Shown in pieces: positions 1-25,282 of a stretch of DNA of 25,282 nt. Source of the DNA: Bacteroidota bacterium. Lineage in GTDB: Bacteria > Bacteroidota > Ignavibacteria > UBA10030. Both the position numbers and the translations under genes were made by a program. The notes under the pieces were generated by a model that ran no database searches, had not been told where the DNA came from, and saw nothing but the letters and a program-made list of their open reading frames with translations. The stretch is taken from contig DASWKY010000083.1 in NCBI GenBank assembly GCA_036396395.1, positions 1 to 25,282 on the forward strand, written 5' to 3'. How positions within the stretch are numbered: position 1 is the stretch's first letter; each line of letters begins with the position of its first letter.

Positions 1-1
1 T

Positions 2-223
2 CCACAAACTACTATAAGGCATAGCGTACCCAAAAAGAGTCCTGTCTTGCTCAAAGTCTTTAACCTATTAGGTCAGGAAGTGAAAACACTCGTTGATGCA
101 GAGTTTGAGGCGGGCGTATACTCCGTAAGCTTTGATGCGTCCGATTTGCCAAGCGGAATCTATGTTTACCGGTTGAGTGCTGGAACGTTTGTAGAAACAA
201 AAAGAATGGTGTTGTTAAAATGA
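2..223 (+). CDS. 3' end of a T9SS (Por secretion) type-A C-terminal sorting domain protein, partial
   Basis: Not in the ORF track. Manual translation of frame 2 gives ...VLLKVFNLLGQEVKTLVDAEFEAGVYSVSFDASDLPSGIYVYRLSAGTFVETKRMVLLK*, the typical CTD pattern (VFNLLGQEV, LPSGIYVYRL, KRMVLLK). Stop TGA at 221-223. Confidence 0.88.
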   Translation, partial: PQTTIRHSVPKKSPVLLKVFNLLGQEVKTLVDAEFEAGVYSVSFDASDLPSGIYVYRLSAGTFVETKRMVLLK

Positions 224-230
224 AACAACC

Positions 231-267
231 CATCCCCTAACCCCTTTCCTAAAAAATAGGGAAGGGG
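231..267. repeat. REP-like extragenic hairpin (CCCCTAACCCCTTTCCT...AGGGAAGGGG type)
   Basis: CCCCTTTCCTA (241-251), AAAAA loop, TAGGGAAGGGG (257-267), preceded by CATCCCCTAA. Lies just after a stop codon. Confidence 0.45.
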
Positions 268-308
268 ATAAAAGTGTTCGCCCTTTTCTGGATGGATTCA
301 GTACATGC

Positions 309-347
309 AAAAGCCCGGCTACAGAATCTGAAGCCGGGCTTTTTTTG
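309..347. terminator. Bidirectional intrinsic terminator
   Basis: AAAAGCCCGGCT (309-320) pairs with AGCCGGGCTTTT (332-343). T-tract on +, A-tract on the left, between convergent genes. Confidence 0.8.
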
Positions 348-360
348 TAACAACTATTTT

Positions 361-630
361 TTACGCTCCTACATTTTGCTGTGGCGAGCGGGCTCCTCTT
401 AAAAGACCTTCGGTGCTCAAGTCCTCGTCAATCTCGGGCCAGTGGATACCGTACCCGCCGCCCGCGAGTTCCCATGTTGAACGCTGTCCTTGTGTCGCGT
501 TAAAAAGTCGCGGGTACCATGCCAAGGGAACGGTAATCGTCCTTCCGTCCATCAGGTCAACGCTGAGGGCGTCTTCGGTTACCCGCACGTCTTTCACCCG
601 TTCGTCAGTTCCCGCTACCGAAGTACTCAT
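361..630 (-). CDS. DUF2442-family protein, putative antitoxin-like partner (89 aa)
   Basis: Pattern V..V.V..D.L.V.L.DGR.I.VPL.WYPRL..AT..QR..WEL..GG.GIHWPEIDEDLS..GLL is characteristic of DUF2442. Overlaps the upstream gene by 26 nt. Confidence 0.8.
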   Translation of the reverse strand: MSTSVAGTDERVKDVRVTEDALSVDLMDGRTITVPLAWYPRLFNATQGQRSTWELAGGGYGIHWPEIDEDLSTEGLLRGARSPQQNVGA

Positions 631-850
631 GCCATGCCTCTACAAATTCTGTTTGGTGTTTGACAACTACAGAGTGAATTATTCTCAACTCTCGCGGACT
701 ATAACCGACATTCCGAGCTAATGTAACAGATGACGCCAGCCAAAATTTAGCTGAGAACCGCTCTCTGTCAACATGGATATGCGGTGGTTCGTTTGATTCG
801 TGACTGTGAAAATAGAAGCGATACGGTCCCTCCCGCAGGATTGTGGGCAT
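605..850 (-). CDS. DUF4160-family protein, putative toxin-like partner (81 aa)
   Basis: MPTILREGPYRFYFHSHESNEPPHIHV...AKFWL...EAWHEYFG matches the DUF4160 pattern. DUF4160 genes are commonly paired with DUF2442. Confidence 0.8.
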   Translation of the reverse strand: MPTILREGPYRFYFHSHESNEPPHIHVDRERFSAKFWLASSVTLARNVGYSPRELRIIHSVVVKHQTEFVEAWHEYFGSGN

Positions 851-868
851 GTGCCGCGCCTTTTCGTC

Positions 869-1123
869 TTACGCCAGCCTGTTCACCATTTTCGTGAGGC
901 GGGATTTTTGGTTTGCGGCTTTGTTGCTGTGGATGATTCCCTTTGCCGCCATCTGGTCGAGCACCTTCACGGCGGACTTCAACGCCGCCGACGCCGCGGC
1001 TTTGTCTTTCGCCGTCCGTACTTTCTTAATGACCGACCGGATGCGGGTAATATCCGCTTTGTTCCGCGCGTGTCGCCGTGCACTGCTCCTGATTCGCTTT
1101 GCCGCCGATTTATGTTGTGGCAT
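869..1123 (-). CDS. rpsT: 30S ribosomal protein S20
   Basis: MPQHKSAAKRIR...NKA...RSVIKK...LDQMAAKGIIHSNKAANQKSRL is the S20 signature; 84 aa, very basic. Confidence 0.97.
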   Translation of the reverse strand: MPQHKSAAKRIRSSARRHARNKADITRIRSVIKKVRTAKDKAAASAALKSAVKVLDQMAAKGIIHSNKAANQKSRLTKMVNRLA

Positions 1124-1170
1124 ATCCTGATATCCCTCGTTAATCGAATGTTTCTTGTTTTTCTTATTCT

Positions 1171-1199
1171 AAGATAGCGAAATTACCGAAGATTTCCAA
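1171..1199 (-). promoter_or_regulatory. Candidate sigma-70 promoter for rpsT
   Basis: Minus strand reads TTGGAA-N17-TATCTT, about 50 nt upstream of the rpsT start. Confidence 0.35.
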
Positions 1200-1298
1200 A
1201 GCCTTTTTGCGCTTGACGGAGTCCGTCCATAGAGGCTAACGATATTCGCCACTTGTTTTTCATCTCAACCTTCCTATTTTGGTATCTCAGATAATGCT

Positions 1299-1340
1299 CG
1301 CAGGCTATCCGTCGAACCACGGCGGGATGTAAAGCCTGCG
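1299..1340 (+). promoter_or_regulatory. Structured 5' leader hairpin upstream of the K+ uptake operon (resembles the P2 arm of c-di-GMP-I/GEMM RNAs)
   Basis: CGCAGGCT (1299-1306) pairs with AGCCTGCG (1333-1340), with an inner ATCCGTCG/CGGCGGGAT stem. Ends 22 nt before the ATG. Confidence 0.35.
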
Positions 1341-1362
1341 GTTGTAGAACACACACGCACCG

Positions 1363-3180
1363 ATGGCAAAACTCTTACAACAAATTTTCCTGTTTCGCGG
1401 CGGGAACCGTGGACCCTCTCAGCAAGAGGGGTGGCGTTTTGCGCTTATCGCTCTGCTTGACGCCTTCAAGCTACTTCTCGCTCTGCTTGCCGTCGGTTCG
1501 CTGGTCGCGGAGCACGGCTTCTATCTTTCTGCGGAATGGCTCCAGTACGCGTCTGCCGCAACGTTGGTTGTTCTGTACGGTTTTGCCGCTCTGACATTCC
1601 TCAAGCTTCTGCTGGTGAAAGACCGCGCCGCGCACATCCGCGCGCGGTGGGGCGAGCTATCGGTGTTCGTCATCATCTTGCTCTACTTGTTCTTCCCGGG
1701 ACCGCTGGAGAGCGTGCTCCTCTCGTTCGACCCGCTATTGACGCCGGAAGCCATCACCACCATCTACCTTGCCACCACGCAGGTGTTTGTCTTGATTGCG
1801 CTCGTTCCCTCAACGCTCCGCGCAAGCAAGCGCATTATGGCGCGGAACATTCAACCATCCATGCTTATTTTATTAAGCTTCCTCTTGTTGATATTTGCGG
1901 GAACAGGATTGCTGTCCTTACCCCGCGCGACGGTGTCGCAGTCGTTCTCGTTTATCGACGCGCTGTTTACCGCCACGAGCGCGGTCTGCGTAACGGGGTT
2001 AATCGTGGTTGATACCGCCACGTACTTTACACCGTTCGGGCAGGCGATCCTGATGGCGCTCATGCAAATCGGCGGGCTCGGCATCATGACGCTCACGACG
2101 TTTTTTGCGTATGTGGTCGGTTCCGGCGCGCGGCTGAAAGAATACTCCACCATGCAGTCTCTCCTTGGCGAGGAGAGTGTGGGGCAGATCCGGCGTACTA
2201 TTATCCAGATTGCGCTTGTGACGTTCGCGTTTGAAGCGGCGGGCGCGGTGGCGCTTCACCGCTTGCTCGACGGCGTCGAGACTTCCTCCGGCGCAAGCCC
2301 GGCGTTCTTCGCGGTGTTTCATTCCATCTCCGCGTTTTGCAATGCAGGCTTTACGCTGACAACACACAACCTTGCCATCCCGGCGCTGGGCTATAACGTC
2401 GGGGTGAATGCGGTCATCGCCGCGCTGGTCATTGTGGGGGGAATCGGCTTCCCCGTGCTTAAGAACCTCGGCGCGTTATTACGCCCAAAGGCGAGCGACG
2501 CGTTACAACGCCGGCTGACCGTTCACTCCAAGCTCGTCTTGCTGACTTCATTTGTGTTGATAGCCGGCGGCGCGGCGGCGTTTTATCTTCTCGAAGCCGA
2601 TTCGACCTTGTTACAATTCTCCGAACCGCGGAAAATTTTCGTTTCGATTTTTCATTCTGTTACCGCGCGGACGGCGGGATTTAATTCGGTAGATATCGGC
2701 GCGCTGGCGGCGCCGACACTCTTCATCATGACTCTCCTCATGTGGATCGGGGCGAGCCCCGGTTCGACGGGCGGCGGCATCAAGACAACGACGTTCGCTC
2801 TCTCACTGTTGAATATCTACGCTATCGCCTCAGGACGCAACCGTGTGGAAATTTTCAAGCACAAGGTCGCCGATATCGCCGTCGTGAAGGCGTTCAGCAC
2901 GGTCGTTATTTCATTCTTCATTATTAACGGCGCGCTCTTCCTGTTGCTCTTGACGGAGAGCCTGCCGTTGCAGAGCCTTCTGTTCGAAGTGGTTTCCGCT
3001 CTGAGCACGGTGGGGCTTTCCACTGGCATCACGCCGCAACTGACTTCGGCTGGAAAAATGACGATAATTCTTTGTATGTTTGTGGGTCGCGTGGGGCTGT
3101 TGGCGGTGCTGGTGGCTATCACCAAACAGCGCGACGGGCATCATTACGATTATACGCAGGAAAATGTATTGATAACGTAA
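1363..3180 (+). CDS. TrkH/KtrB-family potassium uptake membrane subunit with an N-terminal membrane extension (605 aa)
   Basis: Four pore-loop repeats with filter glycines (SAVCVTGL, SAFCNAGF, TARTAGF, SALSTVGL), the GASPGSTGGGIKTTT loop and MQIGGLGIMT. Confidence 0.93.
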   Translation: MAKLLQQIFLFRGGNRGPSQQEGWRFALIALLDAFKLLLALLAVGSLVAEHGFYLSAEWLQYASAATLVVLYGFAALTFLKLLLVKDRAAHIRARWGELSVFVIILLYLFFPGPLESVLLSFDPLLTPEAITTIYLATTQVFVLIALVPSTLRASKRIMARNIQPSMLILLSFLLLIFAGTGLLSLPRATVSQSFSFIDALFTATSAVCVTGLIVVDTATYFTPFGQAILMALMQIGGLGIMTLTTFFAYVVGSGARLKEYSTMQSLLGEESVGQIRRTIIQIALVTFAFEAAGAVALHRLLDGVETSSGASPAFFAVFHSISAFCNAGFTLTTHNLAIPALGYNVGVNAVIAALVIVGGIGFPVLKNLGALLRPKASDALQRRLTVHSKLVLLTSFVLIAGGAAAFYLLEADSTLLQFSEPRKIFVSIFHSVTARTAGFNSVDIGALAAPTLFIMTLLMWIGASPGSTGGGIKTTTFALSLLNIYAIASGRNRVEIFKHKVADIAVVKAFSTVVISFFIINGALFLLLLTESLPLQSLLFEVVSALSTVGLSTGITPQLTSAGKMTIILCMFVGRVGLLAVLVAITKQRDGHHYDYTQENVLIT

Positions 3181-3196
3181 TACTTCAGCAGGTACT

Positions 3197-3889
3197 ATGG
3201 CAAAAAAATATGCAGTGGTCGGACTTGGCAGTTTCGGCGCGCATCTTGCCGTTGAGCTTTCGCGCAACGGTGCGGAGGTGCTCGCTATAGACTCCGACAT
3301 GGAAAAACTGGACGACGTGAAAGACCACGTGGCGCATACCGTACGTCTGGACTCGACGGAAGAAAAACCGATGCGCGAACAGGGCTTGCAGGAAATGGAC
3401 GGCGTGATCGTAGGCTTGCGGGATAATTTCGAGGCGGAACTGCTCACGGTGTCCGTGTTACAGCAAATTGACGTCAAGCGCATCATCGTGATTGCCACCA
3501 GCCCGACGCACGAGCGGATTCTTCACCATCTCGGCATCAAGGAAGTGGTGCTTCCCGCCGTTGAAGCGGCGGAACGGCTCGCGACGAGCTTGATGTTCGA
3601 GCAGGTGCTCGACTCGTTTTCCGTTACAGCGGACTACTCGATTGCCGAGATAACGGCGCCGGACAGTTTTGTCGGGCAGACGGTGCAAAAGCTCGACCTC
3701 CGCACGCGCTTCGCAATCAGCCTTATCACCATCAAGCGCATCGCGACCACCACCGATTTGCTCGGCTTGCGGAAACGCCGGACGGAAACAATTATCGGCG
3801 TGCCGACCCCCGGAACGCCCGTCGAACGCGGCGATGTGCTTGTCGTGTTCGGCAATAAAAACGCGATTAAAAAACTCACCGAGGCATAA
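3197..3889 (+). CDS. TrkA/KtrA-family RCK regulatory subunit (230 aa)
   Basis: N-terminal Rossmann motif VVGLGSFG, RCK_N plus RCK_C layout, directly after the KtrB-like gene. Confidence 0.93.
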   Translation: MAKKYAVVGLGSFGAHLAVELSRNGAEVLAIDSDMEKLDDVKDHVAHTVRLDSTEEKPMREQGLQEMDGVIVGLRDNFEAELLTVSVLQQIDVKRIIVIATSPTHERILHHLGIKEVVLPAVEAAERLATSLMFEQVLDSFSVTADYSIAEITAPDSFVGQTVQKLDLRTRFAISLITIKRIATTTDLLGLRKRRTETIIGVPTPGTPVERGDVLVVFGNKNAIKKLTEA

Positions 3890-3896
3890 CTCCGGC

Positions 3897-5210
3897 ATGG
3901 AAACGGGCCATATTATTGTCTTTGTCGGGCTGTTGATTTTCCTCGCGCATTTTTTTGTCGCGCTGTTCGAGCGCACGCGCATCCCAGACGTCTTATACCT
4001 GACGCTCATCGGCGTTATCATTGGTCCGCTCCTGCAAATTGTTTCGCCGGGCGATTTCGGAAAAATTGGCGCAGTCTTTACCACCGTCGCGCTTGTGGTC
4101 ATTCTCTTCGAGGGCGGGCTGGAATTGAGCTTAGAAAACCTCCGCCGCTCGCTGAAGGGTACGCTCCTCATTACGATTCTCAGTTATTTTATTTCGCTCG
4201 CGCTGATCGCATGTGCGTTGCTCATGCTGACGAACTTGTTGCCGCGCGCCGCGTTGTTTGTCGCGGCGGTACTGGCGGGACCGGCGCCGTCGGTCGTCAT
4301 TCCGCTCGCTCGCCAGCTACGGCTCACCGACACCAGCCGCACCACGCTGATGCTCGAGTCTCCGCTTGGCGAGGCGCTGTGCATCATCGTCGCTCTCGCA
4401 ATCCTGGAGACGTTTAAAGTAGAGGAAGTCCACGTTGGGTTGCTCGTCGGAAAACTGCTCTCGTCGTTCGTGTTCGCATTCGTTATCGGAGCGATAGGAG
4501 GCTATGTGTGGTCGCTGTTGCTCAACCGTATGCGCCAACTCCGCCATGCGATTTTCACGACGCCGTCGTTTGTGTTTATCGTGTTCGGCATTGCGGAGTT
4601 CCTCGGTTACAGCGGTCCCGTCGCCGCGCTGACATTCGGGATTACGTTGGGAAACATCGATTTCATTAAGATTCCAAAGCTCCTGAAACAGTACGACCTC
4701 AAGCCCTTGCGCCATAACGAAACGGAAAAACAGTTTTTCGGGGAAATTGTGTTCGTCGTGAAAACATTCTTCTTCGTGTACATCGGGTTATCCGTCCAGT
4801 TTGCCGATACGTTTTCCCTGGGACTGGCGTTTGCGCTGAGCGGCATTCTTCTTGCGGCGCGGTTGTTAGCGACCCGCCTCGCAATTGATACGACGAAGAC
4901 GCCGGTCGAAGATGCACTTGCCATGTCCGTGATGATTCCCAAGGGGACAGCCGCCGCCGTTCTCGCGGGCATTCCCCTGCAAATGAGTATCGCAGGCGGC
5001 GCGTTGATCCAGAACCTCACCTACGGCGTGGTCATTTTTAGTATTATCTTTACGGCGGGGTTGGTCTTCCTGCTGGAGAAAACGTCGTTTGCCGCGGCAA
5101 ACCGCTGGCTGTTCGCGGGGTTCACTCGTTCGGCATCCGCTCCCGTTCGCGAGGAGGAAAAGCCGGCTGGGGAAAAAAAATCCGACGCAGGCGGCTCACG
5201 CTATTTGTGA
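3897..5210 (+). CDS. Cation:proton antiporter, CPA1/NhaP-like (437 aa; start moved from 3669 to ATG 3897)
   Basis: Polytopic membrane protein with RIPDVLYL.LIG..IGP, LFEGGLEL, LESPLGEALC and IPKGTAAAVLA. The ORF-track N-terminal 76 aa overlap trkA and look non-coding. Confidence 0.85.
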   Translation: METGHIIVFVGLLIFLAHFFVALFERTRIPDVLYLTLIGVIIGPLLQIVSPGDFGKIGAVFTTVALVVILFEGGLELSLENLRRSLKGTLLITILSYFISLALIACALLMLTNLLPRAALFVAAVLAGPAPSVVIPLARQLRLTDTSRTTLMLESPLGEALCIIVALAILETFKVEEVHVGLLVGKLLSSFVFAFVIGAIGGYVWSLLLNRMRQLRHAIFTTPSFVFIVFGIAEFLGYSGPVAALTFGITLGNIDFIKIPKLLKQYDLKPLRHNETEKQFFGEIVFVVKTFFFVYIGLSVQFADTFSLGLAFALSGILLAARLLATRLAIDTTKTPVEDALAMSVMIPKGTAAAVLAGIPLQMSIAGGALIQNLTYGVVIFSIIFTAGLVFLLEKTSFAAANRWLFAGFTRSASAPVREEEKPAGEKKSDAGGSRYL

Positions 5211-5262
5211 TGGCTGATAGTTCACTCAGCGGGACAGCTTCGGCTTATTTCAACAAGAACAG

Positions 5263-7068
5263 CTATTTTTCCGACCTCAGCAGGACTTCCTTCCGGTATC
5301 TTCGCAGTGCTTCCTCGTGGTGCACCATACCGATAAGCTTGCGCGATTTGTTGTCCGATACCACCGGCAGCGCGTCGATATCTATCAATTCAAATGTTTT
5401 CAGCGCGTTATCAAGTGAGTCGGATTCCACCAATTCTGGAGCGTCTTTCACCATGATGTCCTCCGCTCGCAAGCCGTCTTCTGCCTCCGGATTCCTGAGC
5501 GCAGGGCGAAGGTCCTGAAATCGAATAAGCCCGACAAAAACGTCTCTTTCATCCGTCACGGGAAACACTGTTTGGTCTTTCAGTTCCACGAGGCGCAATA
5601 ACTCCCGCATAGTTGACATTCTTCCGACGCGCGTAAATTTCTTCCGCATAATACTCCCAACGGTAATCCGGTGTACGATAGAAAGGTTTATCCCGTACCC
5701 GATTTCAATCCCTTCACGCTCGAGCGGAATCGTATAAATCGATTGTTTCATGAACAGCCGCGAGACAACGGCTGAACTTACAGCCGCGAACATAATAGGA
5801 AGAATAACCTGATACGTGTCGGATATTTCAAAAATGATGATAATGGCGGTCAGCGGCGCGTGCATCGTTCCGGCAACCATCGCGCCCATCCCAACAAGCG
5901 CGTACGCTCCGGAACTGCCTGTCCATTCCGGAAACAGGTAGTGCAAGGCGAAACCAATCACGCCGCCGAACGCGGCGCCGGCTTTCATCGCGGGCGCAAA
6001 GACGCCACCGGAACCGCCCGAACCGAGCGTCAACCCGACGGCAATCGGTTTGAGAATAAACACCGCTCCAAGAACCAGAATGCTCGCCTCCCCAAGGATG
6101 GCTTGATTGTTGATGTCGTACGAAAAACCTGCGAGGGATGGTACCCAAATAAGCATGACGCCGACACATAAGCCGCCGACTGCGGGCTGAAGTATCTTCG
6201 GGATTTTCCTTAGCCGCGCGAAATAATCCTCCGTTGCAAACACCAGCCGCGTGAACCAGACGGAGACAACGCCGGCCATCATGCCGAGGAAGAGGTAAAA
6301 GACCAGTTCATAGTTGGACACGAGACTGTAGTTCGTCGCGACGAATGTCGGGTGGTCGCCAAGGTACCCGCGCGCGACTGCTGTCGCAACAACGGACGAG
6401 ACAACGATGGGGCTAAACGTACGCACGCTGAAATCGCCGATGATAATTTCCAGCGCGAACATTACACCGCCCAACGGTGCGTTGAAAATTGCAGAAATAC
6501 CGCCTGCCGCTCCGCACGCAACGAGTGTGCGCAGGCGGTCGCTGGAAAGCCGAAAAAACTGTCCTACCGCTGAGCCGATGGACGCTCCGATCTGGACAAT
6601 GGGGCCCTCCCGGCCTGCACCGCCCCCCGAACCAATGCTGAACGCCGAGGTGACCGTCTTGTAGATTGCAAGCGAGGATTTCATATAGCCGCCACGCGCG
6701 ATCACGGCTTTAATTACGTCCGGCACGCCATGACCGCGCGACTCGGGCGAGACATAATGGGCAATGACACCGACCGCAAGCCCGCCGAGCGCCGGGTAAA
6801 TCACCACTAAGTATTTGGACCACTCTTGTTCACTATACACACCGTGGAGATGAACGTAGAGGATTTCTTGTACAATCCGAATAGCCTCATGAAAAAAAAC
6901 TGCACCGTAACCGGAGCCGATACCCACCAACGCAGCAAAGAACAGGAAGAGAATATCCTGTGAAAGGTTGAGTTTGACAAGACCCTCGACAATCAGAAGC
7001 CTGAGCCTGTTAAACAGCTCCAGCACACGCCGAGAGATATCTTTGGCAATCCGGGAGGGGTTGTTCAT
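5263..7068 (-). CDS. ClC-family chloride channel/transporter with C-terminal CBS pair (601 aa)
   Basis: GHGVP, GREGP (gating Glu), FNAPLGG, GGVFAP and SIY motifs, followed by two CBS-like repeats. Confidence 0.93.
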   Translation of the reverse strand: MNNPSRIAKDISRRVLELFNRLRLLIVEGLVKLNLSQDILFLFFAALVGIGSGYGAVFFHEAIRIVQEILYVHLHGVYSEQEWSKYLVVIYPALGGLAVGVIAHYVSPESRGHGVPDVIKAVIARGGYMKSSLAIYKTVTSAFSIGSGGGAGREGPIVQIGASIGSAVGQFFRLSSDRLRTLVACGAAGGISAIFNAPLGGVMFALEIIIGDFSVRTFSPIVVSSVVATAVARGYLGDHPTFVATNYSLVSNYELVFYLFLGMMAGVVSVWFTRLVFATEDYFARLRKIPKILQPAVGGLCVGVMLIWVPSLAGFSYDINNQAILGEASILVLGAVFILKPIAVGLTLGSGGSGGVFAPAMKAGAAFGGVIGFALHYLFPEWTGSSGAYALVGMGAMVAGTMHAPLTAIIIIFEISDTYQVILPIMFAAVSSAVVSRLFMKQSIYTIPLEREGIEIGYGINLSIVHRITVGSIMRKKFTRVGRMSTMRELLRLVELKDQTVFPVTDERDVFVGLIRFQDLRPALRNPEAEDGLRAEDIMVKDAPELVESDSLDNALKTFELIDIDALPVVSDNKSRKLIGMVHHEEALRRYRKEVLLRSEK

Positions 7069-7214
7069 TTTGTTTTAAGGTGGTGCTTCTTGGAATTCCG
7101 TATAATATAGAGATGCTCGATGCAGAATGCAACCGCAGAATGAAATTCTAACACGGAAATTGATTGTCTCCCGCTCTCCTTGTATATTGTTCCAGCACAG
7201 AGACACACGACTTC

Positions 7215-8753
7215 ATGATGAAAAATTTTTCGCTTCGGGTTCAGGTCTTTATCACCGTCGGGGTATTACTTCTCGGTTTGGTGAGCGCGACCGTTTACAT
7301 AGCTGATACTGTGCGAGATGCGCGCGAAAGCATCGTGCGCCTCAACCGCGAACGGTTAAGCTCGCTCACCTCAAACCTTGCCCGCCGCTATGGCAGTGTC
7401 TTGAATTTTGTCGCCCCCGAACAGTCCGGGCAGACATCGCTTGCGGAACGCCCGGAGCTTCTCGAACAGTTCGCCGCCATCACACGAGAAGAACTGACGA
7501 AAGCGCCCGATACGGAAGCGGGTTTTTTTCATTTTCTCTGGAACCGGGAACTGGTGCATTCAAATACAACTCCCCCGACAAGCTCTCTTGTTAACGTGAG
7601 GACGTTCCGGCAGTTCCTTCCCCCCATCCTGCAGACAACCAGCAATGAAGAACTGGAACAATGGACGCATTACGAATCGTCTGCGGCGAGTTTTATTATT
7701 GTTACCCAGCCGGTCTATGCGCGTAATCAACTGGTTGGGGCGGCGTGGGCATTCGATGACCTCGGTGATGAATTGTCTTCGGCGTGGCCGCAGGACGTAA
7801 CGCTCTTTCTGCAATTTGTCGTTGTGCTGGGGATACTGCTTGCGATTTCATTTGTCGTCACATTAAGCCAGGAAGTGAAATCCATCCGAGACGGCCTCTC
7901 GCGGATGAAGGAAAATCTCACCGCGCGCTTGCCGGTTTCACGCTCGGAGATGGGAAGTATCGCGGGGTCCATCAATGAGTTGGCGAATACAATTGTACAG
8001 CAACAACAAGAGAAGGAGGAACTCCAGCGTACCATCCAACAGCAAGAGAAACTCGCATCGCTGGGACAATTAATTGCCGGTGTTGCGCATGAAGTCCGCA
8101 CACCGCTCACAGGTATTAAGACCCGCATTCAACTCTGGCAGAAAGCCCTCCGAAGCTCAAAGAGAAAGAGTACAAACACGCCCGAAGGTCCTACGCCGAA
8201 GTCCATGCGTCTGGTTGTGGAACAACTCGACCGTATGGAAACCATCGTTCAGAAGCTGTTGTATTTTTCCAAGCGGAGGTCGCCTCATTTCCAGAGCGTG
8301 AACATGCACGAATTGCTGGACGATTTTATAGAAGAGATCCGGGTAGAGGCGAAAAAACAACGCGTGAGCATCGAACGCGTGTACGGGTCGAACACACCCA
8401 TGGTTTCCATCGATGTTTCGGAGATACGCGAAGTTTTCCAAAACCTGTTTCGAAATTCTTTGGATGAAATGATGAAGGGCGGGATTTTGCGCATCAACAC
8501 GTTTGTTGAGAATGGGCAGAACGTGCTTCATGTCTCCGTTGAAGATTCAGGATCCGGCGTCGACCCTCAACTCGTTCCCAACATCTTCGACCCGTTTTAT
8601 ACGACAAAAGATTCCGGCGTCGGGCTGGGCCTCTCCATTGCATATGAGATCATCCGCTCGCACCAAGGCAACCTGTGGTACGAACAGAGCATGCTCGGAG
8701 GTGCGCGGTTCACCGTTACGCTACCGTTAAACGTCGCGCGGAAGGATACATAA
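7215..8753 (+). CDS. Membrane sensor histidine kinase, NtrB-like (about 512 aa; ATG 7215 preferred over 7164)
   Basis: Two TM helices around an extracytoplasmic domain, HAMP-like linker, H-box AHEVRTPL, N-box NLFRNS, G1 DSGSG, F-box FDPFYTTK, G2 GVGLGL. Confidence 0.92.
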   Translation: MMKNFSLRVQVFITVGVLLLGLVSATVYIADTVRDARESIVRLNRERLSSLTSNLARRYGSVLNFVAPEQSGQTSLAERPELLEQFAAITREELTKAPDTEAGFFHFLWNRELVHSNTTPPTSSLVNVRTFRQFLPPILQTTSNEELEQWTHYESSAASFIIVTQPVYARNQLVGAAWAFDDLGDELSSAWPQDVTLFLQFVVVLGILLAISFVVTLSQEVKSIRDGLSRMKENLTARLPVSRSEMGSIAGSINELANTIVQQQQEKEELQRTIQQQEKLASLGQLIAGVAHEVRTPLTGIKTRIQLWQKALRSSKRKSTNTPEGPTPKSMRLVVEQLDRMETIVQKLLYFSKRRSPHFQSVNMHELLDDFIEEIRVEAKKQRVSIERVYGSNTPMVSIDVSEIREVFQNLFRNSLDEMMKGGILRINTFVENGQNVLHVSVEDSGSGVDPQLVPNIFDPFYTTKDSGVGLGLSIAYEIIRSHQGNLWYEQSMLGGARFTVTLPLNVARKDT

Positions 8754-8760
8754 TTACGGT

Positions 8761-10137
8761 ATGAAAACTCAATACAGTGTTCTGGTAGTCGATGACGAAG
8801 CGATCAGCCGCCTGAATATCAAGGATGCCCTGGCGACCGAGGACATTGATGTGAACGAGGCGGCAGACGGGCTTGCCGCTCTCGCCCAACTGAAACGGAA
8901 AACGTACGACGCCGCCCTGCTGGATATCCGGATGCCGAAAATGGACGGATTGACGGCGTTAACACAATTCAAAAAGATAGCTCCCGATATGCCTGTTATC
9001 GTCTTTACCGCTTACGGGACGAGTGAAAAGGCGATTGAAGCCATGAAGATCGGGGCATTCGACTACCTGACGAAACCGTTCGACCTTGAAGAATTATTGG
9101 CGGTCATCCGCCGTGCGCTCGAACACCGCCAGCTCTCGACGCGTGTCGAGGCGCTCCAGCAGTTCATCGTAGACCGTGAATCCGGCGAATTCCAGCCCGA
9201 CCAACTGGTCAGTAAAAGCCCCTCTATGCAAAAGATTTTCAAGATGATCGGGCAGGTTGCGTCTTCGGACGCAACTGTCCTCATTGAGGGCGAAACGGGA
9301 ACGGGCAAGGAGTTGGTGGCAAACGCGCTCTGGTATCATTCTGAGCGGCGCAACGCGCCGTTCATCAAAATCAATTGTGCGGCGATACCCGAAAGCCTGC
9401 TCGAAAGTGAATTGTTCGGCCACGAGCGCGGGGCGTTCACCGGTGCAGAGTCGCGGCGGCTGGGGCGTTTCGAACTCGCGCACAAAGGGACGTTGTTCCT
9501 GGACGAAGTGTCGGAAATGAGCACGCAACTGCAATCCAAATTGTTGCGCGTACTCGAACAGAGCGAGTTCCAGCGCGTGGGTGGCAGTGAAACGATTCAC
9601 GTGGATGTGCGCATCCTCGCGGCGACGAACCGTACCCTGCAGGATGAAGTGCGTTCAGGGCGTTTCCGCAAAGATCTCTACTTCCGGTTACAGGTTGTGC
9701 ATCTACTACTCCCTCCTTTGCGAGAACGCACGGAAGACATTCCCGTGCTGGTAAAACATTTTCTCAAAAAATATGGCGGGAAACGCAATCTCGCCTCCGA
9801 TACGAAACTCATCAAACAACTGCTCGAATATCCCTGGCCCGGGAACGTGCGCGAACTGGAAAACGTCATCCAGCGCGCCACGGTCCTGGTGCAGGGAAAA
9901 GTGATTTCGCTTGACCATTTATCTCTCCCTTCAACAGGCACTGAAGAGACCGGTAGCGCCATTTCAAACGACCGAACCTCTCTCAATCTCCGCAAAACTC
10001 TTCAAACCGTAGAACGCGACCTCGTTCTCAAAGCTCTGCAAAAAGCAAAATGGAACCGCTCGAAGGCGGCGAAGTTGTTAGGTATCAACCGTCGTCTTTT
10101 GTACGGGAAAATAAAAGAGTACGACCTGCATCAGTAA
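8761..10137 (+). CDS. Sigma-54-dependent response regulator (NtrC-family enhancer-binding protein, 458 aa)
   Basis: Receiver domain (VVDDE, LLDIRMP), Walker A GETGTGKE, GAFTGA, Walker B LFLDEV, and a Fis-type HTH (WNRSKAAKLLGINRRLLY). Confidence 0.96.
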   Translation: MKTQYSVLVVDDEAISRLNIKDALATEDIDVNEAADGLAALAQLKRKTYDAALLDIRMPKMDGLTALTQFKKIAPDMPVIVFTAYGTSEKAIEAMKIGAFDYLTKPFDLEELLAVIRRALEHRQLSTRVEALQQFIVDRESGEFQPDQLVSKSPSMQKIFKMIGQVASSDATVLIEGETGTGKELVANALWYHSERRNAPFIKINCAAIPESLLESELFGHERGAFTGAESRRLGRFELAHKGTLFLDEVSEMSTQLQSKLLRVLEQSEFQRVGGSETIHVDVRILAATNRTLQDEVRSGRFRKDLYFRLQVVHLLLPPLRERTEDIPVLVKHFLKKYGGKRNLASDTKLIKQLLEYPWPGNVRELENVIQRATVLVQGKVISLDHLSLPSTGTEETGSAISNDRTSLNLRKTLQTVERDLVLKALQKAKWNRSKAAKLLGINRRLLYGKIKEYDLHQ

Positions 10138-10140
10138 CAA

Positions 10141-10176
10141 GGGCTAATCCCTCCCATGTGGGCGAAATCAGCCCAC
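10141..10176. promoter_or_regulatory. Candidate tandem upstream activator sites for cassette A
   Basis: Two GGG-N9-CCCA units starting at 10141 and 10160. The second is the palindrome GTGGGC-GAAATCA-GCCCAC (10158-10176), about 50 bp upstream of a sigma-54 core. Confidence 0.45.
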
Positions 10177-10226
10177 CCGTTTTTCTCACACCCTGATAAT
10201 TCCTTCGTAAAATCGCCCTTTATCGT

Positions 10227-10242
10227 GGGCACGCCAGTTGCA
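10227..10242 (+). promoter_or_regulatory. Sigma-54 (-24/-12) promoter of cassette A
   Basis: GGGCACG-CCAG-TTGCA matches the consensus TGGCACG-N4-TTGCW with exact spacing, 43 nt before ATG 10286. Confidence 0.8.
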
Positions 10243-10285
10243 CACTTGAAAATACCAGACACAGTTATCTTAAGGATTTTCAAGT

Positions 10286-10786
10286 ATGAATACCGGCCAA
10301 ACGATGTTGACCGTCGGCGCGATGGTTTTACTCGGATACACAGTTCTGATGACAAATCGTTCTTCGTTGACGCACGGAGTAATCCTCCAGCAGACGGAAA
10401 TCGGCGTGTACATGATTTCGCTCGCAATTTCACGAATTGAAGAAGCTTCCGGCAGAGCGTTCGATGCGGCATCGGCGGGCGATATTGTGACATCAACAGC
10501 CGCGTTGACGGCGGGTGGCTCCTTTGGTCCCGCAACGGGAGAAACATATCCGGATTTTAACGACTTCGACGACTATGACAATTTTGCCAAAATTGACACC
10601 ATACCGGGAGTAGATATACTGCGGGTGCATTCCCTTGTCAGGTATATAGAGCCCGCCAACCCGGACAGCGTGTTGAACTCTAGCACAAAGACATTCCATA
10701 AAAGAATGGACGTGACGGTAACCGGCACATCCACCAGCGATACACTACGGATGTCCTATATTTTCAGTTATTGGGCATTTCGTTAA
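10286..10786 (+). CDS. Cassette A gene 1: PilV/MshD-like pilin-fold protein without canonical leader (166 aa)
   Basis: N-terminal hydrophobic helix (GQTMLTVGAMVLLGYTVLM), IEEASGRAFD and FNDFDDY motifs as in MshD-like proteins. RBS TAAGGA. Confidence 0.65.
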   Translation: MNTGQTMLTVGAMVLLGYTVLMTNRSSLTHGVILQQTEIGVYMISLAISRIEEASGRAFDAASAGDIVTSTAALTAGGSFGPATGETYPDFNDFDDYDNFAKIDTIPGVDILRVHSLVRYIEPANPDSVLNSSTKTFHKRMDVTVTGTSTSDTLRMSYIFSYWAFR

Positions 10787-10798
10787 TCAGGGGATATT

Positions 10799-11425
10799 AT
10801 GGGCTCTAGTACGATACTCGACATTATTACTTCTGTTATCATTGCAGGATTTCTCCTGCTCACCGCGTTGCGGCTGAACGACCAGGCGAACGAGACGTCC
10901 ATTCTGTATCATTCCAACCTGTTATTACAGCAAAATATGACCGCGCTGACGGGCATTTTGGAACATGATTTCCGCCGCATCGGGTTTTGCGCAGACTATA
11001 AAAAAATTAAGGATCCCGCTGACGCAATCCGTTACGCCGATACCAGTAAAATCCGTTTTTGGCTGGATCTCGACAACGATGGGGTCATGGATTCCATCGA
11101 ATACTCTATAGGCCCGCCGAGCGAGATGACCTCTACAGTAAATCCCCGCGACCGTGTCCTGTACCGTAAAGTAAATAACACGACAGCCCAGCGGTTGGAG
11201 ATGGGTGTGACTCAATTTCGTTTCAAATTTTTTAACGCGCTTGGCGATACACTGCTCTTCCCCATCGCTGAGCCGCGTGAAATCCATTCGATGGAAATAT
11301 CCCTCCAAATAGAAAGTTTTGCACCGTTCGATGTGCGCTACACCGCATCGAATGACACGCTGGCGGACTTCCAGATGTACTGGCGCCAGATCCGCCTCGC
11401 GGCGCGCAATCTTCGCAACCGATAA
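10799..11425 (+). CDS. Cassette A gene 2: PilW/MshO-like pilin-fold protein without canonical leader (208 aa)
   Basis: ILDIITSVIIAGFLLL helix, LEHDFRRIGF (PilW-type D.R.aG[YF]), DLDNDG loop, C-terminal RN motif. Confidence 0.65.
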   Translation: MGSSTILDIITSVIIAGFLLLTALRLNDQANETSILYHSNLLLQQNMTALTGILEHDFRRIGFCADYKKIKDPADAIRYADTSKIRFWLDLDNDGVMDSIEYSIGPPSEMTSTVNPRDRVLYRKVNNTTAQRLEMGVTQFRFKFFNALGDTLLFPIAEPREIHSMEISLQIESFAPFDVRYTASNDTLADFQMYWRQIRLAARNLRNR

Positions 11426-11439
11426 GAAAGGCCTCTCCT

Positions 11440-12642
11440 ATGGGACGCGCATCCATGATTATGGTGATGAGTTATAGCACGGTGCTGATGATGATGGGGT
11501 TTAACATCTCCAAAGTCTCCAACTCAGCATATGAAAACTACATTGATTATTACGAGCGTACCGTTGCTCATAATATCGTCAACAGCGGAGCGAATTTAGC
11601 CGCTCAGCAAATCTACGTACAGCCGAACTGGCGCACCGGGTACTCGAACAAACCGATGTTCGGCGGCACAATCAATGCGGCGGTCACGACCCAATCGGAC
11701 AGCACATTAAAATTATTCGTTACCGCTGAGTACAAAACCTACCGGGATACTGTCATTGTGGTATTACAGCCGAGTAGTTTTTCTAAATTTTCGTACTATA
11801 GCAATATTGAAGGCAATATCTGGTGGACGTCCAAAGATACCGTGTGGGGACCGATGCATACGCAGGACTACCTCGGCGTGGCAAACTCGCCTGTGTTTTA
11901 CGGAAAGGTTACGTCAAAGAAGGGGTTAGAAATACATAGCGGCGGCGCCAACCCGAAATTCTACGGCGATTTCCAATCCGGCGTATCGCTTGAGCTTCCG
12001 TCCGACTTGAATCCCCTGAAAAGTGCCTCTGCCTCCGGCGGGAGATACATCTATGATAATGATGTCTCCATCGAATTCATGGATGACAGCGCGAAAGTGA
12101 AAATCGGTACCTCGGCTGATACGATGGTGTATCTCCCGACGTGGGCGCCTAACGGCGCCATCCTTGTGGAAAAGGGCAACCTGAGGCTGAAGGGAACAGT
12201 AAATAAATCCTTAACGGTCGGAGCGTTGGAAGGCGGAAGTTCCTCAAAAGGAAAAGTGTATTTTGATGACGATCTAAAGTATAAATACGACCCGCTTCTG
12301 TACCCAGATTCCACGGTGGTTGTGGGTGTTGTTGCTGAAGATTCTCTTGTCATTACTCAGAATAGCGCAAACCAAGAAGACATCATTATACAAGCCGCTC
12401 TCTTTTCCCTCACCAAGGGGCTTGGCTCAGAAAATTACAACATAGGAGACCCGCGCGGAAAAATCGAATTGCTTGGCGGTATTACTCAGTACCAGCGCGC
12501 CGCAGTCGGTACGTTTAGCGGTGAGAGTATCACTCATGGTTACTCTAAACGCTACCGGTACGATGAACGCCTGATGGTGATACGGCCTCCGTTTTTCCCA
12601 ACAACTGGAAGCTACGAAGTGCTCTCGTGGTACGAAAGATAG
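11440..12642 (+). CDS. Cassette A gene 3: PilX/MshP-like protein with a large C-terminal domain (400 aa)
   Basis: MGRASMIMVM helix with no acidic +5 residue, PilX-like AHNIVNSG..LA, beta-rich C-terminal domain, terminal LSWYE. Confidence 0.62.
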   Translation: MGRASMIMVMSYSTVLMMMGFNISKVSNSAYENYIDYYERTVAHNIVNSGANLAAQQIYVQPNWRTGYSNKPMFGGTINAAVTTQSDSTLKLFVTAEYKTYRDTVIVVLQPSSFSKFSYYSNIEGNIWWTSKDTVWGPMHTQDYLGVANSPVFYGKVTSKKGLEIHSGGANPKFYGDFQSGVSLELPSDLNPLKSASASGGRYIYDNDVSIEFMDDSAKVKIGTSADTMVYLPTWAPNGAILVEKGNLRLKGTVNKSLTVGALEGGSSSKGKVYFDDDLKYKYDPLLYPDSTVVVGVVAEDSLVITQNSANQEDIIIQAALFSLTKGLGSENYNIGDPRGKIELLGGITQYQRAAVGTFSGESITHGYSKRYRYDERLMVIRPPFFPTTGSYEVLSWYER

Positions 12643-12673
12643 TGTAGCAATTCTATATCAACACCATTTATTG

Positions 12674-12710
12674 TGCCTCAAATTGATACATTTATTATCG
12701 ATTTGAGGCA
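12674..12710. promoter_or_regulatory. Pair of 17-bp inverted sites, candidate enhancer for cassette B (could also form an RNA hairpin ending cassette A)
   Basis: TGCCTCAAATTGATACA (12674-12690) and, on the minus strand, TGCCTCAAATCGATAAT (12694-12710). Centres are 20 bp apart. Confidence 0.5.
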
Positions 12711-12812
12711 TAGCTGTGTAAGATGCGTTTACGCGCTTGTTATATATCACCTGTTTACTTAGTGTTTTGATATATTATTTAATTTCTTTGTAGCTTTGTA
12801 TGTATTGCTCTA

Positions 12813-12827
12813 AGGCATGGTTTTTGT
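12813..12827 (+). promoter_or_regulatory. Sigma-54-like promoter of cassette B
   Basis: AGGCATG-GTTT-TTGT has correct GG-N10-G spacing but T instead of C at -12. It lies about 100 bp downstream of the paired sites across an AT-rich spacer. Confidence 0.45.
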
Positions 12828-12916
12828 GCCTATTCTAGTAATGGGTGTCTCAGGACGAAGCAATTCCCCATTTCAGCTATTTTCGCCTGAATGAATTATT
12901 GTAATTATTCCATACT

Positions 12917-13534
12917 ATGTCCGGAACAAACTCATTTCTTGTGCTTGGGGCATTGGTGCTCCTGTCGTTGCTTTCGCTTTCTGCAAACCGGGCGATGATT
13001 TCAAGTTACGCCAATTTGCTGGAAACGCAGGCAATGATTGCGACTATTGCCGAAGCGGAGAATCTCATTCAAGAAATCAGTTCGAAATCGTTTGACCAAG
13101 TTATCGCTGTCGAACAGTCGAGCGCGGGGAAATCTTCTGGCGGTGGTTCTTCATCCGGCGGTGGACTGTCTCAGGGTAAGGGACAGTCACAAGGCGGAGG
13201 GCCGTCAGAGGGCGAAGGACCTCCGTTTATTCCGCCGGGGTGGTTAAAACGAAAAAAGCCGGCAGACTTCACGCCACCCGGCTTGCTTGGCAAAGAGCAG
13301 GGTGAAAAATATCCTTTCTTTAACGACGTGGACGATTATCACGGCTTGCAAAAAAAACACGACCATCCGGTTTTTGGGTCAATCGAATTGAGCGTGACCG
13401 TACAGTATGTGGACCCGAACAATACAGCGACGATTTCCTCGGACAAACAATCCCTGGTAAAAAAAGTAGAAGTGAAGGCGTTTAATAAAGGGCTTGAGGA
13501 CACATTGAAATTATACCACGTAATCTACCAGTAA
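12917..13534 (+). CDS. Cassette B gene 1: PilV/MshD-like protein with a Gly/Ser-rich insertion (205 aa)
   Basis: FLVLGALVLLSLLSLSANR helix, IQEISSKSFD, FNDVDDYHG. Paralogous to 10286-10786. Confidence 0.65.
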   Translation: MSGTNSFLVLGALVLLSLLSLSANRAMISSYANLLETQAMIATIAEAENLIQEISSKSFDQVIAVEQSSAGKSSGGGSSSGGGLSQGKGQSQGGGPSEGEGPPFIPPGWLKRKKPADFTPPGLLGKEQGEKYPFFNDVDDYHGLQKKHDHPVFGSIELSVTVQYVDPNNTATISSDKQSLVKKVEVKAFNKGLEDTLKLYHVIYQ

Positions 13535-13540
13535 TCTATT

Positions 13541-14122
13541 ATGGGATCGACAACCGACCTTATAGGATCCTTTGTTATCGGCGGGCTTGTTATCGTTATT
13601 ATTCTGTCATTGAATTACAACCTCAGCAATACGACATTTCAGCGTTCGCAGGACTTGATTTCACAACAAGCATCGGTCGAACTCTTGAACATATTGGAAA
13701 ACGACCTGTATAAAGCGGGGTACCGTACGACCGCCACCCCTGTTCTGCTCGCAGAATCTTTGTCGGTTGCTTTCCTTGCCGACCTTGACGATAACGGCAC
13801 GATAGACTCCGTGCGATACACCGTAGGCGATACGACATTTTTTCTGACAACAACGAACCCGCACGACAGGCCTCTCTATCGGAGGCTGAACGCCGGAAGT
13901 CAACAAAACGTCGCTTCCGGCTTGACAGAATTTTATTTCGCGTACCGGGACACCGCCGGAAGTGTGATACCGTACGATTCTCTCAAATACGTGCGCCATA
14001 GGTCGGTCGTCCGCCTTATCACATTTGCGTTCGTGATCGAACCGAGCGACCCGCTGGATTCGACATTTATTCCGGTAACAGCAGAAAAAGTGATTCATCC
14101 AAAAAATATCGGGGGTTGGTAA
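13541..14122 (+). CDS. Cassette B gene 2: PilW/MshO-like protein (193 aa)
   Basis: DLIGSFVIGGLVIVII helix, LENDLYKAGY, DLDDNG, NPHDRPLYR, PKN. Paralogous to 10799-11425. Confidence 0.65.
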   Translation: MGSTTDLIGSFVIGGLVIVIILSLNYNLSNTTFQRSQDLISQQASVELLNILENDLYKAGYRTTATPVLLAESLSVAFLADLDDNGTIDSVRYTVGDTTFFLTTTNPHDRPLYRRLNAGSQQNVASGLTEFYFAYRDTAGSVIPYDSLKYVRHRSVVRLITFAFVIEPSDPLDSTFIPVTAEKVIHPKNIGGW

Positions 14123-15256
14123 GTGGGACGCGCTTCGCTCATTATGATCCTCGGTGCATCAATTACCGTCGGCGTGATGAACTTACAGCTCAACCGCGCG
14201 TCCGAACAGGCGACGGAAAATCTCGTCCGCTATTTTGACGGGACACTTTCCCGAAACCTTGCCAACGACGCGGCGTCGTATGTATTGGGGTTGTATGCCG
14301 ACAGTGCGACTCTGCGCGTACAAAACTCAGCGAAACTTTCTTCGTCGATTTTCAGCGATGTCGGAGACCATAGCCTTACGTATTCACTGTATGATACGAC
14401 GATCAACATCGAGAAGAACGACCACGAGGTCGTGAAGCTTGTGATGCGTGCTGAATATGGAAAGAGCGTTCACGAGGTGATGGTGTATGCCGGCACAACT
14501 TTTGGGTTCGTTCCGGAGCCTCTTCGCGGCGCGGTTACCGCCAACGGGGTGCTGGATAATACGATTGGCGACCTGCACATCGACGGCAGGAACCATACGG
14601 AAGAAGGCGAGCTTGAGAACTTTGGCGGGGTGTACGGCATATCCTCCGGAAGCGCCTTTACTAACAAGGGAAAAGCAGTTATCGGCGGAACCGATGAAGA
14701 TGGGAACGACTACCCTGCGAGCAATCCGGCGAATACCCTTTCAGTGGAACAGAGCCACAATTGGAGCAATACATTTCCTGCTGACCCCGACGGAGTTTTT
14801 AATTTCCCCGGAGGCACGTTGAAAGAAGTCGCCAAGAGCGGCGTCGCGGGAAGCCAATACGTGGCGAACCCGAAAGACCTCCAATTCCCGCTCAAGGGTG
14901 TAACATACGTGGACCTTCCCGAAGGCGTATCGTGGAAGGCGGCATGGCTGGGGAAGGACCCTGCCGGCATTCTCGTCGTCCATAATTCATCCGGCACGGC
15001 GCGTGTGGAGAATATCGCTTCGGAGACTCCCTTTAAGGGGTTGATTATCGCAGATAAAATGTTCCATATTCATGCTGACGTGCTGGGCGCCGTTATGCTC
15101 TTATCGAATAGTTTAGAAAAGAAAAAAATCTGCACCGGCAACCACGAGAACAAGATATTATTCAGCCGCGAGGCAATTCAACACGCCACCTACCTGACAT
15201 CGGAAAAGGGAACGGGGTGGCGGGGCAGGGTACCGATCTTCGGGTGGATGGAATAA
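14123..15256 (+). CDS. Cassette B gene 3: PilX/MshP-like protein (377 aa, GTG start)
   Basis: GRASLIMILG helix, SRNLANDA, IDGRNH, terminal FGWME. Starts immediately after the previous TAA. Confidence 0.62.
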   Translation: MGRASLIMILGASITVGVMNLQLNRASEQATENLVRYFDGTLSRNLANDAASYVLGLYADSATLRVQNSAKLSSSIFSDVGDHSLTYSLYDTTINIEKNDHEVVKLVMRAEYGKSVHEVMVYAGTTFGFVPEPLRGAVTANGVLDNTIGDLHIDGRNHTEEGELENFGGVYGISSGSAFTNKGKAVIGGTDEDGNDYPASNPANTLSVEQSHNWSNTFPADPDGVFNFPGGTLKEVAKSGVAGSQYVANPKDLQFPLKGVTYVDLPEGVSWKAAWLGKDPAGILVVHNSSGTARVENIASETPFKGLIIADKMFHIHADVLGAVMLLSNSLEKKKICTGNHENKILFSREAIQHATYLTSEKGTGWRGRVPIFGWME

Positions 15257-15257
15257 G

Positions 15258-15668
15258 ATGAAACTCTTACTTTCCATATTAATTGCAACACTCCTTCAAC
15301 AAGGGAACCCCCAGTCGAATTCCCAGGCAGGCTCGGACAGTACACCGTTGAAAACCGTCGAGCTTTTCAAGAAAGGCATTGATGAAAATGATATGCTGGT
15401 GATTTGTAAAGTCATGTCCGACGAAGAAGGCACGGGTCCACTGAAGCAGGCGAGCTACGAACAGATGCAGAGTTCCCTCGAAGGGTTAAGCACGATGTGG
15501 CGTGCGAAACCGTTTACCTACGGCGAAACGACATACACCGGGGGCAACACGGCGACATCCGCGACGGTAAAGGTGGAAGTGAAGAGCCTGAAGCAGGAAG
15601 TAAACTTTGTTCTGGAGAAGTACGGCAATTCGTGGTATATCTTCGATATTGAAATTTTCTTCAGGTAA
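15258..15668 (+). CDS. Small exported protein, possibly NTF2-like/DUF4878-like fold (136 aa)
   Basis: Short signal-peptide-like start MKLLLSILIATLL, C-terminal ATVKVEV...FVLEKYGNSWYI pattern, 1 nt after the cassette B gene 3 stop. Confidence 0.6.
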   Translation: MKLLLSILIATLLQQGNPQSNSQAGSDSTPLKTVELFKKGIDENDMLVICKVMSDEEGTGPLKQASYEQMQSSLEGLSTMWRAKPFTYGETTYTGGNTATSATVKVEVKSLKQEVNFVLEKYGNSWYIFDIEIFFR

Positions 15669-15682
15669 CACATGAAGTCCTT

Positions 15683-15745
15683 GTGCATCCCGGTCATCGG
15701 TAACGGGATTCCTCGCCCCAATAACACGGCGAGACCCGGGATGAC
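15683..15745. repeat. REP-like element of the GTCAT...ATGAC type (degenerate)
   Basis: GTGCATCCCGG...CGGGATTCC-TCGCC...GGCGAG-ACCCGGGATGAC, with nested hairpins. Confidence 0.55.
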
Positions 15746-15752
15746 TCTCCCC

Positions 15753-15793
15753 AAAAACACAACGGGCATGTACTCATGTACATGCCTGTTGTG
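15753..15793 (-). terminator. Intrinsic terminator for cassette C
   Basis: 16-bp stem CACAACGGGCATGTAC / GTACATGCCTGTTGTG with a TCAT loop, followed on the minus strand by TTTTT (plus-strand AAAAA 15753-15757). Confidence 0.75.
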
Positions 15794-15813
15794 TGTACGC
15801 TAAATGCTATCCG

Positions 15814-16863
15814 TCATTCATACCAATAGACGATTTGGTAGTACCTCAGCTTGCCGATGTTTTTCGCGTTGGTGAGCGCGGCACTGCTGTAGAGCACCTT
15901 TCCGTTCGCGCCGGTACCTTTCAGCGTGAGGCTCGCGGCGCCATCGCCGGGTTGAGCCACAATAAGACCGCCGACAATTTTTGGCGTTCCCGCGCCGCCA
16001 AAGTTTACCGTATTCGACTCTCCAAACACAACGACGAGGCCGTACCATTCGAAGTTTCCGCCAATTTCGATATTGCCGCGTACTGCAAGGATGCCATATC
16101 CGACGGTGCCGCCGGTGAATTTCACCTTGTAGTTCGTATCGGCGGGCGAATCGCACACGACGATAACAGGGTTCGTAGATGAGCCGTATGTTTGTCCGCT
16201 GTAAGTCCCCGTAGTGAGATAATAATCGGCGTTGCTTAAATACTCTTGAATGTAGTCCGCTGGATTAGCAAGAGAATCGTCCACGATGACTTCTGTCGAG
16301 CCTTGAATATTATCTCCGGGGGTGTCGTCTTCCGCATCCATAATGGTGGCTGAATCTGTGGAGTTTAACACCCCGACACCGGGAAGATCGCCTGAGCCGA
16401 CAAGGGCTGTCCCGTCAGCATTCCAGTTATGACCGTCGACAGTCGGCTGGCCACTCATAGTGAATGTTACTGGCGATGCCCGAATGCCGATAGCGGAGCT
16501 GACGCCAGGGAAGGGTTTGGTATAGCGGAAAAGCTTGAGGTACATTGTATAGCTCGTATCGGTATATCTGCCTTGGGCTGTCAGCCAGACCGTATCGCGA
16601 GGGCTTTCGCTGTATTGCGCACTGGTGATTTGGTATTCGCCGTTGGCAAAGTCTATTGTTTCCGTTGTGTCTGGGTCCACGTTACGGTCGTACCCGCGCA
16701 AGGTCGCGTGGACCGCCGTGCGTGCGAGGTTGCGGGCGTACATGTATTTGTAGTACGTATAATTGTTCTCGAGCGCGCGCTCTGTCGTGCCCGAGATATT
16801 GGAAGCGATTGTCGCCATCGCCATCCCCAACCCCATAACCATAAATAATGCGGCTCGTCCCAT
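15814..16863 (-). CDS. Cassette C gene 3: PilX/MshP-like protein (349 aa)
   Basis: MGRAALFMVMGLG helix, ARNLARTAV, VDGHNW, beta-repeat GYGILAVRGNIEIGGNFEWYGLVVVFG, terminal VYWYE. RBS GAGGA. Confidence 0.62.
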   Translation of the reverse strand: MGRAALFMVMGLGMAMATIASNISGTTERALENNYTYYKYMYARNLARTAVHATLRGYDRNVDPDTTETIDFANGEYQITSAQYSESPRDTVWLTAQGRYTDTSYTMYLKLFRYTKPFPGVSSAIGIRASPVTFTMSGQPTVDGHNWNADGTALVGSGDLPGVGVLNSTDSATIMDAEDDTPGDNIQGSTEVIVDDSLANPADYIQEYLSNADYYLTTGTYSGQTYGSSTNPVIVVCDSPADTNYKVKFTGGTVGYGILAVRGNIEIGGNFEWYGLVVVFGESNTVNFGGAGTPKIVGGLIVAQPGDGAASLTLKGTGANGKVLYSSAALTNAKNIGKLRYYQIVYWYE

Positions 16864-16875
16864 AGTGCGTCCTCG

Positions 16876-17463
16876 TTATTGGAGATTGCCCATATTCCGC
16901 GGATAGATCAGTTTTTCCCAGAAGACGGAGATATAGGTCGTAATGTCCGGCAGAATAATCGGCGCGTGGCTCTGTACGCGAAAATACACTTGAATGGCGT
17001 GTATCGAATCGCGCGACGCTCCCGTTACCGGAGCGGTTAATGTATTAAACGTGCTGTCAAGATATGTCATGCTGAACTCCGTGACGCCGATGTTGTGTTC
17101 CACCGTCACGCCGTTTTCCGTGCGGTAGAGAGTGTGGTCGTCTGGATTCTCAGAGGCAGGATCTTCGGGTCCCAACTCGTAGGTCACCGTACGCATCGTC
17201 GCATCGTTCAAAATGTAGTACTTGAAGCGGATCTTGTTCGCCTCCGCCGTATCCACTTTGGTGCCGCTCACGTTAAAACCCATTTTATGAAAATCGAACT
17301 CGACTGTTTTGGCAAGCTCGAGCGCGTAGTTTTGGGTCATGTAGTTATACGTGTTGTAGTACATCGTCGAGTTCATATTGATCTGCACGCGCCCGATGGT
17401 AAACATTAGCGAGCCGAAGATGATCGTCGAAGCCATGATATCCATCATTGCACTGGAACCCAT
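16876..17463 (-). CDS. Cassette C gene 2: PilW/MshO-like protein (195 aa)
   Basis: MMDIMASTIIFGSLMF helix, VEFDFHKMGF, NPDDHTLYR, GVTEF, YPRN. RBS AGAGGAG. Confidence 0.65.
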   Translation of the reverse strand: MGSSAMMDIMASTIIFGSLMFTIGRVQINMNSTMYYNTYNYMTQNYALELAKTVEFDFHKMGFNVSGTKVDTAEANKIRFKYYILNDATMRTVTYELGPEDPASENPDDHTLYRTENGVTVEHNIGVTEFSMTYLDSTFNTLTAPVTGASRDSIHAIQVYFRVQSHAPIILPDITTYISVFWEKLIYPRNMGNLQ

Positions 17464-17478
17464 ATTCTTCTCCTCTGG

Positions 17479-18054
17479 TTAGAAGTAACGCCGGTAAATA
17501 GAGATATCCTGCAGGCTGATCCAGATGGTTGAGTCGTTCAAATCAACTGGTAAGTTCGGGTGATAGCAGTCCACATTAACCACCTTGTAGTGTGTTCTGT
17601 CTGTGATTAACGAGTCCGGATAGGTTTCACGCGCATACGTGACCGTGCTTTTGATGTAAAACCAGCCGAGAATGCTGTCTTTGACGGCACGGTGATAGTT
17701 ATGGTAGTCGTCCACGTCGTCAAATCTTGTTTTCGAAAGATAACTCGTGTCAACGTTGCTGTAGCCGAGAATTGTTCCCAGACCGAGAAGATTCAGCGAC
17801 TCACCTGATCCGTCGGGCCCGAAATTCGCCGAAGTCGTAAATTGACTATCGGCATAGACCAAGGTCCCGATTGAATTCTCGTCAAAGTCCCGCGCGAGAA
17901 TTTCATCGAGCAGGGTTTGGGCGATCGAGAGAGCATTAAGCTGTGACTGCGCTTCCAGCCCCGTCGCGATAGACGAAATAAACGTGCCGTTGATGCTCAG
18001 CGTCAGCATGGCGAGCATCGTCAAAGCCCCTACTACCAACATCGTTTGTCCCAC
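17479..18054 (-). CDS. Cassette C gene 1: PilV/MshD-like protein (191 aa, GTG start)
   Basis: GQTMLVVGALTMLAML helix, LLDEILARDFDE, FDDVDDYH. RBS AAGGAG. Confidence 0.65.
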   Translation of the reverse strand: MGQTMLVVGALTMLAMLTLSINGTFISSIATGLEAQSQLNALSIAQTLLDEILARDFDENSIGTLVYADSQFTTSANFGPDGSGESLNLLGLGTILGYSNVDTSYLSKTRFDDVDDYHNYHRAVKDSILGWFYIKSTVTYARETYPDSLITDRTHYKVVNVDCYHPNLPVDLNDSTIWISLQDISIYRRYF

Positions 18055-18100
18055 TGGAACTCCTTAACGTGAGTAGCTTTACTGGTATTAAAACTGTACT

Positions 18101-18129
18101 ACAATACTGAAAACACCGGCAAGAGTCAA
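18101..18129 (-). promoter_or_regulatory. Candidate sigma-70 promoter of cassette C
   Basis: Minus strand TTGACT-N17-TATTGT, 46 nt upstream of the GTG start. Confidence 0.55.
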
Positions 18130-18386
18130 GTTACGCCGGTCACACTCTGCCGTTCCTTGCTGAATATCACAGTATTGCTCCTATCAACAATATTTCTCAG
18201 GCATTTTCTTGATAAGAAACGGCTCTCATTGTACTGAATTTCAAGAAAACAAACCTTCGACTTCACACCGCGCTTCAGCATAAGACTCTAATAGCTATGA
18301 AATGAACGCCGAACGCGACGGCGTGGTCAATGTGCGCGTACACACAATCTCTTGCCACTCAGGCAATTCCGCTCTATATTAATCGA

Positions 18387-20399
18387 ATGAATTCCGCCGT
18401 TCCGACAATAACTTCCGGGCTTGCGTTCAACCGTGGCGACCTGAGCAACGATACTCTGCTTGAGCTGTACGAAGCGCTTCTTCTGCCCCGTTTGATTGAA
18501 GAAAAAATGCTTCTTTTGTTACGGCAGGGAAAGCTCAGCAAGTGGTTCTCCGGCATCGGGCAGGAAGCGATTGCGGTCGGGTGCACGAAAGCATTGCAAC
18601 CCTCGGACTATCTTCTCCCGTTGCACCGGAATCTTGGCGTGTTTACCTCGCGCAATTTGCCGCTTGAAACACTCTTTGCGCAGTGGGAAGGGAAGCGCTC
18701 CGGCTATACGAAAGGGCGCGACCGTTCTTTCCACTTCGCCGCGCCGGAACATCGCATCATCGGCATGATCTCTCACCTCGGCGCAATGCTTCCGGTCGCA
18801 GACGGCCTTGCGCTTGCAAGCAACCTTGATAACAAGCCCGACATTGCGCTCGTGTTCTCCGGCGACGGGGGGACAAGCGAAAGCGACTTCCACGAAGCGG
18901 TCAACGTCGCCGCTGTCTGGAATCTGCCCGTCATCTTTCTCATCGAAAACAACGGCTACGGACTTTCAACACCGACGAATGAGCAATATCGCTGTAAGCA
19001 GTTAATTGACAAAGCGCTCGGTTACGGCATCGAGGGAATACGTATCGACGGCAATAATATTCTGGATGTGTACGAAACTACCTGCCGTATCGCCGAGGCG
19101 ATGCGCCGCGACCGGAAGCCGGTACTGTTGGAAGCAATGACCTTCCGCATGCGCGGGCACGAGGAGGCATCCGGCACAAAGTACGTACCGCCCGCGCTCT
19201 TCGATGAATGGGCGAAAAGAGACCCGGTCAAGAATTACGAGCAGTATCTTCTCGGCATAGGTTTGTTGACGAAAGAACGCGTGGAGGAAATCCGCTCTCA
19301 GTTCAAACAACGAATAGAAAACGCGTGGGAGCATACGCAGGCTGAGCCAAACATTGTCGCAAACGTCGATACAGAACTTGCCGATGTGTACGCTCCTCTC
19401 AAAGTAGAACTTGTTCTGCCTCATCAAGAGAAGCAGTCCAAGAAGCGCTTCGTCAACGCGCTCTCCGACGGATTACGCCAGGCGATGGAACGCGACCCAA
19501 AGCTCGTACTGATGGGACAGGATATTGCCGAATACGGCGGCGTCTTCAAAGTGACGGAAGGCTTCGTGCAGCAGTTCGGCAAAGAACGCGTGCGGAATAC
19601 GCCATTGTGTGAGTCCGCAATTCTCGGCTCGGCAGTAGGGCTTTCCATTTGCGGCAGGGCGTCAATGGTGGAAATGCAATTCGCGGATTTTGTCACCTGC
19701 GGCTACAACCAGATCGTCAACAATCTTGCCAAAACGCACTACCGGTGGGGTCAGCCGGTGAACGTCACCGTGCGTATGCCGACCGGCGCAGGCGTGGGGG
19801 CGGGACCGTTTCACTCACAAAGCACTGAGGCGTGGTTTGCGCATGTCCCGGGCTTAAAAGTCGTGTACCCATCGACTCCTTTTGACGCGAAAGGGCTGAT
19901 AACAGCGAGCCTCAGTGAGCCGAATCCGGTGCTCTTTTTCGAGCATAAATTTCTTTATCGTAGTATTGAAGGATTGGTGCCGGATGAGTATTATACTCTC
20001 CCGCTTGGCGTGGCGCGAATCGTGCAGGAAGGCGCCGACGTTACTTTAGTAACGTACGGCTGGGGCGTGCATTGGGCAGTAGATGCGGCGAAAGGATTTC
20101 CCGATACGAATATTGAGATTATTGATTTACGAACTCTGTCGCCGTGGGATAAAGAGGCAGTCCTTGCCTCAGTCCGCAAAACCGGCAAATGTTTGGTTGT
20201 GCACGAGGATACGATGTTCGGAGGCATCGGCGGCGAAATCGTTGCAACGATAACGGAGGAATGCTTCGCACAATTGGATGCGCCCGTAATGCGCGTTGCG
20301 TCGCTCGATACGCCTGTACCGTTTAATCTTGAGTTAGAAAAACAATTTCTCGCGAAAAGCCGGCTGAAATACAAACTCCAAGAACTCATCGCTTACTAA
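18387..20399 (+). CDS. Fused E1 alpha/beta 2-oxoacid dehydrogenase subunit, likely branched-chain (about 670 aa; ATG 18387 preferred over 18330)
   Basis: TPP motif GDGGTSE...ENN, FRMRGHEEA, beta-domain motifs VRNTPLCESAI, VEMQFADF and GPFHSQS. Confidence 0.9.
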   Translation: MNSAVPTITSGLAFNRGDLSNDTLLELYEALLLPRLIEEKMLLLLRQGKLSKWFSGIGQEAIAVGCTKALQPSDYLLPLHRNLGVFTSRNLPLETLFAQWEGKRSGYTKGRDRSFHFAAPEHRIIGMISHLGAMLPVADGLALASNLDNKPDIALVFSGDGGTSESDFHEAVNVAAVWNLPVIFLIENNGYGLSTPTNEQYRCKQLIDKALGYGIEGIRIDGNNILDVYETTCRIAEAMRRDRKPVLLEAMTFRMRGHEEASGTKYVPPALFDEWAKRDPVKNYEQYLLGIGLLTKERVEEIRSQFKQRIENAWEHTQAEPNIVANVDTELADVYAPLKVELVLPHQEKQSKKRFVNALSDGLRQAMERDPKLVLMGQDIAEYGGVFKVTEGFVQQFGKERVRNTPLCESAILGSAVGLSICGRASMVEMQFADFVTCGYNQIVNNLAKTHYRWGQPVNVTVRMPTGAGVGAGPFHSQSTEAWFAHVPGLKVVYPSTPFDAKGLITASLSEPNPVLFFEHKFLYRSIEGLVPDEYYTLPLGVARIVQEGADVTLVTYGWGVHWAVDAAKGFPDTNIEIIDLRTLSPWDKEAVLASVRKTGKCLVVHEDTMFGGIGGEIVATITEECFAQLDAPVMRVASLDTPVPFNLELEKQFLAKSRLKYKLQELIAY

Positions 20400-20407
20400 T
20401 ATTTATC

Positions 20408-20432
20408 GAGACGTAGCAAGCTACGTCTCTAC
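20408..20432 (-). repeat. GTAG-type REP
   Basis: Minus strand reads GTAGAGACGTAGC-TT-GCTACGTCTC: a 5' GTAG followed by a perfect 10-bp palindrome, in a short intergenic gap. Confidence 0.6.
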
Positions 20433-20441
20433 AAAGATTCT

Positions 20442-21581
20442 ATGTCCCAAACAATCTACGAACTTCCGACTCCCGCACTATTGCTCGATGCGGATATCCT
20501 CGACCATAACATTCGGGCAATGCAGGAAAAAGCGAACAAGTTGAGTGTTTCGTTACGCCCGCATATTAAAACGCACAAGTGCCTCGAAATCGCCAAGAAA
20601 CAAAAAGACGCCGGAGCGAAGGGCATCACCGTTTCGACATTTTACGAAGCGGAGCAATTTGCTAAAGCCGGCTATACCGATATCACGTGGGCGTTCCCGA
20701 TACCGCCTGTGTATATCGCCCCCGCTCTCGACTTCAACGAGAAGGTAACTCTGCGGGTGGTCGTTGATAGCATGGAAGCGGCGAACCTCCTCGAAAAAAC
20801 CGCGCGCGACAAAGGAAAGAAAATTCATGTGTGGCTGAAAGTTGACTGCGGGTACCACCGCGCTGGCGTGGACCCGAAATCGCCGCTTGCAGAAGACCTC
20901 GTCAAAACATTGTCGAAAGCGGAGAGCCTGCACTTCGACGGCATCCTGTCGCATTCGGGACACGCCTACCACGGAAAAAACCGAACCGAAATTCTCAAGG
21001 CGGCCGAAGAGGAACGGGACGTGATGATGGATTTTGCCGAACGAATGAGGAAAAAGCGATACGACATTCTCGCCGTGAGCATTGGTTCAACGCCGGCAAT
21101 GGCGGTGATCCAGAACTTGAGCGGCATAAAGGAAATCCGCCCCGGCAACTATGCGTTCTACGATTACACGCAGGCGATGATCGGCGCGTGCGGCGTGGGC
21201 GACTGCGCGCTGACCGTCCTCTCGTCGGTCATTTCGCACCAGCCGGGTGCATCGCACTTTCTCACCGACGCGGGCGCGCTGGCGCTTTCTAAGGATATGG
21301 GTCCCACGCACGTCAGCAACGACATGGACATGGGCATTCTCTACGACGACTACGAGCGCAAACGCCTGCAACCGCACATCCATTTGCGGACACTCTCGCA
21401 AGAGCATGGAAAGGTTATCGCCAATTCGCCCGATATGATCGAGGGGAAATATAAAGTAGGCGACAAAGTCAGAATTCTCGAGCACCACTCGTGCCTCACC
21501 GCCGCGCAGTTCGACGAGTACTACGTCGTAAAAGAAGATCGCGTGGTGGACAAGTGGAAGATTTTGAGAGGACGGAGTTGA
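20442..21581 (+). CDS. PLP-dependent enzyme of the DSD1 / D-threonine aldolase (alanine racemase fold) family (379 aa)
   Basis: LPTPALLLD, LRPHIKTHK (PLP lysine), EIRPGNY, SQEHG and C-terminal HHSCL metal-ligand motif. Confidence 0.87.
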   Translation: MSQTIYELPTPALLLDADILDHNIRAMQEKANKLSVSLRPHIKTHKCLEIAKKQKDAGAKGITVSTFYEAEQFAKAGYTDITWAFPIPPVYIAPALDFNEKVTLRVVVDSMEAANLLEKTARDKGKKIHVWLKVDCGYHRAGVDPKSPLAEDLVKTLSKAESLHFDGILSHSGHAYHGKNRTEILKAAEEERDVMMDFAERMRKKRYDILAVSIGSTPAMAVIQNLSGIKEIRPGNYAFYDYTQAMIGACGVGDCALTVLSSVISHQPGASHFLTDAGALALSKDMGPTHVSNDMDMGILYDDYERKRLQPHIHLRTLSQEHGKVIANSPDMIEGKYKVGDKVRILEHHSCLTAAQFDEYYVVKEDRVVDKWKILRGRS

Positions 21582-21623
21582 TAAGAGCTATGTTGGTTTC
21601 CTAATTCCTAACACCTACTAACT

Positions 21624-22397
21624 ATGGTTTATCTTTCTAATAGCATCATCCTCATTACTGGCGCAAGCGCGGGCATCGGCCGCGCGTGCGCTGAGGCGTT
21701 CGCCCAGGCGGGCGTAAAGCTTGTGCTGTTCGCACGGCGCAAAGACCGCTTGCAGGAGCTATCTTCCGAACTCAAGCAAAAGTACGGTACTGTGTCTTAT
21801 ATCGTCGAACTTGACGTGCGGGACCGGAAGGCCGTTCAGCAGGTCTTCAACAAATTACCGGACGAGTGGCAGAAAGTTGATGTGTTAGTGAACAACGCAG
21901 GGCTGAGCCGCGGGTTGGATAAACTTCAAGACGGCTCCATTGACGATTGGGAAGAGATGATTGACACGAACATCAAAGGCTTGCTCTATATTACGCGGGC
22001 GGTATTGCCGGGCATGGTTGCCCGCGACCGCGGCACCGTCATCAATATCGGCTCGATTGCCGGACACGAGTTGTATCCGAAAGGCAATGTCTATGCCGCC
22101 ACCAAGCATGCGGTGGACGCTCTTACACGGGGCTTGCGTCTCGATTTAGTCGAAACATCGGTGAGAGTCTGCACTGTCGACCCGGGGCTGGTGGAAACGG
22201 AGTTCAGTATGGTGCGCTTCCGCGGGGACGCAGAGCGCGCGCAGAAAACGTATCTGGGGCTCCAACCGCTCACGCCGCAGGATATTGCCGACGCTGTGCT
22301 GTACTGCGCAACACGCCCGCCGCATGTGCAAATTTCTGAAATGATCCTGCTTCCTGTACACCAGGCATCGCCGATGCTGGTGCATAGGAAGGGGTAA
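21624..22397 (+). CDS. Short-chain dehydrogenase/reductase, YdfG-like (257 aa)
   Basis: TGASAGIG, LVNNAG, NIGSIAG, catalytic YAATK, VDPGLVETEFS. Confidence 0.9.
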   Translation: MVYLSNSIILITGASAGIGRACAEAFAQAGVKLVLFARRKDRLQELSSELKQKYGTVSYIVELDVRDRKAVQQVFNKLPDEWQKVDVLVNNAGLSRGLDKLQDGSIDDWEEMIDTNIKGLLYITRAVLPGMVARDRGTVINIGSIAGHELYPKGNVYAATKHAVDALTRGLRLDLVETSVRVCTVDPGLVETEFSMVRFRGDAERAQKTYLGLQPLTPQDIADAVLYCATRPPHVQISEMILLPVHQASPMLVHRKG

Positions 22398-22406
22398 CAG
22401 CAAACC

Positions 22407-22473
22407 GTCATTCCCGAATGTTTCTATCGGGAATCTCTTCACTGGATGCCCGCTTACCGCATGCGGGCATGAC
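22407..22473. repeat. REP-like element of the GTCAT...ATGAC type
   Basis: GTCATTCCCG-N11-CGGGAATC...GGATGCCCGC-N9-GCGGGCATGAC, between convergent genes. Confidence 0.65.
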
Positions 22474-22487
22474 ATTGGGTAATATCT

Positions 22488-23138
22488 CTACAACGACTTA
22501 ATCACCCGCACAACTTTCCAGACAAACGACACATCTTTTTTCCGCACCACCATCGGCTCAAACTCCGGGTTCAGCGGCACGAGCTGAATGAACTCCGTTT
22601 CGATCTTCACGCGCTTCACCGTATCCTCGTCGTTCACGCGCACCACACAAATATCGCCACTGCGGGATTCTTGCTTCGGGCTGACCACAATCACGTCGCC
22701 GTCCTCGATGCGGGGCGCCATGCTGTTGCCCTTCACCACGAGCGCGAACGCGTTCGCGTCGCTCACGTTGTCCACGGTGATGTACTTTTCGACGTAGTCC
22801 GCGTGAAAGTACAAATTCGGCGCGCCGCCGGGGACGGACGACAATAACGGAACCGTCACTAACTCGACGCGCTTATAGCGGCTCATCGGCAAGTGCACAA
22901 TTTTCTTCTCCGTGGTCGTTCGCGCGAACATGTCGCCCTCGCCCGTTAAGAGCCAGTGGGCAGTCACGCCGGCCATCCGTGCAATGCGCATCAGGTAGTT
23001 GCTGTCCGGCGCCTGTTCGCCGTTCTCCCATCGCTGGATGGTGCGGGTAGCGACATCGATTTTCGCGGCGAGCTTCGCCTGGTCAAACCCTTTCGAAAGC
23101 CGCGCTTCGCGAATCCGCCGAGCAAGTTTAGTGTTCAT
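22488..23138 (-). CDS. XRE-type HTH plus S24 peptidase repressor (LexA/CI-like, 216 aa)
   Basis: N-terminal HTH (QAKLAAKIDVATRTIQRWENG, WLLTGEG), catalytic Ser in KGNSM and Lys in TVKR. RBS AGGAG. Confidence 0.9.
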   Translation of the reverse strand: MNTKLARRIREARLSKGFDQAKLAAKIDVATRTIQRWENGEQAPDSNYLMRIARMAGVTAHWLLTGEGDMFARTTTEKKIVHLPMSRYKRVELVTVPLLSSVPGGAPNLYFHADYVEKYITVDNVSDANAFALVVKGNSMAPRIEDGDVIVVSPKQESRSGDICVVRVNDEDTVKRVKIETEFIQLVPLNPEFEPMVVRKKDVSFVWKVVRVIKSL

Positions 23139-23169
23139 ACTGTCATGTCTCCTGAAAAATACAATCCAG

Positions 23170-23263
23170 ATGTCATTCTGAGCGTAGCGAAGAATCCCGC
23201 TTTCATATCGGCAGCTCTTATAACGAGTTTCTTCCGTAGGGATGCCTACGGCAGGAATGACAT
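23170..23263. repeat. REP-like element of the GTCAT...ATGAC type
   Basis: ATGTCATTCTGAGCGTAGCGAAGAATC ... TTCTTCC-GTAGGGATGCCTAC-GGCAGGAATGACAT, with terminal inverted ends. Confidence 0.65.
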
Positions 23264-23300
23264 AGTTTTTTTTCCTAAATATATATTTGTCGCATCGCGC

Positions 23301-23329
23301 TTGACACTATGACAAATTTGTCGTATCCT
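23301..23329 (+). promoter_or_regulatory. Sigma-70 promoter of the radical SAM gene with a palindromic operator in its spacer
   Basis: TTGACA (23301-23306)-N17-TATCCT (23324-23329). Perfect palindrome GACAAATTTGTC at 23311-23322. Confidence 0.7.
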
Positions 23330-23338
23330 CGCGCGGTC

Positions 23339-23367
23339 AACATACATAAAATTTTCATTTCTGTCAA
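23339..23367 (-). promoter_or_regulatory. Candidate sigma-70 promoter of the repressor gene, face-to-face with the one above
   Basis: Minus strand TTGACA-N17-TATGTT. Confidence 0.5.
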
Positions 23368-23378
23368 GAGGCATTACC

Positions 23379-24446
23379 ATGTTTTCGCTCACGATTAAAG
23401 GCCGGGGAGCGGGATTCAACCCGCCCAACCGGTTTGAGGAAATCTCCGTCGGTCCTCCCCCTGAAGACATTGCCCAGTATTTCGAGGAGCCGGACCTGGA
23501 GCGCAAAATCCCCACCAAATATTATATGGATAATACCAAAACGATATTGTCCAATAATGACAGCCCTGATATCGGCTTCCGGTACAGCATCAACCCCTAC
23601 CGGGGGTGCGAGCACGGATGTATTTACTGTTACGCCCGGCCGTCGCATGAGTATTTGGGGTTCTCGTCGGGTATGGATTTCGAGACGAAAATCCTCGTGA
23701 AAATGGACGCGCCGAAGCTCTTGGCGGAAGAACTTCGCAAGCCTTCGTGGGAACCGCAAGTCGTCGCGTTCTCCGGCAACACGGATTGCTACCAGCCGGT
23801 AGAACGAAAGTTAGAAATTACGCGCAAGTGTGTGGAGGTGTTTTTGAAATTCCGCAACCCGTTCGGGATGATCACCAAGAATGCTCTCGTCCAGCGCGAC
23901 ATTGACCTGCTGAAAGAACTCTCGTCTATGAATCTCGTGTGCGTTACGGTCAGCATTACGTCGCTGGATAACGAACTGATCAGAAAAATGGAGCCGCGCA
24001 CATCTGCGCCGCATAAGCGGCTGGAGACTATCGAGGTGCTGGCGAAAAACGGTATTCCCGTCGGCGTGAATGCCGCGCCGATCATCCCCGGCTTAACCGA
24101 CGTGGAGATCCCCGCCATCCTTAAAGCCGCCTCGGAGCGCGGAGCGAAATGGGCGGGACATACCATCGTGCGGCTCTCGTACGCGCTAAAGGATTTGTTC
24201 GTGGACTGGGCGAACCGCAACGTGCCGGAGAAAGCGCCGAAGATCATCAACCGCATCAAAGAGGTGCGCGGTGGGAAACTATCTAATTCCGACTTCGGCA
24301 CGCGAATGTCCGGCGAAGGGGAAATCGCCGAATCCATCCACCAGTTGTTCGAATCGAGCTGTCGTCGTTATCATCTCAATGAAGAACGGATGCATTTGAG
24401 CAAAGCGCACTTCACAAGGAACGCAGACCAGGTGGAGATGTTTTGA
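23379..24446 (+). CDS. PA0069/Rv2578c-family radical SAM protein (spore photoproduct lyase-like, 355 aa)
   Basis: KGRGA..NPPNRFE start, SINPYRGCEHGCIYCYARP (CxxxCxxC), NTDCYQPVER. Confidence 0.9.
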   Translation: MFSLTIKGRGAGFNPPNRFEEISVGPPPEDIAQYFEEPDLERKIPTKYYMDNTKTILSNNDSPDIGFRYSINPYRGCEHGCIYCYARPSHEYLGFSSGMDFETKILVKMDAPKLLAEELRKPSWEPQVVAFSGNTDCYQPVERKLEITRKCVEVFLKFRNPFGMITKNALVQRDIDLLKELSSMNLVCVTVSITSLDNELIRKMEPRTSAPHKRLETIEVLAKNGIPVGVNAAPIIPGLTDVEIPAILKAASERGAKWAGHTIVRLSYALKDLFVDWANRNVPEKAPKIINRIKEVRGGKLSNSDFGTRMSGEGEIAESIHQLFESSCRRYHLNEERMHLSKAHFTRNADQVEMF

Positions 24447-24481
24447 AGTGATACATTTGCGCCACAAAGACACGAAGGCAC

Positions 24482-24665
24482 TAGAACCGGTCTCAAAAAT
24501 GGATAAAACTCATTCGGGATCGGGTTAAAACCCGGCATACATTTTTGGATCTCGTATCCACGCCCTGAAGGGCGTGGCTATTAGCCCCGACCTTTAGGTC
24601 GGGGAAATAATAACAAAAAAACTCAGGGCTTCAGCCCTTTACGCGTGTTTTTGAGGTGGGTTCTA
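24482..24665. mobile_element. 184-bp non-coding MITE-like element with imperfect terminal inverted repeats
   Basis: TAGAACCGGTCTCAAAAA (24482-24499) versus the reverse complement of 24648-24665, TAGAACCCACCTCAAAAA (15/18 match). TA at both ends and four internal hairpins. Confidence 0.55.
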
Positions 24666-24731
24666 AAAAAACTGAGGAATTTAATGTGCGTTATTGAACC
24701 TTTGTCTCTTTAATGGTTTAGTTATTTTCTC

Positions 24732-24760
24732 TTGAATTTTTCCTTCCTTTTTTGTACACT
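24732..24760 (+). promoter_or_regulatory. Candidate sigma-70 promoter for the ABC ATPase gene
   Basis: TTGAAT-N17-TACACT. Confidence 0.45.
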
Positions 24761-24852
24761 TTTACCGCTTTTCCTCGTCTATAGAGGCGACCGATTCCCG
24801 TGTGCCTGAGGAGCGGCAGTACTCCCGATAACCTGTTGCATCATAACGATAT

Positions 24853-25282
24853 ATGTCAATTTCCGTCCATAATTTAACGAAGTATTACGGTCGCGAAAAA
24901 GCGGTCGCGGATATTTCGTTCGAAGTCAAAACCGGTGAAATTTTGGGATTCCTCGGTCCCAACGGCGCGGGCAAAACCACCACGATGAAGATCGTAACGT
25001 GCTACATGCCGCCAAGCTCAGGAACGGTGGAGGTGGACGGCTATAATATTTTCGACCGCTCGATGGAGGTGCGCCGCAAGATCGGCTACCTGCCGGAAAA
25101 CAATCCTCTCTATTTGGATATGAACGTGGTTGAATACCTCGACTACGCCGCGCGCCTGCACGGGATGAACAGCGAGGCTATCTCCCAACGGCTCAAACTG
25201 ATGGTGGACGTCTGCGGCTTGGGAAGCGTGCGCCATAAAGACATTGGCGAGCTTTCCAAAGGCTACCGCCAGCGCGTCGGTC
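24853..25282 (+). CDS. ABC transporter ATP-binding protein, GldA-like, truncated by the window end
   Basis: Not in the ORF track. Manual translation gives MSISVHNLTKYYG...GPNGAGKTTTM (Walker A)...IGYLPENNPLY...LSKGYRQRVG (signature). Confidence 0.9.
   Translation, partial: MSISVHNLTKYYGREKAVADISFEVKTGEILGFLGPNGAGKTTTMKIVTCYMPPSSGTVEVDGYNIFDRSMEVRRKIGYLPENNPLYLDMNVVEYLDYAARLHGMNSEAISQRLKLMVDVCGLGSVRHKDIGELSKGYRQRVG

What the first reader, a model, noticed from the sequence alone, without database searches (positions are those of the whole stretch)
10286..18054. Triplicated PilV/W/X-like minor-pilin cassette: candidate undescribed type IV filament tip system
Seen: three gene trios in the same order (A 10286-12642 +, B 12917-15256 +, C 18054-15814 -) with position-matched motifs. 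Gene 1: EI/EA...FD and F[ND]D[FV]DDY. Gene 2: E.D[FL]...G[FY], NP.D..LYR, G[VL]T.F, terminal [PA][RK]N. Gene 3: MGRA, [HR]N[IL], terminal W.E. Known: these motifs and this order match the PilV-PilW-PilX / MshD-MshO-MshP (GspI-J-K) priming complex of type IV filaments. The copies are highly diverged, so this is old paralogy. No major pilin, FimU/GspH, PilY1, ATPase, platform protein, secretin or peptidase is in the window. Inference: a set of interchangeable tip modules for one filament or surface machine encoded elsewhere, in a lineage better known for T9SS-based surface biology.
Basis: partly seen in the sequence, partly recalled or inferred. Interest (0 to 1): 0.88.

Follow-up and report, generated by a model that had tools for sequence, protein, structure and literature searches.

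The report
Three spare pilus-tip gene sets
A soil Ignavibacteria genome carries three old, diverged copies of a three-gene set for the small proteins that start and cap a type IV pilus. The kind is known, but these pilins have no leader peptide and the lineage mostly lacks the enzyme that normally trims one.

Summary
There are three trios (A 10286-12642 +, B 12917-15256 +, C 18054-15814 -) with every quoted motif. Paralogues are 20-31% identical.

- Gene 2 models as GspJ/EpsJ/XcpW (Z 9.4-10.9).
- Gene 3 models as a GspK-type pilin with an inserted beta-solenoid, like Thermus ComZ (Z 17.1).
- Gene 1 has PilV-like structural neighbours.
- Trio A is predicted to form a heterotrimer (ipSAE 0.79, best control 0.03).

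The machine lies elsewhere: pilin, PilC- and PilB-like proteins, PilT, a PilM/N-like protein and a secretin. In 151 genomes of the class, gene 2 occurs in 81 and the machine in 83, with the same family pattern. In relatives a trio sits inside the machine operon. The closest relative has a fourth, embedded trio, so A-C are accessory sets. A conserved sigma-54 promoter and two-component pair precede A.

Several minor-pilin sets serving one machine, and beta-solenoid PilX/ComZ caps, are already published. The unusual part is this: all nine proteins start M-(0-2 residues)-G with no leader, and only 7 of 151 genomes have a prepilin peptidase. Function and interchangeability are untested.

The parts
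7164..8753 (+). Sensor histidine kinase (HAMP, HisKA, HATPase_c)
   Evidence: Pfam hits. The same position upstream of trio A is kept in relatives L003 and L004.
8761..10137 (+). NtrC-type sigma-54 activator (REC, Sigma54_activat, HTH_8)
   Evidence: Pfam hits. A 65%-identical orthologue lies directly upstream of the A-type trio in G046, another genus of the same family.
10227..10242 (+). Sigma-54 -24/-12 promoter-like site GGGCACGCCAGTTGCA, 43 nt before the gene 1A ATG
   Evidence: Only match in the window with 1 mismatch or fewer. Conserved as CGGCACGGCAGTTGCA, 46 nt upstream of gene 1A, in L003 and L004. It lies just after a terminator-like hairpin at 10158-10176.
10286..10786 (+). Gene 1A, GspI/PilV-like minor pilin (166 aa), N-terminus MNTG-QTML
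   Evidence: ESM Atlas structural neighbours are N_methyl-bearing pilin clusters (TM 0.82) and a PilV-family cluster (TM 0.62). It is predicted to bind genes 2A and 3A. Some relatives carry the JGI name MshD.
10799..11425 (+). Gene 2A, GspJ/PilW-like minor pilin (208 aa), N-terminus MG-SSTILD
   Evidence: AF2 model pLDDT 79, with helix 3-59 followed by a beta-sheet. Best structural matches: EpsJ Z 10.9, XcpW 10.2, TTHA1219 9.9, GspJ 9.4; the next match is 5.1. Precomputed PF27121 PpdB (weak) and JGI name PulJ.
11440..12642 (+). Gene 3A, GspK/PilX-position tip pilin with an inserted beta-solenoid (ComZ-like), 400 aa, N-terminus MG-RASM
   Evidence: AF2 model pLDDT 89. Foldseek gives ComZ (6qvi) at E 8e-10. 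VIA gives ComZ Z 17.1, ice-binding/DUF3494 solenoids Z 13-15 on residues 112-381, and GspK Z 10.8 on the pilin part. DUF4900 hit at E 8e-6, below the cutoff.
12813..12828 (+). Weaker -24/-12-like site AGGCATGGTTTTTGTG, 89 nt before gene 1B
   Evidence: Read from the sequence. Relatives have GGGCACAGATGTTGTG 87 nt before gene 1B. The -12 element is GT, not GC, so this is a lead only.
12917..13534 (+). Gene 1B (205 aa) with a Gly/Ser-rich insert
   Evidence: Paralogue of genes 1A and 1C (E 2e-11 and 8e-14).
13541..14122 (+). Gene 2B (193 aa)
   Evidence: Paralogue of genes 2A and 2C (E 6e-25 and 6e-18).
14123..15256 (+). Gene 3B (377 aa, GTG start)
   Evidence: The N-terminal 50 aa is homologous to genes 3A and 3C. 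Atlas feature neighbours are 'PilX N-terminal domain' clusters.
15258..15668 (+). 136-aa ORF after trio B with a Sec-type signal peptide; not pilin-like
   Evidence: Translation. No family hit. Conserved as 135 aa in L003 and L004.
15765..15786 (.). GC-rich hairpin between the convergent ends of trio B and trio C
   Evidence: Terminator-like site with 9 pairs.
15814..16863 (-). Gene 3C (349 aa)
   Evidence: Atlas model pTM 0.73. Structural neighbours include a PilX_N-bearing cluster at TM 0.69.
16876..17463 (-). Gene 2C (195 aa)
   Evidence: Paralogue of gene 2A (E 2e-27). In the tree it groups with the machine-embedded copies of G152 and G046.
17479..18054 (-). Gene 1C (191 aa, GTG start)
   Evidence: Paralogue of genes 1A and 1B. 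It is 40-46% identical to the machine-embedded gene 1 of G152 and G046.

Best explanation
Each trio encodes a GspI-like, a GspJ-like and a GspK/ComZ-like minor pilin. These assemble, through their N-terminal helices and head domains, into a heterotrimer that primes and then caps a filament. The filament is built by a type IVa-pilus-like machine encoded elsewhere: an MGQQQLL-type candidate major pilin, PilC-like and PilB-like proteins, a PilT-family ATPase, a PilM/N-like protein, a GspM-like protein and a short secretin. Trios A, B and C are accessory sets that add to a core set embedded in the machine operon. They differ most in the large domain of gene 3, so they probably give the same filament different tips, for example for adhesion or DNA binding. 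Trio A, and perhaps B, is switched on by the adjacent sigma-54 two-component pair. The pilins are made without a leader peptide and probably enter the filament without prepilin-peptidase processing. Shown here: paralogy, folds, predicted complex, co-occurrence, operon context in relatives, absence of leaders, rarity of the peptidase. Inferred: filament incorporation, tip location, alternative use, regulation, lack of processing.
For: Folds: gene 2A matches EpsJ/XcpW/GspJ at Z 9.4-10.9 against 5.1 for the next hit. Gene 3A matches ComZ at Z 17.1 and Foldseek E 8e-10, and GspK at Z 10.8 on the pilin part, with the solenoid inserted before the last strand as in ComZ (PMC6561018). Gene 1A has N_methyl and PilV-family structural neighbours. 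Genes 3B and 3C have PilX_N-type neighbours. The trio A complex, with TM helices removed, scores ipSAE 0.79 against a best control of 0.03; that mark was reached by 58 of 80 solved complexes and 2 of 110 mismatched pairs. Co-occurrence in 151 class genomes: gene 2 profile in 81, machine protein in 83, with identical family-level pattern except for incomplete genomes of one family. A trio lies between the PilB-like and PilT genes in G009, G129, G046, G152 and G155. The own genome holds parts of the machine and an MGQQQLL pilin-like gene. The PilT-like protein scores 318.7 bits against TIGR01420. The sigma-54 site and the regulator linkage are conserved.
Against: No curated sequence model (Pfam, NCBIfam, PDB profiles) is matched above its threshold by any of the nine proteins. 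The defining class III signal peptide is absent, and Glu5 is missing. No prepilin peptidase was found in the own genome, though it is only 58.6% complete. The candidate major pilin has no significant match to known pilins. There are no expression data, because only DNA soil metagenomes hold the locus. The complex pass may partly reflect the model's memory of GspIJK-like structures. Trio C has no recognisable promoter.
Confidence: 0.72

Rival explanations
1. The trios are pseudopilus tips of a type II-like secretion system. They would act as a piston cap that pushes folded proteins through the secretin, and would not be exposed on a pilus.
For: The best structural matches for genes 2 and 3 are T2SS pseudopilins: EpsJ, XcpW and GspJ, plus GspK on the pilin part of gene 3. 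The 294-aa machine protein weakly resembles GspM (E 1e-4). The so-called Bacteroidetes T2SS is known to branch with T4aP (PMC6668835).
Against: A PilT/PilU-family retraction ATPase lies in the same operon, which is typical of retractile pili and not of T2SS. Thermus T4P minor pilins also resemble T2SS pseudopilins most closely (PMC6561018), so the fold match does not discriminate. The gene 2 family was not found in the Bacteroidia-like families sampled (0/39, 0/13, 0/12).
Confidence: 0.12
2. The proteins are membrane-anchored surface or periplasmic proteins that keep a pilin-like fold but are no longer polymerised. This would follow because they are not processed by a prepilin peptidase.
For: They have no leader and no Glu5, and the peptidase was found in only 7 of 151 genomes.
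Against: The trio co-occurs strictly with, and is embedded in the operon of, an otherwise complete extension/retraction machine. The N-termini are extremely conserved across hundreds of clusters, as expected for a helix that packs in a filament core. A heterotrimer like GspIJK is predicted.
Confidence: 0.1
3. One or more trios are dedicated competence-pilus sets. The beta-solenoid of gene 3 would act as a DNA receptor like Thermus ComZ, and the cassettes would serve DNA uptake, not adhesion.
For: ComZ is the closest solved structure to gene 3A, and ComZ binds DNA at the pilus tip (PMC6561018). ComEC is present in the own genome and in four relatives. Cyanobacteria use one of two minor-pilin sets for competence pili (PMC13759059).
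Against: Sequence identity to ComZ is only 11-14%. ComEC is also present in organisms that are not known to be competent (controls). The solenoid also resembles ice-binding proteins and cellulose-binding tapirins, so the ligand is open. This is a sub-case of the best explanation, not a true alternative.
Confidence: 0.2

Closest known systems
GspI-GspJ-GspK pseudopilus tip complex of type II secretion (ETEC 3ci0; EpsI/J 2ret; XcpVWX 5vtm)
   Same: The gene order is small, middle, large. Gene 2 has the GspJ fold (Z 9.4-10.9). The pilin part of gene 3 matches GspK (Z 10.8). A heterotrimer is predicted through the alpha-1 helices and the edge strands.
   Different: There is no class III leader and no Glu5. 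The gene 3 insert is a beta-solenoid placed before the last strand, not the alpha-helical domain of GspK. The machine carries a PilT-family ATPase. There is no GspH-like fourth pilin next to the trio.
Thermus thermophilus pilA2-pilA3-comZ competence pilin locus (TT_C0855, TTHA1219, ComZ 6qvi)
   Same: A GspJ-like pilin (TTHA1219, Z 9.9) is followed by a tip pilin with an ice-binding-protein-like beta-solenoid inserted between the penultimate and last strands (ComZ, Z 17.1). ComZ itself is not predicted to be a PilD substrate (PMC6561018).
   Different: ComZ is larger (about 550 aa) and 11-14% identical. The other Thermus pilins have canonical leaders, and the genome has PilD. Thermus has one locus, not three or four.
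Multiple minor-pilin sets for one machine: M. xanthus clusters 1-3 (PMC7541494) and the two cyanobacterial core sets with beta-solenoid PilX (PMC13759059)
   Same: There are several paralogous priming sets in each genome, with one set near or in the machine genes. In cyanobacteria the cap is a beta-solenoid PilX and there is no PilY1. The idea is that different sets give specialised filaments.
   Different: Those systems have four minor pilins per set (FimU/V/W/X) with type III signal peptides and PilD. Here each set has three genes, the pilins are leaderless, and three sets are clustered away from the machine under a sigma-54 two-component pair.
MSHA minor pilins MshD-MshO-MshP
   Same: JGI names a few gene 1 relatives MshD. 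The order and sizes are similar. MSH loci also lack their own prepilin peptidase (PMC6668835).
   Different: MSH genomes always carry a peptidase from another system (PMC6668835), whereas most genomes here do not. No MSH-specific family was matched.

Membership tests
Type IV pilin / pseudopilin superfamily | Long N-terminal hydrophobic alpha-1 helix packed on a beta-sheet head | tested here: met
   Gene 2A has helix 3-59 plus a sheet. Gene 3A has helix 3-60 plus a sheet. The gene 1A Atlas model has pilin neighbours.
Type IV pilin / pseudopilin superfamily | Class III signal peptide: a short basic leader ending in Gly, then a hydrophobic stretch with Glu at +5 | tested here: not met
   All nine start M-(0-2 aa)-G, with no basic residue before the Gly. 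In-frame stops lie 0-5 codons upstream for 8 of 9 starts. Genes 1 and 3 have no acidic residue at +5, and gene 2 has Asp at +6. The same N-termini are conserved in about 120 relatives of each family.
Type IV pilin / pseudopilin superfamily | A prepilin peptidase (Peptidase_A24) in the same genome | tested here: not met
   None was found in the own genome, which is 58.6% complete. It was found in only 7 of 151 class genomes, against 83 with the machine. Controls were positive in 12 of 14 genomes.
Type IV pilin / pseudopilin superfamily | Genetic association with PilB/PilC-type ATPase and platform genes | tested here: met
   A trio lies between the PilB-like and PilT genes in five relatives. Co-occurrence is 81 versus 83 of 151 genomes.
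GspJ / PilW / PpdB (gene 2) | GspJ fold | tested here: met
   EpsJ, XcpW, TTHA1219 and GspJ are the top four of 48,161 chains, at Z 9.4-10.9.
GspJ / PilW / PpdB (gene 2) | Match to the curated sequence model above its cutoff | tested here: not met
   NCBIfam PRK10557 scores 18.7 bits against a cutoff of 120. PF27121 PpdB is only a precomputed 'weak' hit. The PDB profile search gave nothing.
GspK / PilX / ComZ tip pilins (gene 3) | Pilin domain with a large inserted domain; no Glu5 | tested here: met
   ComZ Z 17.1 over 306 residues, and GspK Z 10.8. The insert lies between strand 101-113 and the last strand 388-399.
GspK / PilX / ComZ tip pilins (gene 3) | PilX_N (PF14341) or T2SSK sequence match | tested here: not met
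   No local Pfam hit apart from DUF4900, which is below its cutoff, and only for gene 3A. The link to PilX_N clusters comes only from Atlas neighbours.
GspI / PilV (gene 1) | Small pilin fold that bridges the J and K subunits | tested here: inconclusive
   Atlas neighbours are pilin clusters, and the predicted complex has gene 1 touching both partners.
Type IVa pilus machine | PilB, PilC, PilT, PilM/N/O-like proteins and a secretin in one system | tested here: met
   No PilP, PilY1 or PilD was recognised.

The most novel reading that the evidence does not exclude
Ignavibacteria, and at least two other non-Bacteroidia families in the same phylum, run a retractile type IVa-like pilus entirely on leaderless pilins. 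These comprise an MGQQQLL-type major pilin family (at least 723 clusters at 50% identity) and MG-type minor-pilin trios, with no prepilin peptidase. This would be a peptidase-independent branch of the type IV filament superfamily. It would explain why pilA and pilD were reported missing in Melioribacter roseus. The three cassettes here would be condition-specific tip modules under sigma-54 control.
Probability: 0.45. Interest if true: 0.8.

Novelty: new variant of a known kind. Interest (0 to 1): 0.62.

Why it matters
A leader peptide cut by a dedicated prepilin peptidase is treated as a hallmark of all type IV filaments (PMC4471445, PMC6668835). A large lineage whose machine co-occurs strictly with pilin-fold proteins that have no leader and no peptidase would show that the processing step is dispensable. 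It would also change how such systems are searched for in genomes, because searches for class III signal peptides miss them. The M. roseus genome paper, for instance, reported pilA and pilD as missing. The three or four tip sets with different beta-solenoid domains offer a natural test of how one machine makes filaments with different tips in abundant soil and sediment bacteria.

Tried and rejected
- Pfam and NCBIfam scans of the nine proteins gave nothing above threshold.
- Profile searches of the gene 1, gene 2 and major-pilin alignments against PDB sequences gave nothing significant.
- hhalign of the major-pilin profile against the gene 1 profile matched only 13 N-terminal columns, with 1% probability.
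- Foldseek on the full-length gene 2 model gave only one weak pilin hit (TTHA1219, E 2e-3), because of the long helix. The all-against-all VIA search resolved this.
- A search for RNA runs found only soil DNA metagenomes, so there is no expression evidence.
- A sigma-54 site scan found nothing before trio C, before the machine-embedded trios or before the pilin genes.
- I first took the own-genome PilC/PilB-like pair on contig C170 for the core machine. It is a second, paralogous pair: 85-87% identical to G152:C35, but only 38-50% identical to the core-operon pair.
- The 136-aa ORF after trio B was considered as a fourth minor pilin. I rejected this because it has a Sec-type signal peptide and no pilin helix.
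- ComEC presence was checked as a clue to competence but does not discriminate.
Full report
**Observation.** Alignments show every quoted motif. BLASTP among the nine proteins gives E 6e-12 to 8e-14 for the gene 1 copies and 6e-18 to 2e-27 for the gene 2 copies. For gene 3 it gives 4e-8 to 1e-5, and only over the first ~50 residues. Identity is 20-31%, so these are old duplications.

A 136-aa ORF (15258-15668) follows trio B and is conserved in relatives. It has a Sec-type signal peptide and is not pilin-like. The rest of the window encodes ion transporters, a histidine kinase, a sigma-54 activator, an E1 dehydrogenase and other housekeeping genes. There is no pilus machinery.

**What the proteins are.** No curated sequence family is matched above its threshold. 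The only hits are DUF4900 for gene 3A at E 8e-6 and PRK10557 for gene 2A at E 8e-4. Relatives number in the hundreds of 90% clusters, and all named ones come from Ignavibacteria or 'Bacteroidota' MAGs. A few carry JGI names: PulJ for gene 2 and MshD for gene 1. Gene 2 also has a precomputed weak PF27121 PpdB hit, and gene 3 has PF16241.

Structure prediction settles the matter.
- **Gene 2A** (pLDDT 79) is a 57-residue helix on a beta-sheet. Its four best matches among 48,161 chains are EpsJ, XcpW, Thermus TTHA1219 and GspJ (Z 9.4-10.9), and the next match is 5.1.
- **Gene 3A** (pLDDT 89) has the same helix, a four-stranded sheet, a long beta-solenoid and one final strand. Its best match is the Thermus competence tip pilin ComZ (Foldseek E 8e-10; Z 17.1 over 306 residues). 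The insert matches ice-binding-type solenoids (Z 13-15), and the pilin part matches GspK (Z 10.8). The insertion point, before the last strand, is the one described for ComZ (PMC6561018).
- **Gene 1A** has an Atlas model whose neighbours are N_methyl-bearing pilin clusters (TM 0.82) and a PilV-family cluster.
- **Genes 3B and 3C** have 'PilX N-terminal domain' clusters as neighbours.

With the first 27 residues removed from each chain, trio A is predicted to form a complex in which gene 1 touches both partners. The score is ipSAE 0.79 against a best control of 0.03. That mark was reached by 58 of 80 solved complexes and 2 of 110 mismatched pairs. The pass may partly reflect the model's memory of GspIJK.

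**The machine.** The own genome is a 58.6%-complete soil MAG. It holds the following parts:
- a PilC-like plus PilB-like pair behind another sigma-54 activator on contig C170;
- a 531-aa PilM/N-like protein, a 294-aa GspM-like protein and a 403-aa secretin on contig C13;
- a 128-aa protein starting MGQQQLLLVILGVIIVG on contig C173.

In relatives the full operon reads: MGQQQLL pilin(s), PilC-like, PilB-like, gene 1, gene 2, gene 3, PilT-family ATPase, PilM/N-like, GspM-like, secretin (G009, G129, G155). G046, from the same family, has the trio on the opposite strand at the same place.

The closest relative, G152, has the same A-B-C cluster and also a fourth trio inside this operon. The own contigs break exactly there and no PilT gene is assembled. 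A fourth, core trio is therefore probably missing from the MAG, and A-C are accessory sets.

The C170 pair is a second PilC/PilB-like pair, not the core one.

In 151 genomes of the class, the gene 2 profile hits 81 and the 531-aa machine protein hits 83. Presence and absence by family are identical except in one family of incomplete genomes. Gene 2 matches number 1-6 per genome, and tandem cassettes occur elsewhere too. The gene 2 family is also found in other families of the phylum (31/33 and 4/4), but not in three large families (0/39, 0/13, 0/12).

**History and regulation.** A gene 2 tree separates two clades. The A-type clade holds window A, the single trio of a complete 4.6-Mb genome, and the machine-embedded copies of G129 and G009. 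The second clade (support 95/99) holds B, C and the embedded copies of G152 and G046. B sits on a long branch, so its placement is uncertain. C is therefore closest to the core set of its own family, and the A versus B/C split is old.

A near-consensus sigma-54 -24/-12 site (10227-10242) lies 43 nt before gene 1A, directly after the kinase and activator pair. It is conserved in relatives. The activator is also linked to the A-type trio in another genus. Trio B has a conserved but weaker GGCA-N6-TTGT site, and trio C has none. Regulation is inferred, not shown.

**The unusual feature.** All nine proteins start M-(0-2 residues)-G and run directly into the hydrophobic helix. In-frame stops lie 0-5 codons upstream of 8 of the 9 starts, and Shine-Dalgarno-like motifs sit in front of them, so a leader peptide cannot be hidden. 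The N-termini are nearly invariant across relatives: MNTGQT.L, MG[FS]ST..D and MG[RK].S.

The candidate major pilin family has 1,788 representatives at E <= 1e-3 and 723 at E <= 1e-10. Almost all of its short members start MG.QQL.

A prepilin peptidase domain was found in only 7 of the 151 genomes, and all 7 also carry the machine. The control search was positive in 12 of 14 genomes. Where the peptidase is present, it sits in a separate cluster beside a canonical prepilin, MLKKILKNQSG-FSITELL. This fits the report that M. roseus has pilB, pilC, pilT and pilQ but no recognisable pilA or pilD (PMC3534657).

I found no paper that describes leaderless pilins. MSH loci lack their own peptidase but borrow one from another system (PMC6668835). 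The pilin identity of the MGQQQLL protein rests only on its position, size and N-terminus.

**Comparison and verdict.** Three-subunit priming and tip complexes, several minor-pilin sets for one machine (PMC7541494, PMC13759059) and beta-solenoid tip pilins (PMC6561018, PMC13759059) are all known. The triplication itself is therefore a new member of a known kind. The absence of a leader and of the peptidase fails two defining features of type IV pilins, while fold, complex and machine context are met. I therefore file the system as working like a minor-pilin tip module but as a variant of the family. Function, whether adhesion, DNA uptake or secretion, remains open, as does interchangeability of the sets.

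Noticed in passing
G000 contig C173:4069-4455 (own genome, outside the window); also L026:2566-2967, L015:5191-6036, L021:2915-3304, L036:397-873: This is a family of ~128-aa proteins starting MGQQQLLL, encoded first in the machine operon. It has 1,788 representatives at E <= 1e-3. Its head domain also occurs, repeated, in longer proteins with Sec signal peptides. It is the candidate leaderless major pilin, but no fold evidence was obtained.
   Followed up: partly
G000 contig C170 (L017:12-4436); orthologue G152:C35 (L027): A second, stand-alone set of sigma-54 activator, PilC-like and PilB-like genes. It is paralogous to the core-operon pair (38-50% identity). It might be a dedicated motor for accessory filaments; this is untested.
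   Followed up: partly
151 genomes of the class: A prepilin peptidase A24 domain was found in only 7 genomes, although 83 carry the PilB/PilT/secretin-type machine.
   Followed up: partly
window 15258-15668: A conserved 136-aa secreted protein is encoded 1 nt after gene 3B and has no family match. It may be a trio B-specific accessory factor.
   Followed up: partly
L018:1097-2551 (own contig C13); L019:5082-8699; L020:3770-8452: A large protein with Big_1, invasin-D3 and CarboxypepD_reg domains (484 to 1,560 aa) always follows the secretin gene of the machine operon. It could be a surface adhesin or a machine-associated protein.
   Followed up: no
L030 (G270:C76:12207-15836): Two A-type trios lie in tandem in another genus of the same family. 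G145:C3 has three gene 2 copies spaced about 2.5 kb apart. Cassette amplification therefore recurs in the class.
   Followed up: no
window 22488-24446: An XRE-S24 (LexA-like) repressor is divergent from a radical SAM gene. Another first-reader note covers this, and I did not examine it.
   Followed up: no
window 361-630 (-): A DUF2442 small protein gene (E 3e-25) lies near the window start. It is unrelated to the finding.
   Followed up: no

Follow-up and report, generated by a model that had tools for sequence, protein, structure and literature searches.

The window, a 25,282-nucleotide stretch of DNA from a Bacteroidota bacterium of the class Ignavibacteria, encodes nine pilin-like proteins and, upstream of them, a two-component regulatory pair. 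By position, a sensor histidine kinase (7164–8753, + strand; Pfam HAMP, HisKA and HATPase_c; start codon uncertain) is PilS-like and an NtrC-type sigma-54-dependent response regulator (8761–10137, +; Pfam Response_reg, Sigma54_activat and HTH_8) is PilR-like. A sigma-54 −24/−12-like site, GGGCACG-N4-TTGCA (10227–10242, +), with one mismatch to the consensus, lies 44 nt upstream of the first pilin start. Sigma-54-like sites are no more numerous in the window than expected by chance, and position alone singles out this one, the only well-placed site among them.

The nine genes are best explained as three paralogous A-B-C minor-pilin cassettes that would act at the tip of a pilus or in its priming. 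The first comprises A1, a small minor pilin of 166 aa beginning MNTGQTML (10286–10786, +); B1, a minor pilin of GspJ/PilW fold (10799–11425, +; 208 aa; MGSSTILD); and C1, a modular pilin in which a 60-residue α1 is combined with a pilin sheet and a β-helix (11440–12642, +; 400 aa; MGRASM). The second consists of A2, which carries a Gly/Ser-rich insert (12917–13534, +; 205 aa; MSGTNSF), B2 (13541–14122, +; 193 aa; MGSTTD) and C2, whose GTG start lies immediately 3′ of a TAA (14123–15256, +; 377 aa; MGRASL); C2 is abutted by a 136-aa protein without a family that bears a Sec-type signal (15258–15668, +). On the opposite strand, the third cassette holds C3 (15814–16863, −; 349 aa; MGRAAL), B3 (16876–17463, −; 195 aa; MGSSAMMD) and A3, with a GTG start (17479–18054, −; 191 aa; MGQTML). 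The presence of three spare cassettes suggests exchangeable, separately regulated pilus tips.

Structural comparison assigns a pilin class to each subunit type. A is best explained as a small pilin of the GspI/PilV class, the ESM Atlas structural neighbours of A1 including a cluster (TM 0.82) in which 67% are N_methyl pilins. AlphaFold2 predicts B1 to comprise a helix at residues 3–59 and a sheet (pLDDT 84.8), and the best 26 matches of this model in a Foldseek search of the PDB are all XcpW, EpsJ, GspJ or TTHA1219 (probability 0.95–1.0, TM about 0.4–0.5), so that a GspJ/XcpW/PilW-class pilin is the best explanation of the modelled fold. The C1 model (pLDDT 88.7) likewise shows a helix, at residues 2–60, and a sheet; its best PDB match by Foldseek is ComZ (6qvi, E 1e-8) and its AlphaFold Database matches are PilX_N and DUF4900 proteins, with the aligned region of the PilX_N-domain matches beginning 6–21 residues later than in C1. 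The likeness of C to PilX_N and ComZ is one of predicted structure: PF14341 (PilX_N) gave no match to the C type at E ≤ 1, and DUF4900 alone was matched, below its cut-off. From the model, C is best explained as a ComZ/PilX-class pilin carrying a β-helix, which is probably a binding module. Models of B1 and C1 (AlphaFold2) and of A1 (Atlas) share a long α1 that runs from the hydrophobic N-terminus and packs on the β-sheet. With membrane helices removed, a predicted A1–B1–C1 complex scored 0.83 and a control in which B was replaced scored 0.73, a margin that counts neither for nor against binding among the three.

An earlier note, made from the DNA sequence alone, had claimed that all nine proteins start close to a Gly, with no basic leader before it, no Phe after it and no Glu at +5, and with an Asp at variable distance from the Gly in the W-like (B) copies. 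When every start was re-derived, these claims held throughout. All nine N-termini follow the pattern M(x0–2)G, leaving no room for a class III leader ahead of the Gly. K/R before the Gly, Phe after it and Glu at +5 are absent from 9/9 proteins, and the Arg at residue 3 of C1–C3 is C-terminal to the Gly. Asp occupies residues 8, 6 and 8 of B1, B2 and B3; Glu at mature position 5 is missing from all nine, and A and C have no acidic equivalent. A hydrophobic segment spans approximately residues 4–24 of each protein. The note's further claim that prepilin-motif detectors miss these subunits was also correct, as neither PF07963 (N_methyl) nor TIGR02532 matched any of the nine window proteins at E ≤ 1, and a canonical pilin of a relative scored 32 bits against TIGR02532.

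The short N-termini are not a product of start calling, as the note had argued from upstream stop codons. Eight of the nine reading frames have an in-frame TAA upstream (at 4, 4, 4, 2, 0, 4, 5 and 3 codons). For C1 (11440), the closest upstream in-frame stop is a TGA at 11353, 28 codons away, with no ATG, GTG or TTG between the two; C1 orthologues of relatives have stops 1–8 codons upstream. GTG starts in two of the nine genes (C2 at 14123; A3 at 18054, − strand) could point to miscalled starts, or the copies might be degenerate or pseudogenised versions of normal prepilin genes. However, the stops lie 0–5 codons upstream, hundreds of gene calls made independently give identical starts, the frames are unbroken and the models of B1 and C1 are confident, which together effectively refute this reading.

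We compared the N-termini of distinct homologues of the three minor types (34 A, 41 B and 35 C) and of a putative major pilin (110) that begins MGQQQLLL. The leaderless N-terminus recurs in all four classes, and because of this recurrence the pattern is not due to chance. A K/R-G|F-x-x-x-E leader occurs in none of hundreds of homologues, so the nine window copies are not degenerate members of a family with normal leaders. Among 150 non-redundant B representatives, all 150 are leaderless and none has the canonical motif or an early K/R. The major pilin starts with MG in 109/110 homologues, and MGQQQ is invariant; its N-terminal 25 residues are 92% conserved, compared with 47% elsewhere. C-type proteins carry K/R after MG in 33/35 cases, A-type proteins have Gly at residue 2–4 in 30/34 and no K/R within residues 1–6, and 40 of the 41 B-type proteins have an Asp among the first ten residues. 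A Gly near the N-terminus is missing from about 60% of B-type representatives. Cleavage of these helices as ordinary Sec signal peptides is also contradicted, because the N-terminal helix is conserved and, unlike a Sec signal, continuous with an α1 of about 58 residues.

In canonical pilins the position of the B-type Asp corresponds to Glu5: Asp8 of B1 aligns with Glu5 in three alignments, which are individually weak (E 8e-4 and 0.16; hhalign probability under 5%). When profiles of the four classes were compared with those of canonical prepilins from the same bacterial class, every probability was under 5%, and the B alignment was the only one to agree with two others; the registers obtained for the major, A and C types against Gly(−1)/Phe1 were rejected as a basis for interpretation. 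The conserved Asp of B-type subunits may thus substitute for Glu5. If Met is removed, the Asp of B2 becomes residue 5, and Met removal would place it at exactly position 5 in many B homologues. In the major, A and C subunits the N-terminal amine lacks an acidic partner, and their packing in a filament must therefore differ from that of known pili.

Synteny links the cassettes to a type IV pilus-like machine. In relatives, the A-B-C triad lies between two ATPases and adjoins T2SSF, MGQQQ pilins, a PilM-like protein and a secretin, and in their L031 and L030 clusters an assembly ATPase, platform protein, pilins and secretin are encoded together. The genome that contains the window encodes PilC and PilB on contig C170, PilM-like and N-like proteins and a secretin on C13 and an MGQQQ gene on C173. 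The best explanation is that the nine pilins are part of a type IV pilus-like machine that occurs throughout Ignavibacteria and would consist of a PilB-like ATPase, a second, shorter T2SSE ATPase, a PilC-like platform, PilM/N-like proteins and a secretin. The Melioribacter paper reported pilB, pilC, pilT and pilQ, and neither pilA nor pilD. The window cassettes are located apart from the machine genes and A and C lack Glu5, as might be expected if the pilin-shaped proteins stayed unpolymerised in inner-membrane-anchored periplasmic complexes, such as a short pseudopilus or scaffold. We consider this very unlikely: orthologous triads lie inside the ATPase/platform/secretin operon of relatives, Glu5 is normally missing from GspK/PilX-type tip subunits anyway, and the concentration of major-pilin conservation in the N-terminal 25 residues fits a filament core.

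The prepilin peptidase is largely undetected in this lineage. No PF01478 (A24 peptidase) match was found in the window's own genome, which is 58.6% complete, in 28/30 order-level relatives (present in 2/30) or in 144/151 sampled class genomes (present in 7/151); the same search gave a match in 12 of 14 control genomes, Thermus among them. The major pilin, by comparison, occurs in 78/151 class genomes, and the ATPase, platform, secretin and leaderless pilins are retained where the peptidase is undetected. Of eight genomes with the peptidase, six encode a canonical G|FS-x-x-E prepilin no more than 1.5 kb from the peptidase gene. A lenient A24/A24_N search of five closed genomes gave no peptidase signal. 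Weak PF01478/PF06750 matches in closed genomes, considered as cryptic peptidases, proved to be K+ channel and radical SAM proteins. Conserved membrane proteins near the major pilin genes were just GT-C glycosyltransferases and a T9SS-tailed C39-like protein, implausible as cytoplasmic-face leader peptidases.

Collectively, these results suggest, with a probability of roughly 70%, that the minor pilins of an Ignavibacteria pilus-like machine are made with no class III leader and do not depend on a prepilin peptidase. The earlier note had left open peptidase independence, an altered peptidase or membrane-anchored complexes; the first is favoured, since the A24 peptidase is mostly undetected where the machine and the leaderless pilins are kept. 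Every subunit would be translated leaderless, from a start 0–3 residues ahead of the membrane helix. There being no class III leader, a prepilin peptidase would not be needed to free the N-terminus, and the only maturation expected would be deformylation and removal of any Met that is followed by a small residue, as it is in eight of the nine window proteins. On balance, we think that Ignavibacteria and Kryptonia-like relatives build type IV pili from born-mature subunits, with the start codon at the usual cut site, that would forgo PilD cleavage and N-methylation and pack their core without the Phe1/Glu5 pair.

The missing acidic residue of the major, A and C subunits, the incompleteness of the window's own genome and the weakness of the alignments that fix the register count against this reading, and so does the A type. 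The A-type Gly-Gln stands at a variable distance (1–3 residues) from the Met; GQ falls within the first 7 residues of 115/120 A-type homologues while the preceding residues vary (M, MNT, MS, MST, MHS), and most A-type proteins begin MN, a start that Met aminopeptidase is expected to leave intact. The Gly-Gln resembles either the remnant of a cleavage site or one still in use. An unrecognised peptidase outside Pfam A24 might cut after the conserved Gly, at G|Q in A and the major pilin and near G-R/K in C, and the new N-terminal Gln could cyclise to an uncharged pyroglutamate; retention of Gly-Gln in the A type and of MGQQQ in the major pilin would fit. Nevertheless, the frequent lack of an N-terminal Gly in B, the lack of any one cleavage motif that suits all four classes, gene clusters whose only conserved polytopic candidates are GT-C glycosyltransferases and the absence of A24/A24_N signal in closed genomes make such an enzyme unlikely.

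In reviews, the prepilin peptidase counts among the core components common to all type IV filament machines; Berry and Pelicic recorded it alongside pilins, ATPase and platform protein in 1656 species (PMC4471445). Our literature search for pilins described as leaderless or peptidase-independent found none. If peptidase independence is true, a large and widespread lineage that keeps motor, platform and secretin without leader peptides or peptidase would be the first in which type IV filaments are shown not to depend on the enzyme, and leader cleavage would not be mechanistically required for assembly. It would also expose a blind spot in the pilin detectors N_methyl, TIGR02532, PilFind and the MacSyFinder models, and offer a natural test of the roles of Phe1, N-methylation and Glu5 in filament assembly.

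Four known systems come closest. ComZ is a pilin with an inserted β-solenoid, and Thermus TTHA1219 and ComZ are classed as type IV pilins, which bear class III leaders. B1 resembles TTHA1219 and C1 resembles ComZ among the competence-pilus minor pilins of Thermus thermophilus (PDB 5g23/5g24 and 6qvi), which are similarly encoded by a small run of consecutive genes; the Thermus genome has PF01478, whereas leaders are missing from the window proteins, which share about 10–13% sequence identity with those of Thermus. To our knowledge, all Gsp pseudopilins rely on prepilin peptidase. The type II secretion tip GspI–GspJ–GspK (XcpV-W-X, EpsI-J; PDB 3ci0, 5vtm, 6utu, 5bw0) is also encoded by three genes that run from small through medium to large, provides the best structural matches of B1 (GspJ/XcpW/EpsJ) and, like the window, has a largest subunit without an acidic residue at position 5; GspK has an α-domain where window C has a β-helix. 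With the type IVa pilus (PilA, PilBCD, PilT, PilMNOPQ; FimU-PilVWXE), the Ignavibacteria machine shares a T2SSE ATPase, a second ATPase, a T2SSF platform, PilM/N-like proteins, a secretin and a two-component sigma-54 regulator beside pilin genes, but it lacks PilD, the N_methyl motif and, in the putative major pilin, Phe1 or Glu5. The Bacteroidetes-type type II secretion system, described as Cytophaga hutchinsonii CHU_3195–3201 (PMC5553014), belongs to the same wider lineage, and a few Ignavibacteria have a canonical system that resembles it; this type brings its own Peptidase_A24 together with G|F-x-x-x-E pseudopilins of canonical form and is separate from the leaderless system.

Nine pilin-like open reading frames occupy positions 10286-18054 of the window; the first six run on the plus strand and the last three on the minus. 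They form three paralogous A-B-C triads (A type, 166-205 aa; B type, 193-208 aa; C type, 349-400 aa), with about 20-31% identity between paralogues. Re-deriving the starts and upstream codons reproduced exactly the N-termini listed in the earlier note. An in-frame TAA lies 0-5 codons 5′ of the start in eight of the nine, and C1, the C-type gene of the first cassette (start 11440), has no ATG, GTG or TTG between its start and the upstream TGA at 11353. No N-terminal extension is therefore possible, and a start-calling artefact is excluded, as the note had claimed; in relatives, C1 orthologues are preceded by a stop at a distance of 1-8 codons. All nine proteins indeed lack a basic residue before the Gly, a Phe after it and a Glu at +5. 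Each carries a hydrophobic run of 19-21 residues from about position 4, and the first charged residue after this run is residue 25 in seven of them. The canonical leader models PF07963 (N_methyl) and TIGR02532 matched none of the nine at E ≤ 1, whereas a canonical pilin from a relative scored well on both kinds of model, bearing out the expectation that prepilin-motif models miss these proteins.

Leaderless N-termini are conserved among homologues of the major, A, B and C classes. The putative major pilin (MGQQQ gene) starts with MG in 109 of 110 distinct sequences, with K/R within the first six residues in none of the 110, and its first 25 columns are 92% conserved versus 47% elsewhere. C-type proteins begin with MG in 33 of 35 cases, followed by K/R; the A type has Gly at residues 2-4 (30 of 34), mostly as GQ, and the B type has Asp inside the first ten residues (40 of 41). 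When the B alignment was used as a profile in an exhaustive search, it recovered 1913 cluster representatives. The N-termini of the best 150 were read: a G-F-T-L-x-E-like motif and an early K/R were both absent throughout, 84 had Asp at residue 6 and 50 had it at residue 8. The best 120 A-type homologues have no Pfam domain and are named 'hypothetical'. Leaders do occur in distant structural relatives, namely N_methyl clusters neighbouring A1, and in matches whose aligned region begins 6-21 residues later than in C1. Together with the conserved leaderless homologues, these comparisons indicate that the leaderless state is derived and lineage-wide. Decay of the window copies from normal prepilins was rejected, since their homologues are leaderless too.

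The A24 prepilin peptidase (PF01478) was not detected in the organism's own genome (58.6% complete), and occurs in 2 of 30 order-level relatives, mostly over 95% complete, and in 7 of 151 class-level genomes; the search matched in 12 of 14 reference genomes used as controls. With the MGQQQ pilin present in 78 of the 151, 71 pilin-bearing genomes have no detected A24 peptidase. Relaxing the search in five genomes that are closed or nearly so returned noise only; the weak matches proved on inspection to be a K+ channel and radical SAM proteins. Of eight peptidase-bearing genomes, six have a canonical prepilin (G|FS-x-x-EL) no more than 1.5 kb from the peptidase. These sets are Bacteroidetes-type T2SS, which carries its own A24 gene (PMC5553014). 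N_methyl motifs are rare in the class (15 of 151 genomes), and thus the peptidase travels with canonical prepilins, not with the leaderless system, whose host lineage is largely without it. Nine class genomes have N_methyl-motif proteins and no detectable A24 peptidase (including G064:C4:2038-2112, G067:C33 and G016:C82), which may reflect assembly gaps, as several matches sit at contig ends. The scarcity of the enzyme in the class and the leaderless N-termini of the homologues support the earlier note's interpretation that the subunits could be peptidase-independent.

Beyond the observed sequence features, folds, synteny and enzyme absence, we infer how leaderless pilins would be processed, assembled and used. 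Translation would begin at the usual peptidase cut point, so that the subunit would enter the membrane already leaderless. Met aminopeptidase takes off the initiator Met if the second residue is Gly, Ala, Ser, Thr, Cys, Pro or Val, and this would be expected for eight of the nine window proteins, the exception being A1 (MN start). A less likely alternative, an unrecognised peptidase that cuts after the conserved Gly, would account for the G-Q that A-type proteins retain behind a variable stub of one to three residues, but the B type often lacks the Gly and no linked candidate gene was found. Under initiation at the cut point, the B-type Asp would take the register of Glu5, with which it aligns in three independent alignments, each weak (NCBIfam PRK10557, calibrated with a canonical pilin; Thermus TTHA1219; and hhalign against canonical prepilins of the class). 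Residue 2 is small in 63 of the 84 B representatives with Asp at residue 6, so that Met removal would leave exactly x1-x2-x3-x4-Asp5. B2 fits this scheme; B1 and B3 have two extra residues.

A less likely, rival view of assembly holds that the pilin-like proteins form membrane-anchored complexes and do not polymerise. No pilus machine genes lie within the window; the own genome carries PilC-like and PilB-like genes (contig C170), PilM-like, N-like and secretin genes (C13) and a gene starting MGQQQLLLVILG (C173). Relatives encode the entire machine in a single operon, ordered as one to three MGQQQ genes, T2SSF platform, T2SSE ATPase, A-B-C triad, a second, shorter T2SSE ATPase, PilM-like, PilN/O-like and secretin. 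In one same-genus genome, this operon coexists with a syntenic copy of all three window cassettes (L030, L032), and the lineage with the system spans Ignavibacteria, Melioribacteraceae and Kryptoniota. The system is type IV pilus-like, and its pilins, the nine spare minor ones of the window among them, carry no class III signal peptide.

The own PilC/PilB pair (G000:C170:1281-4436) is orthologous to a second pair in the same-genus genome (L035:2837-6150), which follows a response-regulator-like gene, and not to the core pilus operon pair; two ATPase/platform pairs are thus present in the genus. A GT-C-type membrane glycosyltransferase (PMT_2 plus TPR, about 8 TM) adjoins MGQQQ genes (L030:1651-3450(-), L030:3475-4308(-), L031:16745-19186(+)), next to a GT2 enzyme in L030. 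About 24 of 79 major-pilin loci encode related polytopic proteins, and such enzymes may glycosylate the pilin. A 798-aa protein with a Sec signal, Peptidase_C39-like and Golvesin_C domains and a T9SS C-terminal sorting domain (L041:13614-16010(+)) is a repeated neighbour of the major-pilin genes (18 of 79 loci).

Within the window, a histidine kinase and an NtrC-type sigma-54 regulator lie 5′ of the cassettes, and a -24/-12-like site lies 44 nt upstream of the A1 start (10286). Cassette 3 may be driven differently from sigma-54-type cassette 1, because a sigma-70-like TTGACT-N17-TATTGT (18107-18135, minus strand) precedes the A3 start by about 50 nt. A 136-aa ORF (15258-15668, plus strand), which has a Sec-type signal but belongs to no family, is probably co-transcribed with cassette 2, as it begins 2 nt past the C2 stop. 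A2 (12917-13534, plus strand) differs from A1 and A3 in having a Gly/Ser-rich low-complexity insert at about residues 68-100. At 22488-24446, an XRE-S24 repressor diverges from a radical SAM gene (Pfam).

We found no earlier description of such pilins in literature whose coverage was thin for subscription journals. Berry and Pelicic (PMC4471445) report the peptidase alongside pilins, ATPase and platform protein across 1656 species, and Denise et al. count it among components of the presumed ancestral system, making it optional in their models solely because different systems can share it. The confident B1 AlphaFold2 model (pLDDT 84.8) places alpha1, residues 3-59, on a sheet, and its best 26 PDB matches comprise only GspJ-family pseudopilins (XcpW, EpsJ, GspJ) and TTHA1219, a type IV-like pilin of Thermus. 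In the C1 model (pLDDT 88.7), a helix of 60 residues is combined with a pilin sheet and a long beta-helix. Among solved structures its best match is ComZ, a competence pilin of Thermus (E 1e-8); in AlphaFold DB its top clusters consist of PilX N-terminal-domain and DUF4900 proteins. The A1 Atlas model is similar (TM 0.82) to a cluster whose members are 168 aa long and carry N_methyl in two thirds of cases. From these matches, the triads look like small tip/priming pilin sets, with a predicted resemblance to GspI-J-K of type II secretion and to TTHA1219 and ComZ of Thermus.

What the first reader, a model, noticed from the sequence alone, without database searches (positions are those of the whole stretch)
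22488..24446. Candidate non-canonical SOS module: XRE-S24 repressor, radical SAM repair gene and a GACA-N4-TGTC operator
Seen: the repressor and the PA0069-type radical SAM gene are divergent. The perfect palindrome GACAAATTTGTC (23311-23322) lies in the spacer of TTGACA-N17-TATCCT. An opposing TTGACA-N17-TATGTT promoter (23367-23339) would start about 10 nt from the same site, so one operator could repress both. A half-site TTTGTCG occurs at 23286-23292. No phage genes are nearby. Known: PA0069-family genes are damage-inducible in several bacteria, and phage-repressor-like LexA proteins with lineage-specific boxes have been described in Bacteroidota. Inference: this is this lineage's LexA equivalent, with a possibly unreported box.
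Basis: partly seen in the sequence, partly recalled or inferred. Interest (0 to 1): 0.62.

Follow-up and report, generated by a model that had tools for sequence, protein, structure and literature searches.

The report
Ignavibacterial SOS repressor and its operator
A self-cleaving, phage-type repressor in this Ignavibacteria genome most likely does the job of the missing LexA, switching on a DNA-repair radical-SAM gene, an error-prone polymerase and itself after DNA damage. It would act through a 16-bp palindrome that no paper I could search reports.

Summary

- **Genes.** The window comes from a 59%-complete Ignavibacteria MAG. Gene 22488-23138(-) encodes an HTH_3 + S24 protein and is the only S24 gene in the assembly. 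Gene 23379-24446(+) is a PA0069-family (SplB-like) radical SAM.
- **Box.** GACAAATTTGTC is the core of a conserved box, aCGACA-W4-TGTCGt. The box lies upstream of the repressor gene in 27 of 30 relatives.
- **Promoter cassette.** The box also forms a stereotyped cassette, TTGACA-N4-box-G-TATnnT. This cassette has 107 hits in 77 of 121 genomes of the order, against 0 for the reversed control.
- **Regulon.** The cassettes sit in front of iRadA-PolB2 mutasome operons, DUF72, Y-family polymerases and this radical SAM. In the window's own genome the only other strong site lies upstream of dinB. recA carries no box.
- **Phyletic pattern.** The repressor and canonical LexA largely replace one another across families.
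- **Open points.** Nothing has been tested at the bench. The position aligned to the LexA scissile bond is Gly-Gly, not Ala-Gly.
- **Novelty.** The box differs from the published Bacteroidetes boxes (GGA-N5-TCC, CTAA-N5-TTAG). I found no paper on it. This scan reached the same reading before on other Ignavibacteria DNA (e1-1203268, e1-923922, e1-1491293).

The parts
22488..23138 (-). Repressor gene (216 aa). N-terminal Cro/CI-type HTH is residues 9-63. C-terminal S24 autopeptidase is residues 97-209. Ser139 and Lys175 form the catalytic dyad. Gly104-Gly105 lie at the position of the LexA scissile bond.
   Evidence: Pfam gives HTH_3 at 1e-12 and Peptidase_S24 at 2.3e-25. It is the only S24 gene in the assembly. 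Alignment to E. coli LexA structures is.
23379..24446 (+). PA0069-family (SplB-like, COG1533-type) radical SAM gene, 355 aa, with a CEHGCIYC 4Fe-4S motif.
   Evidence: NF033668 scores 470.6 bits against a cut-off of 360, and Radical_SAM scores 1.3e-19. The Cys motif was read.
23309..23324 (.). Operator O1, ATGACAAATTTGTCGT. It is a 16-bp palindromic box with core 23311-23322.
   Evidence: It is the best matrix hit in the genome at 25.2 bits. The same box lies upstream of the repressor in 27 of 30 relatives.
23278..23293 (.). Degenerate operator O2 (AATATATATTTGTCGC). Only one half-site is kept. It lies 31 bp from O1.
   Evidence: Second boxes lie 30-32 bp from the first in 14 of 16 neighbouring pairs in relatives. 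In genus g1 (L003-L005) the distal half is lost.
23301..23329 (+). Radical SAM promoter: TTGACA, 17 nt, TATCCT, with O1 filling the spacer.
   Evidence: The promoter scan scores it 10 of 12. The same cassette, TTGACA-N4-box-G-TATnnT, occurs 107 times in 121 genomes with a control of 0.
23339..23367 (-). Repressor promoter: TTGACA, 17 nt, TATGTT. The predicted start is near 23332, which places O1 at about +10 to +21.
   Evidence: The promoter scan scores it 10 of 12. The same layout is seen in L026 and L027. The start site is inferred.
23170..23263 (.). Small repeat element (ATGTCATTC...GAATGACAT ends) inserted in the repressor leader. It explains the unusually long distance of about 175 bp from the operator to the start codon.
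   Evidence: The element is absent from the 99%-identical locus L004. The end motifs are over-represented in the genome.
24520..24545 (+). Terminator-like hairpin and T-rich tail after the radical SAM gene. It suggests a single-gene transcription unit.
   Evidence: Found. It is a consensus match only.

Best explanation
The 216-aa HTH_3/S24 protein is the SOS-type master repressor of Ignavibacteriales, a functional substitute for LexA.

**Binding.** As a dimer it binds the 16-bp palindrome aCGACA-W4-TGTCGt. In this window a single full operator (O1, 23309-23324) fills the spacer between the -35 and -10 elements of the radical SAM promoter. The same operator lies at about +10 to +21 of the repressor's own opposing promoter. 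One bound dimer would therefore shut off both genes.

**Induction.** After DNA damage, RecA-ssDNA filaments would trigger self-cleavage by the Ser139/Lys175 dyad at the Gly104-Gly105 linker. Cleavage would separate the DNA-binding domain from the dimerisation domain. That would derepress the SplB-like radical SAM repair enzyme, dinB (site on contig C26) and the repressor gene itself.

**What is shown.** The shown items are the domain content, the catalytic residues, the conserved operator and promoter architecture, the composition of the regulon, and the complementary distribution with canonical LexA.

**What is inferred.** Physical binding, RecA-dependent cleavage and damage induction are inferred.
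For: - Domains and catalytic Ser/Lys are present and conserved in 30 orthologues.
- It is the only S24 gene in the assembly. It is single-copy in 85 of 121 genomes of the order at 50-99% identity.
- The box lies upstream of the repressor gene in 27 of 30 relatives. Many carry two copies 30-32 bp apart.
- The composite TTGACA-N4-GACAWWWWTGTC has 107 hits in 77 of 121 genomes, against 0 for the reversed control. Nearly all hits are followed by G-TATnnT.
- Genes downstream of these sites are about 57 iRadA-like plus family-B polymerase operons, 29 DUF72, about 9 Y-family polymerases, 4 PA0069 radical SAM, 2 TcmP and 2 DUF559.
- In the own genome the top two matrix hits are O1 (25.2 bits) and C26:6451 (23.6 bits) in the dinB leader. 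The dinB site is conserved in the same-genus genome G002 while its flanks differ.
- Families f6 and f7 have the repressor in 0 of 28 genomes, the box in 1 of 28 and a canonical LexA DNA-binding domain in 20 of 28. The other families have the repressor in 84 of 92 and the box in 75 of 92.
- In family f1 the radical SAM orthologue has its own box in 4 genomes and trails a box-controlled PolB2 operon in 5, out of 11.
- SplB/COG1533 is a known SOS gene in other phyla (PMC8565304).
Against: - No experiment supports any step.
- The residue aligned to LexA Ala84 is Gly. The motif is VPGGAP, and it reads VPAG in only 6 of 30 orthologues. Cleavage competence at Gly-Gly is therefore unproven.
- recA has no box within 1.5 kb in 30 relatives. 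The regulon is only 2-4 operons per genome, so 'global SOS regulator' may overstate it.
- In the own genome the dinB box lies about 55 bp upstream of the best -35-like hexamer, not inside a promoter spacer.
- O2 is degenerate in this genus.
- The assembly is 59% complete, so other sites and a second regulator could be missed. No LexA_DNA_bind match was listed for the 97%-complete genome G002, but it was not in the order sample; only G000 and the genus tallies were searched.
Confidence: 0.8

Rival explanations
1. The protein is a dedicated local regulator of damage-tolerance cassettes (PolB2 mutasome, dinB, radical SAM, DUF72), not a LexA equivalent. It may respond to a signal other than RecA filaments, or may not self-cleave at all.
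For: The regulon is small and excludes recA. The scissile-bond position is Gly-Gly, not Ala-Gly. Three f5 genomes carry both this repressor and a canonical LexA (G080, G132, G100).
Against: The catalytic dyad and the cleavage-loop context (PLLSSVP-G/A-G) are strictly conserved. Distribution with canonical LexA is largely complementary. Small SOS regulons without recA are known from other lineages; this rests on my own knowledge of SOS comparative genomics.
Confidence: 0.12
2. The palindrome is bound by some other transcription factor, and its nearness to the S24 repressor gene is coincidental.
For: There are no binding data. A few genomes have boxes but no detected repressor (G031, G073), and their sites lie near contig ends.
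Against: The box marks the repressor's own promoter in 27 of 30 relatives. It is all but missing from the 28 genomes of families that lack the repressor, with 1 of 28 positive. The recognition helix region is nearly invariant, matching the invariant GACA/TGTC arms.
Confidence: 0.05
3. The gene is a CI-type repressor left behind by a degraded prophage or mobile element, and the palindrome is its immunity operator.
For: The N-terminal domain matches phage 434 and CI repressors. A small repeat element lies in the leader.
Against: No phage genes are in the window. The gene is single-copy and vertically conserved across seven families of the order. Its targets are chromosomal repair genes at separate loci.
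Confidence: 0.03

Closest known systems
Non-canonical LexA proteins of the Bacteroidetes (Sanchez-Osuna et al., NAR 2021, PMC8565304)
   Same: Both have a PF01381-type HTH fused to an S24 autopeptidase with a Ser-Lys dyad. Both are chromosomal and autoregulated. Both control dinB and splB-type radical SAM genes through a short AT-spaced palindrome, often in two copies. Both occur where canonical LexA is missing.
   Different: The box here is GACA-N4-TGTC, whereas theirs are GGA-N5-TCC, CTAA-N5-TTAG and TTAC-N5-GTAA. The paper never mentions Ignavibacteria. It calls its family exclusive to Bacteroidetes. Best matches outside the order are at most 37% identical with E of 1e-17 or weaker. Gly-Gly replaces Ala-Gly. 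recA is not a target. The core targets here are a PolB2 mutasome and DUF72.
Canonical LexA (TIGR00498; PF01726 + PF00717)
   Same: The C-terminal S24 domain aligns to E. coli LexA residues 74-188, including Ser119 and Lys156. The logic of repressing itself and translesion polymerases is the same.
   Different: There is no winged-helix LexA DNA-binding domain. TIGR00498 scores 71 bits against a cut-off of 110.95 and matches the C-terminal half only. The operator is different. Canonical LexA is kept by sister family f7, which lacks this protein.
HdiR (Lactococcus and Streptococcus) and FddR (Francisella, PMC13148647): phage-type S24 repressors of damage regulons
   Same: All are phage-CI-like HTH/S24 proteins recruited as chromosomal DNA-damage regulators.
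   Different: They come from other phyla and have unrelated operators. They were not compared by sequence here, so this is a resemblance drawn from the literature list and my own knowledge.
iRadA-PPB2-PolB2 mutasome operon (Makarova 2014, PMC4104785; Timinskas and Venclovas 2025, PMC11791011)
   Same: It is the commonest target of the box in relatives. The 2025 paper notes lexA enrichment next to bacterial polB2.
   Different: It was not found in the window's genus (G000, G001, G002). Here the radical SAM that trails the PolB2 operon in relatives has its own box-controlled promoter beside the repressor. The paper gives no operator.

Membership tests
Bacteroidetes non-canonical LexA (PMC8565304) | PF01381 penta-helical HTH at the N-terminus plus an S24 peptidase at the C-terminus | tested here: met
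   HTH_3 scores 1e-12 over residues 9-63. Peptidase_S24 scores 2.3e-25 over residues 97-209.
Bacteroidetes non-canonical LexA (PMC8565304) | Conserved Ser-Lys catalytic dyad | tested here: met
   Ser139 (GNSM) and Lys175 (TVKR) align to LexA Ser119 and Lys156. Both are invariant in 30 orthologues.
Bacteroidetes non-canonical LexA (PMC8565304) | Ala-Gly scissile bond | tested here: not met
   The aligned position is Gly104-Gly105 (VPGGAP). Ala-Gly is present in only 6 of 30 orthologues. Whether Gly-Gly is cleaved is unknown.
Bacteroidetes non-canonical LexA (PMC8565304) | Targets GGA-N5-TCC or CTAA-N5-TTAG | tested here: not met
   The conserved box is aCGACA-W4-TGTCGt, with a 4-bp spacer. The published motifs are quoted.
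Bacteroidetes non-canonical LexA (PMC8565304) | Member of the single clade described as exclusive to Bacteroidetes | tested here: inconclusive
   There is a sharp gap in similarity. Within the order, matches reach E of 1e-64 or stronger. Elsewhere in the phylum they are E of 1e-17 or weaker and at most 37% identical.
Canonical LexA (TIGR00498) | Winged-helix LexA_DNA_bind domain (PF01726) and a score above the equivalog cut-off | tested here: not met
   There is no PF01726 hit. TIGR00498 scores 71.1 bits against a cut-off of 110.95, over the C-terminal half only.
SOS-type regulon | Autoregulation: the box lies in the regulator's own promoter | tested here: met
   27 of 30 orthologous upstream regions carry a box of 14 bits or more.
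SOS-type regulon | The box lies upstream of DNA repair or translesion genes at separate loci | tested here: met
   dinB in the own genome carries a site. PolB2 operons, DUF72, Y-family polymerases and the radical SAM carry sites across 77 genomes.
SOS-type regulon | recA under the same box | tested here: not met
   No site of 14 bits or more lies within 1.5 kb of recA in 30 genomes.
SOS-type regulon | RecA-dependent self-cleavage and induction by DNA damage | not testable with these tools
   This needs biochemistry and transcriptomics.
PA0069 family radical SAM (NF033668) | Score above the curated cut-off and a CxxxCxxC cluster motif | tested here: met
   It scores 470.6 bits against a cut-off of 360 over the full length. 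CEHGCIYC was read from the sequence.
Prophage CI repressor | Phage or mobile-element gene context | tested here: not met
   The neighbours are metabolic genes. The gene is single-copy in 85 of 121 genomes.

The most novel reading that the evidence does not exclude
Inside the order Ignavibacteriales a phage-CI-type repressor was domesticated separately from the Bacteroidetes non-canonical LexA and displaced canonical LexA, which one sister family still keeps. It brought a new box (aCGACA-W4-TGTCGt) built into a fixed promoter cassette, a scissile site that has drifted to Gly-Gly, and a recA-less regulon. That regulon ties three poorly understood gene families to DNA-damage tolerance: PA0069 radical SAM, DUF72 and TcmP.
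Probability: 0.5. Interest if true: 0.65.

Novelty: new variant of a known kind. Interest (0 to 1): 0.55.

Why it matters
- **A missing SOS system.** The SOS system of Ignavibacteria has not been described. A full-text search for Ignavibacteria plus LexA gave three unrelated papers.
- **Regulator displacement.** A defined operator and regulator show a further case of LexA being replaced by a phage-type repressor. Both states are still present in sister families, so the displacement can be traced.
- **Function prediction.** The box gives a simple sequence marker for damage-inducible genes in an uncultured-rich class. It places PA0069-type radical SAM, DUF72 and TcmP genes in a DNA-damage regulon, which narrows hypotheses for their unknown functions.
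- **Cleavage chemistry.** It offers a natural Gly-Gly variant of the S24 cleavage site to test.

Tried and rejected
- **Loose pattern.** GACA-N4-TGTC in the own genome gave 15 hits against about 22 expected by chance, so there is no enrichment. The informative form needs an AT spacer and the C/G flanks.
- **recA control.** I rejected it. In the own genome recA directly follows another ORF with no box. No box appears in 30 recA loci.
- **False sites.** Several exact 12-mers are not operators. Some lie inside coding sequence, for example the alanine-racemase-fold gene in L064 and L066. Others are IS terminal repeats in G006 (L080, L082, L083, L086).
- **ImuA reading.** I first read the roughly 260-aa RecA-fold protein as ImuA-like. 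I now treat it as the iRadA of the published PolB2 mutasome, on the strength of earlier notes and PMC11791011. My own evidence for that name is only weak Rad51/Dmc1 hits and the adjacent family-B polymerase.
- **Gly at the scissile position.** I searched the literature for tolerance of Gly at LexA position 84 and found nothing usable.
- **Hairpins in the leader.** An inverted-repeat scan of the control region found only the operator palindrome itself.
- **Not run.** No structure prediction was run. It would not have settled binding or cleavage.
Full report
**1. Observation.**

GACAAATTTGTC lies at 23311-23322. It sits inside the 17-nt spacer of TTGACA (23301-06) / TATCCT (23324-29) on the + strand. 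On the - strand, TTGACA (23367-62) / TATGTT (23344-39) faces it. The consensus scan returns these two as its best promoter-like sites, each 10 of 12.

With starts predicted 7 nt after each -10 element, the two transcripts begin about 4 bp apart and run away from each other. Each promoter's recognition elements therefore lie in the other's early transcribed region. The palindrome covers the radical SAM spacer and about +10 to +21 of the repressor transcript.

ORF 22488-23138(-) is HTH_3 + Peptidase_S24. ORF 23379-24446(+) is a full-length PA0069-family radical SAM, at 470.6 bits against a cut-off of 360, with a CEHGCIYC cluster motif. The neighbours are an SDR, an alanine-racemase-fold enzyme, a 2-oxoacid dehydrogenase E1 and a GldA-like ABC ATPase. 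No phage genes are present.

**2. Organism and genome.**

The window is the longest contig of a 1.46-Mb assembly in 306 contigs, 58.6% complete. Record titles of close relatives name Ignavibacteria, Ignavibacteriales and Ignavibacteriaceae within Bacteroidota. The repressor is the only S24 gene in the assembly.

**3. Is the palindrome an operator?**

The loose pattern GACA-N4-TGTC is not enriched: 15 found in the genome against about 22 expected. Comparison with relatives settles the matter.

- The repressor has one orthologue per genome in 30 or more of 40 relatives.
- Of 30 upstream regions, 27 carry a box of 14 bits or more, with consensus aCGACA-W4-TGTCGt.
- Fifteen of the 30 carry a second box. 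The spacing is 30-32 bp in 14 of 16 neighbouring pairs.
- In the window's genus the second box has lost its distal half (AATATATATTTGTCGC, 23278-23293).
- GACAWWWWTGTC occurs 146 times in 24 same-family genomes, against 29 for the reversed control.

**4. A fixed promoter-operator cassette.**

In relatives the box is usually preceded by TTGACA plus 4 nt. I searched TTGACA-N4-GACAWWWWTGTC in 121 genomes of the order. It gave 107 hits in 77 genomes, and the reversed control gave none. Nearly every hit continues G-TATnnT, so the box fills a 17-nt spacer just as in the window.

**5. What the cassette controls.**

I clustered the first downstream ORFs and annotated representatives.

| Downstream target | Number of sites |
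|---|---|
| RecA/Rad51-fold protein followed by a family-B polymerase | about 57 |
| DUF72 (mostly divergent from the repressor) | 29 |
| Y-family polymerase | about 9 |
| PA0069 radical SAM | 4 |
| TcmP operon | 2 |
| DUF559 | 2 |

The first of these matches the published iRadA-PPB2-PolB2 mutasome operon. Its authors noted lexA enrichment beside bacterial polB2 (PMC11791011). I took that name from earlier notes of this scan and checked it only in part.

**6. The window's own genome.**

A 16-bp matrix built from the cassette sites gives two outstanding hits in the whole assembly. One is O1, at 25.2 bits. The other is C26:6451 (ACGACAAAAATGTCGC, 23.6 bits), in the 373-bp leader of dinB (C26:6631-7866). 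The next best hit scores 16.4 bits and lies inside a long ORF.

The same-genus genome G002 keeps the dinB box while its flanks differ. G002 also has a box in front of a TcmP plus radical-SAM-like operon. PolB2 and DUF72 were not found in G000, G001 or the 97%-complete G002. In this genus the regulon therefore appears trimmed to the repressor, the radical SAM, dinB and perhaps TcmP.

**7. The radical SAM as a regulon member.**

Eleven orthologues from the same family were among the loci examined.

- Four have their own box: G000, G041, G008 and G106.
- Five lie directly after a box-controlled PolB2 operon.
- Two have no box within 1.5 kb.

Most orthologues in other families show no box nearby. 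The divergent pairing of repressor and radical SAM seen here is limited to genus g1 and G041. A more distant radical SAM sits in the same position in G027.

**8. recA.**

No box of 14 bits or more lies within 1.5 kb of recA in 30 genomes. In the own genome recA directly follows another ORF.

**9. Displacement of LexA.**

| Families | Repressor orthologue | Box cassette | Canonical LexA_DNA_bind |
|---|---|---|---|
| f1 | 24/24 | part of 75/92 | few |
| f2 | 10/11 | part of 75/92 | few |
| f3 | 2/3 | part of 75/92 | few |
| f4 | 3/3 | part of 75/92 | few |
| f5 | 21/24 | part of 75/92 | few |
| f8 | 21/24 | part of 75/92 | few |
| f9 | 3/3 | part of 75/92 | few |
| f6 | 0/4 | part of 1/28 | 0/4 |
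| f7 | 0/24 | part of 1/28 | 20/24 |

Sources are for the repressor, for the cassette and for LexA. In f7 the LexA domain sits in ORFs of about 220-235 aa. The strong LexA matches outside f7 are in G114, G028, G057, G080, G132 and G100. Three of these also carry the XRE-S24 protein.

Outside the order, the best matches to the repressor drop from E of 1e-64 or stronger to E of 1e-17 or weaker, at no more than 37% identity. Most of those matches cover only the S24 half.

**10. The protein.**

The S24 domain aligns to E. coli LexA residues 74-188. Ser139 (GNSM) and Lys175 (TVKR) match Ser119 and Lys156, and both are invariant in 30 orthologues. The helix-turn-helix region is nearly invariant, which fits the invariant operator arms.

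The residues aligned to the LexA Ala84-Gly85 bond are Gly104-Gly105 (VPGGAP). Six more distant orthologues have VPAG. I found no data on whether Gly is tolerated at this position.

**11. Comparison with what is known.**

The closest described system is the non-canonical LexA of Bacteroidetes (PMC8565304). It shares the domain architecture, the autoregulation and the control of dinB and splB. Its boxes are GGA-N5-TCC, CTAA-N5-TTAG and TTAC-N5-GTAA. That paper does not mention Ignavibacteria. It states that its family is exclusive to Bacteroidetes.

The Ignavibacterial protein works like these but fails two literal membership features, the motif and Ala-Gly. Its clade placement is untested. Public annotations already call relatives 'repressor LexA', 'LexA family protein' or 'XRE family transcriptional regulator'. 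That is automatic naming, not evidence of function. A full-text search for Ignavibacteria plus LexA found nothing relevant.

**12. Earlier notes of this scan.**

The same repressor and box were read the same way on other Ignavibacteria DNA (e1-1203268, e1-923922, e1-1491293, e1-4453394). My tests were run independently on this genome and on 121 genomes of the order, and they agree.

Six items specific to this window came out of my own tests:

- the radical SAM as the divergent partner;
- the degenerate O2;
- the dinB site in the same genome;
- PolB2 and DUF72 not found in the genus;
- the family-level complementarity with canonical LexA;
- the Gly-Gly site.

**13. Verdict.**

This is a new variant of a known kind, a phage-type S24 repressor acting as an SOS regulator. 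It has an operator I could not find in the literature and a compact regulon without recA. Binding, cleavage and induction remain to be shown.

Noticed in passing
window 23170-23263: A small element of about 94 bp with 9-bp terminal inverted repeats (ATGTCATTC...GAATGACAT) is inserted in the repressor leader. It is absent from the 99%-identical locus in G001. The end motifs occur 18-19 times in the assembly against about 5.6 expected.
   Followed up: partly
window 22407-22470: Two hairpin-type repeats lie just downstream of the repressor stop codon: GTCATTCCCGA...TCGGGAATC and GCCCGC...GCGGGC. They resemble REP-like intergenic elements. The dinB leader on contig C26 (6258-6630) also carries such hairpins.
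   Followed up: no
L071:1351-2992 (G002) and L073:1350-3094 (G016): A box-controlled operon encodes TcmP (TIGR04474, three-Cys-motif partner) and a protein weakly similar to 'radical SAM mobile pair protein A' (TIGR04471, 74 bits against a cut-off of 355). It is an unexplained member of the damage regulon.
   Followed up: partly
L131:701-1066 and L134:671-1120: In two genomes of genus g18, a DUF559 (Vsr-like endonuclease fold) gene is the first gene after the box, ahead of the iRadA-PolB2 operon.
   Followed up: no
L080, L082, L083, L086 (G006): The exact 12-mer GACAATTTTGTC also forms part of the terminal repeat of a multi-copy IS element with a 390-aa transposase. It is a source of false positives in box scans.
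   Followed up: partly
G045, G062, G066, G089, G097, G100, G129 (and coordinates): In family f5 the PA0069 radical SAM lies about 2-3.5 kb from the repressor gene on the same contig. It has no box within 1.5 kb upstream where this was checked. This linkage pattern differs from the divergent pairing in the window.
   Followed up: no
L009 and L011 (G015, G010): The repressor orthologues in these two genomes have no box within 330 bp upstream. They appear to follow a small co-directional ORF. L008 also lacks a nearby box, although a cassette lies about 700 bp away (G017:C12:31083).
   Followed up: no
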